Shown here: positions 1-64,000 of the stretch, piece by piece
How the letters are laid out: the number at the start of each line of letters is the position of its first letter
Numbering within the stretch: the first letter of the stretch is position 1
Origin: Mizuhopecten yessoensis
Taxonomy: Eukaryota
Length of the DNA: 64,000 nt
Direction: 5' to 3'
Assembly: GCF_002113885.1 (NCBI RefSeq)
Contig: NW_018408815.1
Span: 627,485-691,484, forward strand
Notes under the pieces: generated by a model
What the model was told of the DNA's origin: nothing
Databases searched by the model: none
What the model saw: only the letters and a program-made list of their open reading frames with translations
Position numbers and translations under genes: made by a program

Positions 1-184
1 CGTATAAGGCAACATAAAATATAACAATCACGGCGTCAGTACACATCATAGAGGTACGCTGTATAAGGCAATATACAATAACAACCAAGGCGTCAGTACA
101 CATCATATAGGCAGGCTGTATAGGGCAACATACAATATAGAAACTACGGCGTCAGTACACACCATAGCTGCACGCTGTATAAAG
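1..184. repeat. Tandem repeat, about 56-59 bp unit (…cggcgtcagtacacatcata…), interrupted; resumes at about 1384-1455
   Basis: Three copies of gtataaggcaa-ata-aa…cggcgtcagtacaca at the window start; the same unit reappears at 1384-1455. Confidence 0.85.
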
Positions 185-227
185 AAAAAATAAATCTGTG
201 TTGCATTTGCCTATATGTTGTTAGTAA

Positions 228-388
228 ACAGTTGTGCGGAGAGAAGCGCACAACGGGCCGAGCGATTGTGAATCGCACATTCGCACATTTGTGCGCCCCA
301 TGTGTGGACGATGTGCGGATGGTGTGTGAACGATGTATGTACGGTGTGCGCACGCTATTTTCGGTGCGTTGCGTGGTCACACAACTGT
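228..388. mobile_element. Small GC-rich MITE-like insertion with short TIRs
   Basis: acagttgtg … cacaactgt terminal inverted repeat around a GC-rich, loosely palindromic core. Confidence 0.4.
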
Positions 389-532
389 ATCATTAAGAAA
401 TGTAGGTCATCGCAAAAAATAAAGCAACTTCACAAATTATGACAATATAAATTTATTATAAGATGTGTAGATACCACAAAATTATTTTAAGCGCCATTCT
501 AGATACGAAATTACCAAGTCTGTCAACGTCAT

Positions 533-750
533 CACACAAGGGCTCGGTTTCGAGATTTTGAGTTATACATAACAGAGACGTACATACGTCTATTTACATA
601 ACATCAGTGAATAACCATAACACTAAAATTTTGCATTTATAAAACCTTGTAAACGTCGAGGACATCGACCAGGTTAAATACCTTTTTAAGTGTTGTGGTT
701 CTTCAGTGACAAAAATCCGTTACTTAAAGTCACGAAACCGAGCCCCTGTG
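533..750. mobile_element. MITE with about 30 bp TIRs and a probable 8 bp TSD (hAT-like)
   Basis: cacaagggctcggtttcgagattttgagt (from 535) matches the reverse complement of 721-750 (cacaggggctcggtttcgtgactttaagta). Flanks are aacgtcat (525-532) and aacgtcgt (751-758). Confidence 0.7.
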
Positions 751-879
751 AACGTCGTTTGCTAGCGATGCTAATCTGACCGATTAGACATGGAATCTGT
801 TTCAAACGAAATGTCACTGGAATCGTTATCACCTACTGAAAGGACCATTTTAATTAAAAATTTCCGAGAATTTATGCTT

Positions 880-1004
880 CTGAAAATAACGTTATATTTC
901 AGTCGATGGGAACATAAGCGTTTCCGAAGAAACAATCGAGTCCGTTCAGCGCCGCATCACTTCCAAATACATGTATCCTATCAATGCGCGTAAAACAGCT
1001 TTAA
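880..1004 (+). mobile_element. Dispersed repeat end terminating in CAGCT-TTAA (Kolobok-like non-autonomous DNA transposon end), copy 1
   Basis: About 125 bp closely similar to 22571-22696; a shorter fragment occurs at about 24052-24077. Both long copies end at …aaaacagctttaa. Confidence 0.6.
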
Positions 1005-1248
1005 TTTTAAACAAGCAGAAGTTATGCAATTATTAACAGTTTTTTCAACATATACACACTCATATAAAATGAATAATAAAGTTAAGTTTGTGTTCAAACC
1101 ATTTTATGTGGGTGTTGTTTAAAATGACACGAGGAACAATATTATTTCTTCTGGAAATACTGACGTCAATGATATGATAAGCGGGATATTCAAACGTATT
1201 TTATTTTTGTTTCAGTTCCTATACAAAACAACTATATAAATGTAAAAA

Positions 1249-1382
1249 TAAGCCTTGAAGTGTTAGCAGATGTAGTATACAGTCGATATGAATGCATTTA
1301 ACGGGCGACATGAATATGTATCTGTCACTCAAATTGTATTCATATCGATTGTACACTGCATCTGGTAACAGTTAAATGCTTA
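1249..1382 (-). mobile_element. Degenerate long terminal hairpin of an asymmetric hairpin element (element probably about 195-1385, with nested MITEs)
   Basis: tgttagcagatgtagtatacagtcgatatgaatgca pairs imperfectly with tgtattcatatcgattgtacactgcatctggtaaca. It sits exactly where the interrupted tandem repeat resumes. Confidence 0.6.
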
Positions 1383-4300
1383 AATATACAATATAAAAAC
1401 CACGGCGTCATTATAAAATATATATAAACTACGGCGTCAGTACACACACTATAATTGTTACTATATAGGTTCTGAAATAGTGGATCAGCTGTGAGCTAAT
1501 AATCAATGAGTGAGGGTGATTTGATATGTTACTGCTCAGGAAAGGAAAGCTAGATCCTAGACATTTAAATGTGGGCGTATCAGTCATTGATAGATACGAT
1601 TCCGGTTAGACAGATCCTACTGTCAGCCAATAGTTTGCCTGTCAAACAAAACCGAGATCATGATTCACCCTGTGTGATCTGCTACAATGTAATAATGAAC
1701 AAATTTATGTTTGCTTGTGTGGCTTTCGTTTAGCGCGATCCAAACGTTTGGACCAGGGTTATTCGTTTATGAAATAAGGTTGGACCTCGTAATCTCATGG
1801 TTTTGAAAGGCCTGCATAAACATTTGCAGTTCGGCCAGAATTACTCGAAAATGTTACATTTAAAAAACACAAACTGGTTGTACCGCATAAAAACAAACAG
1901 GCCCTTGGTTGCCCGGATGGTCTGTTCATGGGAATAATCCAATACAATGTCCGTCATAAAATGCAGCGTTATTATGCTTTCATTTAATGTCCGTCTTTGT
2001 AATACATATTCGATATCGATCGCTCTAAATATTTTTTTTGTATCATACTAGGAATGTGACACCGACCTCATTTATTATCAATGCATAGTGGAGATTCTTT
2101 TTATAGGTCGCTTTGACCGGATTTATTCCTTGTACATTTCTGATAATGGGTATGTCAAAGAAATTGGTATAAAATCATATAAAAGCCATTGAGATTGATA
2201 TCAATACTCAGACCACAGTTTAGTTGAAAAGTGTATATTATAAGACGCAATGAAGCCAAACTTGTATGTGTGTTTAACAAGAAGCGAACAAAAAGAATGA
2301 CGTGAAGCGAACTACATTTGTAAAAGGTCATATTGCTTACATGCTGGTTCCCGTAATTTTCCATCTATCGTGTAAATGCTTAGTAATTGTTTAGCAATGC
2401 AAGTATTGAATAAGACTCTGTTTGCTAAATCGTTTGGAAAAATAAAATATATACATTATATATGGATTTATACCAGAGCGTCAGCACATAAGGGTAACAC
2501 GAATCAATATCGACATAAATAAAGTCATAAATCTATACATCGTACCGATGGAGAAACAAGGTACTCCCGCAGGGAAAATATATTTTAAAGTTTATGTTCA
2601 AACGTCATGAGTTGAGCTTTCAAATCTAAGAAAGTAAGTTGGTCGACAATCTGAGACAGAAATATTATGTACATTGTATTTTGTAATTAAAAACCGATTA
2701 TTGTGAATCAGTACCACTATACATATTACTCGTCGTAGCTAGTTTTAATCAAAGTTGTCAATACCTGCACCATTTAACATGATATGTATTGTTTAGATTA
2801 TTTCATTAATACCTGTGTACATTGTCCTCGGAGGCGGATGAAGCCTCCCTGGTGCCGGTTCATTATTCCTCTCTTGTGATAGTTATTCGAATATCATTAC
2901 ATGTAATCGTCATCAGCATTCGTCATTGTATCACATTTGATTGTGTTAAAAAGATGTTTACTGATTGCTGATAAGCCATATTTCTGCTGCAATAATTTGT
3001 CTACCTTATCACAAAATTGACAGTTTGTGGCTATACAGGGTTACTATAATTGTATACATTTTGATTGATTAATGCAGTAATAATTGGTTATTATCGCATG
3101 CTTTTCAGGAAACTTTAAATTCCATTCAAACAGCAAACTACCTTTAACACAGATTTGATCGAATGTGAAAATAATTGCAATTGTTATTGCGAAGATAAGA
3201 ATTACTCAAACTTTCACATACACGAGGAAATATTGTACGAAACAATCGTATTTGAAATTGAAATAAAAATGGATTAGAGATAACATTTGGAAGGTTTCTT
3301 TTGTTAGGGTAAAATGCTTGTCGCAGTACAAACAGGTGCGAGAATTATCTCATAGACCATTACCAACTTCTACTCTTAGTATAGAAGTAATTTAATTGTT
3401 TCTTAGATCACCCCGAGTTACTTATCACAGTACACATATATGCTGTCTCTCGTTCTAGCTTTTCTTATTATGGAAATCTGCATATCAAAATTTCCATCAC
3501 AGATTTGAATGTTGAACTTACCACAGGAAGCTATCAACAATTGCTTACCGAAAAGAGATAATCCCTGTACGGATTTAACTAGGGTGCTAATCGCTCCATC
3601 TCGTGTATGAATTCGGCCAAAAAAACCGGAGGTGGTGATAAGGAAAGCATGCCAATTAGCTGGCGATATCTGGTTACGCTATTTAGACATCTGATAATGA
3701 TGGTATCTAACACAATACGACAGGCGTAGATAAGGTTGATCTGGAATGCCTTTTTTGTTATGTAATAATCTTTCCAATGTTCAATTGAGCGTTTTCACGT
3801 TCTAATGGCATGCCAAGTGCGACGATTTGTTAATTTCCGCATAGCAGGTATCTGATACCATGAAAACGAAAACGAAAAGCTTCGATAGAAACCAAAATCT
3901 GATAAAAAAACAAATTTGGTGTGAAATACAAAAATGTTAAATGGAATTATTGAATAATAGTTTTTGTGCCCAGTTATTCCTTTCCTTGGAAGACTATAGG
4001 GTCATTTTAAAATACACTAAATAGAATAATTGTAATATCAGTTATAAACGTGCACAAAACAATTTAGTTTAGTTCGGATTGAAGGGATCTAACTGGCATG
4101 CCGGCATAACTTAAATTTGTTCATAGCTAAATTTCATCTCATTGAAAAGATTTTGTTATTTTCTAATGTTTTAATTACGGAACGACATCCCATATTTTTT
4201 GTAAGATGTACAACTGATTAAGACCTATTCACAATGTGTTTAACGGACTGCAAACCGTCAAATTGACAAACATAAAAAGTGCTTCGAATTCAAATCAAGT

Positions 4301-5689
4301 GAAATAATATGCGTTCTGAGTAGTTAGAATGTAACTTCAATCGGGTTGGCTTAAGGATTGGGTATTCAATAGAAATGTAAATATAATGATGGTTTGTCTT
4401 GCTTCATTCTCAGAAGATGTAATGAGAAACATATGGCTGATTAAGTGTACATTTATAATCTCTTTTGACGTTGAACACCCATATGTGTTTGCTCAATGTT
4501 GTTTTGTGCAGGAGTCAAGGCTGTTCTAAAAACGCAATATTTGTTTCTCGACCCAAGTTATTATTTAGAACCCAATTAGGATATGAATCTAAAGGCTTTA
4601 TATGGTAAAAAAAGGAATATGAAATCCTTCCATTAATATATTGGACTTTGATGTTTACAGATACTCATTTATAAAGTATATTATTCTATGTCATACAGCT
4701 TGCTTGATATTGCTCTATACACGTATATAAGATCTAATGTTGATTAAACTTCGGTCCACATTAATGAATATTGTATGAGTAAATTAAATGAGACGTTTGA
4801 TTGGTAAGAGGGGATGACATGAGGAGCTAGAATCTTTTCATATTTATTGTAACTCTTCGTGTCAAAGTTAAGGTGTTGTGATAATTTTTTGGAAACTTTA
4901 CTTTGTTTGATTTAGTCTACCTAGCACTACAAATGGGCTCAGTATACTCGGGGAAGCAATCACTTGAACGATTCACATCTTTCTATGGTATGTATCAAAG
5001 TGGCTTCGCGCCACAGAAAGCCTGGTACGTTTTAGCCTAGGCTTAGAGTGTATTTAATTACTATCATACGTATCTGTCTGTAAATGATGTAATTTGAATG
5101 TATATACACCATTGGTAAAAGGAATATGTTGTATAATATTTTATTTGTCCCGACCTCTGCACACTATATACCGTTCTGTCTTTTCTTGACCCGTTCCGCT
5201 GTCTACAAATGTGACATTCCATTTGTCCCCGACCCCTCCTATACCCGTTTTCAATCTCTCCCGACCCTCGTTCGCTACCATTAATTTTAAATATTCTATC
5301 TGTCTTGAAGCCATACACTATACAATATTCTCTACCTATCGATCCAAGGTCAGTGATATCAACATTCGACTGCATCTTCGGTTAATATAGCTAGCTTTGG
5401 GTTGACAAAACCCCATATCGACCTCGTGCTATAATCGTAAAATATTATGTTTATAACTCATTTCCATTATAATCATGTTCTATGTTTATGCATCTAACTT
5501 TTTCGCTTATACATATTCGATATATGACTACCAAATGTATCATTTTTAATTATTATAGGATAATACATATAGTACAGTCATTCCGCTGGTGAAAACGAGA
5601 GTCATTATAACCGTCTATTTGTGTGTTCTGCGATAGTTAATACATTACAATCCCAAATCGTTGTTAAGACATCTGACATCCCCGTTATC

Positions 5690-6320
5690 TTGATAAGACT
5701 AAACATGTGACAGCCTCACTATCTCGATACGACTATACCAATGATCGCCTCAGTTTCTCAATCAGGTATGTTCGTCGCAGTTTAAACCATTAACTCCTAT
5801 TTGTTTACAAGCTAATCACTGACCAAGGTCTTGTAACACATTCGTCAGTGTATAAGTTGGATGATGCATGCTCCATAAAGGACCTTGTGATGGTTACATG
5901 TAGTTACAAGACAAAGTATTGTTTAAAATTAACAGCCTCATTATCTCGATACGACTAGACATATCACAGAATCGTTATATCGATGACACTTGACTTATGA
6001 CATCCTCATTATCTCGATACGACTATACCAATGATTGACTCATTATCCCGATACGACTAGACATATCACAGAATCGTTATATCGATGACACTTGACTTAT
6101 GACAGACTCATGATCTTGATAAGACTATACCAATGATCGCCTCATTTTCACAATCAGGTATGTTCGTCGCAGTTTAAACCATTAACTCCTATTTGTTTAC
6201 AAGCTAATCACTGTCCAAGGTCTTGTAACACATTCGTCAGTGTATAAGTCGGCTGATGCATGCTCCACAGATGACCTTGTGGTGGTTCGTTACAAGACAA
6301 AGTATTGTTTAAAATTAAAA
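5690..6320. repeat. Local modular duplication (about 200 bp block twice, separated by repeated ctcattatctcgatacgacta modules)
   Basis: About 5733-5932 is nearly identical to about 6124-6318. A 'tagacatatcacagaatcgttatatcgatgacacttgacttatgaca' module occurs twice in between. Confidence 0.9.
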
Positions 6321-9300
6321 ATTACATGTGCATCTGCAATACAATGGTTCATGTTTCAAAGGAGCAATATATCTTTTAGGTATTTCATAAGCTCTTGGTT
6401 CTCAGGTTGTTGGTGATACTATTTGAGACAAACATTTTCGTAAATATTTGAAGATACATTACCGTTGTTAATTTCCTATACTTAAAAGAAAGCATTCCTT
6501 TAAATCGTTTTTTCTAGAGGATATCCATATCCCTTCTCTATGATTTACTTCTTTAGATTCCACAAATTAAAAGATTCCCTTTTTCCTTTGGTATTTTCTA
6601 TTTTTTGATTCCATATCTTAAAAAATATACTGAAATTGATTAGGTTCCTTTTCTCTAGACTATCTGTATACTAGAGAAATCCAGTGAACTGCCCTAGCCT
6701 TTTGGTACTTTGTTATCTTGAGGGTTTTGCCTTTTTGTACTGTCTTTCAGCTATTTCGTGATGCCAAAAAATTTCCATATTCTTGTATCGCTTACTTTCA
6801 TTTGAATCTTTAAACTAGATATTTATCGTATTTAATAGGTGATTTCTGTCGAACTGTTCATTAAACGTTTTGCTTTTGTTTCCTTAGAAGGGTTTACATT
6901 GATATTACGTTGTATGAAACACATTGATGTCCATATAAAGACAAAATAGGAACTAAAAGTGAAAACCGAAAACAGAACAATAGAGCCTGATAAGACACAA
7001 TGGAGAGAGACACGATGAATCACAAACAAAAGCACGATTAGCTATTTTAAGAAAATTAATCTATAAAAGCACAAGGACCTGATCAACACGGCAAGCTCTA
7101 TTGATAAAATGACACCCTCTATCTTAAGTAGCCATTTTATCCAACAACAGGTATTTTTCCACACGAATAGTTTTGGTGTTAAATTGCTCTTGTATTGTGT
7201 GATAATAATCTCATTAGAATACATTGCTTCGATTCTTTCCTAATCAGTGACAATTTCGCGAGAATGTCGACGATCAGATAGCTCGTTTTCACTTTGCAGA
7301 TGAAACAGTTACGAGTAATTATCAATGATACATTCAGTGACATTGACGTCATAGGGACGCCCATCCATTGATTGTGAATAGATTTCAATACAACTGCGGA
7401 TACAAGGAAATTCAAACTCGTTTCTGATATTAGCGTGCGATATCTCGAACAGCCAAAGTAGGTCATTAATTGTATGTCATGATATCGTTACGACTTTCAA
7501 CCTTATTCCCGTGGTTTCTTTATAAAACTAGAGAGTTTTGTACCAAAACATTAATAGTCAATACAGGCATTAGCTATATGTCATAGCCAATCGGCTCCGT
7601 TGTTAGTCGAAATTACCATTGATTTAAATAATACAAATATTGGCTTGCTGCTTCTTAATTGGGACTCTTTGGTTTATTTAGTGAAGTCGTTTTATCTTAG
7701 TTGAACCGCATGTAATACAGCCGGCACAGATCGGGATCAAGACAAAACTCGGCAATATTCAGCAAAAGTCGTGGGGTCAAGTCGTACTTCGCTGAAACTT
7801 CACGACATCATTCTATCGCGAATTTTTATTTATTCTTTTTAATTTTGCATAAACAAGGCTAATGCACGTACATGTATATCCTTTGGAACAGTTTATGAAA
7901 CTAAGCTTACAGGAGAAGAAAATATAAAAAAAAATATACTGTTATTTCTATAACAGAACTCTCCGAAACTACTTTTTGAGCTCTGCCTATTGCGTTGGCC
8001 CACTTCTGTATGTTCGCTTATCACGGATTTTTTCTGTGCCAACTGGACCGATTCAATCGTCATTGTGATGTTACATTATTGTCAACAATAGTGGTAGGCA
8101 AGGTAACGAGCATAAGTGGATAGAAAACTGATACACAATGCTACTTTCTTATCTATTACAGAGATTAAAAATTACCAGTTATATAGTGCTGGTATATGAT
8201 ATAAGAACCTGATTACAAAATGACATAACGCTGATTTCCATAACAGATGAACTGTTGTTAATTGGTAAACTAGATTTAACATAATGAAGTTTCCTCCAAT
8301 TTTATCTCTATTCGCAAGTTTTATAAAACAACGCGTTATTGTTACAGGAAAAACCTATGTCGATATATCTTTATCACGTTACCAGCGTAAATCAAACGTT
8401 TATGTTGCTGAATATTTACAAAATGTGTTGATTTAACCAAACATACTATATTGTTAATAAGACAGTAGATAAAACACACGGCATGAATAATAAACTACTG
8501 CTTACTTTTCTTATTATGTACAACTTCCACACGGGAGCTTCACATCCTGCTGTGATCAACAATCAACAACTGTACTAGAGCGCTGTATTGTACAATCGCA
8601 TCGTACAGGTTCACCTGTCTAGAACAGTTGGCCAACACAACAAGTCGTATCCGCCCCCTAGTTAACCTATTATCTATGTTTGTTTGTGTTCAAGAAGGCT
8701 CCTCATAGTTGGGGGTTGCTAATGATACAAGGACGCCATATAATATTTAAGTAAAACATAAAACAGACATCGGCTAATACCTGTTATAGATATACGATCT
8801 TCAACTAGACTTTTAAAAAGGAACATATTTCAAGCAATGGCAAATGAGAATTTTGTATTATTTCTTTCATTACTTAGTTACATTTCCAACTGATATACTA
8901 AAATAAATTTAAAAAAAAAAGATTTCATTGGCTTATCTAAGCCTCTAAAGTGGTTTTGTTTTTTGTTTTACTGAAGGTAACAATAAACATGCATTAATTT
9001 TAAGTTTACATTATTAAAGTTCTACTTTTAAGTAGAAGTCGGTTACATGTTATACTCTAGATCATTATATACTGGGCGACTAAATATGTAATCACTTCTA
9101 TATTATATACATCGTATCAAACATATGTTGAAACAGTAGCATAGGCTTAATGTGACGACAACCGGAAGACGAGTAGATAATTAAAAAAATGATCGGTTAG
9201 GCTAGCCATCATAAATACGATGATAATAAGATATGATAACTTAGTCTATCGTATGTGTTTGTATACTTTTTACGCTGATATTGTATATGTTAACGCTATG

Positions 9301-10489
9301 TAAAACGCATTTATTTGGTATACTAAAGGGTAAATACTTTCAATGACTACAGTTTGATGAGGTACTATTTTCAGTTGATGAAGTATTGATAGAAATGATG
9401 TTTCAGTATTAGGCATAATGTTGTATGGACCATTCATTACGGGACGTCAGAGGAATAGGTTGTGGTAATAGCTATACCACTGGAGTGCCTTCAATGTGCA
9501 AAGAAAACACTGTATCTACAGTCTATACATTGTATAAGTAGCAATCAAGCTGGGTGGTTGTAACTCTATGCCCCAGCTATTGTAACGTGTTACTAAGTAC
9601 TTGTAAGGTTAAGAGACCAACGTCCGATTCTTTGAAAATTACTATTTAATTTCTACAAGTTGCTTGTGGTAAACGATATCTATTTACGTTTTTGAAAACA
9701 AAAATGAAGGTAAGCATGAATATTCTATCAGTTATTTACAAAGACTGATGAAAAGAAACGACCCCTAACATGTTTGTATATAAACTTTATTTATTTTACA
9801 GCAATTGTAAAACAAGATATTCAACTTACATTAATGGCATTGTTGGACCGGATGTTAAAGCGCAGATTTAATATTAAATGTCTCACACTCATTTTGACCA
9901 AATAAAATTATAATTTAACAATGTATTGGTCCCATAATGTTCGAGTCATCACTTGAAAATGACAACATCTTTAATGTCTGAAATAAGTCATTTCTAATTT
10001 TGTTCTGGAAATCTGACACTTGTTATGATTAATGCGTTTGCGATTCTTTACAATTCTGTCGGAAATGATATTGATTGGAAACAGTATACTAGAATAACAA
10101 ATGAATGTCTCCGGTTTATTTTGATCAGGACATGAAATCTGTCGTAAGAAAAACTTATGTTTTTAGTAAAATTATTGATACTAATATGATGGCATTTCCA
10201 ACCGCAGAGAGTGTATAAAATTACCAGAGAAATTTCTCTTGTTATACAAAAAAATGAAGTCTAGATAATAAACAATTTCTAATAGAGGAAGTGCAAGAAG
10301 TTCAGGAATTCTTCTGTTACAAAACAAATAAGCTGAAAGCTAGATGATATGCTCACTTCACACAGAACGCATTATTGCTTCCTTTAGTAATGGTAATAGA
10401 ATGTCGTAAATCATTGCGACGGCATTGGTCTTCATCGTGTGTAAAGGATAGTTTCTAAAGCCTCCTCGTAACGAGGACGATGTGTTACA

Positions 10490-13400
10490 TGTGAAGATGC
10501 AGTCTCTCAGACACCATGTTATGACTGTTAGTTTGTATCCAATAGGGTACGTAAGGATGCAGTCTCTAAGACACCATGTTATGGCTGTTGATAAGTCTCT
10601 AAGACACCATGCTATGGCTGTTGATATAGTCTCTAAGACACCATGCAATGGATGTTTATACAGTCTCTCAAACATCATGTTATGACTGTTACTTTGTATA
10701 CAATAGGGTACGTAAGGATGCAGTCTCTAAGACACCATGTTATGGCTGTTGATAAGTCTCTAAGACACCATGCTATGGCTGTTGATATAGTCTCTAAGAC
10801 ACCATGCAATGGATGTTTATACAGTCTCTCAAACATCATGTTATGACTGTTACTTTGTATCCAATAAGGTACGTAAGGATGCAGTCTCTCAAACACCTTG
10901 TTATGGCTGATGATGCAGTCTATAAGACACCATGCTATGGCTGTTGATGCAGTGTCTAAGACACCATGCTATGGCTGTTACTTTGGGTACAATAGGGCAC
11001 GTAAGGATGCAGTCTCTAAGACACCATACTATGGATGTTGTGCTGTCTCTTAGACACCATGCTATGGCTGTTGATAAGTCTCTCAGACACCTTGCTATGG
11101 TTGTTGATGCAGTCCCTCAGACACCTTGCTATGGTTGTTGATGCCTAAGACACCATGCTATGGCTGTTACTTTGTATACAATAGGGTACGGAAGGATGCA
11201 GTCTCTAAGACACCATGCTATGGCTGTTACTTTGTATACAATAGGGGACGTAAGGATGCAGTCTTTAAGATACCATGCTATTGCTGTTGATACGGTCTCT
11301 CAGACACCATGCTATGGCTGTTGATGCAGTTTCTTAAACACCATGTTATGACTGTTACTTTGTATTTGATGCAGTCTCTCAGACACCTTGCTATGGCTGT
11401 TGATGCAGTGTCTAAGACCCCATGCTATGGCTGTTATTATGGCTGTTACTTTGTATACAATAGGGTACGGAAGGATGCAGTCTCTAAGACACCATGCTAT
11501 GGCTATTGATAAAGTCTCTCAGACACCATGCTATGACTGTTAGTTTGTAAACAATAGTGTACGTAAGGATGCAGCCTCTAGGACACCATGCTATGGCTGT
11601 TGATGGTACGTAAGGATGCAGTCTCTCAAACACCATGTTATGGCTGATGATGTAGTCTATAAGACGCCATGCTATGGCTGTTGATGCAGTCTCTAAGACA
11701 CCATGCTATGGATGTTGTGCTGTCTCTTAGACACTCTAAGACACCATGCAATGGATGTTTATACAGTCTCTAAAACATCATGTTATGACTGTTACTTTGT
11801 ATCCAATAAGGTACGTAAGGATGCAGTCTCTCAAACACCATGTTATGGCTGATGATGCAGTCTATAAGACCCCATGCTATGGCTGTTGATGCAGTCTTTA
11901 TGACACCATGCTATGGATGTCGATGCAGTCTCTAAGACACCATGCTATGGATGTTGTGCTGTCTCTTAGACACCATGCTATGGCTGTTGATACAGTCTCT
12001 CAGACACCATGCTATGACTGTTAGTTTGTAAACAATAGGGTACGTAAGGATGCAGTCTCTAAGACACCATGCTATGGCTATTGATAAAGTCTCTCAGACA
12101 CCATGCTATGACTGTTAGTTTGTAAACAATAGGGTACGTAAGGATGCAGTCTCTCAAACACCATGTTATGGCTGATGATGTAGTCTATAAGACGCCATGC
12201 TATGGCTGTTGATGCAGTCTCTAAGACACCATGCTATGGCTATTGATACAGTCTCTCAGACACCATGCTATGACTGTTAGTTTGTAAACAATAGGGTACG
12301 TAAGGATGCAGTCTCTAGGACACCATGCTATGGCTGCTGATGCAGTGTCTAAGACACCATGCTATGGCTGTTACTATGGCTGTTATTTTGTATACAATAG
12401 GGTACGTAAGGATGCAGTCCCTAAGACACCTTGCTATGGCTGTTGATGCAGTCTCTCAGACATCATGCTATGGATGTTTGTTTGTATACCATTGGGTACG
12501 TAAGGATGTAGTCTCTCAGACGCCATGCTATGGCTGTTGATACAGTCTCTAAGACACCATGCATTGGATGTTTATACAGTCTCTGAAACATCATGTTATG
12601 ACTGTTACTTTGTATCCAATAAGGTACGTAAGGATGCAGTCTCTCAAACACCATGTTATGGCTGATGATGCAGTCTATAAGACACCCTGCTATGGCTGTT
12701 GATGCAGTCTTTAAGACACCATGCTATGGATGTCGATGCAGGCTCTTAGACACCATGCTATGGATGTTGATGCAGTCTCTTAGACACCATGCTATGGATG
12801 TTGATGCAGTCTCTAAGACGAAATGTTTTGACTGTAACTTTGTATACAATAGGGTACTTAAGGATGCAGTCTCTAAGACACCATGTTATGGCTGTTGATA
12901 CAGTCTCTCAGACACCATGCTATGACTGTTAGTTTGTAAACAATAGGGTACGTAAGGATGCAGTCTCTAGGACACCATGCTATGGCTGTTGATGCAGTGT
13001 CTAAGACACCATGCTATGGCTGTTACTTTGTATACAATAGGATACGTAAGGATGCAGTCTCTAAGACACCATGCTATGGCTGCTGATGCAGTCTTTTAGT
13101 CACCATGCTATGACTGCTGATACAGTCTCTCAAACACCATGTTATGACTGTTACTTTGTATTTGATGCAGTCTCTCAGACATCATGCTATGGATGTTAGG
13201 TTGGATACAATTGGGGACGTAAGGATGCAGTCTCTCAGCTACCATTCTATGGCTGTTGATACAGTCTCTCAGACACCGTACTATGGCTGTTGATGCAGTG
13301 TCTAAGACAGCATGCTATGGCTGTTACTTTGTATAGAATAGGATACGTAAGGATGCAGTCTCTCAGACCCCATGCTATGGCTGTTGATGCAGTTTCTTAA

Positions 13401-14790
13401 ACACCATGTTATGACTGTTACTTTGTATACAATAGGATACGTAAGGATTTGATACAGTCTCTAAGACAAAATGTTTTGACTGTATACAAAGTAACAGTCA
13501 TAACATGGTGTTTAAGAGACTGTATCAGCAGTCATAGCTTGGTGACTAAAAGACTGCATCAGCAGCCATAGCATCGTGTCTTAGAGACTGCATCTTTACG
13601 TTTCCTATTGTATTCAAAGTAACAGCCATAGCATGGTGTCTAAGAGACAGCACAACATCCATAGCATGGCGTCTTAGAGAATGCATCCTTACGTACCCTA
13701 TTGTATACAAGGTAACAGTCAAAACATTTTGTCTTAGAGACTGCATCCTTACTTACCCAATTGTATACAAACAAACATCCATAGCAAGATGTCTGAGAGA
13801 CTGCATCAACTAACATAGCAAGATGTCTGTGGGACTGCATCAACAACAATAGCAAGGTGTCTGAGAGAATGCATCAACAACAATAGCAAGGTGTCTGAGA
13901 GCCTGCATCAACACCCAAAGCATGGTGTCTGAGAGACTGCATCAACACCCAAAGCATGGTGTCTGAGAGACTGCATCATCAGCCATAGCAAGGTGTCTGA
14001 GGTACTGCATCAACAACCATAGCATGGTGTCTTAGACAGTGCATCAACAGCCATAGCAAGGTGTCTGAGGTACTGCATCAACAACCATAGCATGGTGTCT
14101 TAGAGACTGCATCGTTAAGTACCCTATTGTATACAAGCTAACATCCATAGCATGATGTCTGAGAGACTGCATCAACACCCAAAGCATGGTGTCTGAGAGA
14201 CCGTATCAACAGCCATAGCATGGTGTCCTAGAGACTGCATCCTTACGTATACAATAGGATACGTAAGGATGCAGTCTCTAGGACACCATGCTATGGCTGT
14301 TGATGTAGTCTCTCAGACACCTTGCTATGGTTGTTGATGCAGTCCCTCAGACACCTTGCTATGGTTGTTGATGCAGTCCCTCAGACATCTTGCTATGGTA
14401 GTTGATGCAGTCTCTCAGACACCTGCTATGGTTGTTGATGCAATCTCTCAGACACCTTGCTTTGGTTGTTGATGCAGTCTGTCTCTCAGAAACCTTGACA
14501 GGTTGTTGATGCAGTCTCTCAGACACCTTGCTATGGTTGTTGATGCAGTCTCTCAGACACCTTGCTATGGCTGTTGATGCAGTCTCTCAGACATCATGCT
14601 ATGGATGTTAGTTTGTATACAATTGGGTACGTAAGGATGTAGTCTCTCAGACACCATGCTATGGATGTTGATGCGGTCTCTCAGACATCATGCTATGGAT
14701 GTTAGTTTGTATACAATTTGGAACGTAATAATGTAGTCTCGCAGACACCATGCTATGGATGTTAGTTTGTATACAATAAGGTACGCAAGA
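10490..14790. repeat. Complex minisatellite: 34 bp unit plus 60 bp variant, with higher-order structure and an internal inversion (13481-14250)
   Basis: Unit gatgcagtctctaagacaccatgctatggctgtt; the long variant adds actttgtatacaatagggtacgtaag. A 161 bp higher-order repeat occurs near 10520-10880. Confidence 0.97.
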
Positions 14791-17700
14791 ATCCCGATGC
14801 TATGTGGTATCGTCTTCAGAAATACACTGGTATCGATCAGTCCGGCCGATAACGTGAAGAATATAATCTCATCTCGTGCCACTTTCGCGATTCAGGCCAA
14901 ACGAGATAGCCGTGCACACGATGTCTGTCGTGATAGGTGTGTTATGTCATCTACCAGACTCAGTCAATCTGTAAGATGCTGATTTCGTCAAGTCTGAACT
15001 GATAAGAAAATGGCAGAGTGAAAAAGATTGTCTTATGCATGCAACGCATACGGATAATAGCAAAACTTTATTACCTTTTGCAAATTGCTAACTGCTTGTT
15101 TCGAAATATGCAGCCGTTGTGATTGTCTTTACTTACATAACTGGTTTTACAATGACTTTCACCTAAACGAAGCATATAAAAAAGGCATTCATAAGTTGTT
15201 CATTCACAGAAATATTGAGATTCTTGTCAACCTGATCAACTTAAAACTTATAAACACCTCGGATAGGAAGTTTGTATATTGCAGCAGGTCATTACTTTTT
15301 AACGCGTTACTTACTTAATGAATCTTTTTGTTATCATTGTCCCTTTGCAAGAAAAACATTAAAGTATCACACTGGAGTTTTTCGTACAAACGGTTATCTC
15401 ACTTTGGTATTGTTTTGGATATGACCGTAGCTGGACGGGCGGAGTGACTTCCGTTGACCAGACAACACAGTTACTTAGGAAACGTGACAGTATAGTGATG
15501 AATGGTTGAGCCCTAATCAGGACCCGTTGCATCTTAACACATAGTTTAGTGTTTTGTTTCAATCAGTTTTGAAAACGTGGTTTTTGCCAAGTTTGCGTTA
15601 ATACTTCGATTGACCTTTGGTTAACACTCGCAATAGACCTGGGTATTGACTTACTTTTCCTCCTGGATATGGTGGAGGATATGGCGATGGATGTCACCAG
15701 TGGTGCCGTGTACACTTCTTTTTCCGGAACAATGAATGTCACATCCGGTATATTTTTGGAGTTTATCGTGTCTATTCTTTCGTTTTGATTTTTATTGATT
15801 TTCAACTCTTTTTATATTTTGTCCATTTGACTTGTTCAGCTTAGTATACTTATTTTACATGCAATAGACAAATAAGTTTTCACTGTTTGCACGAGTCGTA
15901 TATGAATTTATCTCGGCGCTCTTAGTTTAATCCACCATAAGTGAAGTCAATATTCGACACAAACATGTTAGTTTAGATCTAATACAAATGCATCGTTATT
16001 TATCATCCAACACATTTACACCTAACAAATGTTACAACCAGATTGCCCAAACTTAAAATTGTTGCCAATTTTGTCAAACTAAAAAGAAATCTTTACCAAA
16101 TAAAGTTTATTTTTGGAAACATTGGTGAAATAAATTGCATACACTCGTAAAATAGCAACATTCGAACAAAGGTGGAACTTATCGAACATGACAACGTCTG
16201 CTGGTTATTCTCAATGACAACCATTCGTGTGTGCAGTGTAATGAACACCTTTAGATAATAAAATTTTCATGTCCTCATTACTTTCCAGAGTAGACGTTTC
16301 TATCACCCTTACAAATCATCTTGGTGTAATAATTAAAATGAACCATTTATCACGAGGCGTACCACCTTGTCTCAATGGTGTCTCTTTATTTTTGTCCTGT
16401 TACTGTATGGGATCGTTACTAGGGTGTACACGCAATTATTTTCGGCATGAAGTATTGTTTTTATAGTGATGTGTATGCGGTTTAAGTACACAAGGCGAAA
16501 ATTTCACTCAAATGCGCCAGATTTCTGCTGCTTTATTTTACAAGAAAATCGCAAATTGACCACAAATGATCTCAATTAACATAATTTAAAATAAATAACG
16601 TCCTTTCTGTGATGTGTAGTAAACCCGTTATGTATATATTGTATGCCCTTATCTGATCTGTTCAGTTAATGAGACGTCAATAAGTTTCTTGCACTAAGTT
16701 AAACATAATGTGCAACCGGCAGGACCATGACGAAAGTATAAAGGTGTCCAGCATGGTTTGTGTTGTCAAATGTGTTGTTTAAGGAAGATGCTTTATGAAC
16801 TAAGTTTGATTTATTCAATTAATTAATATCTGCACGTATAATCGTTTGGAAGATTGTTAACAGTTTACAAAAGAGAAGCACTTTGCTATTATCTCACAAA
16901 TATAGCCCATGCTACTACACCTCTGCTTGTTACACAATTTATTATAACCAAGCTAGTTACACATACTCCTATTAACCCAAATGCAACCTTGATTTTGTTC
17001 TTTAATATACATAAATACATCAGGTTCTTTCATATGTATAAAACAGTTCAGTTGAATACTAACTAAGGATCACATATGAAACAGAAATAGACAGTATGAA
17101 TTGACAATAATCCTTTGCACTGTAGTGATGGAATATCATGAACATGTCTGGCGAAAAAAAACTATCTAAACAAACGTAATAAATGATAAATAGCAATTTG
17201 CGAATAACTGTTTTTTGTTGACTGAAACTGACATGATTGATAATAAAACGTTAATGATTTTCAGCCTGATCATTCATTTGACGTGGTACTTTCCGAATAA
17301 ATAGATTTTCCTGACAGCGAAACGTGTTAGCTGTCCGTCGTAGTCGACGCATATGTTGAGATATTTGTTTTTGGCTTGATTTGGTAGAACAGTTTTGCTT
17401 TTAAGATGTTACACATAATCAATACATACGGTTAACACTGGATAAAATTTCCAAATTGAGAAATACCAATTTGTTTTATTATTAATCAAGTTCTGTACTT
17501 CTGTGAAGTCGTATTGCTTGTGTTGGTGTCGCGATGGATGGTTGATTTCCTTAATGTTTTATTTGTTATCGTTTAATCAATTATAGCTTGTTTTATCAGT
17601 CGTTTGATCGATGACAGATAGTCACGCTGATAGTGAACGGTTTCCGTGTCTCGTTTTACACTGAATTAAATGTTCTTCAATCAAAGCATCTGTGGAGCGT

Positions 17701-20700
17701 GTTTCGACATGACTATATTAACAACATGGTGCCATATTATCAATGTATGTGAAAGCACTTTTGATTGTTTGAATTCGAAACTTTTCTAAATAGATAACAA
17801 GGTACAGATTGTAAACAACGCATTACCTTCGGTCTATGCGATTCCACAGTTATCGTTTTGTTCCGATATTTTATTCTGATTTTGTTTTTCGTTCCGACTC
17901 TTCATTCTAAATTTCTATTCCGATTTTTTCCTTTTTATGGTGACATTTCGTTCACAATTTCTAATGCTACATAGAAAATAAATAAAGCACATGATCCCAT
18001 TTCCCCTAAAGATTGATAGGATGAAAATAATGATTATGCTATATCAATACGATTAAAATGTAGAGATTGTTGATATAGTTAGTATCATAGAGTAACAAAA
18101 ACAGTGAGTACACCGCACTACAAACAAATTATGCTATCTTTACTAATCTTAAGAAAATGGGTCAATGTCAAATTAATAATCTAGTTATAAATGTTCTTTT
18201 GCAAGCAATGCTTCCGGTACACGTACACGCGTTTGTAATCAAGGTACTGGTGAAAGATAATTAATGCAGTATGATGATAGGTGTAGTTTGTTATATCATA
18301 TATGTGTTTCATTACCTGATCAGAAGAGCCCTAACGAAACAATTAAGTTAATAATGTTTGTTTTGAAACACAGTGGTAAATACAAAGACATGCATCTCCT
18401 TTTAGGATTCAGTTCATAAACAGGTTTCAGAAAAAGAAGTTATAAAAGGTAAACTCCCACCATGTACAGCCAGTACAGGTCTGCTTTGTTCCTGATAGAC
18501 ACAGTCGTTTCATGTCATATAGAACTTGATAGCAAATATATACCAACAGCGCATAACGTTGTGAACAAATAAATATCAGCAACGTGATATGGAGGAATAC
18601 AAAGTACTCAGATTGGAACAAAATATCGATATTTTCTTGTCAGATTTGTATATATAAACTCAAAAAAATAAAAAAGAAAGAATACTTTATCTCGTGACAT
18701 TTTTGTATTGTGTGTATAAAACCCGGGATAAACAAACATCCGGGTATGCTTAGGTTTTACCGTATGCTAATTCCAAGTGTATTCTCTCAATGTCTTAGAT
18801 TATGTTTTAAAGCGTATCTTATGAGTTCAACTACCGTGTTACAGTCAATATTCTGACCCCGAAAATACAAAACGTTCTCAATTGTTAAAATGTTATTTAT
18901 TTTAACAGCTCTGTTTTCTTTAACGTTTATTGATGTAGCCAATTATTTATACATTGTTTGGCATCGCGCATCGATTAAATGAATACTTAAACATGCACTA
19001 TCTTAAGTTCTGACGATTATTCATGAATGAAGTTGAGAGTTCAGGTCTTGACATAAGACAGAAAATGAATTGTAAAAAATCAAACAAAATTAGAAATGTA
19101 GAATTCAAAATAAGATAAAGTGTCATGTAATACCAGGAAAAGAATTGAGAAACAAGAATATGAGTTCCTAATATTGTCACTATGGTAACCCGAATTCATC
19201 ATCTTACTCTCTAAATCATTTTGTCAGATGACAGTTGTTTATTGTGTGGACGTACAATGTATATAATCCCGATTTCCTGCAGTGATTTAGAAAAATCCTA
19301 CACCACTCGTCAGCCATGAAGGTTGCTTCTATTCCATAATTAATGTAACAATAAGAGAATATCGAAGTGACACGTGTAATGTCATGTTCTCAAAGTGCAA
19401 ATTGGAGCAATGACAACGAAACCATAAAGCATATCAACATAACAACGGACAATAAATGTCAACAATGCTTAACACCGAAGAAAGCAGGCGGGATTCCGTC
19501 TTCAAGGCACATTTAATGGTAATTTTTTAACATAAGCAATTAAGTCGATTTGCAATTATGATTAAATTGCGTATTTCTGCAATGCTATGTTGCCATTAGT
19601 ATACGTGATTTAACAAGGCTTCGAGATAATAAGCACACGAAATGAAAAACACATTATTACGATTCTTGTCTTGGGGAAGATAGGTAATAATAAATGAAGA
19701 CTTGGCATGATAACATCAAATGAATTCAACGACGGTGTTTATTGGGTTGACTGTATATAAAGACAGAATGAAACTTGTTCAAATTGCATTATAATCTGCT
19801 TTGAAAAGTTTGCCCTCGACTATCAGCTAGCCATAACGTTTAATGTTTGCTGTTGATAAAATTGTATAGTTATGTGAAGTATCACACAGTAGCTTAATTG
19901 CTTCATCATTTCTTTGTACTAGTGCTTTGATGTCTTGGCCGAGATAACAAACATGAACATATTTTAGATGAGCCACTCCACCATACATATCCAGTGAGTG
20001 TATCTATGTTTTGTGAAAATTAGTTTTCATCGTCATTAGTGTGGTGAATTCATGTCCCAGTGTTCATTTACGTAAAAAAGTTTTTCATCGTTATCGGTAT
20101 TGTAAATGCATATACCAATTGGTGTGTTTTTAGAGTCACTCTGATAATCATCCATGATAAAATTACACTTAGATATGTCCATAAAAGCATACATTATAAA
20201 AAGATATCGTATTTTGAAATACACAAATGCAGTAGTAAGGACTTGATTAATGAGGTAAGGAATCACCTATTTAATAAATGAAAAAGTCGACATAAAAAGG
20301 CAAGCAAAATAAACTTCTTACTGCACCATATGAACATTTAGTCAATATAAAACTAATCAGTGGTATTTCAAGAATAAAAGAAAAAAAATGTTGTATAAAT
20401 TGTACTTAACACGACCTTTACAACTTTCATCTTTTGCAACAACAAGTAATGTATTCTTTTACTACATGTAAACCGTGACAGAATGAATTCTACGACAAGG
20501 ATAGCTGGTTTCCGCATTCACTGATTTACATTCATCGTAGTGTACAATATGTGATAAATCTATGCCCCGTGTCCCTAGTTGTTTCTAGTTTAGGCTTATT
20601 AGTTGTAAATCATTCGTCCAATGTCGATGAACATCACGGTGATATATTTAAAAGATGTATTTGGCTAACATCGTTGCGTGCCATCTTCCCCTCAGCAGGA

Positions 20701-20975
20701 TACGCGCAGTGATATATGCACTCTGTCTTAACTTCCCCGTTATCAGCGACATTAGGACTTGTTATCAAGTATTTCCTGGAAACCCCAACGGTGCACAAAA
20801 ATCACATCTATTTCGTGAATTGTTCAAATTATAAAAATAATGTATAAACCATAATAAAAAAATATATTTTTTCNGAAACCCCAACGGTGCACAAAAATCA
20901 CATCTATTTCGTGAATTGTTCAAATTATAAAAATAATGTATAAACCATAATAAAAAAATATATTTTTTCTTTTAT

Positions 20976-21222
20976 GGGCGGATTGGTCGAGTGGTTAACA
21001 CTCCGGCCTTCCAAGCAGGCAGCCGGGGTTCGATCCACGAAGTCGCCGTACGCATGGAATATTAGAGAAAGAGAAAGTGTATTTATCCTGCCTATACAAC
21101 TCCAACAACCCAGGTGGAGTATAAAAATGTCTGAGGTGGGTGTTGCGGTATCTGTACTGTAGCATTCAAGTGAGATGGCACTATAAATGATGCCGTTGGA
21201 AACACGGTCCCACTACAAACAG
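20976..21222 (+). mobile_element. tRNA-derived SINE (tRNA-Gly(TCC)-like head), family A copy 1
   Basis: A box tggtcgagtgg, B box ggttcgatcc, and gccttccaagcag matching the tRNA-Gly(TCC) anticodon arm. A second full-length copy lies at 51621-51863. The 3' part (agtgagatggcactataaa) resembles the Meta-type SINE domain from recollection. Confidence 0.85.
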
Positions 21223-22570
21223 ATTTTTTATTTTTTACATTCCAGTACATTGAATACAATAGGATGTTTACAAGCTAAAGCTGCAGTGAGAGCAGATGCA
21301 CTTTAAGTACTGGACTATTAGCAATAGCTATTATTTATGCATTTCTAACACTCCGTTGTATTTCTTATTCAAGCTGTGTGGGCACTTCTTATACTGGCTA
21401 TGTGAAGAGCATACATATGAATCTAATACATAATGAAAATACGGTAATTACGTCCCGCGCTAACCCTAATAACTTATTTTTCTCCTCTTGTACGCCTAAT
21501 TAAGCGATGAAGAAAAGATACAGGCGTTGCAATTTCATTACAGATATTGAATAATAGCCTCACAAACGCTTCTCATCGCTAAACTATTGTAAGGAGCCGG
21601 AAAAAACGAAATTAGCAATATACTTCTTGCGTTAATGGGCTCACAGTTCCGCCAGTAAATCATCCCTTGCATTGTTTGGTATATAGGTCCACTCTAACGG
21701 ATGTATTTATAATCAGGTAGAGATAACTCTAGCATATTAAATCGTCTTATTTCTTTTGCTTTTAATGAGCAAATTCATCACAATCAAATGGACGTTGATG
21801 AACTAGTGGTGTAAGGAACGCACTCTGATTTTTATGAAATATTACATGAAATAATGATGGGCATCAGATCATGTCGGAAATTCTTTTCTTACTCCAGAGT
21901 GATTTATCTTGACCCTCACCCCTTACCATTTCTTCCCTTTTTTAAACTTTAGTGTGCACTAAATACTACATGTAACTGAAGAATGAAGGATGTTGGTGCC
22001 ATGTACATAGCACATTGAAATCAATGTTAGAGATTTCTCGCTGAGAGACGTTAATTCTTAATTCTGAGAGTATGTCGTTAGGGATATGCATCGGCAGCAT
22101 ATTTGATAGTTCCATGTCCTCATTACTAAAGAAATACATCTTTTTAGAATTAGTTTCAGTCTCTGTATTCCACATAAAAGAAATACATTGATAGCACGTT
22201 GACGCTTAATTATTGTAGAAAATTTGGGATTTCTTATTTCCAGTCATGTATAAAGACATCCTTAAAAAAAAAAAAAAAAAGTTCATATATAGCTTCACAC
22301 ATCACATACAAGATATGTCAAGATAATAGTTGAACGGGCCAACTAATCTAGACACCCCAGTATATACATTATTTATTAAAAATCTAAAGAAAGAGGCACC
22401 AATTTTCAGTTGAAATATCTATAATTTATTAAATAATTCGTCAATCAAATTTCAACAATAGCAAAAACATAGCGATAAAACTTGACGTAGTTGGTACACT
22501 CAAACTGACTCTCGACAGAAAATATTAATGGTATACTGGAGCTTATTTGAAGAATTAGCTTCCGTTAGCT

Positions 22571-22696
22571 CTGAAAATAACGTAATATTCCAGTCGAAGG
22601 AAACATAAGCGTTTCCGAGGAAACCAATCAAGTCCGTTCAGCGCCGCATCACTTCAAAATACATGTAATCTATCAATGCGCGAAAAACAGCTTTAA
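22571..22696 (+). mobile_element. Dispersed repeat end terminating in CAGCT-TTAA, copy 2
   Basis: ctgaaaataacg…aacataagcgtttccga…gtccgttcagcgccgcatcactt…atcaatgcgcg-aaaacagctttaa shared with 880-1004. Confidence 0.6.
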
Positions 22697-24082
22697 TATT
22701 AAGTAAAATGACTTCCAGACACTGTGCTATTAGAATAGATGTACTCAAGATTATTATGTAACGAAATGTCTTTTTTTTTTATTAAAAATAAATGATATCC
22801 ATACCCTTTAAAGCCAGTAAAGGGACGTAATCCAGAAGAAGCAGAGGTGATAATGGCTTTCATTTTTTCCCTCTAGATAACATTCCAAAATTGACATAAG
22901 TTCTCCGTCAACATATAATGCATACAATTTTAGCACACATCCTTAAAAGGCTTTCAAAGTCCTATGTAATAAATGTATAGCATCGTCTGATTAGTGTGAG
23001 GGAAACATTGGTCACGTCATGTACACCGCGAGGCATATACCTTACTGCTCCGTAAAACCATCTTTATGTGTTCCTAGACAATAACATTTCCCGCTTTTAT
23101 GCCTATATCTGTCAAAATGTCCTTAGTCTGGTTTTACTCTAACAAAGTAACTTTTCATGATGGAGTTCATGAAGGTTTCGTCTCTCAAGTTCAAAGCAGT
23201 GATCAGGGAATTATATTTCTAACGTCTTGAGACGTAAAAAGATAAAACTTGGATAACAAATAAAGAAATCTTAAGCATGGCTTCGAATAAGCTACATTGT
23301 AGGTTGAACGATAATCAAGACACAAAATATATGTCGGTGGACATTCGTGTGTTACGCTAAATAAAGTGCCAACTTGTTTTGCGCTTAGATCAGAAAGAAC
23401 AGCCTGTCATTGACCTATTTGAACAATATTCTGGTCCCCTCAATACACTACTGGTACCTATACACTGTATTAGTGTTTGAATTTACATTCATACACAGGT
23501 CTCGTGGTATACGCTGGCTTATGTTCGTAAACATACATATCAATCCAAGGATGAACAAGAATCGATAAATAAGCCAAAAGCAGGAAATTAAGTATTAGAT
23601 ATAACTCGGAAATCTAATAATGTGTCTGTATGTTTGGACAACGTAATTGTCAACATGGGTTTATTAAGCCCTGTTAAAGTAGACGTTAATCTCGACAACA
23701 CATTCATGGAATGTGTCACCAGCTATACTGCTTTTGAATCGTCTCATATATTAAACTCTTATCTTAATTTCGCATTGTCCTTGAGATTGATAGCGACATT
23801 TGGGTTGGTGCCTTCTGTTAATGCAGAATTTGAAGAAAAAATTGTTCAATATCATTGGGACTACGACTTTGTGTTTTCGCGGATAGAAATTTGCCAAATT
23901 TCCTTCAAAGTGGGAGAATTAACAACTATCAGAGATTCAAAAAAGGCTTGGAATGCAATATCCGTCAATTACTTGTAAACAAGATGTCTTAAAACCGGAA
24001 TACACATTACAGCATTTCACTGAGGTCGTAAAACGTTAGGAAACGCAATTCATCAAGTCCGTTCAGCGCCGCATCACAAAAA

Positions 24083-24345
24083 AATACTAAATTACAGTGA
24101 AGTTGTAAAATACTAAAATACAATGAAGTTGTACAATACTAAATTACAGTGAAGTTGTAAAATACTAAAATACAATGAAGTTGTACAATACTAAATTACA
24201 GTGAAGTTGTACAATACTAAATTACAGTGAAGTTGTAAAATACTAAAATACAGTGAAGGTGTACAATACTAAATTACAGTGAAGTTGTACAATACTAAAT
24301 TACAGTGAAGTTATACAATACTTAATTACAGTGAGGTTATAAAAA
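24083..24345. repeat. Minisatellite, 26 bp unit (about 10 copies)
   Basis: atactaaattacagtgaagttgtaca repeated. Confidence 0.95.
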
Positions 24346-25440
24346 CATATGTCATAACAGTGATGTCGTAAAACTTGACTACACAATAGAACATTGCATT
24401 GATGTCGTAAAACGTGAGTACACATTATAACATTGCACTGATGTTGTAAAACGTGAGTACACATTAGAACATTGCACTGATGTCGTAAAACGTGATTACA
24501 CAATAGAACATTACTTAACAGTGATGTAGTAAAACATGAGTACACATTAGAACAATGCATAGATGTCATAAAACGTGAGTACACAATAGAATATTACAGT
24601 AATGTCGTAAAACTTGAGTACACAATAAAACATTACAGTGATGTCGTAAAACGTGAGTACACAATAGAACATTGTACTGATGTCGTAATGGGTGAGTACA
24701 CAATAGAACATTACACTGATGTCGTAAAACGTGAGTAGATAATAGAACATTACATTACAGTAATGTCGTAAAACTTGAGTACACAATAAAACATTACAGT
24801 GATGTCGTAAACCGTGAGTACACAATGGATCCTTTCTTTACAATGATGTAGTAAAACGTGAGTACACATTAGAACATTGCACTTATGTCGTAAAACGTGA
24901 GTACACAACAGACCATAACAGTGATGTCGTAAAACTTGAGTACACAATAAAACATTATAGTGAAGTCGTAAAACGTGAGTACACAATAGATCCTTTCTTT
25001 ACAATGATGTAGTAAAACGTGAGTACACATTAGAACATTGCACTTATGTCGTAAAACGTGAGTACACAGCAGACCATAACAGTGATGTCGTAAAACTTGA
25101 GTACACAATAGAACATTACACTGATGTCGTAAAACGTGAGTACACAACAGACCATAACAGTGATGTCGTAAAACTTGAGTACACAATAGAACATTACACT
25201 GATGTCGTAAAACGTGAGTATACAACAGAAAATTACACTGATGTCGTAAAACGTGAGTACACAATAGAACATTACACTGATGTCGTAAAACGTGAGTACA
25301 CAACAGACCATAACAGTGATGTCGTAAAACTTCAGTACACAATAGAACATTGCACTGATGTCGTAAAACGTGAGTACACAATAGAACATTGCACTTAAGT
25401 CTTAAAAAACGTGAGAGCACAACATTATATTACACTGGAG
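24346..25440. repeat. Minisatellite, 39 bp unit (about 27 copies) with a 161 bp sub-duplication
   Basis: tgatgtcgtaaaacgtgagtacacaatagaacattacac repeated; the variant gatcctttctttacaat occurs at 24828 and 24989. Confidence 0.95.
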
Positions 25441-28400
25441 CAATAAAACGCGAGTTAGCAACATAATGTTGATAAGTAACAAATTTATCCAGTAAATCAT
25501 TTCTCGGAGCAAAGAGCTTTGCACTTTACCTTGTATTAACGCTTGTACATTTTACAATTGGCTGGTGATGCTCAAACGCATCAATAATTTGCAAAGCGTT
25601 TGACGTACCCAGAATTCCGGAATTGGATACTAAAGACAAGTAATGGACTCACGTGATATGCCGTTATTTTTGATTCACTCTCCCGTCTAACATAACATTC
25701 TTTCCCTAGGTGGCAATGACACCTGTATCGTTCTGTTACGATATCTGAGCTGGATACATTGATTTAAATTTCCATCTTGGGACCGGGGCATTTCTTGTTA
25801 ATGACAGTACAGCATGATAAACATACCAGCGTTACGGTACTAATGTTAACATAGACGTGTTAATGAAAATGCTTATCTGCATTTAGGGAAATAACGATGC
25901 TGTCAATCACATTTGTCCTATGTATATCTATCAACCAATGTATCCTGTACGGTACTCGTTGATGAATAGTAGAAGGTGTATTGCAGTGTAAACGCTATCT
26001 TCTCACGATAATATTTCCAAGTGAGTTTCTCTCTTGGCATACAAAATCATTGTACATTGTCGTTGAGCGTTTCACATAATTGATGTCAGAAGTTGTCTCC
26101 CTTTTATTTTCCGAAAAAAGACCAAAAAGTGTTAAAATTAGAAGCTTTAAAAGCGTCCTGCTTAATATATCAACAATAACTAACATTTCGTTTTCCGTCG
26201 CTGCCCCAAATGTTAAGTTGAACCCCAGAGAAGAAGGCTTAGTGGTGTTAAGTATGAACTAAAGACAGCATTATTACCTTTTTTCAGGCTGTTTCTCCTA
26301 TCGAAATATCGTGTATAACAACTTGACTCAAGGGTATGTTTGTGAAAATAGACTATATATACGCCATGCGAGTTTAAAATATTGCTCCCTTCTGCAACAA
26401 TGTCAGGAAGATCCGAAACCATATCGTTTGAACTATTTTAACAGACTGTACCAAATAAAACCAGTGTAGCGGTGTACTCAACTGTGACCAATAAAACCAT
26501 CGTAGCAGTAAACCCCTCGCCACCGCTACCTTCTTTATACATGTATAGAGTGTCAACTTTTTAGCAATGAAAGTCCTATCTTGTTTCGAAATTTGAATGC
26601 CCTAGGTATAGATTTAAATTGAGAGATTCTTTTGTTTGGAAATCCAGATCTTTCGGTAGACTTTAACTCTTACGTTTTTAGACATATGCATCACTTCATC
26701 AAATCCGGCAAAAGATTTTGAACGGTGCTTTTTTAAAAGTTGTGTATTTGTACCTGTGTGGATATTATATTTATATATATCTACTTTATGTTTATGCCTA
26801 TTATCATTGTTAACATGTAATTGTAAATGTATGACGGGAGAAGGCTGTGATAAGTTGTAATAACTTGTGCCCAATCCCTTGTTCAATTTTATTGGCAAGA
26901 AATATGTTTAAAGTAAAGTAAAAAATAATGCAGCTCCCTAGTAGCTACACGACTTGTCTGTACCTTGATGCGGGACATTTGAACATGCTATCTGTTGCCG
27001 TTACAAATAAGTCTATACGCAGCTTGTTGGTGTGATTGTATAATGGAGACCATTAGCTAGTAGTTTGGTCTGTCGTCTGCCAACTTGCTTATACATAATG
27101 TATCTATCACCCATTCCTTGTGTCGGATGCCAGACAATTCTTAGTTATCTTTACCAATTTGGCTTTGTCCAAAATGGTAGATATTGACAGGTCTGTCATG
27201 TCTGGCCTTTAATATTGTATTATTGACGGTTTCCACTATATCTCCGAACACCTGCTTTTCTGTTCCCTCTACGATTGCACGTAGCCTGCAGTGAGACTTG
27301 AGCTCACCAATCAAATCAATCTTACGACGAGCGGAATTCTTACTGACCCCTTCTACTCGTCTATACGCTATGTATGATGACTGTCCATATCTCAATTTCA
27401 TATCCGGGATGAGAATGCGAATATAATACGTCCTGCATAGCTAAAGTGTAATTGAGACGAAATGTCGTTAGAGCTGATTTCTCTAACTCGGTACACCGTA
27501 CCCATGTACTGTTTATGTCATTTGCACTTTCTTGCGTGACAATGGAATCATGTGTTTCTGATTTTCAATAAAAAATCTTGTAAATCGGAATAGACAGATT
27601 CGCTATGTATATATTCATACGCTACGTTTATCCGTTATAAACTGTACAAATGACGCAGAAAATACTCTTTTTAAGCTTTTTGTTACATGTGTAATGCTCA
27701 CTGGAGTAAACACTACTTCAACAGAACAAACGACTTCGTATAAAAGATGAGAATTTCACCCGACCTACACTGATCCCGATCTCAAGCGAAACACATCTAC
27801 CACGATACAAACATATATCGATACATCACTGTAGAAGACGTTTTCTGTGCGTTAATCACGCCACCAATCCTGTAGTACCCATAGCTTAGATAACCTCCCC
27901 TGTCTATGCTTAAATGGAAAGGGTTCGGTGGTACCGAATGTCACGGGAGACTACATCGCTACTCTGACTGATGTATGTCAGTGACGTTAATACTACATCA
28001 GCTGTCTACGATGGAGCTAACATCCATGCCATTATATGTTATATTGACCATAACTCAGCATACCATTGTCAGGAGCAGTGATTACAGACGTCGCAAACTA
28101 CAATACAGACGTCACGACATTACTTTTTAGCGGGCTCATCGACTTTGACAGTCCAATTTTGATTCTGGTCAATTTGTTGAAACAGACGTAAGCCATTATT
28201 GCTGAACAATGAAATACAATAATACATCCACGCAACTATAGGTTTACGAGTAATGGGTCGGACGTGTTTGCTCACGAGCACTGACCCGAGACTGTACCTA
28301 CGACTGTCAATTCTGGAGTTACATCCCTTTTGTGACCAGATGGATCGAACTAGAACTATAGTCCTGGAACACCAAATAAGACTGGGGCCCAATATTTCGA

Positions 28401-30506
28401 TACAGGCACAGTTGTTGTAATATATTTATATGTTTTTGAAAATGCGCAACTTTCCGTTCCATGTCATCTTCTTGGGAAAATACAAATTATTTTTCGTGAG
28501 CTAAATTTTAATGTCAAATAAGCTAGATTTCCAACCGAACACGCACACGTGGTATTCAAAGAAGTTGGGCGTTAATAATTCTAGGTGACGTATTAGCCAC
28601 AGAGGAAGCTGGATGTTGATTCTTAACTTTACGACCTGCATCGCTGTACTCCCAACTGGGACCTCGTTAAACTAACCGAATCGTGCATTATCTGTTGCTC
28701 CCGCTTCACAACATCCATTTGTTAAAAAGATGAACTTGTGGTCCAATGATATTTCAACACGCATTTATTTAGAATCAGGTTTTATTTGAATCATTGTGGC
28801 ATATTGACATGGAAGAAAAACTGCAAAGACGATGTCTATCAGGTTTTTGTGCTGCCCTCTCTGATATGTTTAATTCAGGTTTGACAAACGGGATGTGTCA
28901 GTTCTCAGTACACGATAGCCAGCCGAACCGTATAATGGAAGGCGAACTCCAATGTATTATTCCATCTGTAATGAATGGCTGGAAATATATCGCTAGTTGT
29001 GTTATTTGGTCACTGTCTGGTAATACAACAACGCTGTCTACAAGGCCATTCCAGACTAATAATGTCTTTCTCCACACTGGGTGTGAGGGGCATATCTGTG
29101 TTTGCCCTATCTTTATTTGCAATCTTCGTTCATTTCTATTTTTATCTATGCACATGTAGCGTGACACTTTTTGATGATCAAATACATCAAGAAGACAATG
29201 TATGTATAAATAAAATGGTATACAAATCAAAGGTACTGATGTACCAAGATACATAATGTACTTACGTGATGCATACCGTATGTTTGGAGTTACAAAGATA
29301 CCCAGCGGTCCTCTCTACTCCTTTTATATTACACCGTACGACTGACGTTAAGTTGTTGTTCATCGAATCGTTACCCTTAAGATACAAAGTTTGAACGTTT
29401 TTTAAATTCAATTCTTAAGTGTGGGGTGATGTTTCTTGAAGGAGATGGTAATGTGTTTGTTATGTGTTTAGAATGGGACCATAAGGACTACTTAAAGTGT
29501 TAAGCGATCTGTATGCTCCAATCCAACGTTAATCATTCAGTATTTAAAACAGACCAGTGCAGAGACAACTAAAACAGAAGGTTAAGCTGTCTCCGGAGAA
29601 TTTGTGGTTACAAGTACAAAAGACACATGCAAATCAAATAGTGAAATACAGCTATTTAGATTTTATTTAAAGAGTGCAGAACAGTGTAACATGTCGCCAA
29701 ATAATTAAATTCGAAATGCAAAGATGAAATTTACCAGAATTGATCAAGTTGTATATATGCCGTAAAAATGATACTAAACGTATGGAAATAATAGCATTCG
29801 GACATCGCAGAAAGTTGACTTAGCGTACTGTGAACAGGGACCAAGATGTGTGTACCAAGTCAAACAGTTATTCCTAGCACTGCTTAAACAGCTACACGGT
29901 TTTCATTTGAAAAAGAAATACATCACCGTTGGCTTGATTGTTTTATTTGTATTTTTTATGTATTGACCAAATGCAAGTTAAGGTCCTTTCAGGTAACAAA
30001 CTAATTTGTTTTTATATAAAAATTCCTATTGATATTGAGCTGTGCTTATTTTTACTGATAATATTTAATATGGTTATTGAAAATAAATAAGTATGCAGTA
30101 TGTAATTTATTGCCTTGAGTTCCAAGTAGTTTACATGGAAGTTATCTTATCCATTAACGTCAATAATATAACCTTCTGGTATTTGTTCTTGATTTTCATA
30201 TTCCATAAATATACAATTCCAATAACAATAATTTGATCATATTGTACTCAGTTTGACGTATGCACCATTAATGTCATCATATTCTCAAATGTAAATGTTT
30301 GTTACAAAACTCCAAACAGGGGAAAGTATATATTGAATAGAAATTAACAAAATGCGTAGGATTGAATACCAATTAAGTATTATAATTACTTTATTTAAAT
30401 GAAGACCAGACTTCTGATTATGTAGATTCCCGTAATCTGCATCGATCTCGGGCATAAACGACTATTCTTGGTTCCTGTGATATCGTACACAAGCACCGGG
30501 AAAAAA

Positions 30507-30722
30507 CCAAAGACATTAATACTGTCAAGACAATCCTTGTCGTATTCACGCTCTATTGTTTAAACCTGACGTCGCATAGCGTAAAGCATCCTGCAGACGC
30601 GTATATCTTGTTGCCAAGGACATTCATGCTGTCAAAAAAATCCCTACCGTATCCCACGTTCTATTGTTATAACCCGACAGCGTATAGGCCGTAAACCGTT
30701 TGGCAGACGCTATTTTTTGTTG
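30507..30722. repeat. Old tandem duplication, two diverged copies of about 107 bp
   Basis: gacatt-at-ctgtcaa…tctattgtt…gcagacgc…ttgttg starts at both 30512 and 30619. Confidence 0.7.
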
Positions 30723-32382
30723 GAATACTTTCGGCAGGATACCATCGTCACAAACACAAGCCCAACACCATATACAGCATAGATCTATCAGCTATTGGTA
30801 TACCACACTATTATCACAATGTGAAACATATATGCTGCTAAGTTTCCTGATTTGAAAGTGTACAGTAATAATATGCAATTTTAGTTGACGCCCATTTCAA
30901 GGAAAACATGCACGAAACCAAAATGTTTCAAAACAAAACCAAATGTTACTGGAAAACGAATGAGCAATAACAGGAATTCGTTGTCTGCCGCTATCTTTTA
31001 GGTTTTCATGGCGGTTTATACTTTCCTGACTCCTTTATTTCTAGCATATTACATGTTTTGACTCGTTTTTTTTCTTTAATTGTGTGTCCTAGCCGGAAGT
31101 CACGCGGTCTGGTGCTCTTATTGCGTAATGTGTACTCGCTGTGTGTCCTGAGTTGCTGTCAATAGAGGTTTCAGCAGATACTGCGTTGCCCTGCCCAGGG
31201 CTTATTGTCTGGGTCGCAATGTCGTGCCAGTGATTGGTTAATGAAGACAACTTGGGTTAAAGTTTGAACCACTAACGGCTTGATAGGAAAATTGGAGATT
31301 GGTATTCGTGTTTTATGGAAAGCTCTAAAAGCTTACACTCTAGGCACATGCGATGGTGAGATTAAAAAAAACCCACAATAATGGAAGAGATAAAAACAGA
31401 AGAGGTATATTGATGTGTGCTTAGTTACACGAACTTAACATCGTCAAAACTATTTGCAACCTTTCTTTATTGCTAGCTTGAAGTTAAACTCAATATTTCA
31501 AACTTCTATTTTGCTTGAGAAATAGAGCAAATATACTTAATTCTAACCTTACTAACATGAAACATATGTTTGTTGATTGTTAAAAGCCATAAGCGTATGA
31601 TATTGCTCTGGATAGACAGGACTGCACTTCGTACAACCTATATAAAACTGAAGCAATTCAATTTCAACGATTTATGTTCTATGTCTTATAGGATTTATCA
31701 GCGGTAATGTAATATTAGAAACGTCAGTTAAAATATGAGTTTAGTAACAGTGCCTGTAAGCTATGCAGTGACACGGATATCAAAATCTAAGGATTTTTTA
31801 AATTACGATGCCAATCGTTTTGTTCGCATTTGTTCTAAGTACCTGTAATAGGTTTTTGAGAGATTTTCATATACATTTTTATCGTTTCCCTAACGATGAC
31901 CGACAATTTTATACTTCTGAGATATCTGTTCCCTATGGTACATGTATAACAGCCTACAGTGTGGATTCCCCATGTGAGCGCATGGATGTATAACACACAC
32001 TTGTACCGAGCATGCCATCTATTTGAGTTGAACTTCCGCAAAAATTCCTAGGCAATGTAGATCTATGTTACATTATGTATAAGATAATAATTTAATTTCA
32101 TAAAATAACAAAAACACAACCTAGCGTAGAATATAACTTGGAAAGATATGACAACCAGATACTTTATATGATTAAATATTCAAATATTCATAATTACAAC
32201 GGTTATTCTATTCCTGACATGATTTTATCATAATTCACCGCATGAGACGTGTCACGTGAACGCCCGGCAGAAGGCTGATACATGTACATTAAGTACCCCA
32301 TTATTGATAACTTTGCTGCACACATACGTTACAATGTTTGATCCAGAAAGGAAGGTCATTCAATGCATGCACAATTAAATAC

Positions 32383-33356
32383 ATAGAGGATCTGTCATAA
32401 GTTTCCCTTCATATTCAATTTATGATACGAGCCTGTGGCGAGCAAATATGAAAAATCCAAAACGAGTATCATAAATCTAATATGAAGGGAAACTTATGAC
32501 AGATTCTTTGCATCATATAATACAAAGTAAACTGTATAATTGTGATCTGAAACGAATATTTTGCACTTGGCCGCCTCTGAAACGATGAAAATTGCGTCTG
32601 CTTCACAATGACGTGACGTCACATTGATTGTTCCTTTAAGCAATAAATATTTATATTTTCGTAATGAGAAATCGCAAAAAATAATGTATGTCTTTTCCAA
32701 CTTACAAATTTCCCGCTTATTACCGTCAGGTCAGGTCTATATCTAGAACGGCACTAAGATAACAGCTGACGACACGCGCTATTTCCCATACAAAATTGAA
32801 AAGACTTAAAACGCAACTTTCGTTAATAATTCATACGTTTTTAATTTATATATATCATATTCTCAATTCATAAAATAGTAACAAATAACATTTTGTAAAT
32901 AACTATTCAAGTGTCGTTAAACATTATCCGATTTTATTGCAACCTATATCCGGCGCACGCACTCAACGAAAGCCCGCAGTAATCAGGTCAGAGTTATATT
33001 TGCAGTCCGGCATGTTGTTGATGTTGATCGTGCAATCCAGGCGTAAAATTGTTTGTTGATCTCACAGACACTTGAGACAGGCAGCTGGTGTTCGGGATCA
33101 AAGCAGAAGATACCGATACGTTTGGTAGTGACACTGTAAGGTCGCTCGGAGGTGACAAGACCAACTTCAGTTATAGTCTCATACCATGAAGCTGCTATTG
33201 TCAGTACTTTAGTAGTAATATAGAAGGGCTTTGCCACACCAAATGTAAATATATTCGATTGGGACGTCACATCCGGAGTGATATTACACACGTTACATAA
33301 ACATAATTTATGTGATGGCTTTATGTCACTGCATAACACGGTATTCATATGATAAA
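32383..33356 (+). mobile_element. Asymmetric hairpin element E2 (Crypton-like non-autonomous element, about 975 bp)
   Basis: Hairpin at 32383-32509 (tctgtcataagtttcccttcatatt…aatatgaagggaaacttatgacaga). The adjacent atcatataatac (32512-32523) is mirrored by gtattcatatgat at 33341-33353. Confidence 0.65.
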
Positions 33357-36300
33357 TTAAAATACTAACCAATATGGCTAACAGATTATATTTTATCTTA
33401 ACAACGGAAAAAAAATCTGTGCCATTATATATTGATAGATGTCAACCTTAAGCAGGGTTTTCCCGTTCATTTACTGCCTCCTTCGCTTCTTTTGACATAT
33501 CATTTATATATGTCATTTGTGAATTCCTATATCTATAATTAATCTCAAGATATTCATAAAAAATAATTTCTGTCCGTAACTAGTGCTTTCTGGTTATGCA
33601 TTCTTGCTTAGTTAAAATTAGGTATGTGCGTTTTCTTCACTGAACAACTGATATCAGCCACATATTCACCAGCCCCCGATCGGATACTGAAACCATATAG
33701 ACAAACAAATTGAGGCACGTGAATACGGAAGTGATCAAGCTGGCAATCCGCATCACACGACCGCCATCTGTGTCCCCTCAGACAAGTCTACGGAAGGGAT
33801 TATTTCCCGATAATTATCGTGTGATCTTTCAACCGGTCCCTCCGCTCTGTCTGACCTTCACCAGTTTCTACATTGTACATGTTTCATGTTACATTAACGT
33901 TGATCTATTGATTATGGATTAGCTACGGTGCTGGTCAGTTTTTGTTAGGAACATTGGCGACTTCTAGGCTGATTTTCAACTGCTCTTTGTTTCATTTTAT
34001 TTCTCACACAAACTTATAACACTGAATTTGACGGGGACAATAACTACCGTGTTACAAACCCGCGCCTTCCATCACAACGGGGTTCAAACGATGTCAAAAG
34101 CTCTAGAGGTCACGACCGACCCAAACAAGCTTGCAATCCCATTGGTATTAATAATCATATGTTACATTTAAGAACAGTAATAAACTGAATACAAGTACGA
34201 TTTCCATTGTAACTCATGTTGCCTGTGTTGTATTTCTGAACGTGAAGTTGACAAAGAACTGTAACACAAACCCGCAGTCTACATTAGCACTGTATTACAG
34301 CAGCAGTACCTATAATGTCGTTTTATCTATGAAGGCTCCAGAAGATACTCACGAGCTGTCGCTCCAGATAAGAACAATCTAATGCAATATGCAGAACATA
34401 GGAAGACATGTACAAATGGCCCAACGTGGAGATTGTTCCACGCTGTTGTATGCTGACAAATTCTAAAATATTCGTTCCAGGCCTAAAATGTCATTGCTTA
34501 GACAATGATATAAACCAGATAAAAAAGACAAAGCAATTTCCGTTTAATATTTACTCTGGCATTGACAGACATTGTTAGTTTTATGAGCTTTTGCAGTGAA
34601 TTTAATATTAAAACGCCAGCGACCATTTCTAAAAATGTAGTTACAAAGACAGCAATAAAAAAAAAATAAGTAAATGACTGTATGATATTATATAACCCAA
34701 TGCTTTTACCTGAAATAAGATATTTAAATAAACAAATGATAGACCACAACGCTAGCGTATGACCACCTTAGCATACTACGTAGTTGATAAATATAACATA
34801 TGACCATGCTAATAAATCAACAAGGTGCGTTTAATTAGCAAGGCGCTGAATGTGACGTGTCTACCGTTCTGTATGGACAGGTACAACACAGGTATTTTGG
34901 AGGTGTAAGTTACCATTCTGTATGGACAGGTAAGCTAACGTCCTTTATGGACAGGTACGACACAGTGTTTTGGAGGTGTAAGCTGTACGAAGTTCACCGA
35001 CGAATTCCGCAGCATTATTTTATCATGGTTGACCCTAAAATCTCGAAGATAGAAATACATGTAAGTCATATTTTTTCATCATAGGTGCAAAATACTCCAT
35101 AATGTGGGGGAACCATTTCTGTAGAAGTATTGTTTCTCCTTTATTTGATAGCTTTTGTAAAATCTTTATTTTAACGAATGTCTGAATGAGGAGTTTTGAG
35201 CAATATACATACATGTACATGTAATTATGCTCAGTATAGCTAATGGTGAGTCTCTATTAACTTAACATTCGTTATGTCGCAACAATTTCTTATAATAACG
35301 CGTCTGTCATCTCTATAACATTCCTGGTCATGAGTATCAATATATAATTATAAAGATAGGTCTATATTATGCTCACCTGAGTTTTGAGGAATCATGAATG
35401 TGTGACAAAGAAGCTATTTTCCCAATGCCAAATAAGCCAACGCTTGGCGTGAATTCTGCTTCACAATGACAGAAAGAGCCGACAAAAATCTTTCTTTTGA
35501 AAATTGTTTACTGAGCTGATAGATATACACGCTTGGTTAAAATGTTAATGGTCAGTGACTGGCCCTTTGTAAAAACAACACAGGGTCAACTATGACCTAG
35601 CTCCACTTGTGTCAAACATTTTTTAAAGTTTTCCTCAACTTTTCGAATTTTACAAGATTGCCAATTGATTTAATATTCTTCGAGACATTTCAAACAAACG
35701 GGTCCAGGACATTGAATGGTACGTGATGAAAGGCCTTCACTTACACATGCGGATATAGGAAACTCTAGAGACATCAGGTTTCCTTAATTACGGCGTATCA
35801 GGAAACGCCTAATTAGGATGATGCATCATGACTTTTAACGGATCGATGTTTGAAATTGTGCAATTATTAAATCATATCAAGGATGCGATTTATAATTTAA
35901 ACTTCTCGAAATGTCAAAGTCCGATTTTGTCAAAGATGATTTGTACAAATTTCAGTTTCCTTAAAGTTATTGTGTAGGTATCAAAAGAAATACTTATATG
36001 TTGTATAGTTTTCATTTCGTGGAATGTATTCTTACGTCCTTTATGAGAAAAGCAAACTATTCCAGCGTTGGTGATTTTGTTTGTTTTATATATAACTGAC
36101 AACTGAATTTGTAGTGTTACTTGCTTAAATAATTATGAATATATTTACAGTATTTTTGTAATTAAAGGCATTATCTAGAGGCTAGTTTGTTGGAAGAATT
36201 TTAAAGTGGTTATTTAGCATATGACTTAAACGAAATGTGAAAGACAACAAGTATATGCTACGTGATGTCAGACGATGATAGCCAAGAGACACTGTTCGTG

Positions 36301-36384
36301 AAGGATGCGTGACGTCCCTGAAAGATCATATATTGTAAACGAACCATTCGTACTACTTTTAAATAAGTCAGGCGAACGCATCAA

Positions 36385-36492
36385 TACCCTAGCAGGTGGA
36401 AATTGTCCGACCACATATTACATCTATACCCTAGCAGGTGGAAATTGTCCGACCACATATTTCATCAGTACCCTAGCAGGTGGAAATTGTAC
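36385..36492. repeat. Tandem repeat, 42 bp unit, 2.5 copies
   Basis: taccctagcaggtggaaattgt at 36385, 36427 and 36469. Confidence 0.95.
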
Positions 36493-37260
36493 CTAATTAA
36501 CATAAGCTACGTTAAGCGCAAAAATACGATTTATTATTAAAATGCTAATTAAAGTTTAAAATTGATTTCAATGGTTGTATTTTGCGGAAGTGAAAAACCT
36601 TATATGATACCATAAAAAGATGATCTTATTCATCTTTTACATAATGACAAGGCAAAACAGCGGTAACCCATCTTTAACTGTTTGATACATTTATGCCTTT
36701 GATGACGCCTACATCTCGAAATTAGCCGATGGCCGCGAAGGCAGTTCATGATATAGGTCTCGTGAACTCAGTTATTGTTGGTAAATGGACACAAGGTTAT
36801 TAACTTGCCAATCGATGTGTTCGACACTGTCATTTGAGTAGCAAAGGAAACCATACCGTTCCGGTGTACTTGTAGGACTTCCATCACAGCCTAATCACAT
36901 TTGACCGCTGTTGAATATACTTAGCTATAAGAATGGTAATTGTCCTGTTTTCAGACACAAAGAGACTTACTATTTACTTATTTTCTCCGACAACTACATA
37001 TAAATGTTATGTATCCCATGATATGTGTATACAAAACTCGTTTTTATATTGCTTCCGGCTCATTTTACTTGAATGTATAAAAATTACTACACAATGTCGA
37101 ACTAGCATTTTTAGCTCAAATGAAAGGAAATATGACGTTCAATTCGTTGATTTGTTATTCACGAGCTGTTCGACGGTTGCGTGTGATTTATATCGACCCA
37201 ATTGACATAAGTATAGTTATGTATCGGTTACAAACTGTGTTCCCTTAGACAATGTACGAN

Positions 37261-37431
37261 GCAGAGTTATCTTCTCTTGGGAGCAGGTATTGATTGTTAC
37301 GTCATTGGTTTGTGCGAGAAAATTACGTCGTTTTCTCAAAAAGTGATGACGTTACTCTCACAAACAAGTGACGTAACAATCAATACCTGCTCCCAAGAGA
37401 AGATAACTCTGCAATACGCAAAGACGGAATA
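37261..37431. mobile_element. Palindromic (fold-back) MITE, left end cut by an assembly gap
   Basis: gcagagttatcttctcttgggagcaggtattgattgttacgtca is mirrored exactly by tgacgtaacaatcaatacctgctcccaagagaagataactctgc. N at 37260. Confidence 0.85.
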
Positions 37432-40400
37432 GTGATGAGTCTTTGATAATGCAACGAAACATAATCACAAGCAGTTGTTGATGATTTTAGAGTAGCATTT
37501 CAGACAATGACTCTAAATGGAGATGACACCTGTCATCAGTTAACCTTAATAAAGGCATGTAAAACAATCAAAAGCGTTACGGCGTCAACAAGTCGTGTTC
37601 AAAAAGAACACGTCTACAAATCGAACGGTTGTTTCAGCTTGTCACTCACTGTATTGATTGTAATACGTGGCCTTTGGTAAGGAAAATGCTCGGGTAGAGA
37701 GATTTAGTAAGACGGATAAAAACACCGAGCCCTTTTTTATTTTTATTCTTCTCAAGCTTAAATGGAGTTACATCTATGTTTGCTTGTTTGCTTGTTTGGA
37801 CTGTACGACGTCACAAAGGGAATTATTGAAAACCTATCATACCATGTAATTCATAACAATGTAGATATTAAGCAAAACAGCAACAGGGGAGCATAAACAA
37901 AAGTTTAATTCGAACTCAAAATCGCTAAAACTACAGCAAAATATGAAAGTGACTAAAATACGTAGAGACTATTGAAAAACAGTTTCGAAGGAATAGCACT
38001 TAGTGTTTAGAATACGTTGGATTACAGTACAGGAGGCTTCGACATCAAACGTTCACATTCCGATTCCCTTAGTGATTGCAAACGTTATTTTTATACTTAA
38101 ACCCAAAGTGGGAGATATTTTCTCAAATGATCTTCACCCTCTGGTGGTCATATGGTCACGACGATTATGGTTGGACACGTTTACAATCAATATTGGCTCG
38201 GTAGTGTGAATTTTCCGTAGGATACAATGCACCGTCGACAATGTCTTAAAACAGGGCTACGTGTTAAGGTTTGAAGTGGAATGACACGAGTAAAATCATC
38301 TTTCGTATAAATCTTATATACTTCAATGTACAAAAAAATTCCATAACCACAATGAAAACAATGAACAAAAACCCTAACGCCTTACTAAGGGTAAAGCTTG
38401 TCAATCATTTAACATTATATTGGATTCACAATTGTCTCCTGCTTACGTTGAATTAGCATTTTAATAATGCTTTAGATGTAAGTAGTTATTTATTATTAAA
38501 TTAATCTTAATTATGTGTGAGTTCGATAATAGAAATTTACTGTCGCGAGTCATGTGGACCTCACTTTCGTTTTGAATAGGTCAGTTGGGAACAAACGTAC
38601 ATTGTCGTGCAACATCAAGCGATCCGTTATTCCCGTCACAGAAATGTCCATTTTGTCAATGTGTGTTGTGGTAATAAAGGGGTTACCGTTGCTCTGTCGC
38701 GTCGTTCATCATTAGAGCTTAGTTTGTCAGGACGCTCACACCAATCAGGGTACTTGAGGTACAGCTCACCGGCAATTATCTGTGGCACGATAAATGTCTT
38801 TTCTTCATCATGGACATTCGGTTGGCATTCATGCTTGTTAGAAAACAACCAAATAATATCAAATGCACATGGAAAATCACATACATGTATTTAAACTTCT
38901 TTCAGTCTCTAAAATAAGGCAACAGATTTTGAATAAAGAGACAACATTAATTCCCAACAGAGTTTTGTGAGAGGTTAAAGCGCCCCGCCAGGGAGATCTG
39001 ATCTATAAGTTTTTTTTCTTCTTTAAAATGTATATAGAACCTGTATTTTACCATTACGATAAGACGACTTCTAAAATGTTTTCTAAATCTATAACCTTTT
39101 AAGATAAGCCCAATGTTAAATTGCTTTTGCGTTATACAATAAATACCGTTTCCCAAACAAATAAAGTATAATAAGGATGGAAGACATTCGATAGCGAATC
39201 AATAACGAAGGCATTTATCTCTGATGAACCTTTATTTAATATCCATGACCAGCGGAAAAATAAATAGTATTTTAAGGAAAGAGATTAGCCTATATCCCCC
39301 TTAGAGTACAACAGACGGTATACAAATTAACCAAATGATATTGCTTTTTGGAAATAGTGCTACATCATTGATTGATATTGGGATTTTCAGGAAAAATAAG
39401 TGTTAAGGTCAGATTTTGAAGCAATTATCTACACTAATGGAGAACATGGAACCATTGTTTATCCTGTTAAGCAATCAAGTAGTGATCCAATCCTTTGATG
39501 TTCAGCAGTGACCACACACGAAGTGTTAGATGGCTGTCTAGGTGTCAACACGCTCATTATGACCAACAGACAAATGCATGTTTTTTTATTCTAAAACATA
39601 TGTTTTTTCCCTGAGATATTGAAAAGAACACATATTTTGAAAGTCATGTTACAGACGTACCGACCCACCCCAATTAACGGGTAACTACATACTGTTTCAT
39701 TTCTTATTGATGAGAGGTTTATGTAATGCTCCATCTGAGGATTGTTTTTTTTACTAGATTCTGTAACCCCATGCAGACTCCTAAACCCTCTGTAAGTAGT
39801 TGTCTTGTCTATAAACATGAACAGGCAAAAACCAATGATCTCAAATCTAAACAGTGTTAATCTGGCTAGAGCTTACATCAAACAGAGTGCAATTATAAGT
39901 AGAGAAAAAAACATCACACAGAAAGCGCTTCCAACCATTAATACAGCAGAATCAATAATCAAGAACGGTCAATTACCCAGTCTGGTCGTTTTTATCCCGA
40001 ATGCCTCCTTCCCTACAGAACGGACATGCAGTGGAAAGGAGTTATGTGGCCGAGTTCACGTGAAGTGCGGATGAATATATCGGTTTGATGTTTCTTAAAC
40101 AAATTGTTTGCGGTATGAGGCTATCAGCTGTTCCATGTAATGAGAAGGGCTGTTTAGTTGTAATCCTTCGTCGGTTGAGTGCCTAATTGGACCAGTGCTT
40201 TCTATAGTATATACTAGCTATTGGCCTAACATATCTGTTTTCAAATAATATGTTCTCGTAATTAATCATCGTCTGATTTCGCTGGCTTCCCATGTCAAGG
40301 GCGCTTTTGATATATACCAAACATTTATCTCATACGTTCAACATCGAACAAGTGTTTGTTTAATGCTCAGAGAAACCATTAGTGTTGTGTTTTGCTCCTG

Positions 40401-41439
40401 TAGGTGTATACAGTATATTTCTGTGATTAAACGATCCGTCGACAGATAGGTCAGGGTCGTTTTTACTGTCTGCTATATGTCATGTTGCTTAGTCAGTTTA
40501 CTCGTATTTTCAGTTGCAATGCTTGGTTTTGAAATCTTGCCCGAACATTTATTAAAGTATCATTTACATAGTTTTATATATTATATGGCTAATACATTTA
40601 TTGTATTGGACACGAAAATGTAGGGGACAATTTGAAGCTGAGGATTAATATTCTTTAGTAACTACACTGCATGTGAAGTAATATTTTAAGTAAAACCTAT
40701 ACGTTTACAGACACATACTACAATTGGCCTGCTGCTTCTTCAACTGATGGTGTGGGAACAATACCCAACAGTTGGCATTTTGTATCGCACAACATGATCG
40801 TATGTGTAAGAGTAACGTGAGTTAAGGATATGCTGCCACCGTTGCAACACTTATAACCAAAGATATTTTCCTTTCTTTACTTTTTAATTTGGTGTGTAAT
40901 TAAATTCCTTACATCACCACCATGTTGTTTTTAAATATATGAAAATGTATGCATTGGGCGTATGCATGTACACTTTAAGACCTCTTATCTAAGTGATGTG
41001 CACACTCACACTAAGAAATACATATAAAGATAATTTTGTAGAGAATTAGTAATATAGTAGTAAGGAAGTGCTATAAATAGCTTTAGAACCATATTTTGGT
41101 TAATAAAGACTAAGAAATCTTGTTTCGAGAGGGAATTGTGTGTAATTGAAAAAATAAATCAAGCCCAGAGAGTATGTTTTGCAAAACCGAAACGAAAGGG
41201 AAAAACGTATTCGGACATGGTTTGTTAAACCGTGATAAGGAAGATACACAAACGTTTATAGTAAGACTATATCTATTTAATGTGTACTAAGTGTTACAGA
41301 CTACAGTACAAAACGAGTTTATTCTTTAAAGCTGTGTAATCAGTAATTTAATAAAAAAAAAAATGCAATAATTCGCTACAGAACAGGCTTCACGGTAGTT
41401 TTTAGTGTATTAAGAGAACTGTTATTCAAGAATGTAATT

Positions 41440-41460
41440 GACTTTTGTTTTAACTTACAG
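41440..41460 (+). promoter_or_regulatory. 3' splice acceptor upstream of the GPCR coding exon (5' UTR intron)
   Basis: Pyrimidine tract ttttgttttaacttacAG|G ends at 41460, 70 nt before the ATG. No ATG lies between it and the start codon. Confidence 0.7.
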
Positions 41461-41530
41461 GGCATCCAGTATTTGAGACACTCACATACTCATCGATAAC
41501 ATCACAGTCACTTGTCAGGACACGGTAGAT

Positions 41531-42766
41531 ATGGCGCTCACCAACTCCAGTAACACGTCCTATGAGTATGACTTCCTCGAGTATTGTGACGAAGAGGACA
41601 ACACAACAGCCGTGGCCAACGTCACTATGGGCTTTCCTACCTCTATTTCCAGCATGACTGTTATACTTGTGACGTCATACTCTTTAATATGTTTTATCGG
41701 CCTGATTGGAAATGGATTGGTGATATATGTTGTTCTTCGGTTTGCTAAAATGAAGACTGTGACAAACTTATACATTTTAAATTTGGCCATATCTGACGCG
41801 TTCTTTCTCATGAGTCTACCTTTCCTGGTAACAACTTCTATTCTACATTACTGGCCATTTGGTGCAGCCATGTGTAAAATTTTCTTTGTCCTGGTGTCCA
41901 TCAACCTATTCACAGGAATCTTTACACTGACCGCTCTCAGCGGTGACCGATATCTGGCGGTCTGTCATCCGGTGCGGTCAAGCCAGTACCGGACCACAAA
42001 TATCGCGTTTTTTGTGTGCCTATGTCTCTGGTCAATATCCTTCGTGGTGATGTTACCCATAATTCTGTACTCGACGACTGTCCAACAGGACATGGGAAAT
42101 CCGACACATGAAACCTGCACCATCGTCTGGCCAAAAGGACAGCTCATACCAGCTAGCAAAGCGTTTACTTGGTACACGTTTCTGCTTGGTTTTGCGATTC
42201 CTGTGTCCATGATATCCGTTCTTTACCTATCCGTCATTCTCCGCTTACGTACGGTTGGGCCTGTTATCAAATCGAAGGAAAAGAGGAGAACACACAGGAA
42301 AGTGACCCGGATGGTTCTTACCGTGATCTTTGTGTACATAATTTGTTGGCTTCCCTACTGGGGATTCCAAGTTCACCTCACGTTCATGAAAAGCGGATTC
42401 AGCTTACCAGAGTGGCGTGTTTACTTGTTTAGTTTTTTTACTGTCCTCACAAACGCAAACAGTATGCTCAATCCAGTACTTTACGCTTTCCTGAGCGACA
42501 ACTTTCGTCGCAGTTTTGCGAAAGCATTCAAATGTCTGGGTCGAGCAGACATGGATCGTAGCATATATACCAGGGAAAGTAGCGTTCCTGCGAAAAGCAA
42601 ACAATGGCGTAACGACTCGTGCAAAACACCTAAAGGAGATAAGTACGAAATGGCTACCATGCTAACAAGTACTGATAACACTCATCAGGTGCCAAAGTCA
42701 GGCAGCAAGGGATCTGTCAACGACGAGAGTAACTTATACGTAGACAAGGAGAGTCAGACCCAGTGA
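41531..42766 (+). CDS. AstC-R: Class A neuropeptide GPCR, allatostatin-C receptor / somatostatin receptor-like (411 aa, single coding exon)
   Basis: Seven hydrophobic segments with rhodopsin-family motifs: GN (TM1), NLAISD (TM2), WPFG and C3.25, DRY, CWLPY (TM6), NPVLY-AFLSDNF (TM7/H8). The stretch 'GNGLVIYVVLRFAKMKTVTNLYILNLA' and the tail 'AFLSDNFRRSF' are characteristic of the SSTR/AstC-R clade. No Asp at 3.32, as in protostome AstC receptors. Four N-terminal N-glycosylation sequons. In-frame TGA at 41474-41476 supports this ATG. Confidence 0.93.
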   Translation: MALTNSSNTSYEYDFLEYCDEEDNTTAVANVTMGFPTSISSMTVILVTSYSLICFIGLIGNGLVIYVVLRFAKMKTVTNLYILNLAISDAFFLMSLPFLVTTSILHYWPFGAAMCKIFFVLVSINLFTGIFTLTALSGDRYLAVCHPVRSSQYRTTNIAFFVCLCLWSISFVVMLPIILYSTTVQQDMGNPTHETCTIVWPKGQLIPASKAFTWYTFLLGFAIPVSMISVLYLSVILRLRTVGPVIKSKEKRRTHRKVTRMVLTVIFVYIICWLPYWGFQVHLTFMKSGFSLPEWRVYLFSFFTVLTNANSMLNPVLYAFLSDNFRRSFAKAFKCLGRADMDRSIYTRESSVPAKSKQWRNDSCKTPKGDKYEMATMLTSTDNTHQVPKSGSKGSVNDESNLYVDKESQTQ

Positions 42767-43494
42767 CTGGCCAGCAGAGCGATCACGTGGTGACCTACCT
42801 TTGGCCAGAACGCGGTTCATACATTCAAAGGATAGAATACACGTGTTCGTTCAATATAAAATAATATTATTTCTTCTCTGGTAGAGATTGGCGCTTTGTT
42901 AAGCGAGAATATCGTTTGATGGAGTGTTGTACGTTACCAAATATGTAAACACGTGACTCGTCCGCCGTGATAGGACACTAATGGTTTATCATACTGTCTT
43001 TCAGTCGATTTAGGAACAAACATTTGAAGATAATTTGGACTGTATGACTGTTTGAAAGCAACACGCTATACGCACTCTGACGTGAATGAAGTTCCAATCA
43101 CCTGAAACACAGTATAACATGTATTTCAATGTAATACGTGAACCGTAATGGGCCGAATTTATATGACAAATTGAGTACTACTTCTATACCTAAACCTACA
43201 GTATCTAAATGTATTGTGAAATTGTACCATACTTATGATAAATGACGTGAACATAGCTCGCCTGTCGTATACAGTGTGTGTGATATATAGTTTGTTTGTG
43301 GTAGTTGATCTTTCGTCGTATTTCAGACCCTAAGAAATCGATTGTTTGAATCCGTCAAAACGACTGGTTGGATCGTTCGGATAATTAAATCATCAGTGTT
43401 TACATTTCTACATTTGTTTTGCTTAATGTATCTATTCTATTGTTACCACCTATATTTAGGCAATGTGATAATACAGAAGAAATGTATGTTCTCT

Positions 43495-44815
43495 AGTGTC
43501 ATCTCAACGACACAAACAACTAATCACAGTGTCATCTCAACGACACAAACAACTATATCACACTGTCATCTCATACACTCAAAATATATACAGTATCATA
43601 ACGTCATCTCAAAGACACAAACAACTATATCACACTGTCATCTCATACACTCAAGATATATAACATAGCCTCATCTCAACGACACAAACAAATATATCAC
43701 AATGTCATCTCACCGACACAAACAACTAATCACGGTGTCATCTCATACACTCAAAATATATATCATAGCGTCATCTCACAGTCACAAACAACTATATCAC
43801 AGTGTCATCTCATACACTCAAGATATATAACAAAGCGTCGTCTCAACGACACAAACAACTATAGCACAGTGTCATCTCAACGACACAAACAACTAATCAC
43901 AGTGTCATCTCATACACTCAAGATATATAACATAGCGTCATCTCACAGACACAAACAACTATATCACAGTGTCATCTCATACACTCAAAATATATATCAT
44001 AGCGTCATTTCACAGACACAAACAACTATATCACAGTGTCATCTCATACACTCGAAATATATATTATAGCGTCACCTCACAGACACAAACAACTATATCA
44101 CGGTGTCATCTCATACACTCAAAATATATATAGCGTCATTTCACAGACACAAACAACTATATTACAGTGTCATCTCAAACACTCAAAATATATATAATAG
44201 CGTCATTTCACAGACACAAACAACTATATCACAGTGTCATCTCAAACCCTCAAAATATATATTATAGCGTCACCTCACAGACACAAACAACTATATAACA
44301 GTGTCATCTCATACACTCAAAATATATACAGTATCATAACGTCATCTCAAAGACACAAACAACTATATCATAGCGTCATCTCACAGACACGAAAACTATA
44401 TCAAAGTGTCATCTGACAGACACAAAAACTATATCAAAGTGTCATCTAACAGACACAAACACTATATCATAACGTCATTTCACAGACACAAAAATCTATA
44501 TCGTAGTGTCATTTCACAGACAGCATTTATATAACAATGTCATCTCACAGACACAAAAACTAGTTCATAGTATCATCTGAGTCTCACAGACACGAACACT
44601 ATATAATAGCGTCATCTCACAGACACAAAAATATATCAAAGTGTCATTTCACAGACACAAACATTATATCATAGCGTCATCTCACAGACACAACACTATA
44701 TCATAGCGTCATCTCATAGATACAAAAACTATATCATAGCGTCATCTCACAGACAAAACTATATCAAAGTGGCATCTCACAGACATAAAATATGTATCAT
44801 AGTGCCATCTCACAT
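43495..44815. repeat. Minisatellite, 33-34 bp units, partly as an A/B dimer (about 67 bp)
   Basis: A = gtcatctcacagacacaaacaactatatcacagt and B = gtcatctcatacactcaaaatatatatcatagc alternate up to about 44340; A-type only thereafter. Confidence 0.95.
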
Positions 44816-45702
44816 GGACGATATCTCGATTTATATTCAACACGAAAACCATTATAAATAAAAACAGACAGCGGAGCTTAACAAAGACATGATGGTTTTC
44901 AAGCTACTGGATTATTGTATTATTTTCCCTATGACACGTTAACATCCGTACCTTTTTCTAGTATTAATCATTATTCAACTTTAGTACTATAATTACTACA
45001 GGACTTCACATGCAAAGTGCTATAATAGTTTTACTGATACATTGTAAGTACAATTGTACATTTTGTGTAACACTGTCACGTGATCATCAAACAGACTTAA
45101 GTTCACGTTCAAACACATGTTAATTTTTGGTACAATTTAATGTAATGACATAATTCATTTGAACGTTAAATGTGTCATGATCCTTGAGCCATATCCTCTT
45201 TTGTTTACTTCATAGTTTATTACGATCAGCACGATACGGTTCTGGCAAAGGATATCAAACAGATCCTACTGTTTGATTGATTTATGCCATTTACTGATGT
45301 TTTGAGTTGACATCGATATTTAACAATTCCATATCAGTATTTTCACGGGGATACCGATATATGTTTACACAAATTAACTTTCTCTTTTGTATTTCAGTTT
45401 CTAAATTATCAAAACAAGAATTGTGAATTTAGGTTTTGAACATGAATCTGTTACATGTATAAAGATTTGTATAAATGTTGATTTGTGTGTTATAATGGAA
45501 TCTTCAAATCGTATAACTTCTTGGAAGAATTGTTCATTCAACATAATCATGATTGTGTATTTGTTAAGATATATATGTCTACTGACATAATGTCTATATA
45601 TATATTTGAAAATGAATTACGAGTTGTTATATTATGAACGAGTATATTTTCTGAATGTCTGTAGAATGTACTAGAATGGTTAACTGTTAATGTTGTTTGT
45701 GT

Positions 45703-45708
45703 AATAAA
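45703..45708 (+). promoter_or_regulatory. Candidate polyadenylation signal of the GPCR transcript
   Basis: AATAAA at the end of a T/TGTA-rich UTR-like stretch (about 44900-45720), followed by a GT-rich element (tgtgtt near 45730). Alternatives: AATAAA at 44857, ATTAAA near 43384. Confidence 0.4.
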
Positions 45709-46099
45709 TCATGGTTATAAAAATTGCACTGTGTTAATACTATTGCCACTTAATTGTTATATTGTAGTATTGACATATCGTTCATTGAACAAGTAAGATA
45801 CTAAAAAAAAAGAATTCAAAGGTGTAAATAACACGAAAGAAAAACACAGGAATACCAAACCAGTAGACAGTAAGTTAAATTATTGTTGATATACTACAGT
45901 GCATGATAACGTATGTTTCGCTATCACATGATCATATTACAATACATAAACGCACATTTTATAACAAAATTTCAATTGAATATCTTACTTACGAGTGTCT
46001 ACACTTAACCATAGATTTTCCATGTGTTGTTTAATACAAGTGAATGCTACAAGATCCCTTCTAAACAATATATTCATTACATGACCTAAGTATGTTTCA

Positions 46100-47070
46100 T
46101 TATGACGGGAAACATCAGGACGGGAAGACTCATGACCGGAGCCCTATAGCAGGAGACATCAGTACAGGAAAAATTACAACCTGAACCCTCTAACAGGAGA
46201 CACCAACACGGGAAGACTGATAAACGGAGCCCCCTAACAGGAGACACCAGTTCGTGAAAAAACATGACCGGAGCCCTCCAACAGGAGACACCAGTACGGG
46301 AAGACTCATGACCGGAGCCCTCTAACAGGAGACACCAGTACTGCAAGACTCATGACCGGAGCCCTCTAACAGGTAACACTAGTATGGGAAGACTCATGAT
46401 CGGAGCCCTCCAACAGGAGACACCATTACGGGAAGACTCATGACCGGAGCCCTCTAACAGGAGACACCAGTACTGCAAGACTCATGACCGGGGCTTTCTA
46501 ACAGGTAACACCAGTATGGGAAGACTCATGACCGGAGCCCTCTAACAGGAGACACAAGTACGGGAAGACTCATGACCGGATCCCTCTAACAGGAGACACC
46601 AGTACTGCAAGACTCATGACCGGGGCTTTCTTACAGGTAACACCAGTATGAGAAGACTCATAACCGGAGCCCTCTAACAGGAGACACAAATACGGGAAGA
46701 CTCATGACCGGAGCCCTCTAACAGGAGACACAAGTACGGGAAGACTCATGACCGCTTGAGCCCTCTAACAGGTAACACCAGTACGAGAAGTCTCATGACC
46801 GGAGCCCTCTAACAGGTAACACCAGTATGGGAAGACTCATGACCGGAGCCCTCTAATGGGTAACACCAGTATGGGAAGACTCATGACCGGAGCCCTCTAA
46901 CAGGAGACACAAGTACGGGAAGACTCATGACCGGATCCCTCTAACAGGAGACACAAGTACGGGAGGACTCATGACCGGAGCCCTCTAACAGGAGACACCA
47001 GTACGGGAAGACTCATGACTGGAGCCCTCTAACAGGTTACACCAGTACGGGAAGACTCATAACCGGAGAT
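46100..47070. repeat. Minisatellite, 44 bp unit (about 22 copies), GC-richer than flanks
   Basis: gggaagactcatgaccggagccctctaacaggagacaccagtac repeated. Confidence 0.97.
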
Positions 47071-48509
47071 CTGTTGGTGTTTCTTTTTCTGATGTTAAAG
47101 TGTTGAAATATGACGATATCAAATATAAGGAAATACATTTTTCTTTATATATGTCTTATGATAACTGAAAGGGTTTCTTTTTTAAACAATGTGTAAAACT
47201 ATTTATTCATACTTCTGTATCTTTAAATTGGAAAGATGTTTTCTTTTTATAACAACATCAACTGTATTTAGATTATACCATAAATCTACCACGAAGGTGA
47301 GAATGGCGACATGGCCATGTGCAGTAACATTGTAAAATAAAGGGGCGCCTTTCTCTGTTCATAGCACTATTATGTGTATCAGTTTTCTTTAGCAGTTTCT
47401 GATGGAGGGATGGTTGGGCCTAATCTTTACATAACTCGAGTTAGTTAATAATAAATTGCATGAAGCTGAAGGAAATGAGGTAAATAAGACGACTAGGTAT
47501 GTCGACATTTGGAACCGTTTTCCCTATCAGGTTAACATTGTGTTTTGAATATCACATGTTTGTCTTTTGGAAACGAAGACTGCATTTTATACAGATATAT
47601 AATTAAAACGAACAACGGCTGAAGGTCATGACGTCACCATGTAAGGCATTAACAATGACATATAAAGTCTTGTTAATATATATGTAATTTTTATCTTGGA
47701 ATAAACATTCTATTAAAATGGAAAATGAAATCATCCCGAAATATGTCGGTTACTTAAGTTAAGGACACGTTTTACTTTAATGTCATGTTCATCTAGTGAC
47801 CTCTTCATGGTTAAGTCTACTGTATTTATTTAAGCATTGAACTGGTTTTGTGTGGTATTTATGATCTATTTGAATGACACAGCTTTGCAAGCAAACAACA
47901 TAATGCACGCTTCAAATAGATCATAAATACCATAAAAAACAGTTCAATACTTATATTTACGTTTTCTCTGTCTCTTATGTTCTTTTTTAACTTATAATTT
48001 ATATATATAAAAAAAAAAAAATCCCGCCTTATCGACAGTCCACACAATTTCGTTCAATAGTTTGAACAGCGTATTGTCGCGTGATGATTGGAAATCAAAC
48101 ACTTCAACTTTATTCCACAATTCAGTATCAATACAATTGCGTATGATATGTATATAGTGTGATTTAAGTTTATCAATAGAACTCTGAGCTGAAAGTTAGA
48201 TTTGAAATTGTTACGATTTTCCCCCGGAACAAATTTCGCGCATGGACAAATACAGTGAACACCGTAAATCCGACCTTGCCCTCCACGAGGGAGTTATTTT
48301 TGGAAGTTTATTCGAACTTTTCTCTTTGCTCATTTTGTGAAGAATCCAGGCGTGAATTTATTTGTTGATTGTATGGGAACCTGACAACAGTCGGTAGATT
48401 CTATAACAGCCTCGTTATTTGACCTGTCGTCAGAATTAAACTGAGGAACCGTAGATGCGAGACGCGTGAAACTGATAGCGTTTGAAGTGAGTGATCTTGC
48501 GACGGAGCA

Positions 48510-48631
48510 CAGGTTCGTTACAAATGTCTGAAATGTTTATGTGTGCTGTGACTCATATCAGTAGGTCTGTAACATATGTGTCAGTAGGTCTATAGAATAT
48601 GTGTATTTCAGACATTTGTAACGAACCCCTG
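48510..48631. mobile_element. Tiny MITE with 23 bp perfect TIR core
   Basis: ggttcgttacaaatgtctgaaat (48512-48534) and atttcagacatttgtaacgaacc (48605-48627); right terminus cccctg. Confidence 0.75.
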
Positions 48632-49554
48632 TTGATCAGTGCAGTGTAACAGACGATATTTCTGATAAATTGCATGAGCGTTAAAATTGTTTCCATTGCC
48701 GGCATTGGTGATTTCAACCGATGTGCATTTTGTACGATATTGCAGACCTTGGTCTTGTTTTCGTTGAAATAAAAGTGTTTTTTATTTTATTTTTTATTTT
48801 ACACATAAATTTACAATGACATTGTCAAATCTCACAATGCCCAGCGATATTTCAGCAGCCGTCATGTTTATTTATATTGGATATTGTAGTTCCGGTCAGT
48901 GTTGTATTAATACGCTAAAAATTGTGTCTCGTGATGCATGGTAATTAAAGTCCCATCAACGACACAGTTTTCAAAGAGGCTATAGTAGTGACAATGCCAT
49001 GCAAATGTTAATATTTGTGTTTTCACATCAGGGTCGAAGACAAAAATAAAAATATAAACACTTGTAATAATTCTGCTAGGTATACCACTACAATAGTGTT
49101 GTGAGAGGTACACTATACTGTACACTAGCGTTGTAATATGTATAATTACATTAATGTTTCGAGATACTGTAAACAACTTCGTTATAGTGTCTATAATATA
49201 AAATAGTATATTTATTTTTGTAATAACATCATTTTTCGGAAAAAGATATAAACGTTAGTGTTTTAAGATATACGGTATATATGTGCTGTGAGTCCTACAA
49301 TGATAAAATCTGTAATTTATATAAATATAAGTGCTGTGAATTATACAACGGCAATTGTGTATATTTATACGCTATTTTATATTTCAGCTTTGAAAATGGG
49401 GGAAAAAGTGGTCAAAGTGTCAACTCTATTGTTTCCCATCCGGATGCTCCTCACGACGCCACAGGTTTAACGAGATCTATATGAGGCCTTGGGAGATTGA
49501 ACTCCCTGCACGGGTTCATTTCCACACTGTTTTGTGGCTAATATAACTTTAGTG

Positions 49555-49660
49555 GCAGCAGCAGCTGGCCCTGTGCGACCTGAGCGTTGACTTCATTAAG
49601 AGCGACAATGTCCTTGCTGACAACAGGACCTCCTTTTTTATTGTCGAAACTTCCCGTGCG
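49555..49660 (-). mobile_element. Probable SINE 3' fragment (Deu/Nin-like core)
   Basis: GC-rich island with aaaaaggaggtcctg on the minus strand, reminiscent of the Deu/Nin SINE core. Recognised from memory only. Confidence 0.3.
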
Positions 49661-51620
49661 TGGTGCCGTTAGATTGTGTTTTATTAACCGATCGTTAGCT
49701 TTGATGTCAGCTCAACATAACTGAATATCTATCTTTTATTGACTATCACATAATTGAGACGTGTCTTCCGGGACATGGTTTTGCGTCATTTGTTACTTTA
49801 CGTTATCCTCTCTCACACCTCAGCGGTCACAGATAAATTCGTGCTTATTCTTTACGAACAACATTGACAGTTCGTGTTACTGTTATACACTGCAAATAAT
49901 AACAGGAGCGAGTGGGAAATTAAATGTATCAGTTGTGGGATTTAGTAAGTGATAAACAGTTTATTGAAGTTCATACTGCAATGATATAAACACGTACATA
50001 TGTATACTGAAAACTAGAATGTTGTTCCTTATGGGCTAACAAACTGTTTCCTTCAATAAGTTTTTAAGAAAAGTTTCATTTTAATACAAAATGAAAACTA
50101 ATCCAATAACTTGTTATAACTTGTAATTATCATATCATTTTGCAATATCTAATAACAATTTTTTTTTATGAATTTATGGAAATGTCAATTCACACACCAT
50201 CATAGAAAACATGATATTAAAATTGAATTGCTTCGATTTAATACTAGAATCTTACATAATCCTATTCTATATAAAGACATCCATTAAAACTGCTACAATA
50301 TTGAAGGTATACTAGGGAGCAGTGAGAAAGTCACCATTTGTTTTCCGTTATACTAACTCCAGATTTCGACTGACTAGCTCAATATCAACTCCTACTATTT
50401 TTATTCTAACTCGACATTACAACCCATGTTTTACAGATTACACCAGGAGAATGATGTGATTGTACCGTAACAATCGCTAGTCTATTACAATTGTTATGTA
50501 TATGTTTGCCTATAGAAGTTAAACATTCGGTAACTGTCATTATGATCATGTTTAAATAGGCAGTTATCCTTATCCATTTGTATTTTTTAATTAGTATTTT
50601 ATGACATATCCTTGTATTGCATTATTGATGAGAGTACTTTACATTATGTATTTCATTTGGACATGCTTCCACGCCTGAATCATACTTGCTTGCTAAACAA
50701 AGTCACTTTATTATTTTTCATTAAATTTTGTTGAAATCGGATTGTGTTGCATGTTTAGGTTTCCGTTATCACTAGAATCATATCATCTATTGCCGTTTTC
50801 AATACGATTATGGATAGTGCCAATCACACATGTATCGTCACCTTGTACAAAAGACAACATACACATTGGAAAATTAAACAATCGACAAGAATATGAACGA
50901 TCAGTTACTTTAATGATGCACTGAGATCTTTTCACAATTTTGAGTATGTTAACTTTATTTTATCATCTACATATGTACATGGTTCTATGCTATTTCACAT
51001 ACAGCTTTTTTTTTAAAACTCATTACGTAAAAGCTGAACAAAGGTTGCCACCAGTACTTCTAGGACCTTTGATCAATCAATTGTCTTACAGTGACAGCAT
51101 GGAGCATATATACATACTGTTTAAATGTTTTGATTACCTATTTATGTTGTAGTAGCATTTTCAGATTTTTCTGTTGAGGTTTTTTAATGTTTACATTTTG
51201 ACGAGAAGTAGCACAGAAAGATTTGAAAATAATGGAATGATATAGCAGCAATTTTCCATCTTATGCATTTAAAATGACCAGTTGTTATCACTTACAGCAA
51301 CGCAGAAATGTACTCTGATGGACACACATCAAATACTGACAGAATATGCACTTAAATAGGTAATTTGTTAGATGTACACTGTACACTTAAAAATAGAAAT
51401 ATACAACATTTTATATAGTGCCCTATCTAGATAGAATAAGCCACGCTAAAGCGCTTTACAGTACATAGATATACAATTCATGTAATATATACATTAAGCA
51501 ATAACATTTTGAGGAATTTGCAGGAGCTGCCTTATCAGGCGCTAATTACTAGTTATATGCCACCTGACTAATATCTCCCTATGAGTATATGCTTGCGTGT
51601 GTGCTGGAGATGTACTGTGT

Positions 51621-51863
51621 TCTGTTTACAGTAGGACCCTGCTTCCAACGGTATCATTAATAGTGCCACCTCACTTGAATGAAACAGCAAATATACCGCA
51701 ACATCCACCCCAGACCATGTTATACTCCATCTTGGTTGATGGAGTTGTGTGAGCAGAAGAAAAACACTTTCTCTGCATATTCCATGCGTACGACGACTTC
51801 GAGGGTCGATCCCCGGCCGCCTGCTTGGAAGGCCGGAGTGTTAGCCACTCGACCAATCCGCCC
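51621..51863 (-). mobile_element. tRNA-derived SINE, family A copy 2
   Basis: Reverse complement aligns over its full length with 20976-21222. Confidence 0.85.
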
Positions 51864-52044
51864 ATACTCTTTTATGTGTCTCCTTTAAGTTGTATTCTCT
51901 GAATTTGTCTGTGTAGTTGTAAGAAAGAGAGAAAAAAACTTAACAGATATATATGTAAGAAAACTTTGCAAATAAAAATTGACGAGGAACCAGGAAATCA
52001 AGAATGAAAGTTACCTAACACATCATTTGTGTGATTTTCAATTT

Positions 52045-55000
52045 GTCTAGTTAGCAGTATCCAATAATCTAGAGTTACGTGTGTAACACTATCTACAAAC
52101 CTAGAGTTACCTGTATAACAGTATTTACATGCAATAACCTAGTGTTACCTGTGCAACACTATATCCTTACCTAGAGTTACCTGTTTAACATTATCTATTA
52201 ACCTAGAGTTACCTGTGTAACATTATCTAATAACCTAGTGTTACCTGTGTAACACTATCTAATAACCTAGAGTTACCCGTGTAACAGTATCTAATAACCA
52301 AGAGTTACCTGTGTAACAATATCTAATAACCTAGTGTTACCTGTGTAACAGTATCTAATAACCTAGTGTTACCTGTGTAACAGTATCTAATAACCTAGAG
52401 TTACCTGTGTAACAGTATCTAATAACCTAGAGTTACCTGTGTAACAGTATCTAATAACCTAGAGTTACATGTATAACAGTATCTAATAACCTAGAGTTAC
52501 CTGTGTTACATGTATAACAGTATCTAATAACCTAGAGTTACCTGTGTAACTCTAGGTTATTAGATACTGCTAAACAGGTAACACTAGGTTATTAGATAAT
52601 GTTAAACAGGAAACTCTAGGTTATTGCATGTAGATAATGTTATACAGGTAACCTAGAGTTACCTGTATAACAGTATCTAGTAACCTAGAGTTACATGTAT
52701 ATTAGTATCTAATAACCTAGAGTTACCTGTGTAACAGTATCAAATAACCTAGAGTTACCTGTATAACATTATCTACATGCAATAACCTAGAGTTACCTGT
52801 TTAACATTATCTAATAACCTAGAGTTACCTGTGTAACATAATCTAATAACCTAGTGTTACCTGTTTAGCAGTATCTAATAACCTAGAGTTACCTGTGTAA
52901 CACTATCTAATAACCTAGTGTTACCTGTGTAACAGTATCTAATAACCTAGAGTTACCTGTATAACAGTATCTTATAACCTAGAGTTACCTGTGTAACAGT
53001 ATCTAATAAACTACAGTTACCTGTATAACAGTATCTAATAACCTAGAGTTACCTATGTAACAGTATCTAATGACCTAGAGTTACCTGTGTAACACTATCT
53101 AATAACCTAGTGTTACCTGTGTAACAGTATCTAATAACCTAGTGTTATCCGCGTAACAGTATCTAATAACCTAGAGTTACCCGTGTAACAGTATCTAATA
53201 ACATAGAGTTACCTGTGTAACAGTATCTAATAGCCTAGAGTTACCTGTGTAACAGTATCTAATAACCTACAGTTACCTGTTTAACAGTATCTAATAACCT
53301 AGAGTTACCTGTATAACATAATCTAATAACCTAGAGTTACCTGTGTAACAGTATCTAATAACCTAGAGTTACCTGTGTTACAGTATCTAATAACCTAGTG
53401 TTACCTGTGTAAAACTATCTAATAACCTACAGTTACCTGTGTTACAGTATTTAATAACCTAGAGTTACCTGTATAACAGTATCTAATAACCTAGAGTTAC
53501 CTGTATAACAGTATCTAATAACCTAGAGTTACCTGTATAACAGTATCTAATAACCTAGAGTTACCTGTGTAACACTATCTAATAGCCAAGAGTAACCTGT
53601 GTAACACTATCTAATAACCTAGAGTTACCTGTGTAACACTATCTAATAACCTAGAGTTTTCTGTGTAACACTATCTAATAACCTAGAGTTATCTGTGTAA
53701 CACTATCTAATAACCTAGAGTTACCTGTATAACAGTATCTAATAACCTAGAGTTACCTTTGTAACAGTATCTAATAACCTAGAGTTACCTGTATAACAGT
53801 ATCTATAAACCTAGAGTTGCCTGTATAACCACTATCTAATAACCTAGAGTTACCTGTGTAACACTATCTAATAACCTAGAGCTACCTGTGTAACACTATC
53901 TAATAACCTAGAGTTACCTGTATAACAGTATCTATAAACCTAGAGTTACCTGTATAACAGTATCTAATAACCAAGAGTTACCTGTATAACAGTATCTAAT
54001 AACCTAGAGTTACCTGTATAACAGTATCTATAAACCTAGAGTTACCTGTATAACAGTATCTAATAACCTAGAGTTACCTGTGTAACACTATCTAATAGCC
54101 TAGAGTTACCTGTGTAACAGTATCTAATAACCAAGAGTTTCCTGTGTAACACTATCTAATAACCTAGAGTTACCTGTGTAACAGTATCTAATAACCTATA
54201 GTTACCTGTGTAACACTATCTAATAACCTAGAGTTACCTGTTTAACAGTATCTAATAACCTAGAGTTACCTATGTAACAGTATCTAATAACCTAGAGTTA
54301 CCTGTGTAACAGTATCTAATAAACTAGTGTTACCTGTGTAACAGTATCTTATAACAAAGAGTTACCTGTGTAACAGTATCTAATAACCTAGTGTTACCTG
54401 TGTAACAGTATCTAAAACCTAGAGTTGCCTGTATAACAGTATCTAATAACCTAGTGTTACCTGTGTAACAGTATCTAATAACCTAGTGTTACCTGTGTAA
54501 CAGTATTTAATAACCTACAGTTACCTGTGTAACAGTATCTAATAACCTAGTGTTACATGTATAACAGTATCTAATAACCTAGAGTTACCTGTGTAACACT
54601 ATCTAATAACCTAGTGTTTCCTGTGTAACAGTATCTAATAACCTAGTGTTACCTGTGTTACAGTATCTAATAACCTAGAGTTACGTGTGTAACAATATCT
54701 AATAACCTAGTGTTACCTGTGTAACAGTATCTAATAACCTAGAGTTACATGTGAAACACTATCTAATAACCTAGTGTTACCTGTGTAACATTATCTCATA
54801 ACCTAGAGTTACCTGTGTAACACTATCTAATAACCTAGTGTTACCTGTGTAACACTATCTAATAACCTAGAGTTACCTATGTAACAGTATCTAATAACCT
54901 AGAGTTACCTCTGTTACAGTATCTAATAACCTAGAGTTACCTGTGTTACAGTATCTAATGACCTAAAGTTACGTGCGTAACACTATCTAATAACCTAGAG

Positions 55001-56970
55001 TTACCTGTGTTACAGTATCTAATAACCTAGTGTTACATGTATAACAGTATCTAATAACCTAGAGTTACGTGTGTAACAATATCTAATAACCTAGTGTTAC
55101 CTGTGTAACAGTATCTAATAACCTAGAAACAGTATCTAATAACCTAGAGTTACCTGTGTAAGAGGCTCTAATAACCTAGAGTTACCTGTATAACAGTATC
55201 TATAAACCTAGAGATACCTGTATAACAGTATCTAATAACCTAGAGTTACGTGTGTAACACTATCTAATAACCTAGAGTTACCTATGTAACAGTATCTAAT
55301 AACCTAGTGTTACCTGTGTAACAGTATCTAAAACCTAGAGTTGCCTGTATAACAGTATCTCATAACCTAGTGTTACCTGTGTAACAGTATTTAATAACCT
55401 TCAGTTACCTGTGTAACAGTATCTAATAACCTGGAGTTACCTGTATAATAGTATCTAATAACCTATAGTTACCTGTGTAACACTATCTAATAACCTAGTG
55501 TTACCTGTGTAACAGTATCTCATAACCTAGAGTTACCTGTGTAACACTATCTTATAACCTAGTGTTACCTGTGTAACAGTATCTAAAACCTAGAGTTGCC
55601 TGTATAACAGTATCTCATAACCTAGTGTTACCTGTGTAACAGTATTTAATAACCTTCAGTTACCTGTGTAACAGTATCTAATAACCTAGAGTTGCCTGTA
55701 TAACAGTATCTAATAACCTAGTGACCTGTGTAACAGTATCTAATAACCTAGTGTTACCCGTGTAACAGTATCTAATAACCTAGAGTTACCTATGTAACAG
55801 TATCTAATAACCTAGAGTTACCTCTGTTACAGTATCTAATAACCTAGAGTTACCTGTGTAAGAGGCTCTAATAACCTAGAGTTACCTGTATAACAGTATC
55901 TATAAACCTAGAGATACCTGTATAACAGTATCTAATAACCTAGAGTAACCTGTGTAACAGTATCTAATAACCTAGAGTTACCTCTGTTACAGTATCTAAT
56001 AACCTAGAGTTACCTGTATAACAGTATCTATAAACCTAGAGATACCTGTATAACAGTATCTAATAACCTAGAGTAACCTGTGTAACAGTATCTAATAACC
56101 TAGAGTTACATGTGAAACACTATCTAATAACCTAGTGTTACCTGTGTAACAGTATCTAAAACCTAGAGTTGCCTGTAAAACAGTATCTAATAACCTAGTG
56201 TTACCTGTGTAACACTATCTAATAACCTAGTGTTACCTGTGTAACATTATCTCATAACCTAGAGTTACCTGTGTAACACTATCTTATAACCTAGTGTTAC
56301 CTGTGTAACAGTATCTAAAACCTAGAGTTGCCTGTATAACAGTATCTAATAACCTAGAGTAACCTGTGTAACAGTATCTAATAACCTAGAGTTACATGTG
56401 AAACACTATCTAATAACCTAGTGTTACCTGTGTAACAATATCTAATAACCTAGAGTTACCTGTGTAACAGTATACAATTGTTTCATGGCTATTTGGGGAA
56501 CAGTCAAAACTATCATCCCTCAGTAGGGGGAAGCCCTGTGGAACTGTTTGCCCTTGGCCTAGTGGCCTCGGCCAAACAGTTCCCCAGGACTTCCCCCTAC
56601 CTCGGGAGGATAGTTTTGACTGTTCCCCAAATAGCCATGAAACAATTGTTTTATTACCAAATAAATATTAGTATAAATGCTGCATGCAATGTTGCCATTG
56701 CTTCAAGACTGAGTCGCGGTCACCGAAACGCTTGAAGGGGGCTCTCGAGGGGGGATTTCTGCGCATCGAATTCGCGCCGGGTAACAGTTCGCTCTGACCG
56801 GGAAAACAGTTTTGACTGTTTCACCCCTACAGCCGAAATTGGACAAAAAACCAGAAACAGTCAAAAATGACTAGTTATAATTTATATAGACTATTGGGTA
56901 ATAATATCTAATAACCTAGAGTTTCCCGTGTAACAGTATCTAATAACCTAGAGTTACATGTGTAACATTA
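52045..56970. repeat. Satellite, 32 bp unit (about 140 copies), with an internal inversion (52546-52652) and an element insertion (56473-56904)
   Basis: taacctagagttacctgtgtaacagtatctaa repeated; the unit contains an internal gttac/gtaac inverted pair. Confidence 0.98.
56473..56904 (+). mobile_element. Asymmetric hairpin element E1 (Crypton-like non-autonomous element, 432 bp) inserted at TA in the satellite
   Basis: 176 bp hairpin at 56474-56649 with a 41 bp perfect outer stem. ttattaccaaata (from 56651) is mirrored by tattgggtaataa (56892-56904). The satellite unit cagTAtctaa is split with TA on both sides. Confidence 0.88.
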
Positions 56971-59589
56971 TTATTATGACACAGAATTTCCTGTCTTCAG
57001 CTAAAGAACAATCAAGAAAAGTAAATGGCAACAAAACGGCTATTTTTACTCGAAGCGATGATGATGGTGACCATAACAGAAGGCCATGGTCTTCATCAAA
57101 TTGTATCGTTTGCATTTTGTTGCTTTTTGCATTTTTTATGTGCTTAATCAATAGATTCATTATATTAGAATTACCATTCATTAACTACGCCTACATTGGT
57201 CTTGTAAGGAGGAGCACGGCTGTCAAAGTAAGATAGAATACCTCTGTAATTGTTTTCACCATGAACACCACAGTAGTAAAGGTATCTTTAAAAGTCTGCG
57301 CTATTGAAAATACAGGTAGATAGTACTGCTAGTTGATGTAATTTTGAGCGACTAACACGCGACCAACACGCGACTAACACGCACAAAAAAACTTCACTTA
57401 ACCATAATTCTCTTTTATGTGAAAACTTACAGATTTTGAGCAAATGGATAAATCAACCTGGTAAAATAATGTAGAATAAAATACCTAAACCAAGTGACCG
57501 CATTCAGAAAATAGGAAAAGCGTATTTTAGTTATGTACTAAAATTAATCTGTATGCATAGTACCCAAACAAATCAACATAAGTGATACAATCCAGATGTC
57601 ACGAAGGTAAATTAAAAGACATGAACTCTGACCAATTATTCTACGTATCAACTTTGCATGCGAAAATAAGGACTCAAATGATCGCCGTAATGCTAAAGCA
57701 GATACTTGTCCTGTAGCGCTGTCCTGTAGCGCTGTCCTTCAGCACACACTTGTGAGGTCGAGTGATTAGGGATGCATTAAATTACGACCAGTATCGGCGA
57801 CCGTCCAGCAGATACAGCTTGTCTAGTGATCCGATTAGGGAAATGCTTGAAAGAATCTCATGTGTTCTGGGTCCTGCTGATTTGATTTAAAATCGGAGTA
57901 TAACATATGCAGAAGTTGTCGGACTGGACAGAATGATTCGAAGATGATATAGTGGTTATTTCCCTAGGGGGTATTGGAAAGAAAATGCAATTAACATATC
58001 ATGATAACTATCAATCAATATCATGATATCCCGTAGGAAGAGAAACTGTTTAGCAAGTTTACCACAACGACAATGTTTAGTTTTCTATGGTTTACATTTA
58101 AAATGCATGCCTGATATAGAAATGAAATAATCATATCAGAATTTTTAAAATAACTATAGACATGAATTCAATCGTATCTGCTTAATCAGATATACATTAT
58201 TTAAGATATAAACTGTCTAGACATAGCAGGGTAAAATAGATAAACTTCATTACAAGAAATACCGCACTTTGATTGTGAAAAATGAGGCAACTACACCAGT
58301 ATGTCTGACGTATGCATATGTTGACAGTTATTTTCGTTGTGTCAAATCAAAAACATCAAAATGTTAAATTTAAACTTCCTGCTTGTTACCGTTGGGTAAG
58401 GTAAGTGCACTTTGTATCTACAACACACAAGAGAACAGCCAATTTCACTTTACTATTTACTATACAAAGTTGAACTGTTCTATCAACGCCATCATATTCA
58501 GTTATTGAATTGAATATAGAGTAAATAATAAATGTAAAGGTTAAAGACACATTCTATCGATGAAATTACGATAAAAGTGTCATGGAAGGTTTTAAAGACT
58601 GCTGAATATAGTACATAGCAGGTGCGCCAGGCAAAGAGCACCTTGTCTCACAGCGTCTTAGGATAAACCTGCCACACCAAATGTCATATTAAAAGTCTCA
58701 TACGTCATGTCTAACCCTTATAATGAGTAAGGAGGATAGTTTTATATAGCTGTTAGTTTCTGTCTCCCTTTACCATTCATTTATGTCAATATAGGGGAAT
58801 ACAGGAACACCCCTGTTACTATGTGTAGGAATTTTCCGAAGACATAAGTAACATTATAAGTAACATTTGACAATGCCGAATAAACTGTTGATATTAGCAC
58901 TACAAAGCTAACCATATGTGTTACTCCCATATAACTTCCGGTTTAGAATCTCTTAAACGGGTAACATAAAATTTTCGGAGTCTATATACATGTAGCACCA
59001 TTTACAATGTTTCTGTGATTCAAGACGAAAAGTATTCCAAGTGATTACTCGGGTCTCCTCCACAGCAGTAAAATAAGCTTGGTGTGTGCGGCATTGATTT
59101 CAATTACATTCCCAGATGCCTGATGTGGCCTTCCGTTCACATTTAGCTGGCTACCTAGTACTCCGCATGGTGCTTCCCCAGACCGCATTTAGATTCAACA
59201 GACGTTTGTTTGGAACAATGTTTGCTCCATATAGGCAAGATAAAATGGTTTGGGAGAACGCAGATGTCAGTTTGACATATATTACCCAAATGGTATTAAT
59301 ATTACAGATTACCGTACATATCTAAATTTATATTGTATTTATCGCGCTCGTTCCTATGACCTAAGCATATATGTTCAAACGTGTTACGTCTTGACGTGAT
59401 ATGCGTGTATCATATATTCATTCTGTCCTTTCTACTTGTCGAATATGAGCTCAGCATTAAATGTTACGTCAAATAAATACTCGGTTTTCATGTTATGATC
59501 AAATTTAATATGAAAAGGCAAAGCCTTAAAAGAGCGTAGCTTTTGTTGATCTCTGATATTTACTGATTAAGAATACAACTTTCAGAATG

Positions 59590-59670
59590 ATATAAGATAA
59601 ACTTTATTTAAAGTCGGCTAGTCGAGGAATAACAATAAAACACAAGCTCTAATGAGATTAAGACCGACAT
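59590..59670 (-). mobile_element. 3' tail of a truncated non-LTR retroelement (stem-loop, AATAAA, short-repeat tail)
   Basis: Minus strand reads gtcgg…ctcattagagcttg…gccgactttaaataaagtttatcttat: a gtcgg/ccgac stem followed by a poly(A) signal. Confidence 0.4.
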
Positions 59671-59680
59671 AACAACATGG

Positions 59681-60869
59681 AGACCGGGGCAAGTTCGGCC
59701 CTTTTTTATTTTTTTATTTAAGTCCGTTCTAGTAAGTATAGCAGCACGTCCGTTTTTGAACATTATTTAATATTTACATTCTGTATGCTTAGACCCATTG
59801 ACAAAAATTACATTCATAAATGCATAACACAGGTGTTCATAGAATCTCAGCACGTGGGAACTGATAGTAACCTGATCACACTGCGTAGTAATACACTACA
59901 AAAACTACTCACTCGGAACGACCGACCTAGATGCTTAATTCTTACATCTTAAAATATTATTGAACTGTGCTTTGTGAAATATCCACGTATTCACGTGTCC
60001 TGTGCTACAAATAAACATTGAATATGGAACTACATTTTGTTGTGTTATTGTTGTTGACGGTTGCTAAGATCTCTCACGATAGTGTCACATTTCCCCGCGA
60101 AAAAACACTGTTCTCGCCACTGCGTTGCACCCGTGTATAAGCAGGAACAAACCCTGTTTATTTGTTTTATTCGTTGTTATATCGATCCACTGAAAGGATT
60201 CGTCAATGTAAATATAAGGAATGATATTTATTTTTTCAACATTTATGAGGTCATAACAACAATGGGTTTTTGGACATATTTTACATGAATCGCTACGCGA
60301 TTCATTCAATATGTCCATAAACCCATTGTTGTTATGACCTCATAAATGTTGAAAAAATAAAAATCATTCCTTAAATTATCCTGTCGGAAGATCGGATGGT
60401 CGTAATTTCGGCCCCCTTTTGAATCAGCTTAATTATGACGTCATAAAGCATGCAACGTCAGATTTAACCGCCAATTTTACGAATTTTTATGTGTTACATG
60501 GGGCCGACTTGCCACGGTATCATTGGCCGAAACCGTCCTGGCCCAAATTGATATTTCAATAAATTCTTATCGTACAACAATACGGTAGTGAGTGATTGGC
60601 TTGGCTTTTATGTATTAGTATTTGAAGCTGTCAGTGTCTTACACGTTTCACTGTAAAAAGTTCGCATAACTAGAAGCGAGATCTTCCTTTTTTTCTACTC
60701 TCTCAAAAGTAATTTTCTCCTGTTAAGTCATTTTACATTAGAGTTTTCCTCGCCATTTTTTTGTCGTTGAATGCCCAGCCAACTAAACTGCTAGGATCCT
60801 TAAACTTGTAAATATTAGCTCAATTTTTTTTTTTTTATCAGGGATGGCCGAACTTGCCCCGGTTTACCG
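59681..60869. mobile_element. TIR non-autonomous DNA transposon (Tc1/mariner-pogo-like end) hosting a nested hairpin element
   Basis: accggggcaagttcggcc (59683-59700) and ggccgaacttgccccggt (60846-60863) form a perfect 18 bp inverted repeat; right end …ggtttaccg. Internal TIR-like motifs at about 60403 and 60501. Confidence 0.75.
59770..60375 (-). mobile_element. Asymmetric hairpin element E3 (about 605 bp), nested in the TIR element
   Basis: Near-perfect 159 bp hairpin at 60215-60373. The adjacent aatgtaaata (60205-60214) is mirrored by tatttacatt (59771-59780). Confidence 0.75.
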
Positions 60870-60999
60870 TGTGCAGATTTTTTTTTATCATTGATGATTG
60901 GTAAAAATGTATTCACAATATAATTTTTACATCAATGACGCCATTTTGTTCCAGTTAAAGCTCAAGTAGATATTTGTTCTTGTGCGTAACGTATATGAT

Positions 61000-61150
61000 G
61001 GGTTGGTGGCGCAGTGGATAGCGCGCTCGTCTTCACTATAAAAGATGGCCGGATTCAATCCCGGTCACCTGCCCGACACGCGGGTTTTCTCCGGATACTC
61101 CAGTTTCCTCCCATATTAAGAATTAAACCCTCTGCGTGCTTCCGTCAGGG
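61000..61150 (+). mobile_element. tRNA-derived V-domain SINE, family B copy 1
   Basis: A box tggcgcagtgg, B-box-like ggattcaatcc, V-domain-like gggttttctccggatactccagtttcctccca. Confidence 0.8.
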
Positions 61151-62078
61151 GACAAAAAGAATGATTGAGATAAGCTGGGGGAAAACTGTTTAGTCTAAGT
61201 AAATGTATAGAGATGTTAGTTGAAAAAATGAAATTAAAAAAAAAAGAAAACATTGTAATACTTTGATGTAACTGAAATTGAGTTGATATGGATATGTAGT
61301 CTAAATTACTGTTCAATCCTGAAACACCGGATTGAATTTCAATTTTTGTAACTACCACCGAGGTTTGACAGGTAATGATGCCAAACAAAATTACAGTTTC
61401 TGTCTGTAACTAGTTATAAATCGGCACGCGTTGTTGAATAGCAATACGTTGCTGAAAAAGGGCGTTGCACTTGGGTTGGTTATCTGGAATATTTTTGTTA
61501 ATTTCGTCATAAATGCATTTTCCATTGCTTCTTTTATGAGCGATTATGCATAAATAATGTAAAGGCTATATCCAGACTTTCAAAAATGTCAATTATTTCG
61601 TTCATATTCTCTTCAAATTAAAATCAAAAGCTGATGAAATTTTAAATGATCTCTTTTTTAAAGATATCTCCTGGTAGCACCGACAAAGAGATAAACGCAA
61701 CGGCCATCAGTTCCAAGATTTTCCGGTTATTTTTCTTCTTTCCGGAAATAACCGATTAAGGCCGATGGAGTGTGACGTGATTGTGATTATGATAATCTCT
61801 GAACGACGTTTCATGTCTGCTTGTATCAACAGTTATGTGATAGATTCTTTTCTTTCAGAATGTATATTAGTTTTTATCTAAATAAACAAATAATAAAACA
61901 TTGGTATTGTTTTCACTATATGAAGATGTTCATGTATGGGTTGAAACACAATTGTCTTTGCTTCAAGGGTACACTTCCGGTTTCCCCACTGGACGTCTAC
62001 TTCCGGACGAATTTTTTGAAAGCAATGTGTAGAAAGGGGAAGCAACTCTGTTTACGCACGCATGTGTTACCATTAAAG

Positions 62079-62112
62079 AGCTTCGCTCGGGCGCCTTCGG
62101 CACCCGAGAGCT
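62079..62112. other. Short GC-rich stem-loop resembling a Helitron/Helentron terminal palindrome
   Basis: agct-tcg-ctcgggcgcc-ttc-ggcacccgag-agct; the minus strand has a cGAAg triloop. Confidence 0.45.
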
Positions 62113-62597
62113 ACGGTCTTATAAGCAAGATTTCACCACTTTGTCAGAATTGTTATTGCAATGTCAATATGTGTTGAAGCAATTCGCGAAGACATTTGTG
62201 CGATATAATTATAAAATCCCAATCACAGAGACAGGATTCTTAATTTGTCAACCTATTTTTTGTAGGTTTAGGGGATTTGTGAGAAATCGAAATTGATCTC
62301 CTATTGCGAAACACGTTAGGCTTCTTTCTTTTCTTTTTGTCTTACTCTTTCCTTATAAAGGTGTCTCCCTAAAAACCTTCTTCATATAATATTTTATGTT
62401 GCGAAGGCGTTTCACACATGAAAAAATAAAGATATAAACAAGACCCATCAATGTTTATACAGTAGTTAACATCAACATCATACAATACCCTTTGTACAGC
62501 AAATCAGATTTATTCACGAAATATGTACTAAACAGATACATTGTATACACTCTATTTTACACTTTATTTATTTTACAACAATTACAAAACAAGGTAT

Positions 62598-62760
62598 TAA
62601 AACTTGCATTAATCACTCTTGTTGGTCCGGATACTAGCGCACAGGGTTCTTAATGTGTGAGGGCACTGGAGTACCCAGAGAAAGCCATGTGACCAGGCAG
62701 GTGACTCCGGTCGCCTTGGTGAAAGGCGAGTGCATTATCAACCACGCCAACCGACCACCG
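62598..62760 (-). mobile_element. tRNA-derived V-domain SINE, family B copy 2 (degenerate)
   Basis: Minus strand ggttggcgtggttgataatgcactcgcctttcacc…gtcacctgcc…ttctctgggtactccagt…attaagaaccc aligns with 61000-61150. Confidence 0.75.
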
Positions 62761-63099
62761 ATTTATTAATTATGTCTGTATATATAGTAAAGACAAACTT
62801 AGAAATATCATACCAATACCAATATCGATCTCGTTAGGAATGCTTTATTTATATAGAATTACGCCAAGAAAGAGTTAATACTAAAACAGACAGACTTAAT
62901 TTGGTTAGACCTCCTAGATGTAATTAGAATTGCTTGATGTAGTTAGACCAGCTTGATGTAGTTAGACCAGCTTGATTTATTCAGACCTGCAGATAATCAG
63001 GAAGAACAAAAAACAACGTTACAAAGCGTCATTATATAAAAGGTGGTTGGTGAAATTCTGATGTAGTTTTATCTCATTACCGTTAAGGAATTATTCCCG

Positions 63100-63980
63100 C
63101 ATCCCTTCGGTAATACGCACTTTTTGAAGTAAGCATTAAGCTCAAAATCATGTAGCCTTTAATTATTCTAGAACGTATTTAAATTTTAAATCTGGTAACG
63201 GGAACGCATCTTTTAATCAGACTTCTGACTTTTTTCATGAGAGAACAACATCTTAAAGTACGGAGCAATTAACATTACAGCCCTTTCCTGTTATTGATGT
63301 CAGATGTTTTGTGTGTGTCGAACTTCTCATTAAATCACAGAAATCATTAACAAATCTATACTAGAATGTGCAGACATCATGTGCTTGTTGATTTAGTTAT
63401 ACCGGCTTGATGTATTCAAAACTGTCTCATTTGCTAGGAATTGCTTAATTAAGTCATTTTGTAAATCTAATTGATATAGTAAGACTCTATTGTTTCTAAA
63501 CACGAAACAAACAACCCATAGTACAATCGTTATGCATCAATATTTTTTTTTCAATATAGAGAGAAATCGTCTTATTCTATTTCGTTTGGTCTGTTAAAGA
63601 AACTAAACCTGCTTGATAAATGACACTGGCTCGATTAAGCTTACTGAATTTATACTTAAAGCAGACTTCTTTGTTTTCGTTTGACCTGCTCGATTTAATT
63701 AATCCTATAAAACCTCACTGAAAGCAGACGCTCGTAGCCAGCTGTTGACGAAACATCTCACATCATTTCGGTAATACGAACTTTTTAATAGGATCTTATA
63801 TTATGCTAAAACTATGTAATTGTGATTATTGTAGAATCTGTTAAATTGTAAAAACTGAATTACGGAACACATCTCTTTTAATCAGACTACTGAACTATGA
63901 TATAATTTGAGAATAACATCTCAAAGTACAGAGGCTATTAACAAGACAGGCCATTTCTGTCTTTGAGGTTCATTTTTTTT
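63100..63980. repeat. Old diverged direct duplication, period about 661 bp
   Basis: ttcggtaatacg-acttttt…ttttaatcagact-ctga…gagaa-aacatct-aaagtac starts at both 63106 and 63767. Confidence 0.75.
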
Positions 63981-64000
63981 TTTGTAATGCGTAGAAATCT

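Follow-up and report, generated by a model that had tools for sequence, protein, structure and literature searches.

A short dispersed repeat of Mizuhopecten yessoensis with a strand-biased terminal palindrome whose core very probably occurs in both orientations

The window (the whole 64,000-nucleotide stretch of Mizuhopecten yessoensis contig NW_018408815.1, to which all positions refer) contains a short element, E1, which we show to be a many-copy mobile element without genes. One end of E1 is a long palindrome, and its mismatches are biased toward one strand; judging from the sequences of its copies and relatives, this strand bias is a trait of the E1 family. The core of the palindrome very probably exists in both orientations within the family. 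The simplest reading of the palindrome, and in our opinion the likely one, is that selection acts on a folded form of it. The preliminary description of this DNA had proposed a folded single strand; a single strand or the arm of a cruciform would both fit.

The window is 35% GC and rich in satellites, and comparing it to itself revealed six long local hairpins beyond the satellite. E1 and the surrounding features are as follows.

56471..56904, plus strand: whole E1 element, about 434 bp, non-autonomous, with the 32-bp satellite as its host
56474..56649, no strand: terminal palindrome, 86-nt arms and a 4-nt loop
56651..56663, plus strand: inner copy of the 13-nt inverted repeat, 92% identity with its partner
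56892..56904, plus strand: terminal copy of the 13-nt inverted repeat, which forms the right end
56799..56869, no strand: part of the body with two extra copies of the arm motif AACAGTCAAAA, mutually facing
56637..56663, minus strand: internal junction of hairpin and body, a putative recombinase-type site; the same junction is found in the relatives L019 and L115
52055..56473, no strand: array of the 32-bp satellite that hosts E1, resuming at 56905-56971

E1 is non-coding and consists of the 176-nt palindrome followed by a body of about 255 nt between the 13-nt inverted repeats. It is flanked on either side by TAT (56471-56473 and 56905-56907), which makes a 3-nt direct repeat. In the family majority, the outermost 46 bp of the palindrome have no mismatch. 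When the predicted hairpin fold was compared with 200 shuffles, the z-scores for the two strands were -19 and -23, and none of the 200 was as good. The ends of the palindrome are unlike (TATAC at the terminus and GTTTTATTA at the body junction), and the left terminus of E1 finds its pairing partner in the internal junction rather than in the right terminus. If the internal junction is read on the minus strand, the right-end repeat is joined to left-end sequence, and so the junction would resemble that of an excised circle, 2 nt shorter. The arm-motif copies of the body are partly retained in L019. We rejected the reading of E1 as a structured RNA or microRNA gene because none of the eight Rfam matches in 56400-61000 (all to generic miRNA-hairpin models, far below the cut-offs) reached the gathering score. 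Inverted blocks also occur within the satellites, at 52263-52860 in the 32-bp array and at 10500-14763 in a 34-bp array.

The E1 region is present in 14 of 20 listed sequencing runs (four studies, one species label), and we aligned the contigs of four runs to positions 56448-56930 (453-658 contigs per run). E1 is dispersed, because the family's alignments end at fixed points (56904/56905 on the right and 56464-56471 on the left) and the flanks beyond are unlike. The summed depth of the body, which is not the same as copy number, is about a hundred times that of single-locus contigs and suggests that the family has hundreds of copies. Linked variants at 56634-56637 in the arm (about 12-30%) and a variant at 56849-56850 in the body (26-69%) point to subfamilies. 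The joint of 56506 to 56726, which has about 10 times the single-locus depth, may be an amplified deletion form of E1. Two deletions in the family excise the hairpin symmetrically (56486-56638 and 56509-56615), a sign that the palindrome folds in place in chromosomes. A joint from the end of E1 back to its start (56855 to 56466) was considered as a circle and rejected, because its depth was only that of a single locus.

The preliminary description had reported two internal bubbles in the E1 hairpin, CTCA opposite CTCG and CTTG opposite CTCG, and had derived each from CTCG:CTCG by one change at a CpG. Both bubbles are there (56519-56522 with 56601-56604, and 56553-56556 with 56567-56570). CTCA is indeed a changed CTCG: position 56522 reads G (A>G) in 96-98% of the depth in all four runs. 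The idea that CTTG is a private decay turned out to be wrong: position 56555 is C in just 12-26% of the depth, so CTTG is the majority form. Position 56522 is one of five hairpin letters private to this copy, the others being 56563 (T>C in 92-99% of the family depth), 56572 (G, 95-98%), 56589 (G, 94-98%), and 56608 (T, over 99%). Once the private letters are reverted, four stem mismatches become pairs and five stay: T.C and C.T in the outer bubble, T.C at 56539:56584, and T.C and T.T in the inner bubble. All five are Y.Y on the plus strand and R.R on the minus strand. The chance of such one-sided mismatch classes is about 0.001 if they are counted as five events and 0.02 if they are counted as three (using the transversion share of 9 of the 20 listed changes in run X1).

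56519..56522, minus strand: outer bubble, left side; majority CTCG, which is CGAG on the minus strand; the same bubble in L115
56601..56604, minus strand: outer bubble, right side; CTCG, which is CGAG on the minus strand
56539:56584, minus strand: single mismatch T.C, which is G.A on the minus strand; no variant row at 5%
56553..56570, minus strand: inner bubble (majority CTTG / CTCG) and apex; majority loop TAGC

The inner bubble in its majority form is, on the minus strand, CAAG opposite CGAG (G.A plus A.A), so perfect tandem G.A pairs are not required there. The apex is TAGC in 92-99% of the depth, and on the minus strand this reads C-GCTA-G, a GNNA loop. (This apex, the lone mismatch at 56539:56584, and a third CGAG in E2 were absent from the preliminary description.) The loop on the G.A strand is GCTA in E1, GAA in L115, GAA in L019, and GTA in E3. 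Thus, the proposal of strand-biased mismatches gains support at the level of the family, with all five R.R mismatches on one strand and a GNNA or GNA loop on that strand in E1 and both relatives. Nearest-neighbor folding favors the G.A strand by 3 kcal/mol only (-103.0 versus -99.8). CGAG blocks with sheared G.A pairs and GNA or GNNA loops are stable DNA motifs, according to the available portion of PMC10085684.

The two relatives come from a metagenome scan for the E1 arm motif (42 of 64 parts), which gave at least 116 loci that we compared by blastn. Among the matches listed, only L115 and L019 matched E1, and there were no relatives of E2 or E3. L115 and the E1 majority have 78 Watson-Crick pairs in common, and in 15 of these both partners differ between the two; for L019, the count is 14 of 56. 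(These counts were taken from arm-to-arm alignments; a MAFFT alignment was out of register at the apex.) In L115, both bubbles are in the same places as in E1; the outer one has a single C>T, the change also present in the inner bubble of the E1 majority, and the inner one is CTCG/CTCG. In L019, both bubbles have decayed. Both relatives have the loop TTC, which is C-GAA-G on the G.A strand. The preliminary description had suggested comparing the conservation of the bubbles with that of paired positions. In L115, the bubbles have stayed in place while pairs changed; within the species, no such difference is apparent, since most stem positions, like the bubble positions, are without variant rows.

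The arm-motif patterns of E1, the E3 apex, and the E2 motif had no matches in the viral collection, and scans of the prokaryote collection gave none either. A short core motif did match nine viral contigs, but none of them has the long hairpin, and we rejected them as relatives. Among three of these nine contigs whose ORFs were checked, the motif lies in a coding frame in two and between genes in one, and no recombinase was recognized by eye. A 213-kb viral contig has the same CGAG-stem-GAA-stem-CGAG mini-hairpin in an intergenic position (L123:3001-3021), adjoining another short hairpin. Fourteen loci (L100, L041, L021, and 11 more) hold a fully symmetric foldback element, several hundred bases long, whose loop is asymmetric and whose ends are TTAAAGGG; it is presumably a Kolobok-type MITE. 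This family was considered as an orientation control and dropped, because both of its sides are symmetric and it cannot be oriented.

A reading of the bubbles that involves no folding is that the CCTCGG units are oriented protein sites on double-stranded DNA, in which case the bubbles would be a by-product of having direct repeats within a palindrome. E1 does have four direct copies of NCCTYRG (at 56517, 56551, 56565, and 56599), and the inner CTTG variant has been amplified. The co-variation between the arms does not decide this issue, because it could come from arm-to-arm conversion; the bubbles escape such conversion despite containing CpG. Protein sites leave unexplained why the bubbles are at exact mirror positions, why there is a lone G.A mismatch, and why GNA or GNNA loops are on the same strand in all three E1-type hairpins and in E3, and we consider this reading improbable.

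The preliminary description had also proposed that the palindrome has flip and flop states, arguing that the favored strand is hairpin-first in E2 and E3 but the opposite one in E1, which presupposes the body sides of these hairpins. The proposal of two states is supported by evidence from outside that description, namely L019, L115, and contigs from the same species. In E1, the TC strand begins at the terminus. In both relatives, it begins at the body junction, so their cores are inverted relative to E1. The body of L019 aligns with the E1 body along its length and the junction is homologous; mis-assembly of L019 is unlikely because its perfect arms are short. L115 has 46-bp arms and starts at a contig end, and no body is visible.

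Within the species, each of the four runs has one contig, at the depth of a single locus, in which 56486 is joined to 56570. In run X1, this contig extends from the left terminus on to 56788. It contains 11 unplaced letters, of which 10 agree with the apex as read on the minus strand and, at best, 6 with the plus strand. An 83-nt deletion accompanies the inversion at this locus, the clearest flipped one, and a single chromosomal accident may have caused both.

We also considered the 32 contig pieces that were listed (another 2381 lie beyond these). Twelve of them overlap a bubble, and by simulating the placement of each isomer, we could read the orientation of eight: four are inverted (records 3, 27, 1, and 19) and four are E1-type (records 2, 17, 25, and 9). 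Record 27 is clipped at 56573, as the simulation of an inverted copy predicts. Records 1 and 19 break off at 56649 and continue with letters foreign to the body, which is how the simulated inverted copy behaves; a solo hairpin would look no different. As for the E1-type pieces, records 17, 25, and 9 are probably one locus (record 9 was assigned via record 25), and the call for record 2 depends on the assumed scoring. Records 4, 18, 20, and 26 overlap a bubble without giving orientation information. A joint of 56520 to 56615 (X1 only) was left out of the count as ambiguous, as its 15 unplaced letters match the minus strand at 14 of 15 positions and the plus strand at 12 of 15; and the orientation of the joints 56508-56553/56564, 56506-56726, and 56554-56807 is not firm. 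There are no T>G or C>A rows at the bubbles, which is not evidence against flipping, because short contigs cannot span the 46-bp perfect arms; such contigs are placed on whichever strand fits. The sample of orientations is small and consists of diverged copies.

Long inverted repeats are known to let the loop between them invert passively. The hairpin features might be selected and the element mobilized by a recombinase with a fixed polarity, while cores would become inverted passively and only later, in inserted copies, when the 46-bp perfect arms recombine or undergo template switching. Such a route would be in keeping with the many hairpin deletions (two of them symmetric), with the deletion at the best flipped locus, and with the age of the sampled copies, which are old because short-read contigs allow the phasing of diverged copies only. 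However, rare accidents would leave a clear majority, and the informative pieces split 4:4 while both relatives are opposite to E1, although these numbers are small. We regard passive inversion as a rather doubtful explanation.

Near-equal orientations among the informative pieces, and a single long terminal palindrome, would also be expected if the palindrome were the replicated hairpin telomere of a linear intermediate, since hairpin transfer or telomere resolution would give equal flip and flop. This seems very improbable to us: E1 has a hairpin at one end only, its junctions resemble recombination sites with a target motif, and each of the two strand versions would be needed as an end, which makes a one-strand stabilizer less expected.

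The ends of E1 bear on how it moves. In all eight listed rows of the family's right flanks, AAYTRTT stands at an identical offset; most listed flanks, though not every one, have T after the right end, and the left alignments often run on over ACAG (agreement with the flank consensus is just 44-51%, and the runs share loci). Each junction of E1 reads AAYA, 7-9 nt, TRTT. In the available part of PMC3212892, tyrosine-recombinase sites are described as two inverted half-sites with a 6-8-bp spacer. The ends and the internal junction of E1 look like such sites, and we somewhat favor a tyrosine recombinase as its mover.

We tentatively suggest that E1 is moved by a Crypton-type tyrosine recombinase, which would use a pair of sites that face each other to invert the hairpin as well. 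Three places in E1 would act as its sites, each of the form AAYA, 7-9 nt, TRTT: the two ends of the element and the internal junction. The target would mimic these sites. On excision, E1 would become a circle in which the newly formed circle junction and the internal junction lie in inverted orientation, and exchange between the two would turn the palindrome over relative to the body. The core of the intermediate would fold, either as one free strand or as an arm of a cruciform, with the G.A strand as the stable, recognized form. Either orientation would be usable, because the G.A strand is set by the core. We are close to evenly divided on whether hairpin inversion is part of the transposition cycle of E1. 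Against the whole chain, we found no enzyme (that is, no recombinase gene or autonomous partner among the ORFs of the window or L019 or by matches in the viral and prokaryote collections), the half-site spacings are unequal (7, 8, and 9 nt), which counts against a simple site-by-site exchange, and the hairpin deletions are symmetric. A broader possibility, which we regard as unlikely, is that widespread eukaryotic tyrosine-recombinase transposons combine a folded attC-like substrate with a second inverted site and so give flip/flop isomers in every cycle. We know of no description of such a mechanism in a eukaryotic transposon.

By analogy, E1 seems closest in its workings to the non-autonomous Cryptons, with a folded part that resembles attC, and we do not class it as a Crypton because it has inverted repeats. 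Non-autonomous Cryptons (CryptonA, CryptonI, and CryptonV) and E1 share the lack of coding capacity and perhaps a short direct repeat at the ends (available part of PMC3212892). They also share a target preference (CryptonV has target specificity, as stated in the accessible text of PMC8869645) and their distribution in marine animals. The terminal direct repeat is 4-6 bp in Cryptons and 3 nt (TAT) in E1. In the available parts of PMC3212892 and PMC13465315, Cryptons are described without terminal inverted repeats, and "hairpin" or "palindrome" does not occur for them; in contrast, E1 has the 13-nt repeat, the 86-nt arms, and a 176-nt external palindrome with two probable core orientations. 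According to the available part of PMC13565253, transposition of Cryptons has not been shown experimentally, and the standing model is a plain double-stranded circle.

In integrons, a tyrosine recombinase can act on attC sites by using just one of their strands in folded form (PMC2727003, as far as available, here and for the following points). Like the E1 hairpin, attC is an imperfect palindrome whose two strands fold differently, and some attC sites have a GAA triplet at the tip. Strand choice in attC is mainly by extrahelical bases, with little effect of the tip, whereas E1 has no extrahelical base that is conserved, and its purine bubbles are symmetric. DIRS elements, which belong to the tyrosine-recombinase elements, have an internal sequence that is complementary to both joined ends (available part of PMC13465315), as E1 does, but E1 lacks their link to reverse transcriptase and their long terminal repeats.

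Alternatively, E1 could be a non-autonomous rolling-circle element of the HLE2/Helentron type, in which an HUH enzyme moves a single strand, with the palindrome serving as an unusually large 3' stem-loop. When read on the minus strand, the layout of E1 matches the available description of these elements (PMC11417382), with terminal inverted repeats of 12-16 nt and an external stem-loop beyond the right repeat, and a single-strand mechanism would directly explain the G.A and GNA motifs. On the other hand, E1 has a TAT direct repeat instead of a T|T insertion site, its flanks have a dyad-like target motif on both sides that resembles its own end, and its arms are 86 bp long. Also, rolling-circle transposition moves one fixed strand, which is a poor fit to an invertible core. 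We think that this origin is unlikely. A DDE-superfamily MITE was rejected, as E1 does not have inverted repeats at both outer termini.

Inversion of the palindrome by a recombinase would have an analogue in the yeast 2-micron circle, where FLP/FRT inversion gives two isomers, and the flip/flop ends of parvoviruses and poxviruses are isomers of one element that differ by inversion. These are kilobase replicons with known enzymes, whereas the E1 isomers are 0.4-kb chromosomal insertions. Parvoviral terminal hairpins are at both ends of a genome that encodes Rep and capsid; E1 has one hairpin and no Rep or capsid ORF nearby, and we rejected it as a parvoviral terminal hairpin. A literature search of titles and abstract openings (Repbase, which was outside its scope, may already hold these families) found nothing that matches the anatomy of E1 and no description of G.A bubbles or flip/flop in Crypton-like elements. 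If our suggestion is correct, then it would connect the recombinase transposons of eukaryotes with the folded-DNA recombination known from integrons. If the inversion is passive, then E1 would be an ordinary non-autonomous repeat with a well-kept hairpin. As an abundant, minimal substrate of 434 bp with defined ends, a strand-biased fold, and two likely isomers, E1 leads to sharp predictions on the proportion of isomers among young copies, on the circle junction, and on what pairing the bubbles would do.

Two other hairpins in the window, E2 and E3, have no sequence in common with E1 or with each other.

32387..32507, no strand: E2 hairpin, sequence unrelated to E1; CGAG at 32428, 32439, and 32463
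60211..60377, no strand: E3 hairpin, sequence unrelated to E1; loop at 60294-60296

E2 had been described as closing with CGAG:CGAG. The two blocks are present (gataCGAG at 32428 and aCGAGtatc at 32463), but the third CGAG, at 32439, gives a rival pairing: 32428 can pair locally with 32439 around a 3-nt loop, which is not GNA. In the pairing that was originally described, one G-C pair closes it below a 31-nt loop. Because of the alternative pairing, E2, which may be a deleted copy, is not clean evidence. For E3, the reported GC-GTA-GC apex on the minus strand was confirmed (loop TAC at 60294-60296). Near the loop, TC is opposite T(TA)C (60282-60284 / 60306-60307), which may be a decayed TGAA:TGAA bubble on the strand with the GTA loop. 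To the right of E3 there is a copy of the arm motif (13 of 14 match), as in the body of E1. This is a weak sign that the body of E3 is on the right and that E3 has the polarity of E1, contrary to the preliminary description.

Other long hairpins of unrelated sequence are at 37261-37412, 47828-47956, and 1241-1390, and their predicted folds have no GNA tip. The hairpin at 37261-37412 begins directly after an assembly N at 37260. The window's one long ORF (41477-42766, plus strand) is an intronless-looking frame of 429 amino acids that encodes a rhodopsin-family receptor (Pfam 7tm_1, E = 3e-64), which by eye we take to be similar to the somatostatin/allatostatin-C receptors.
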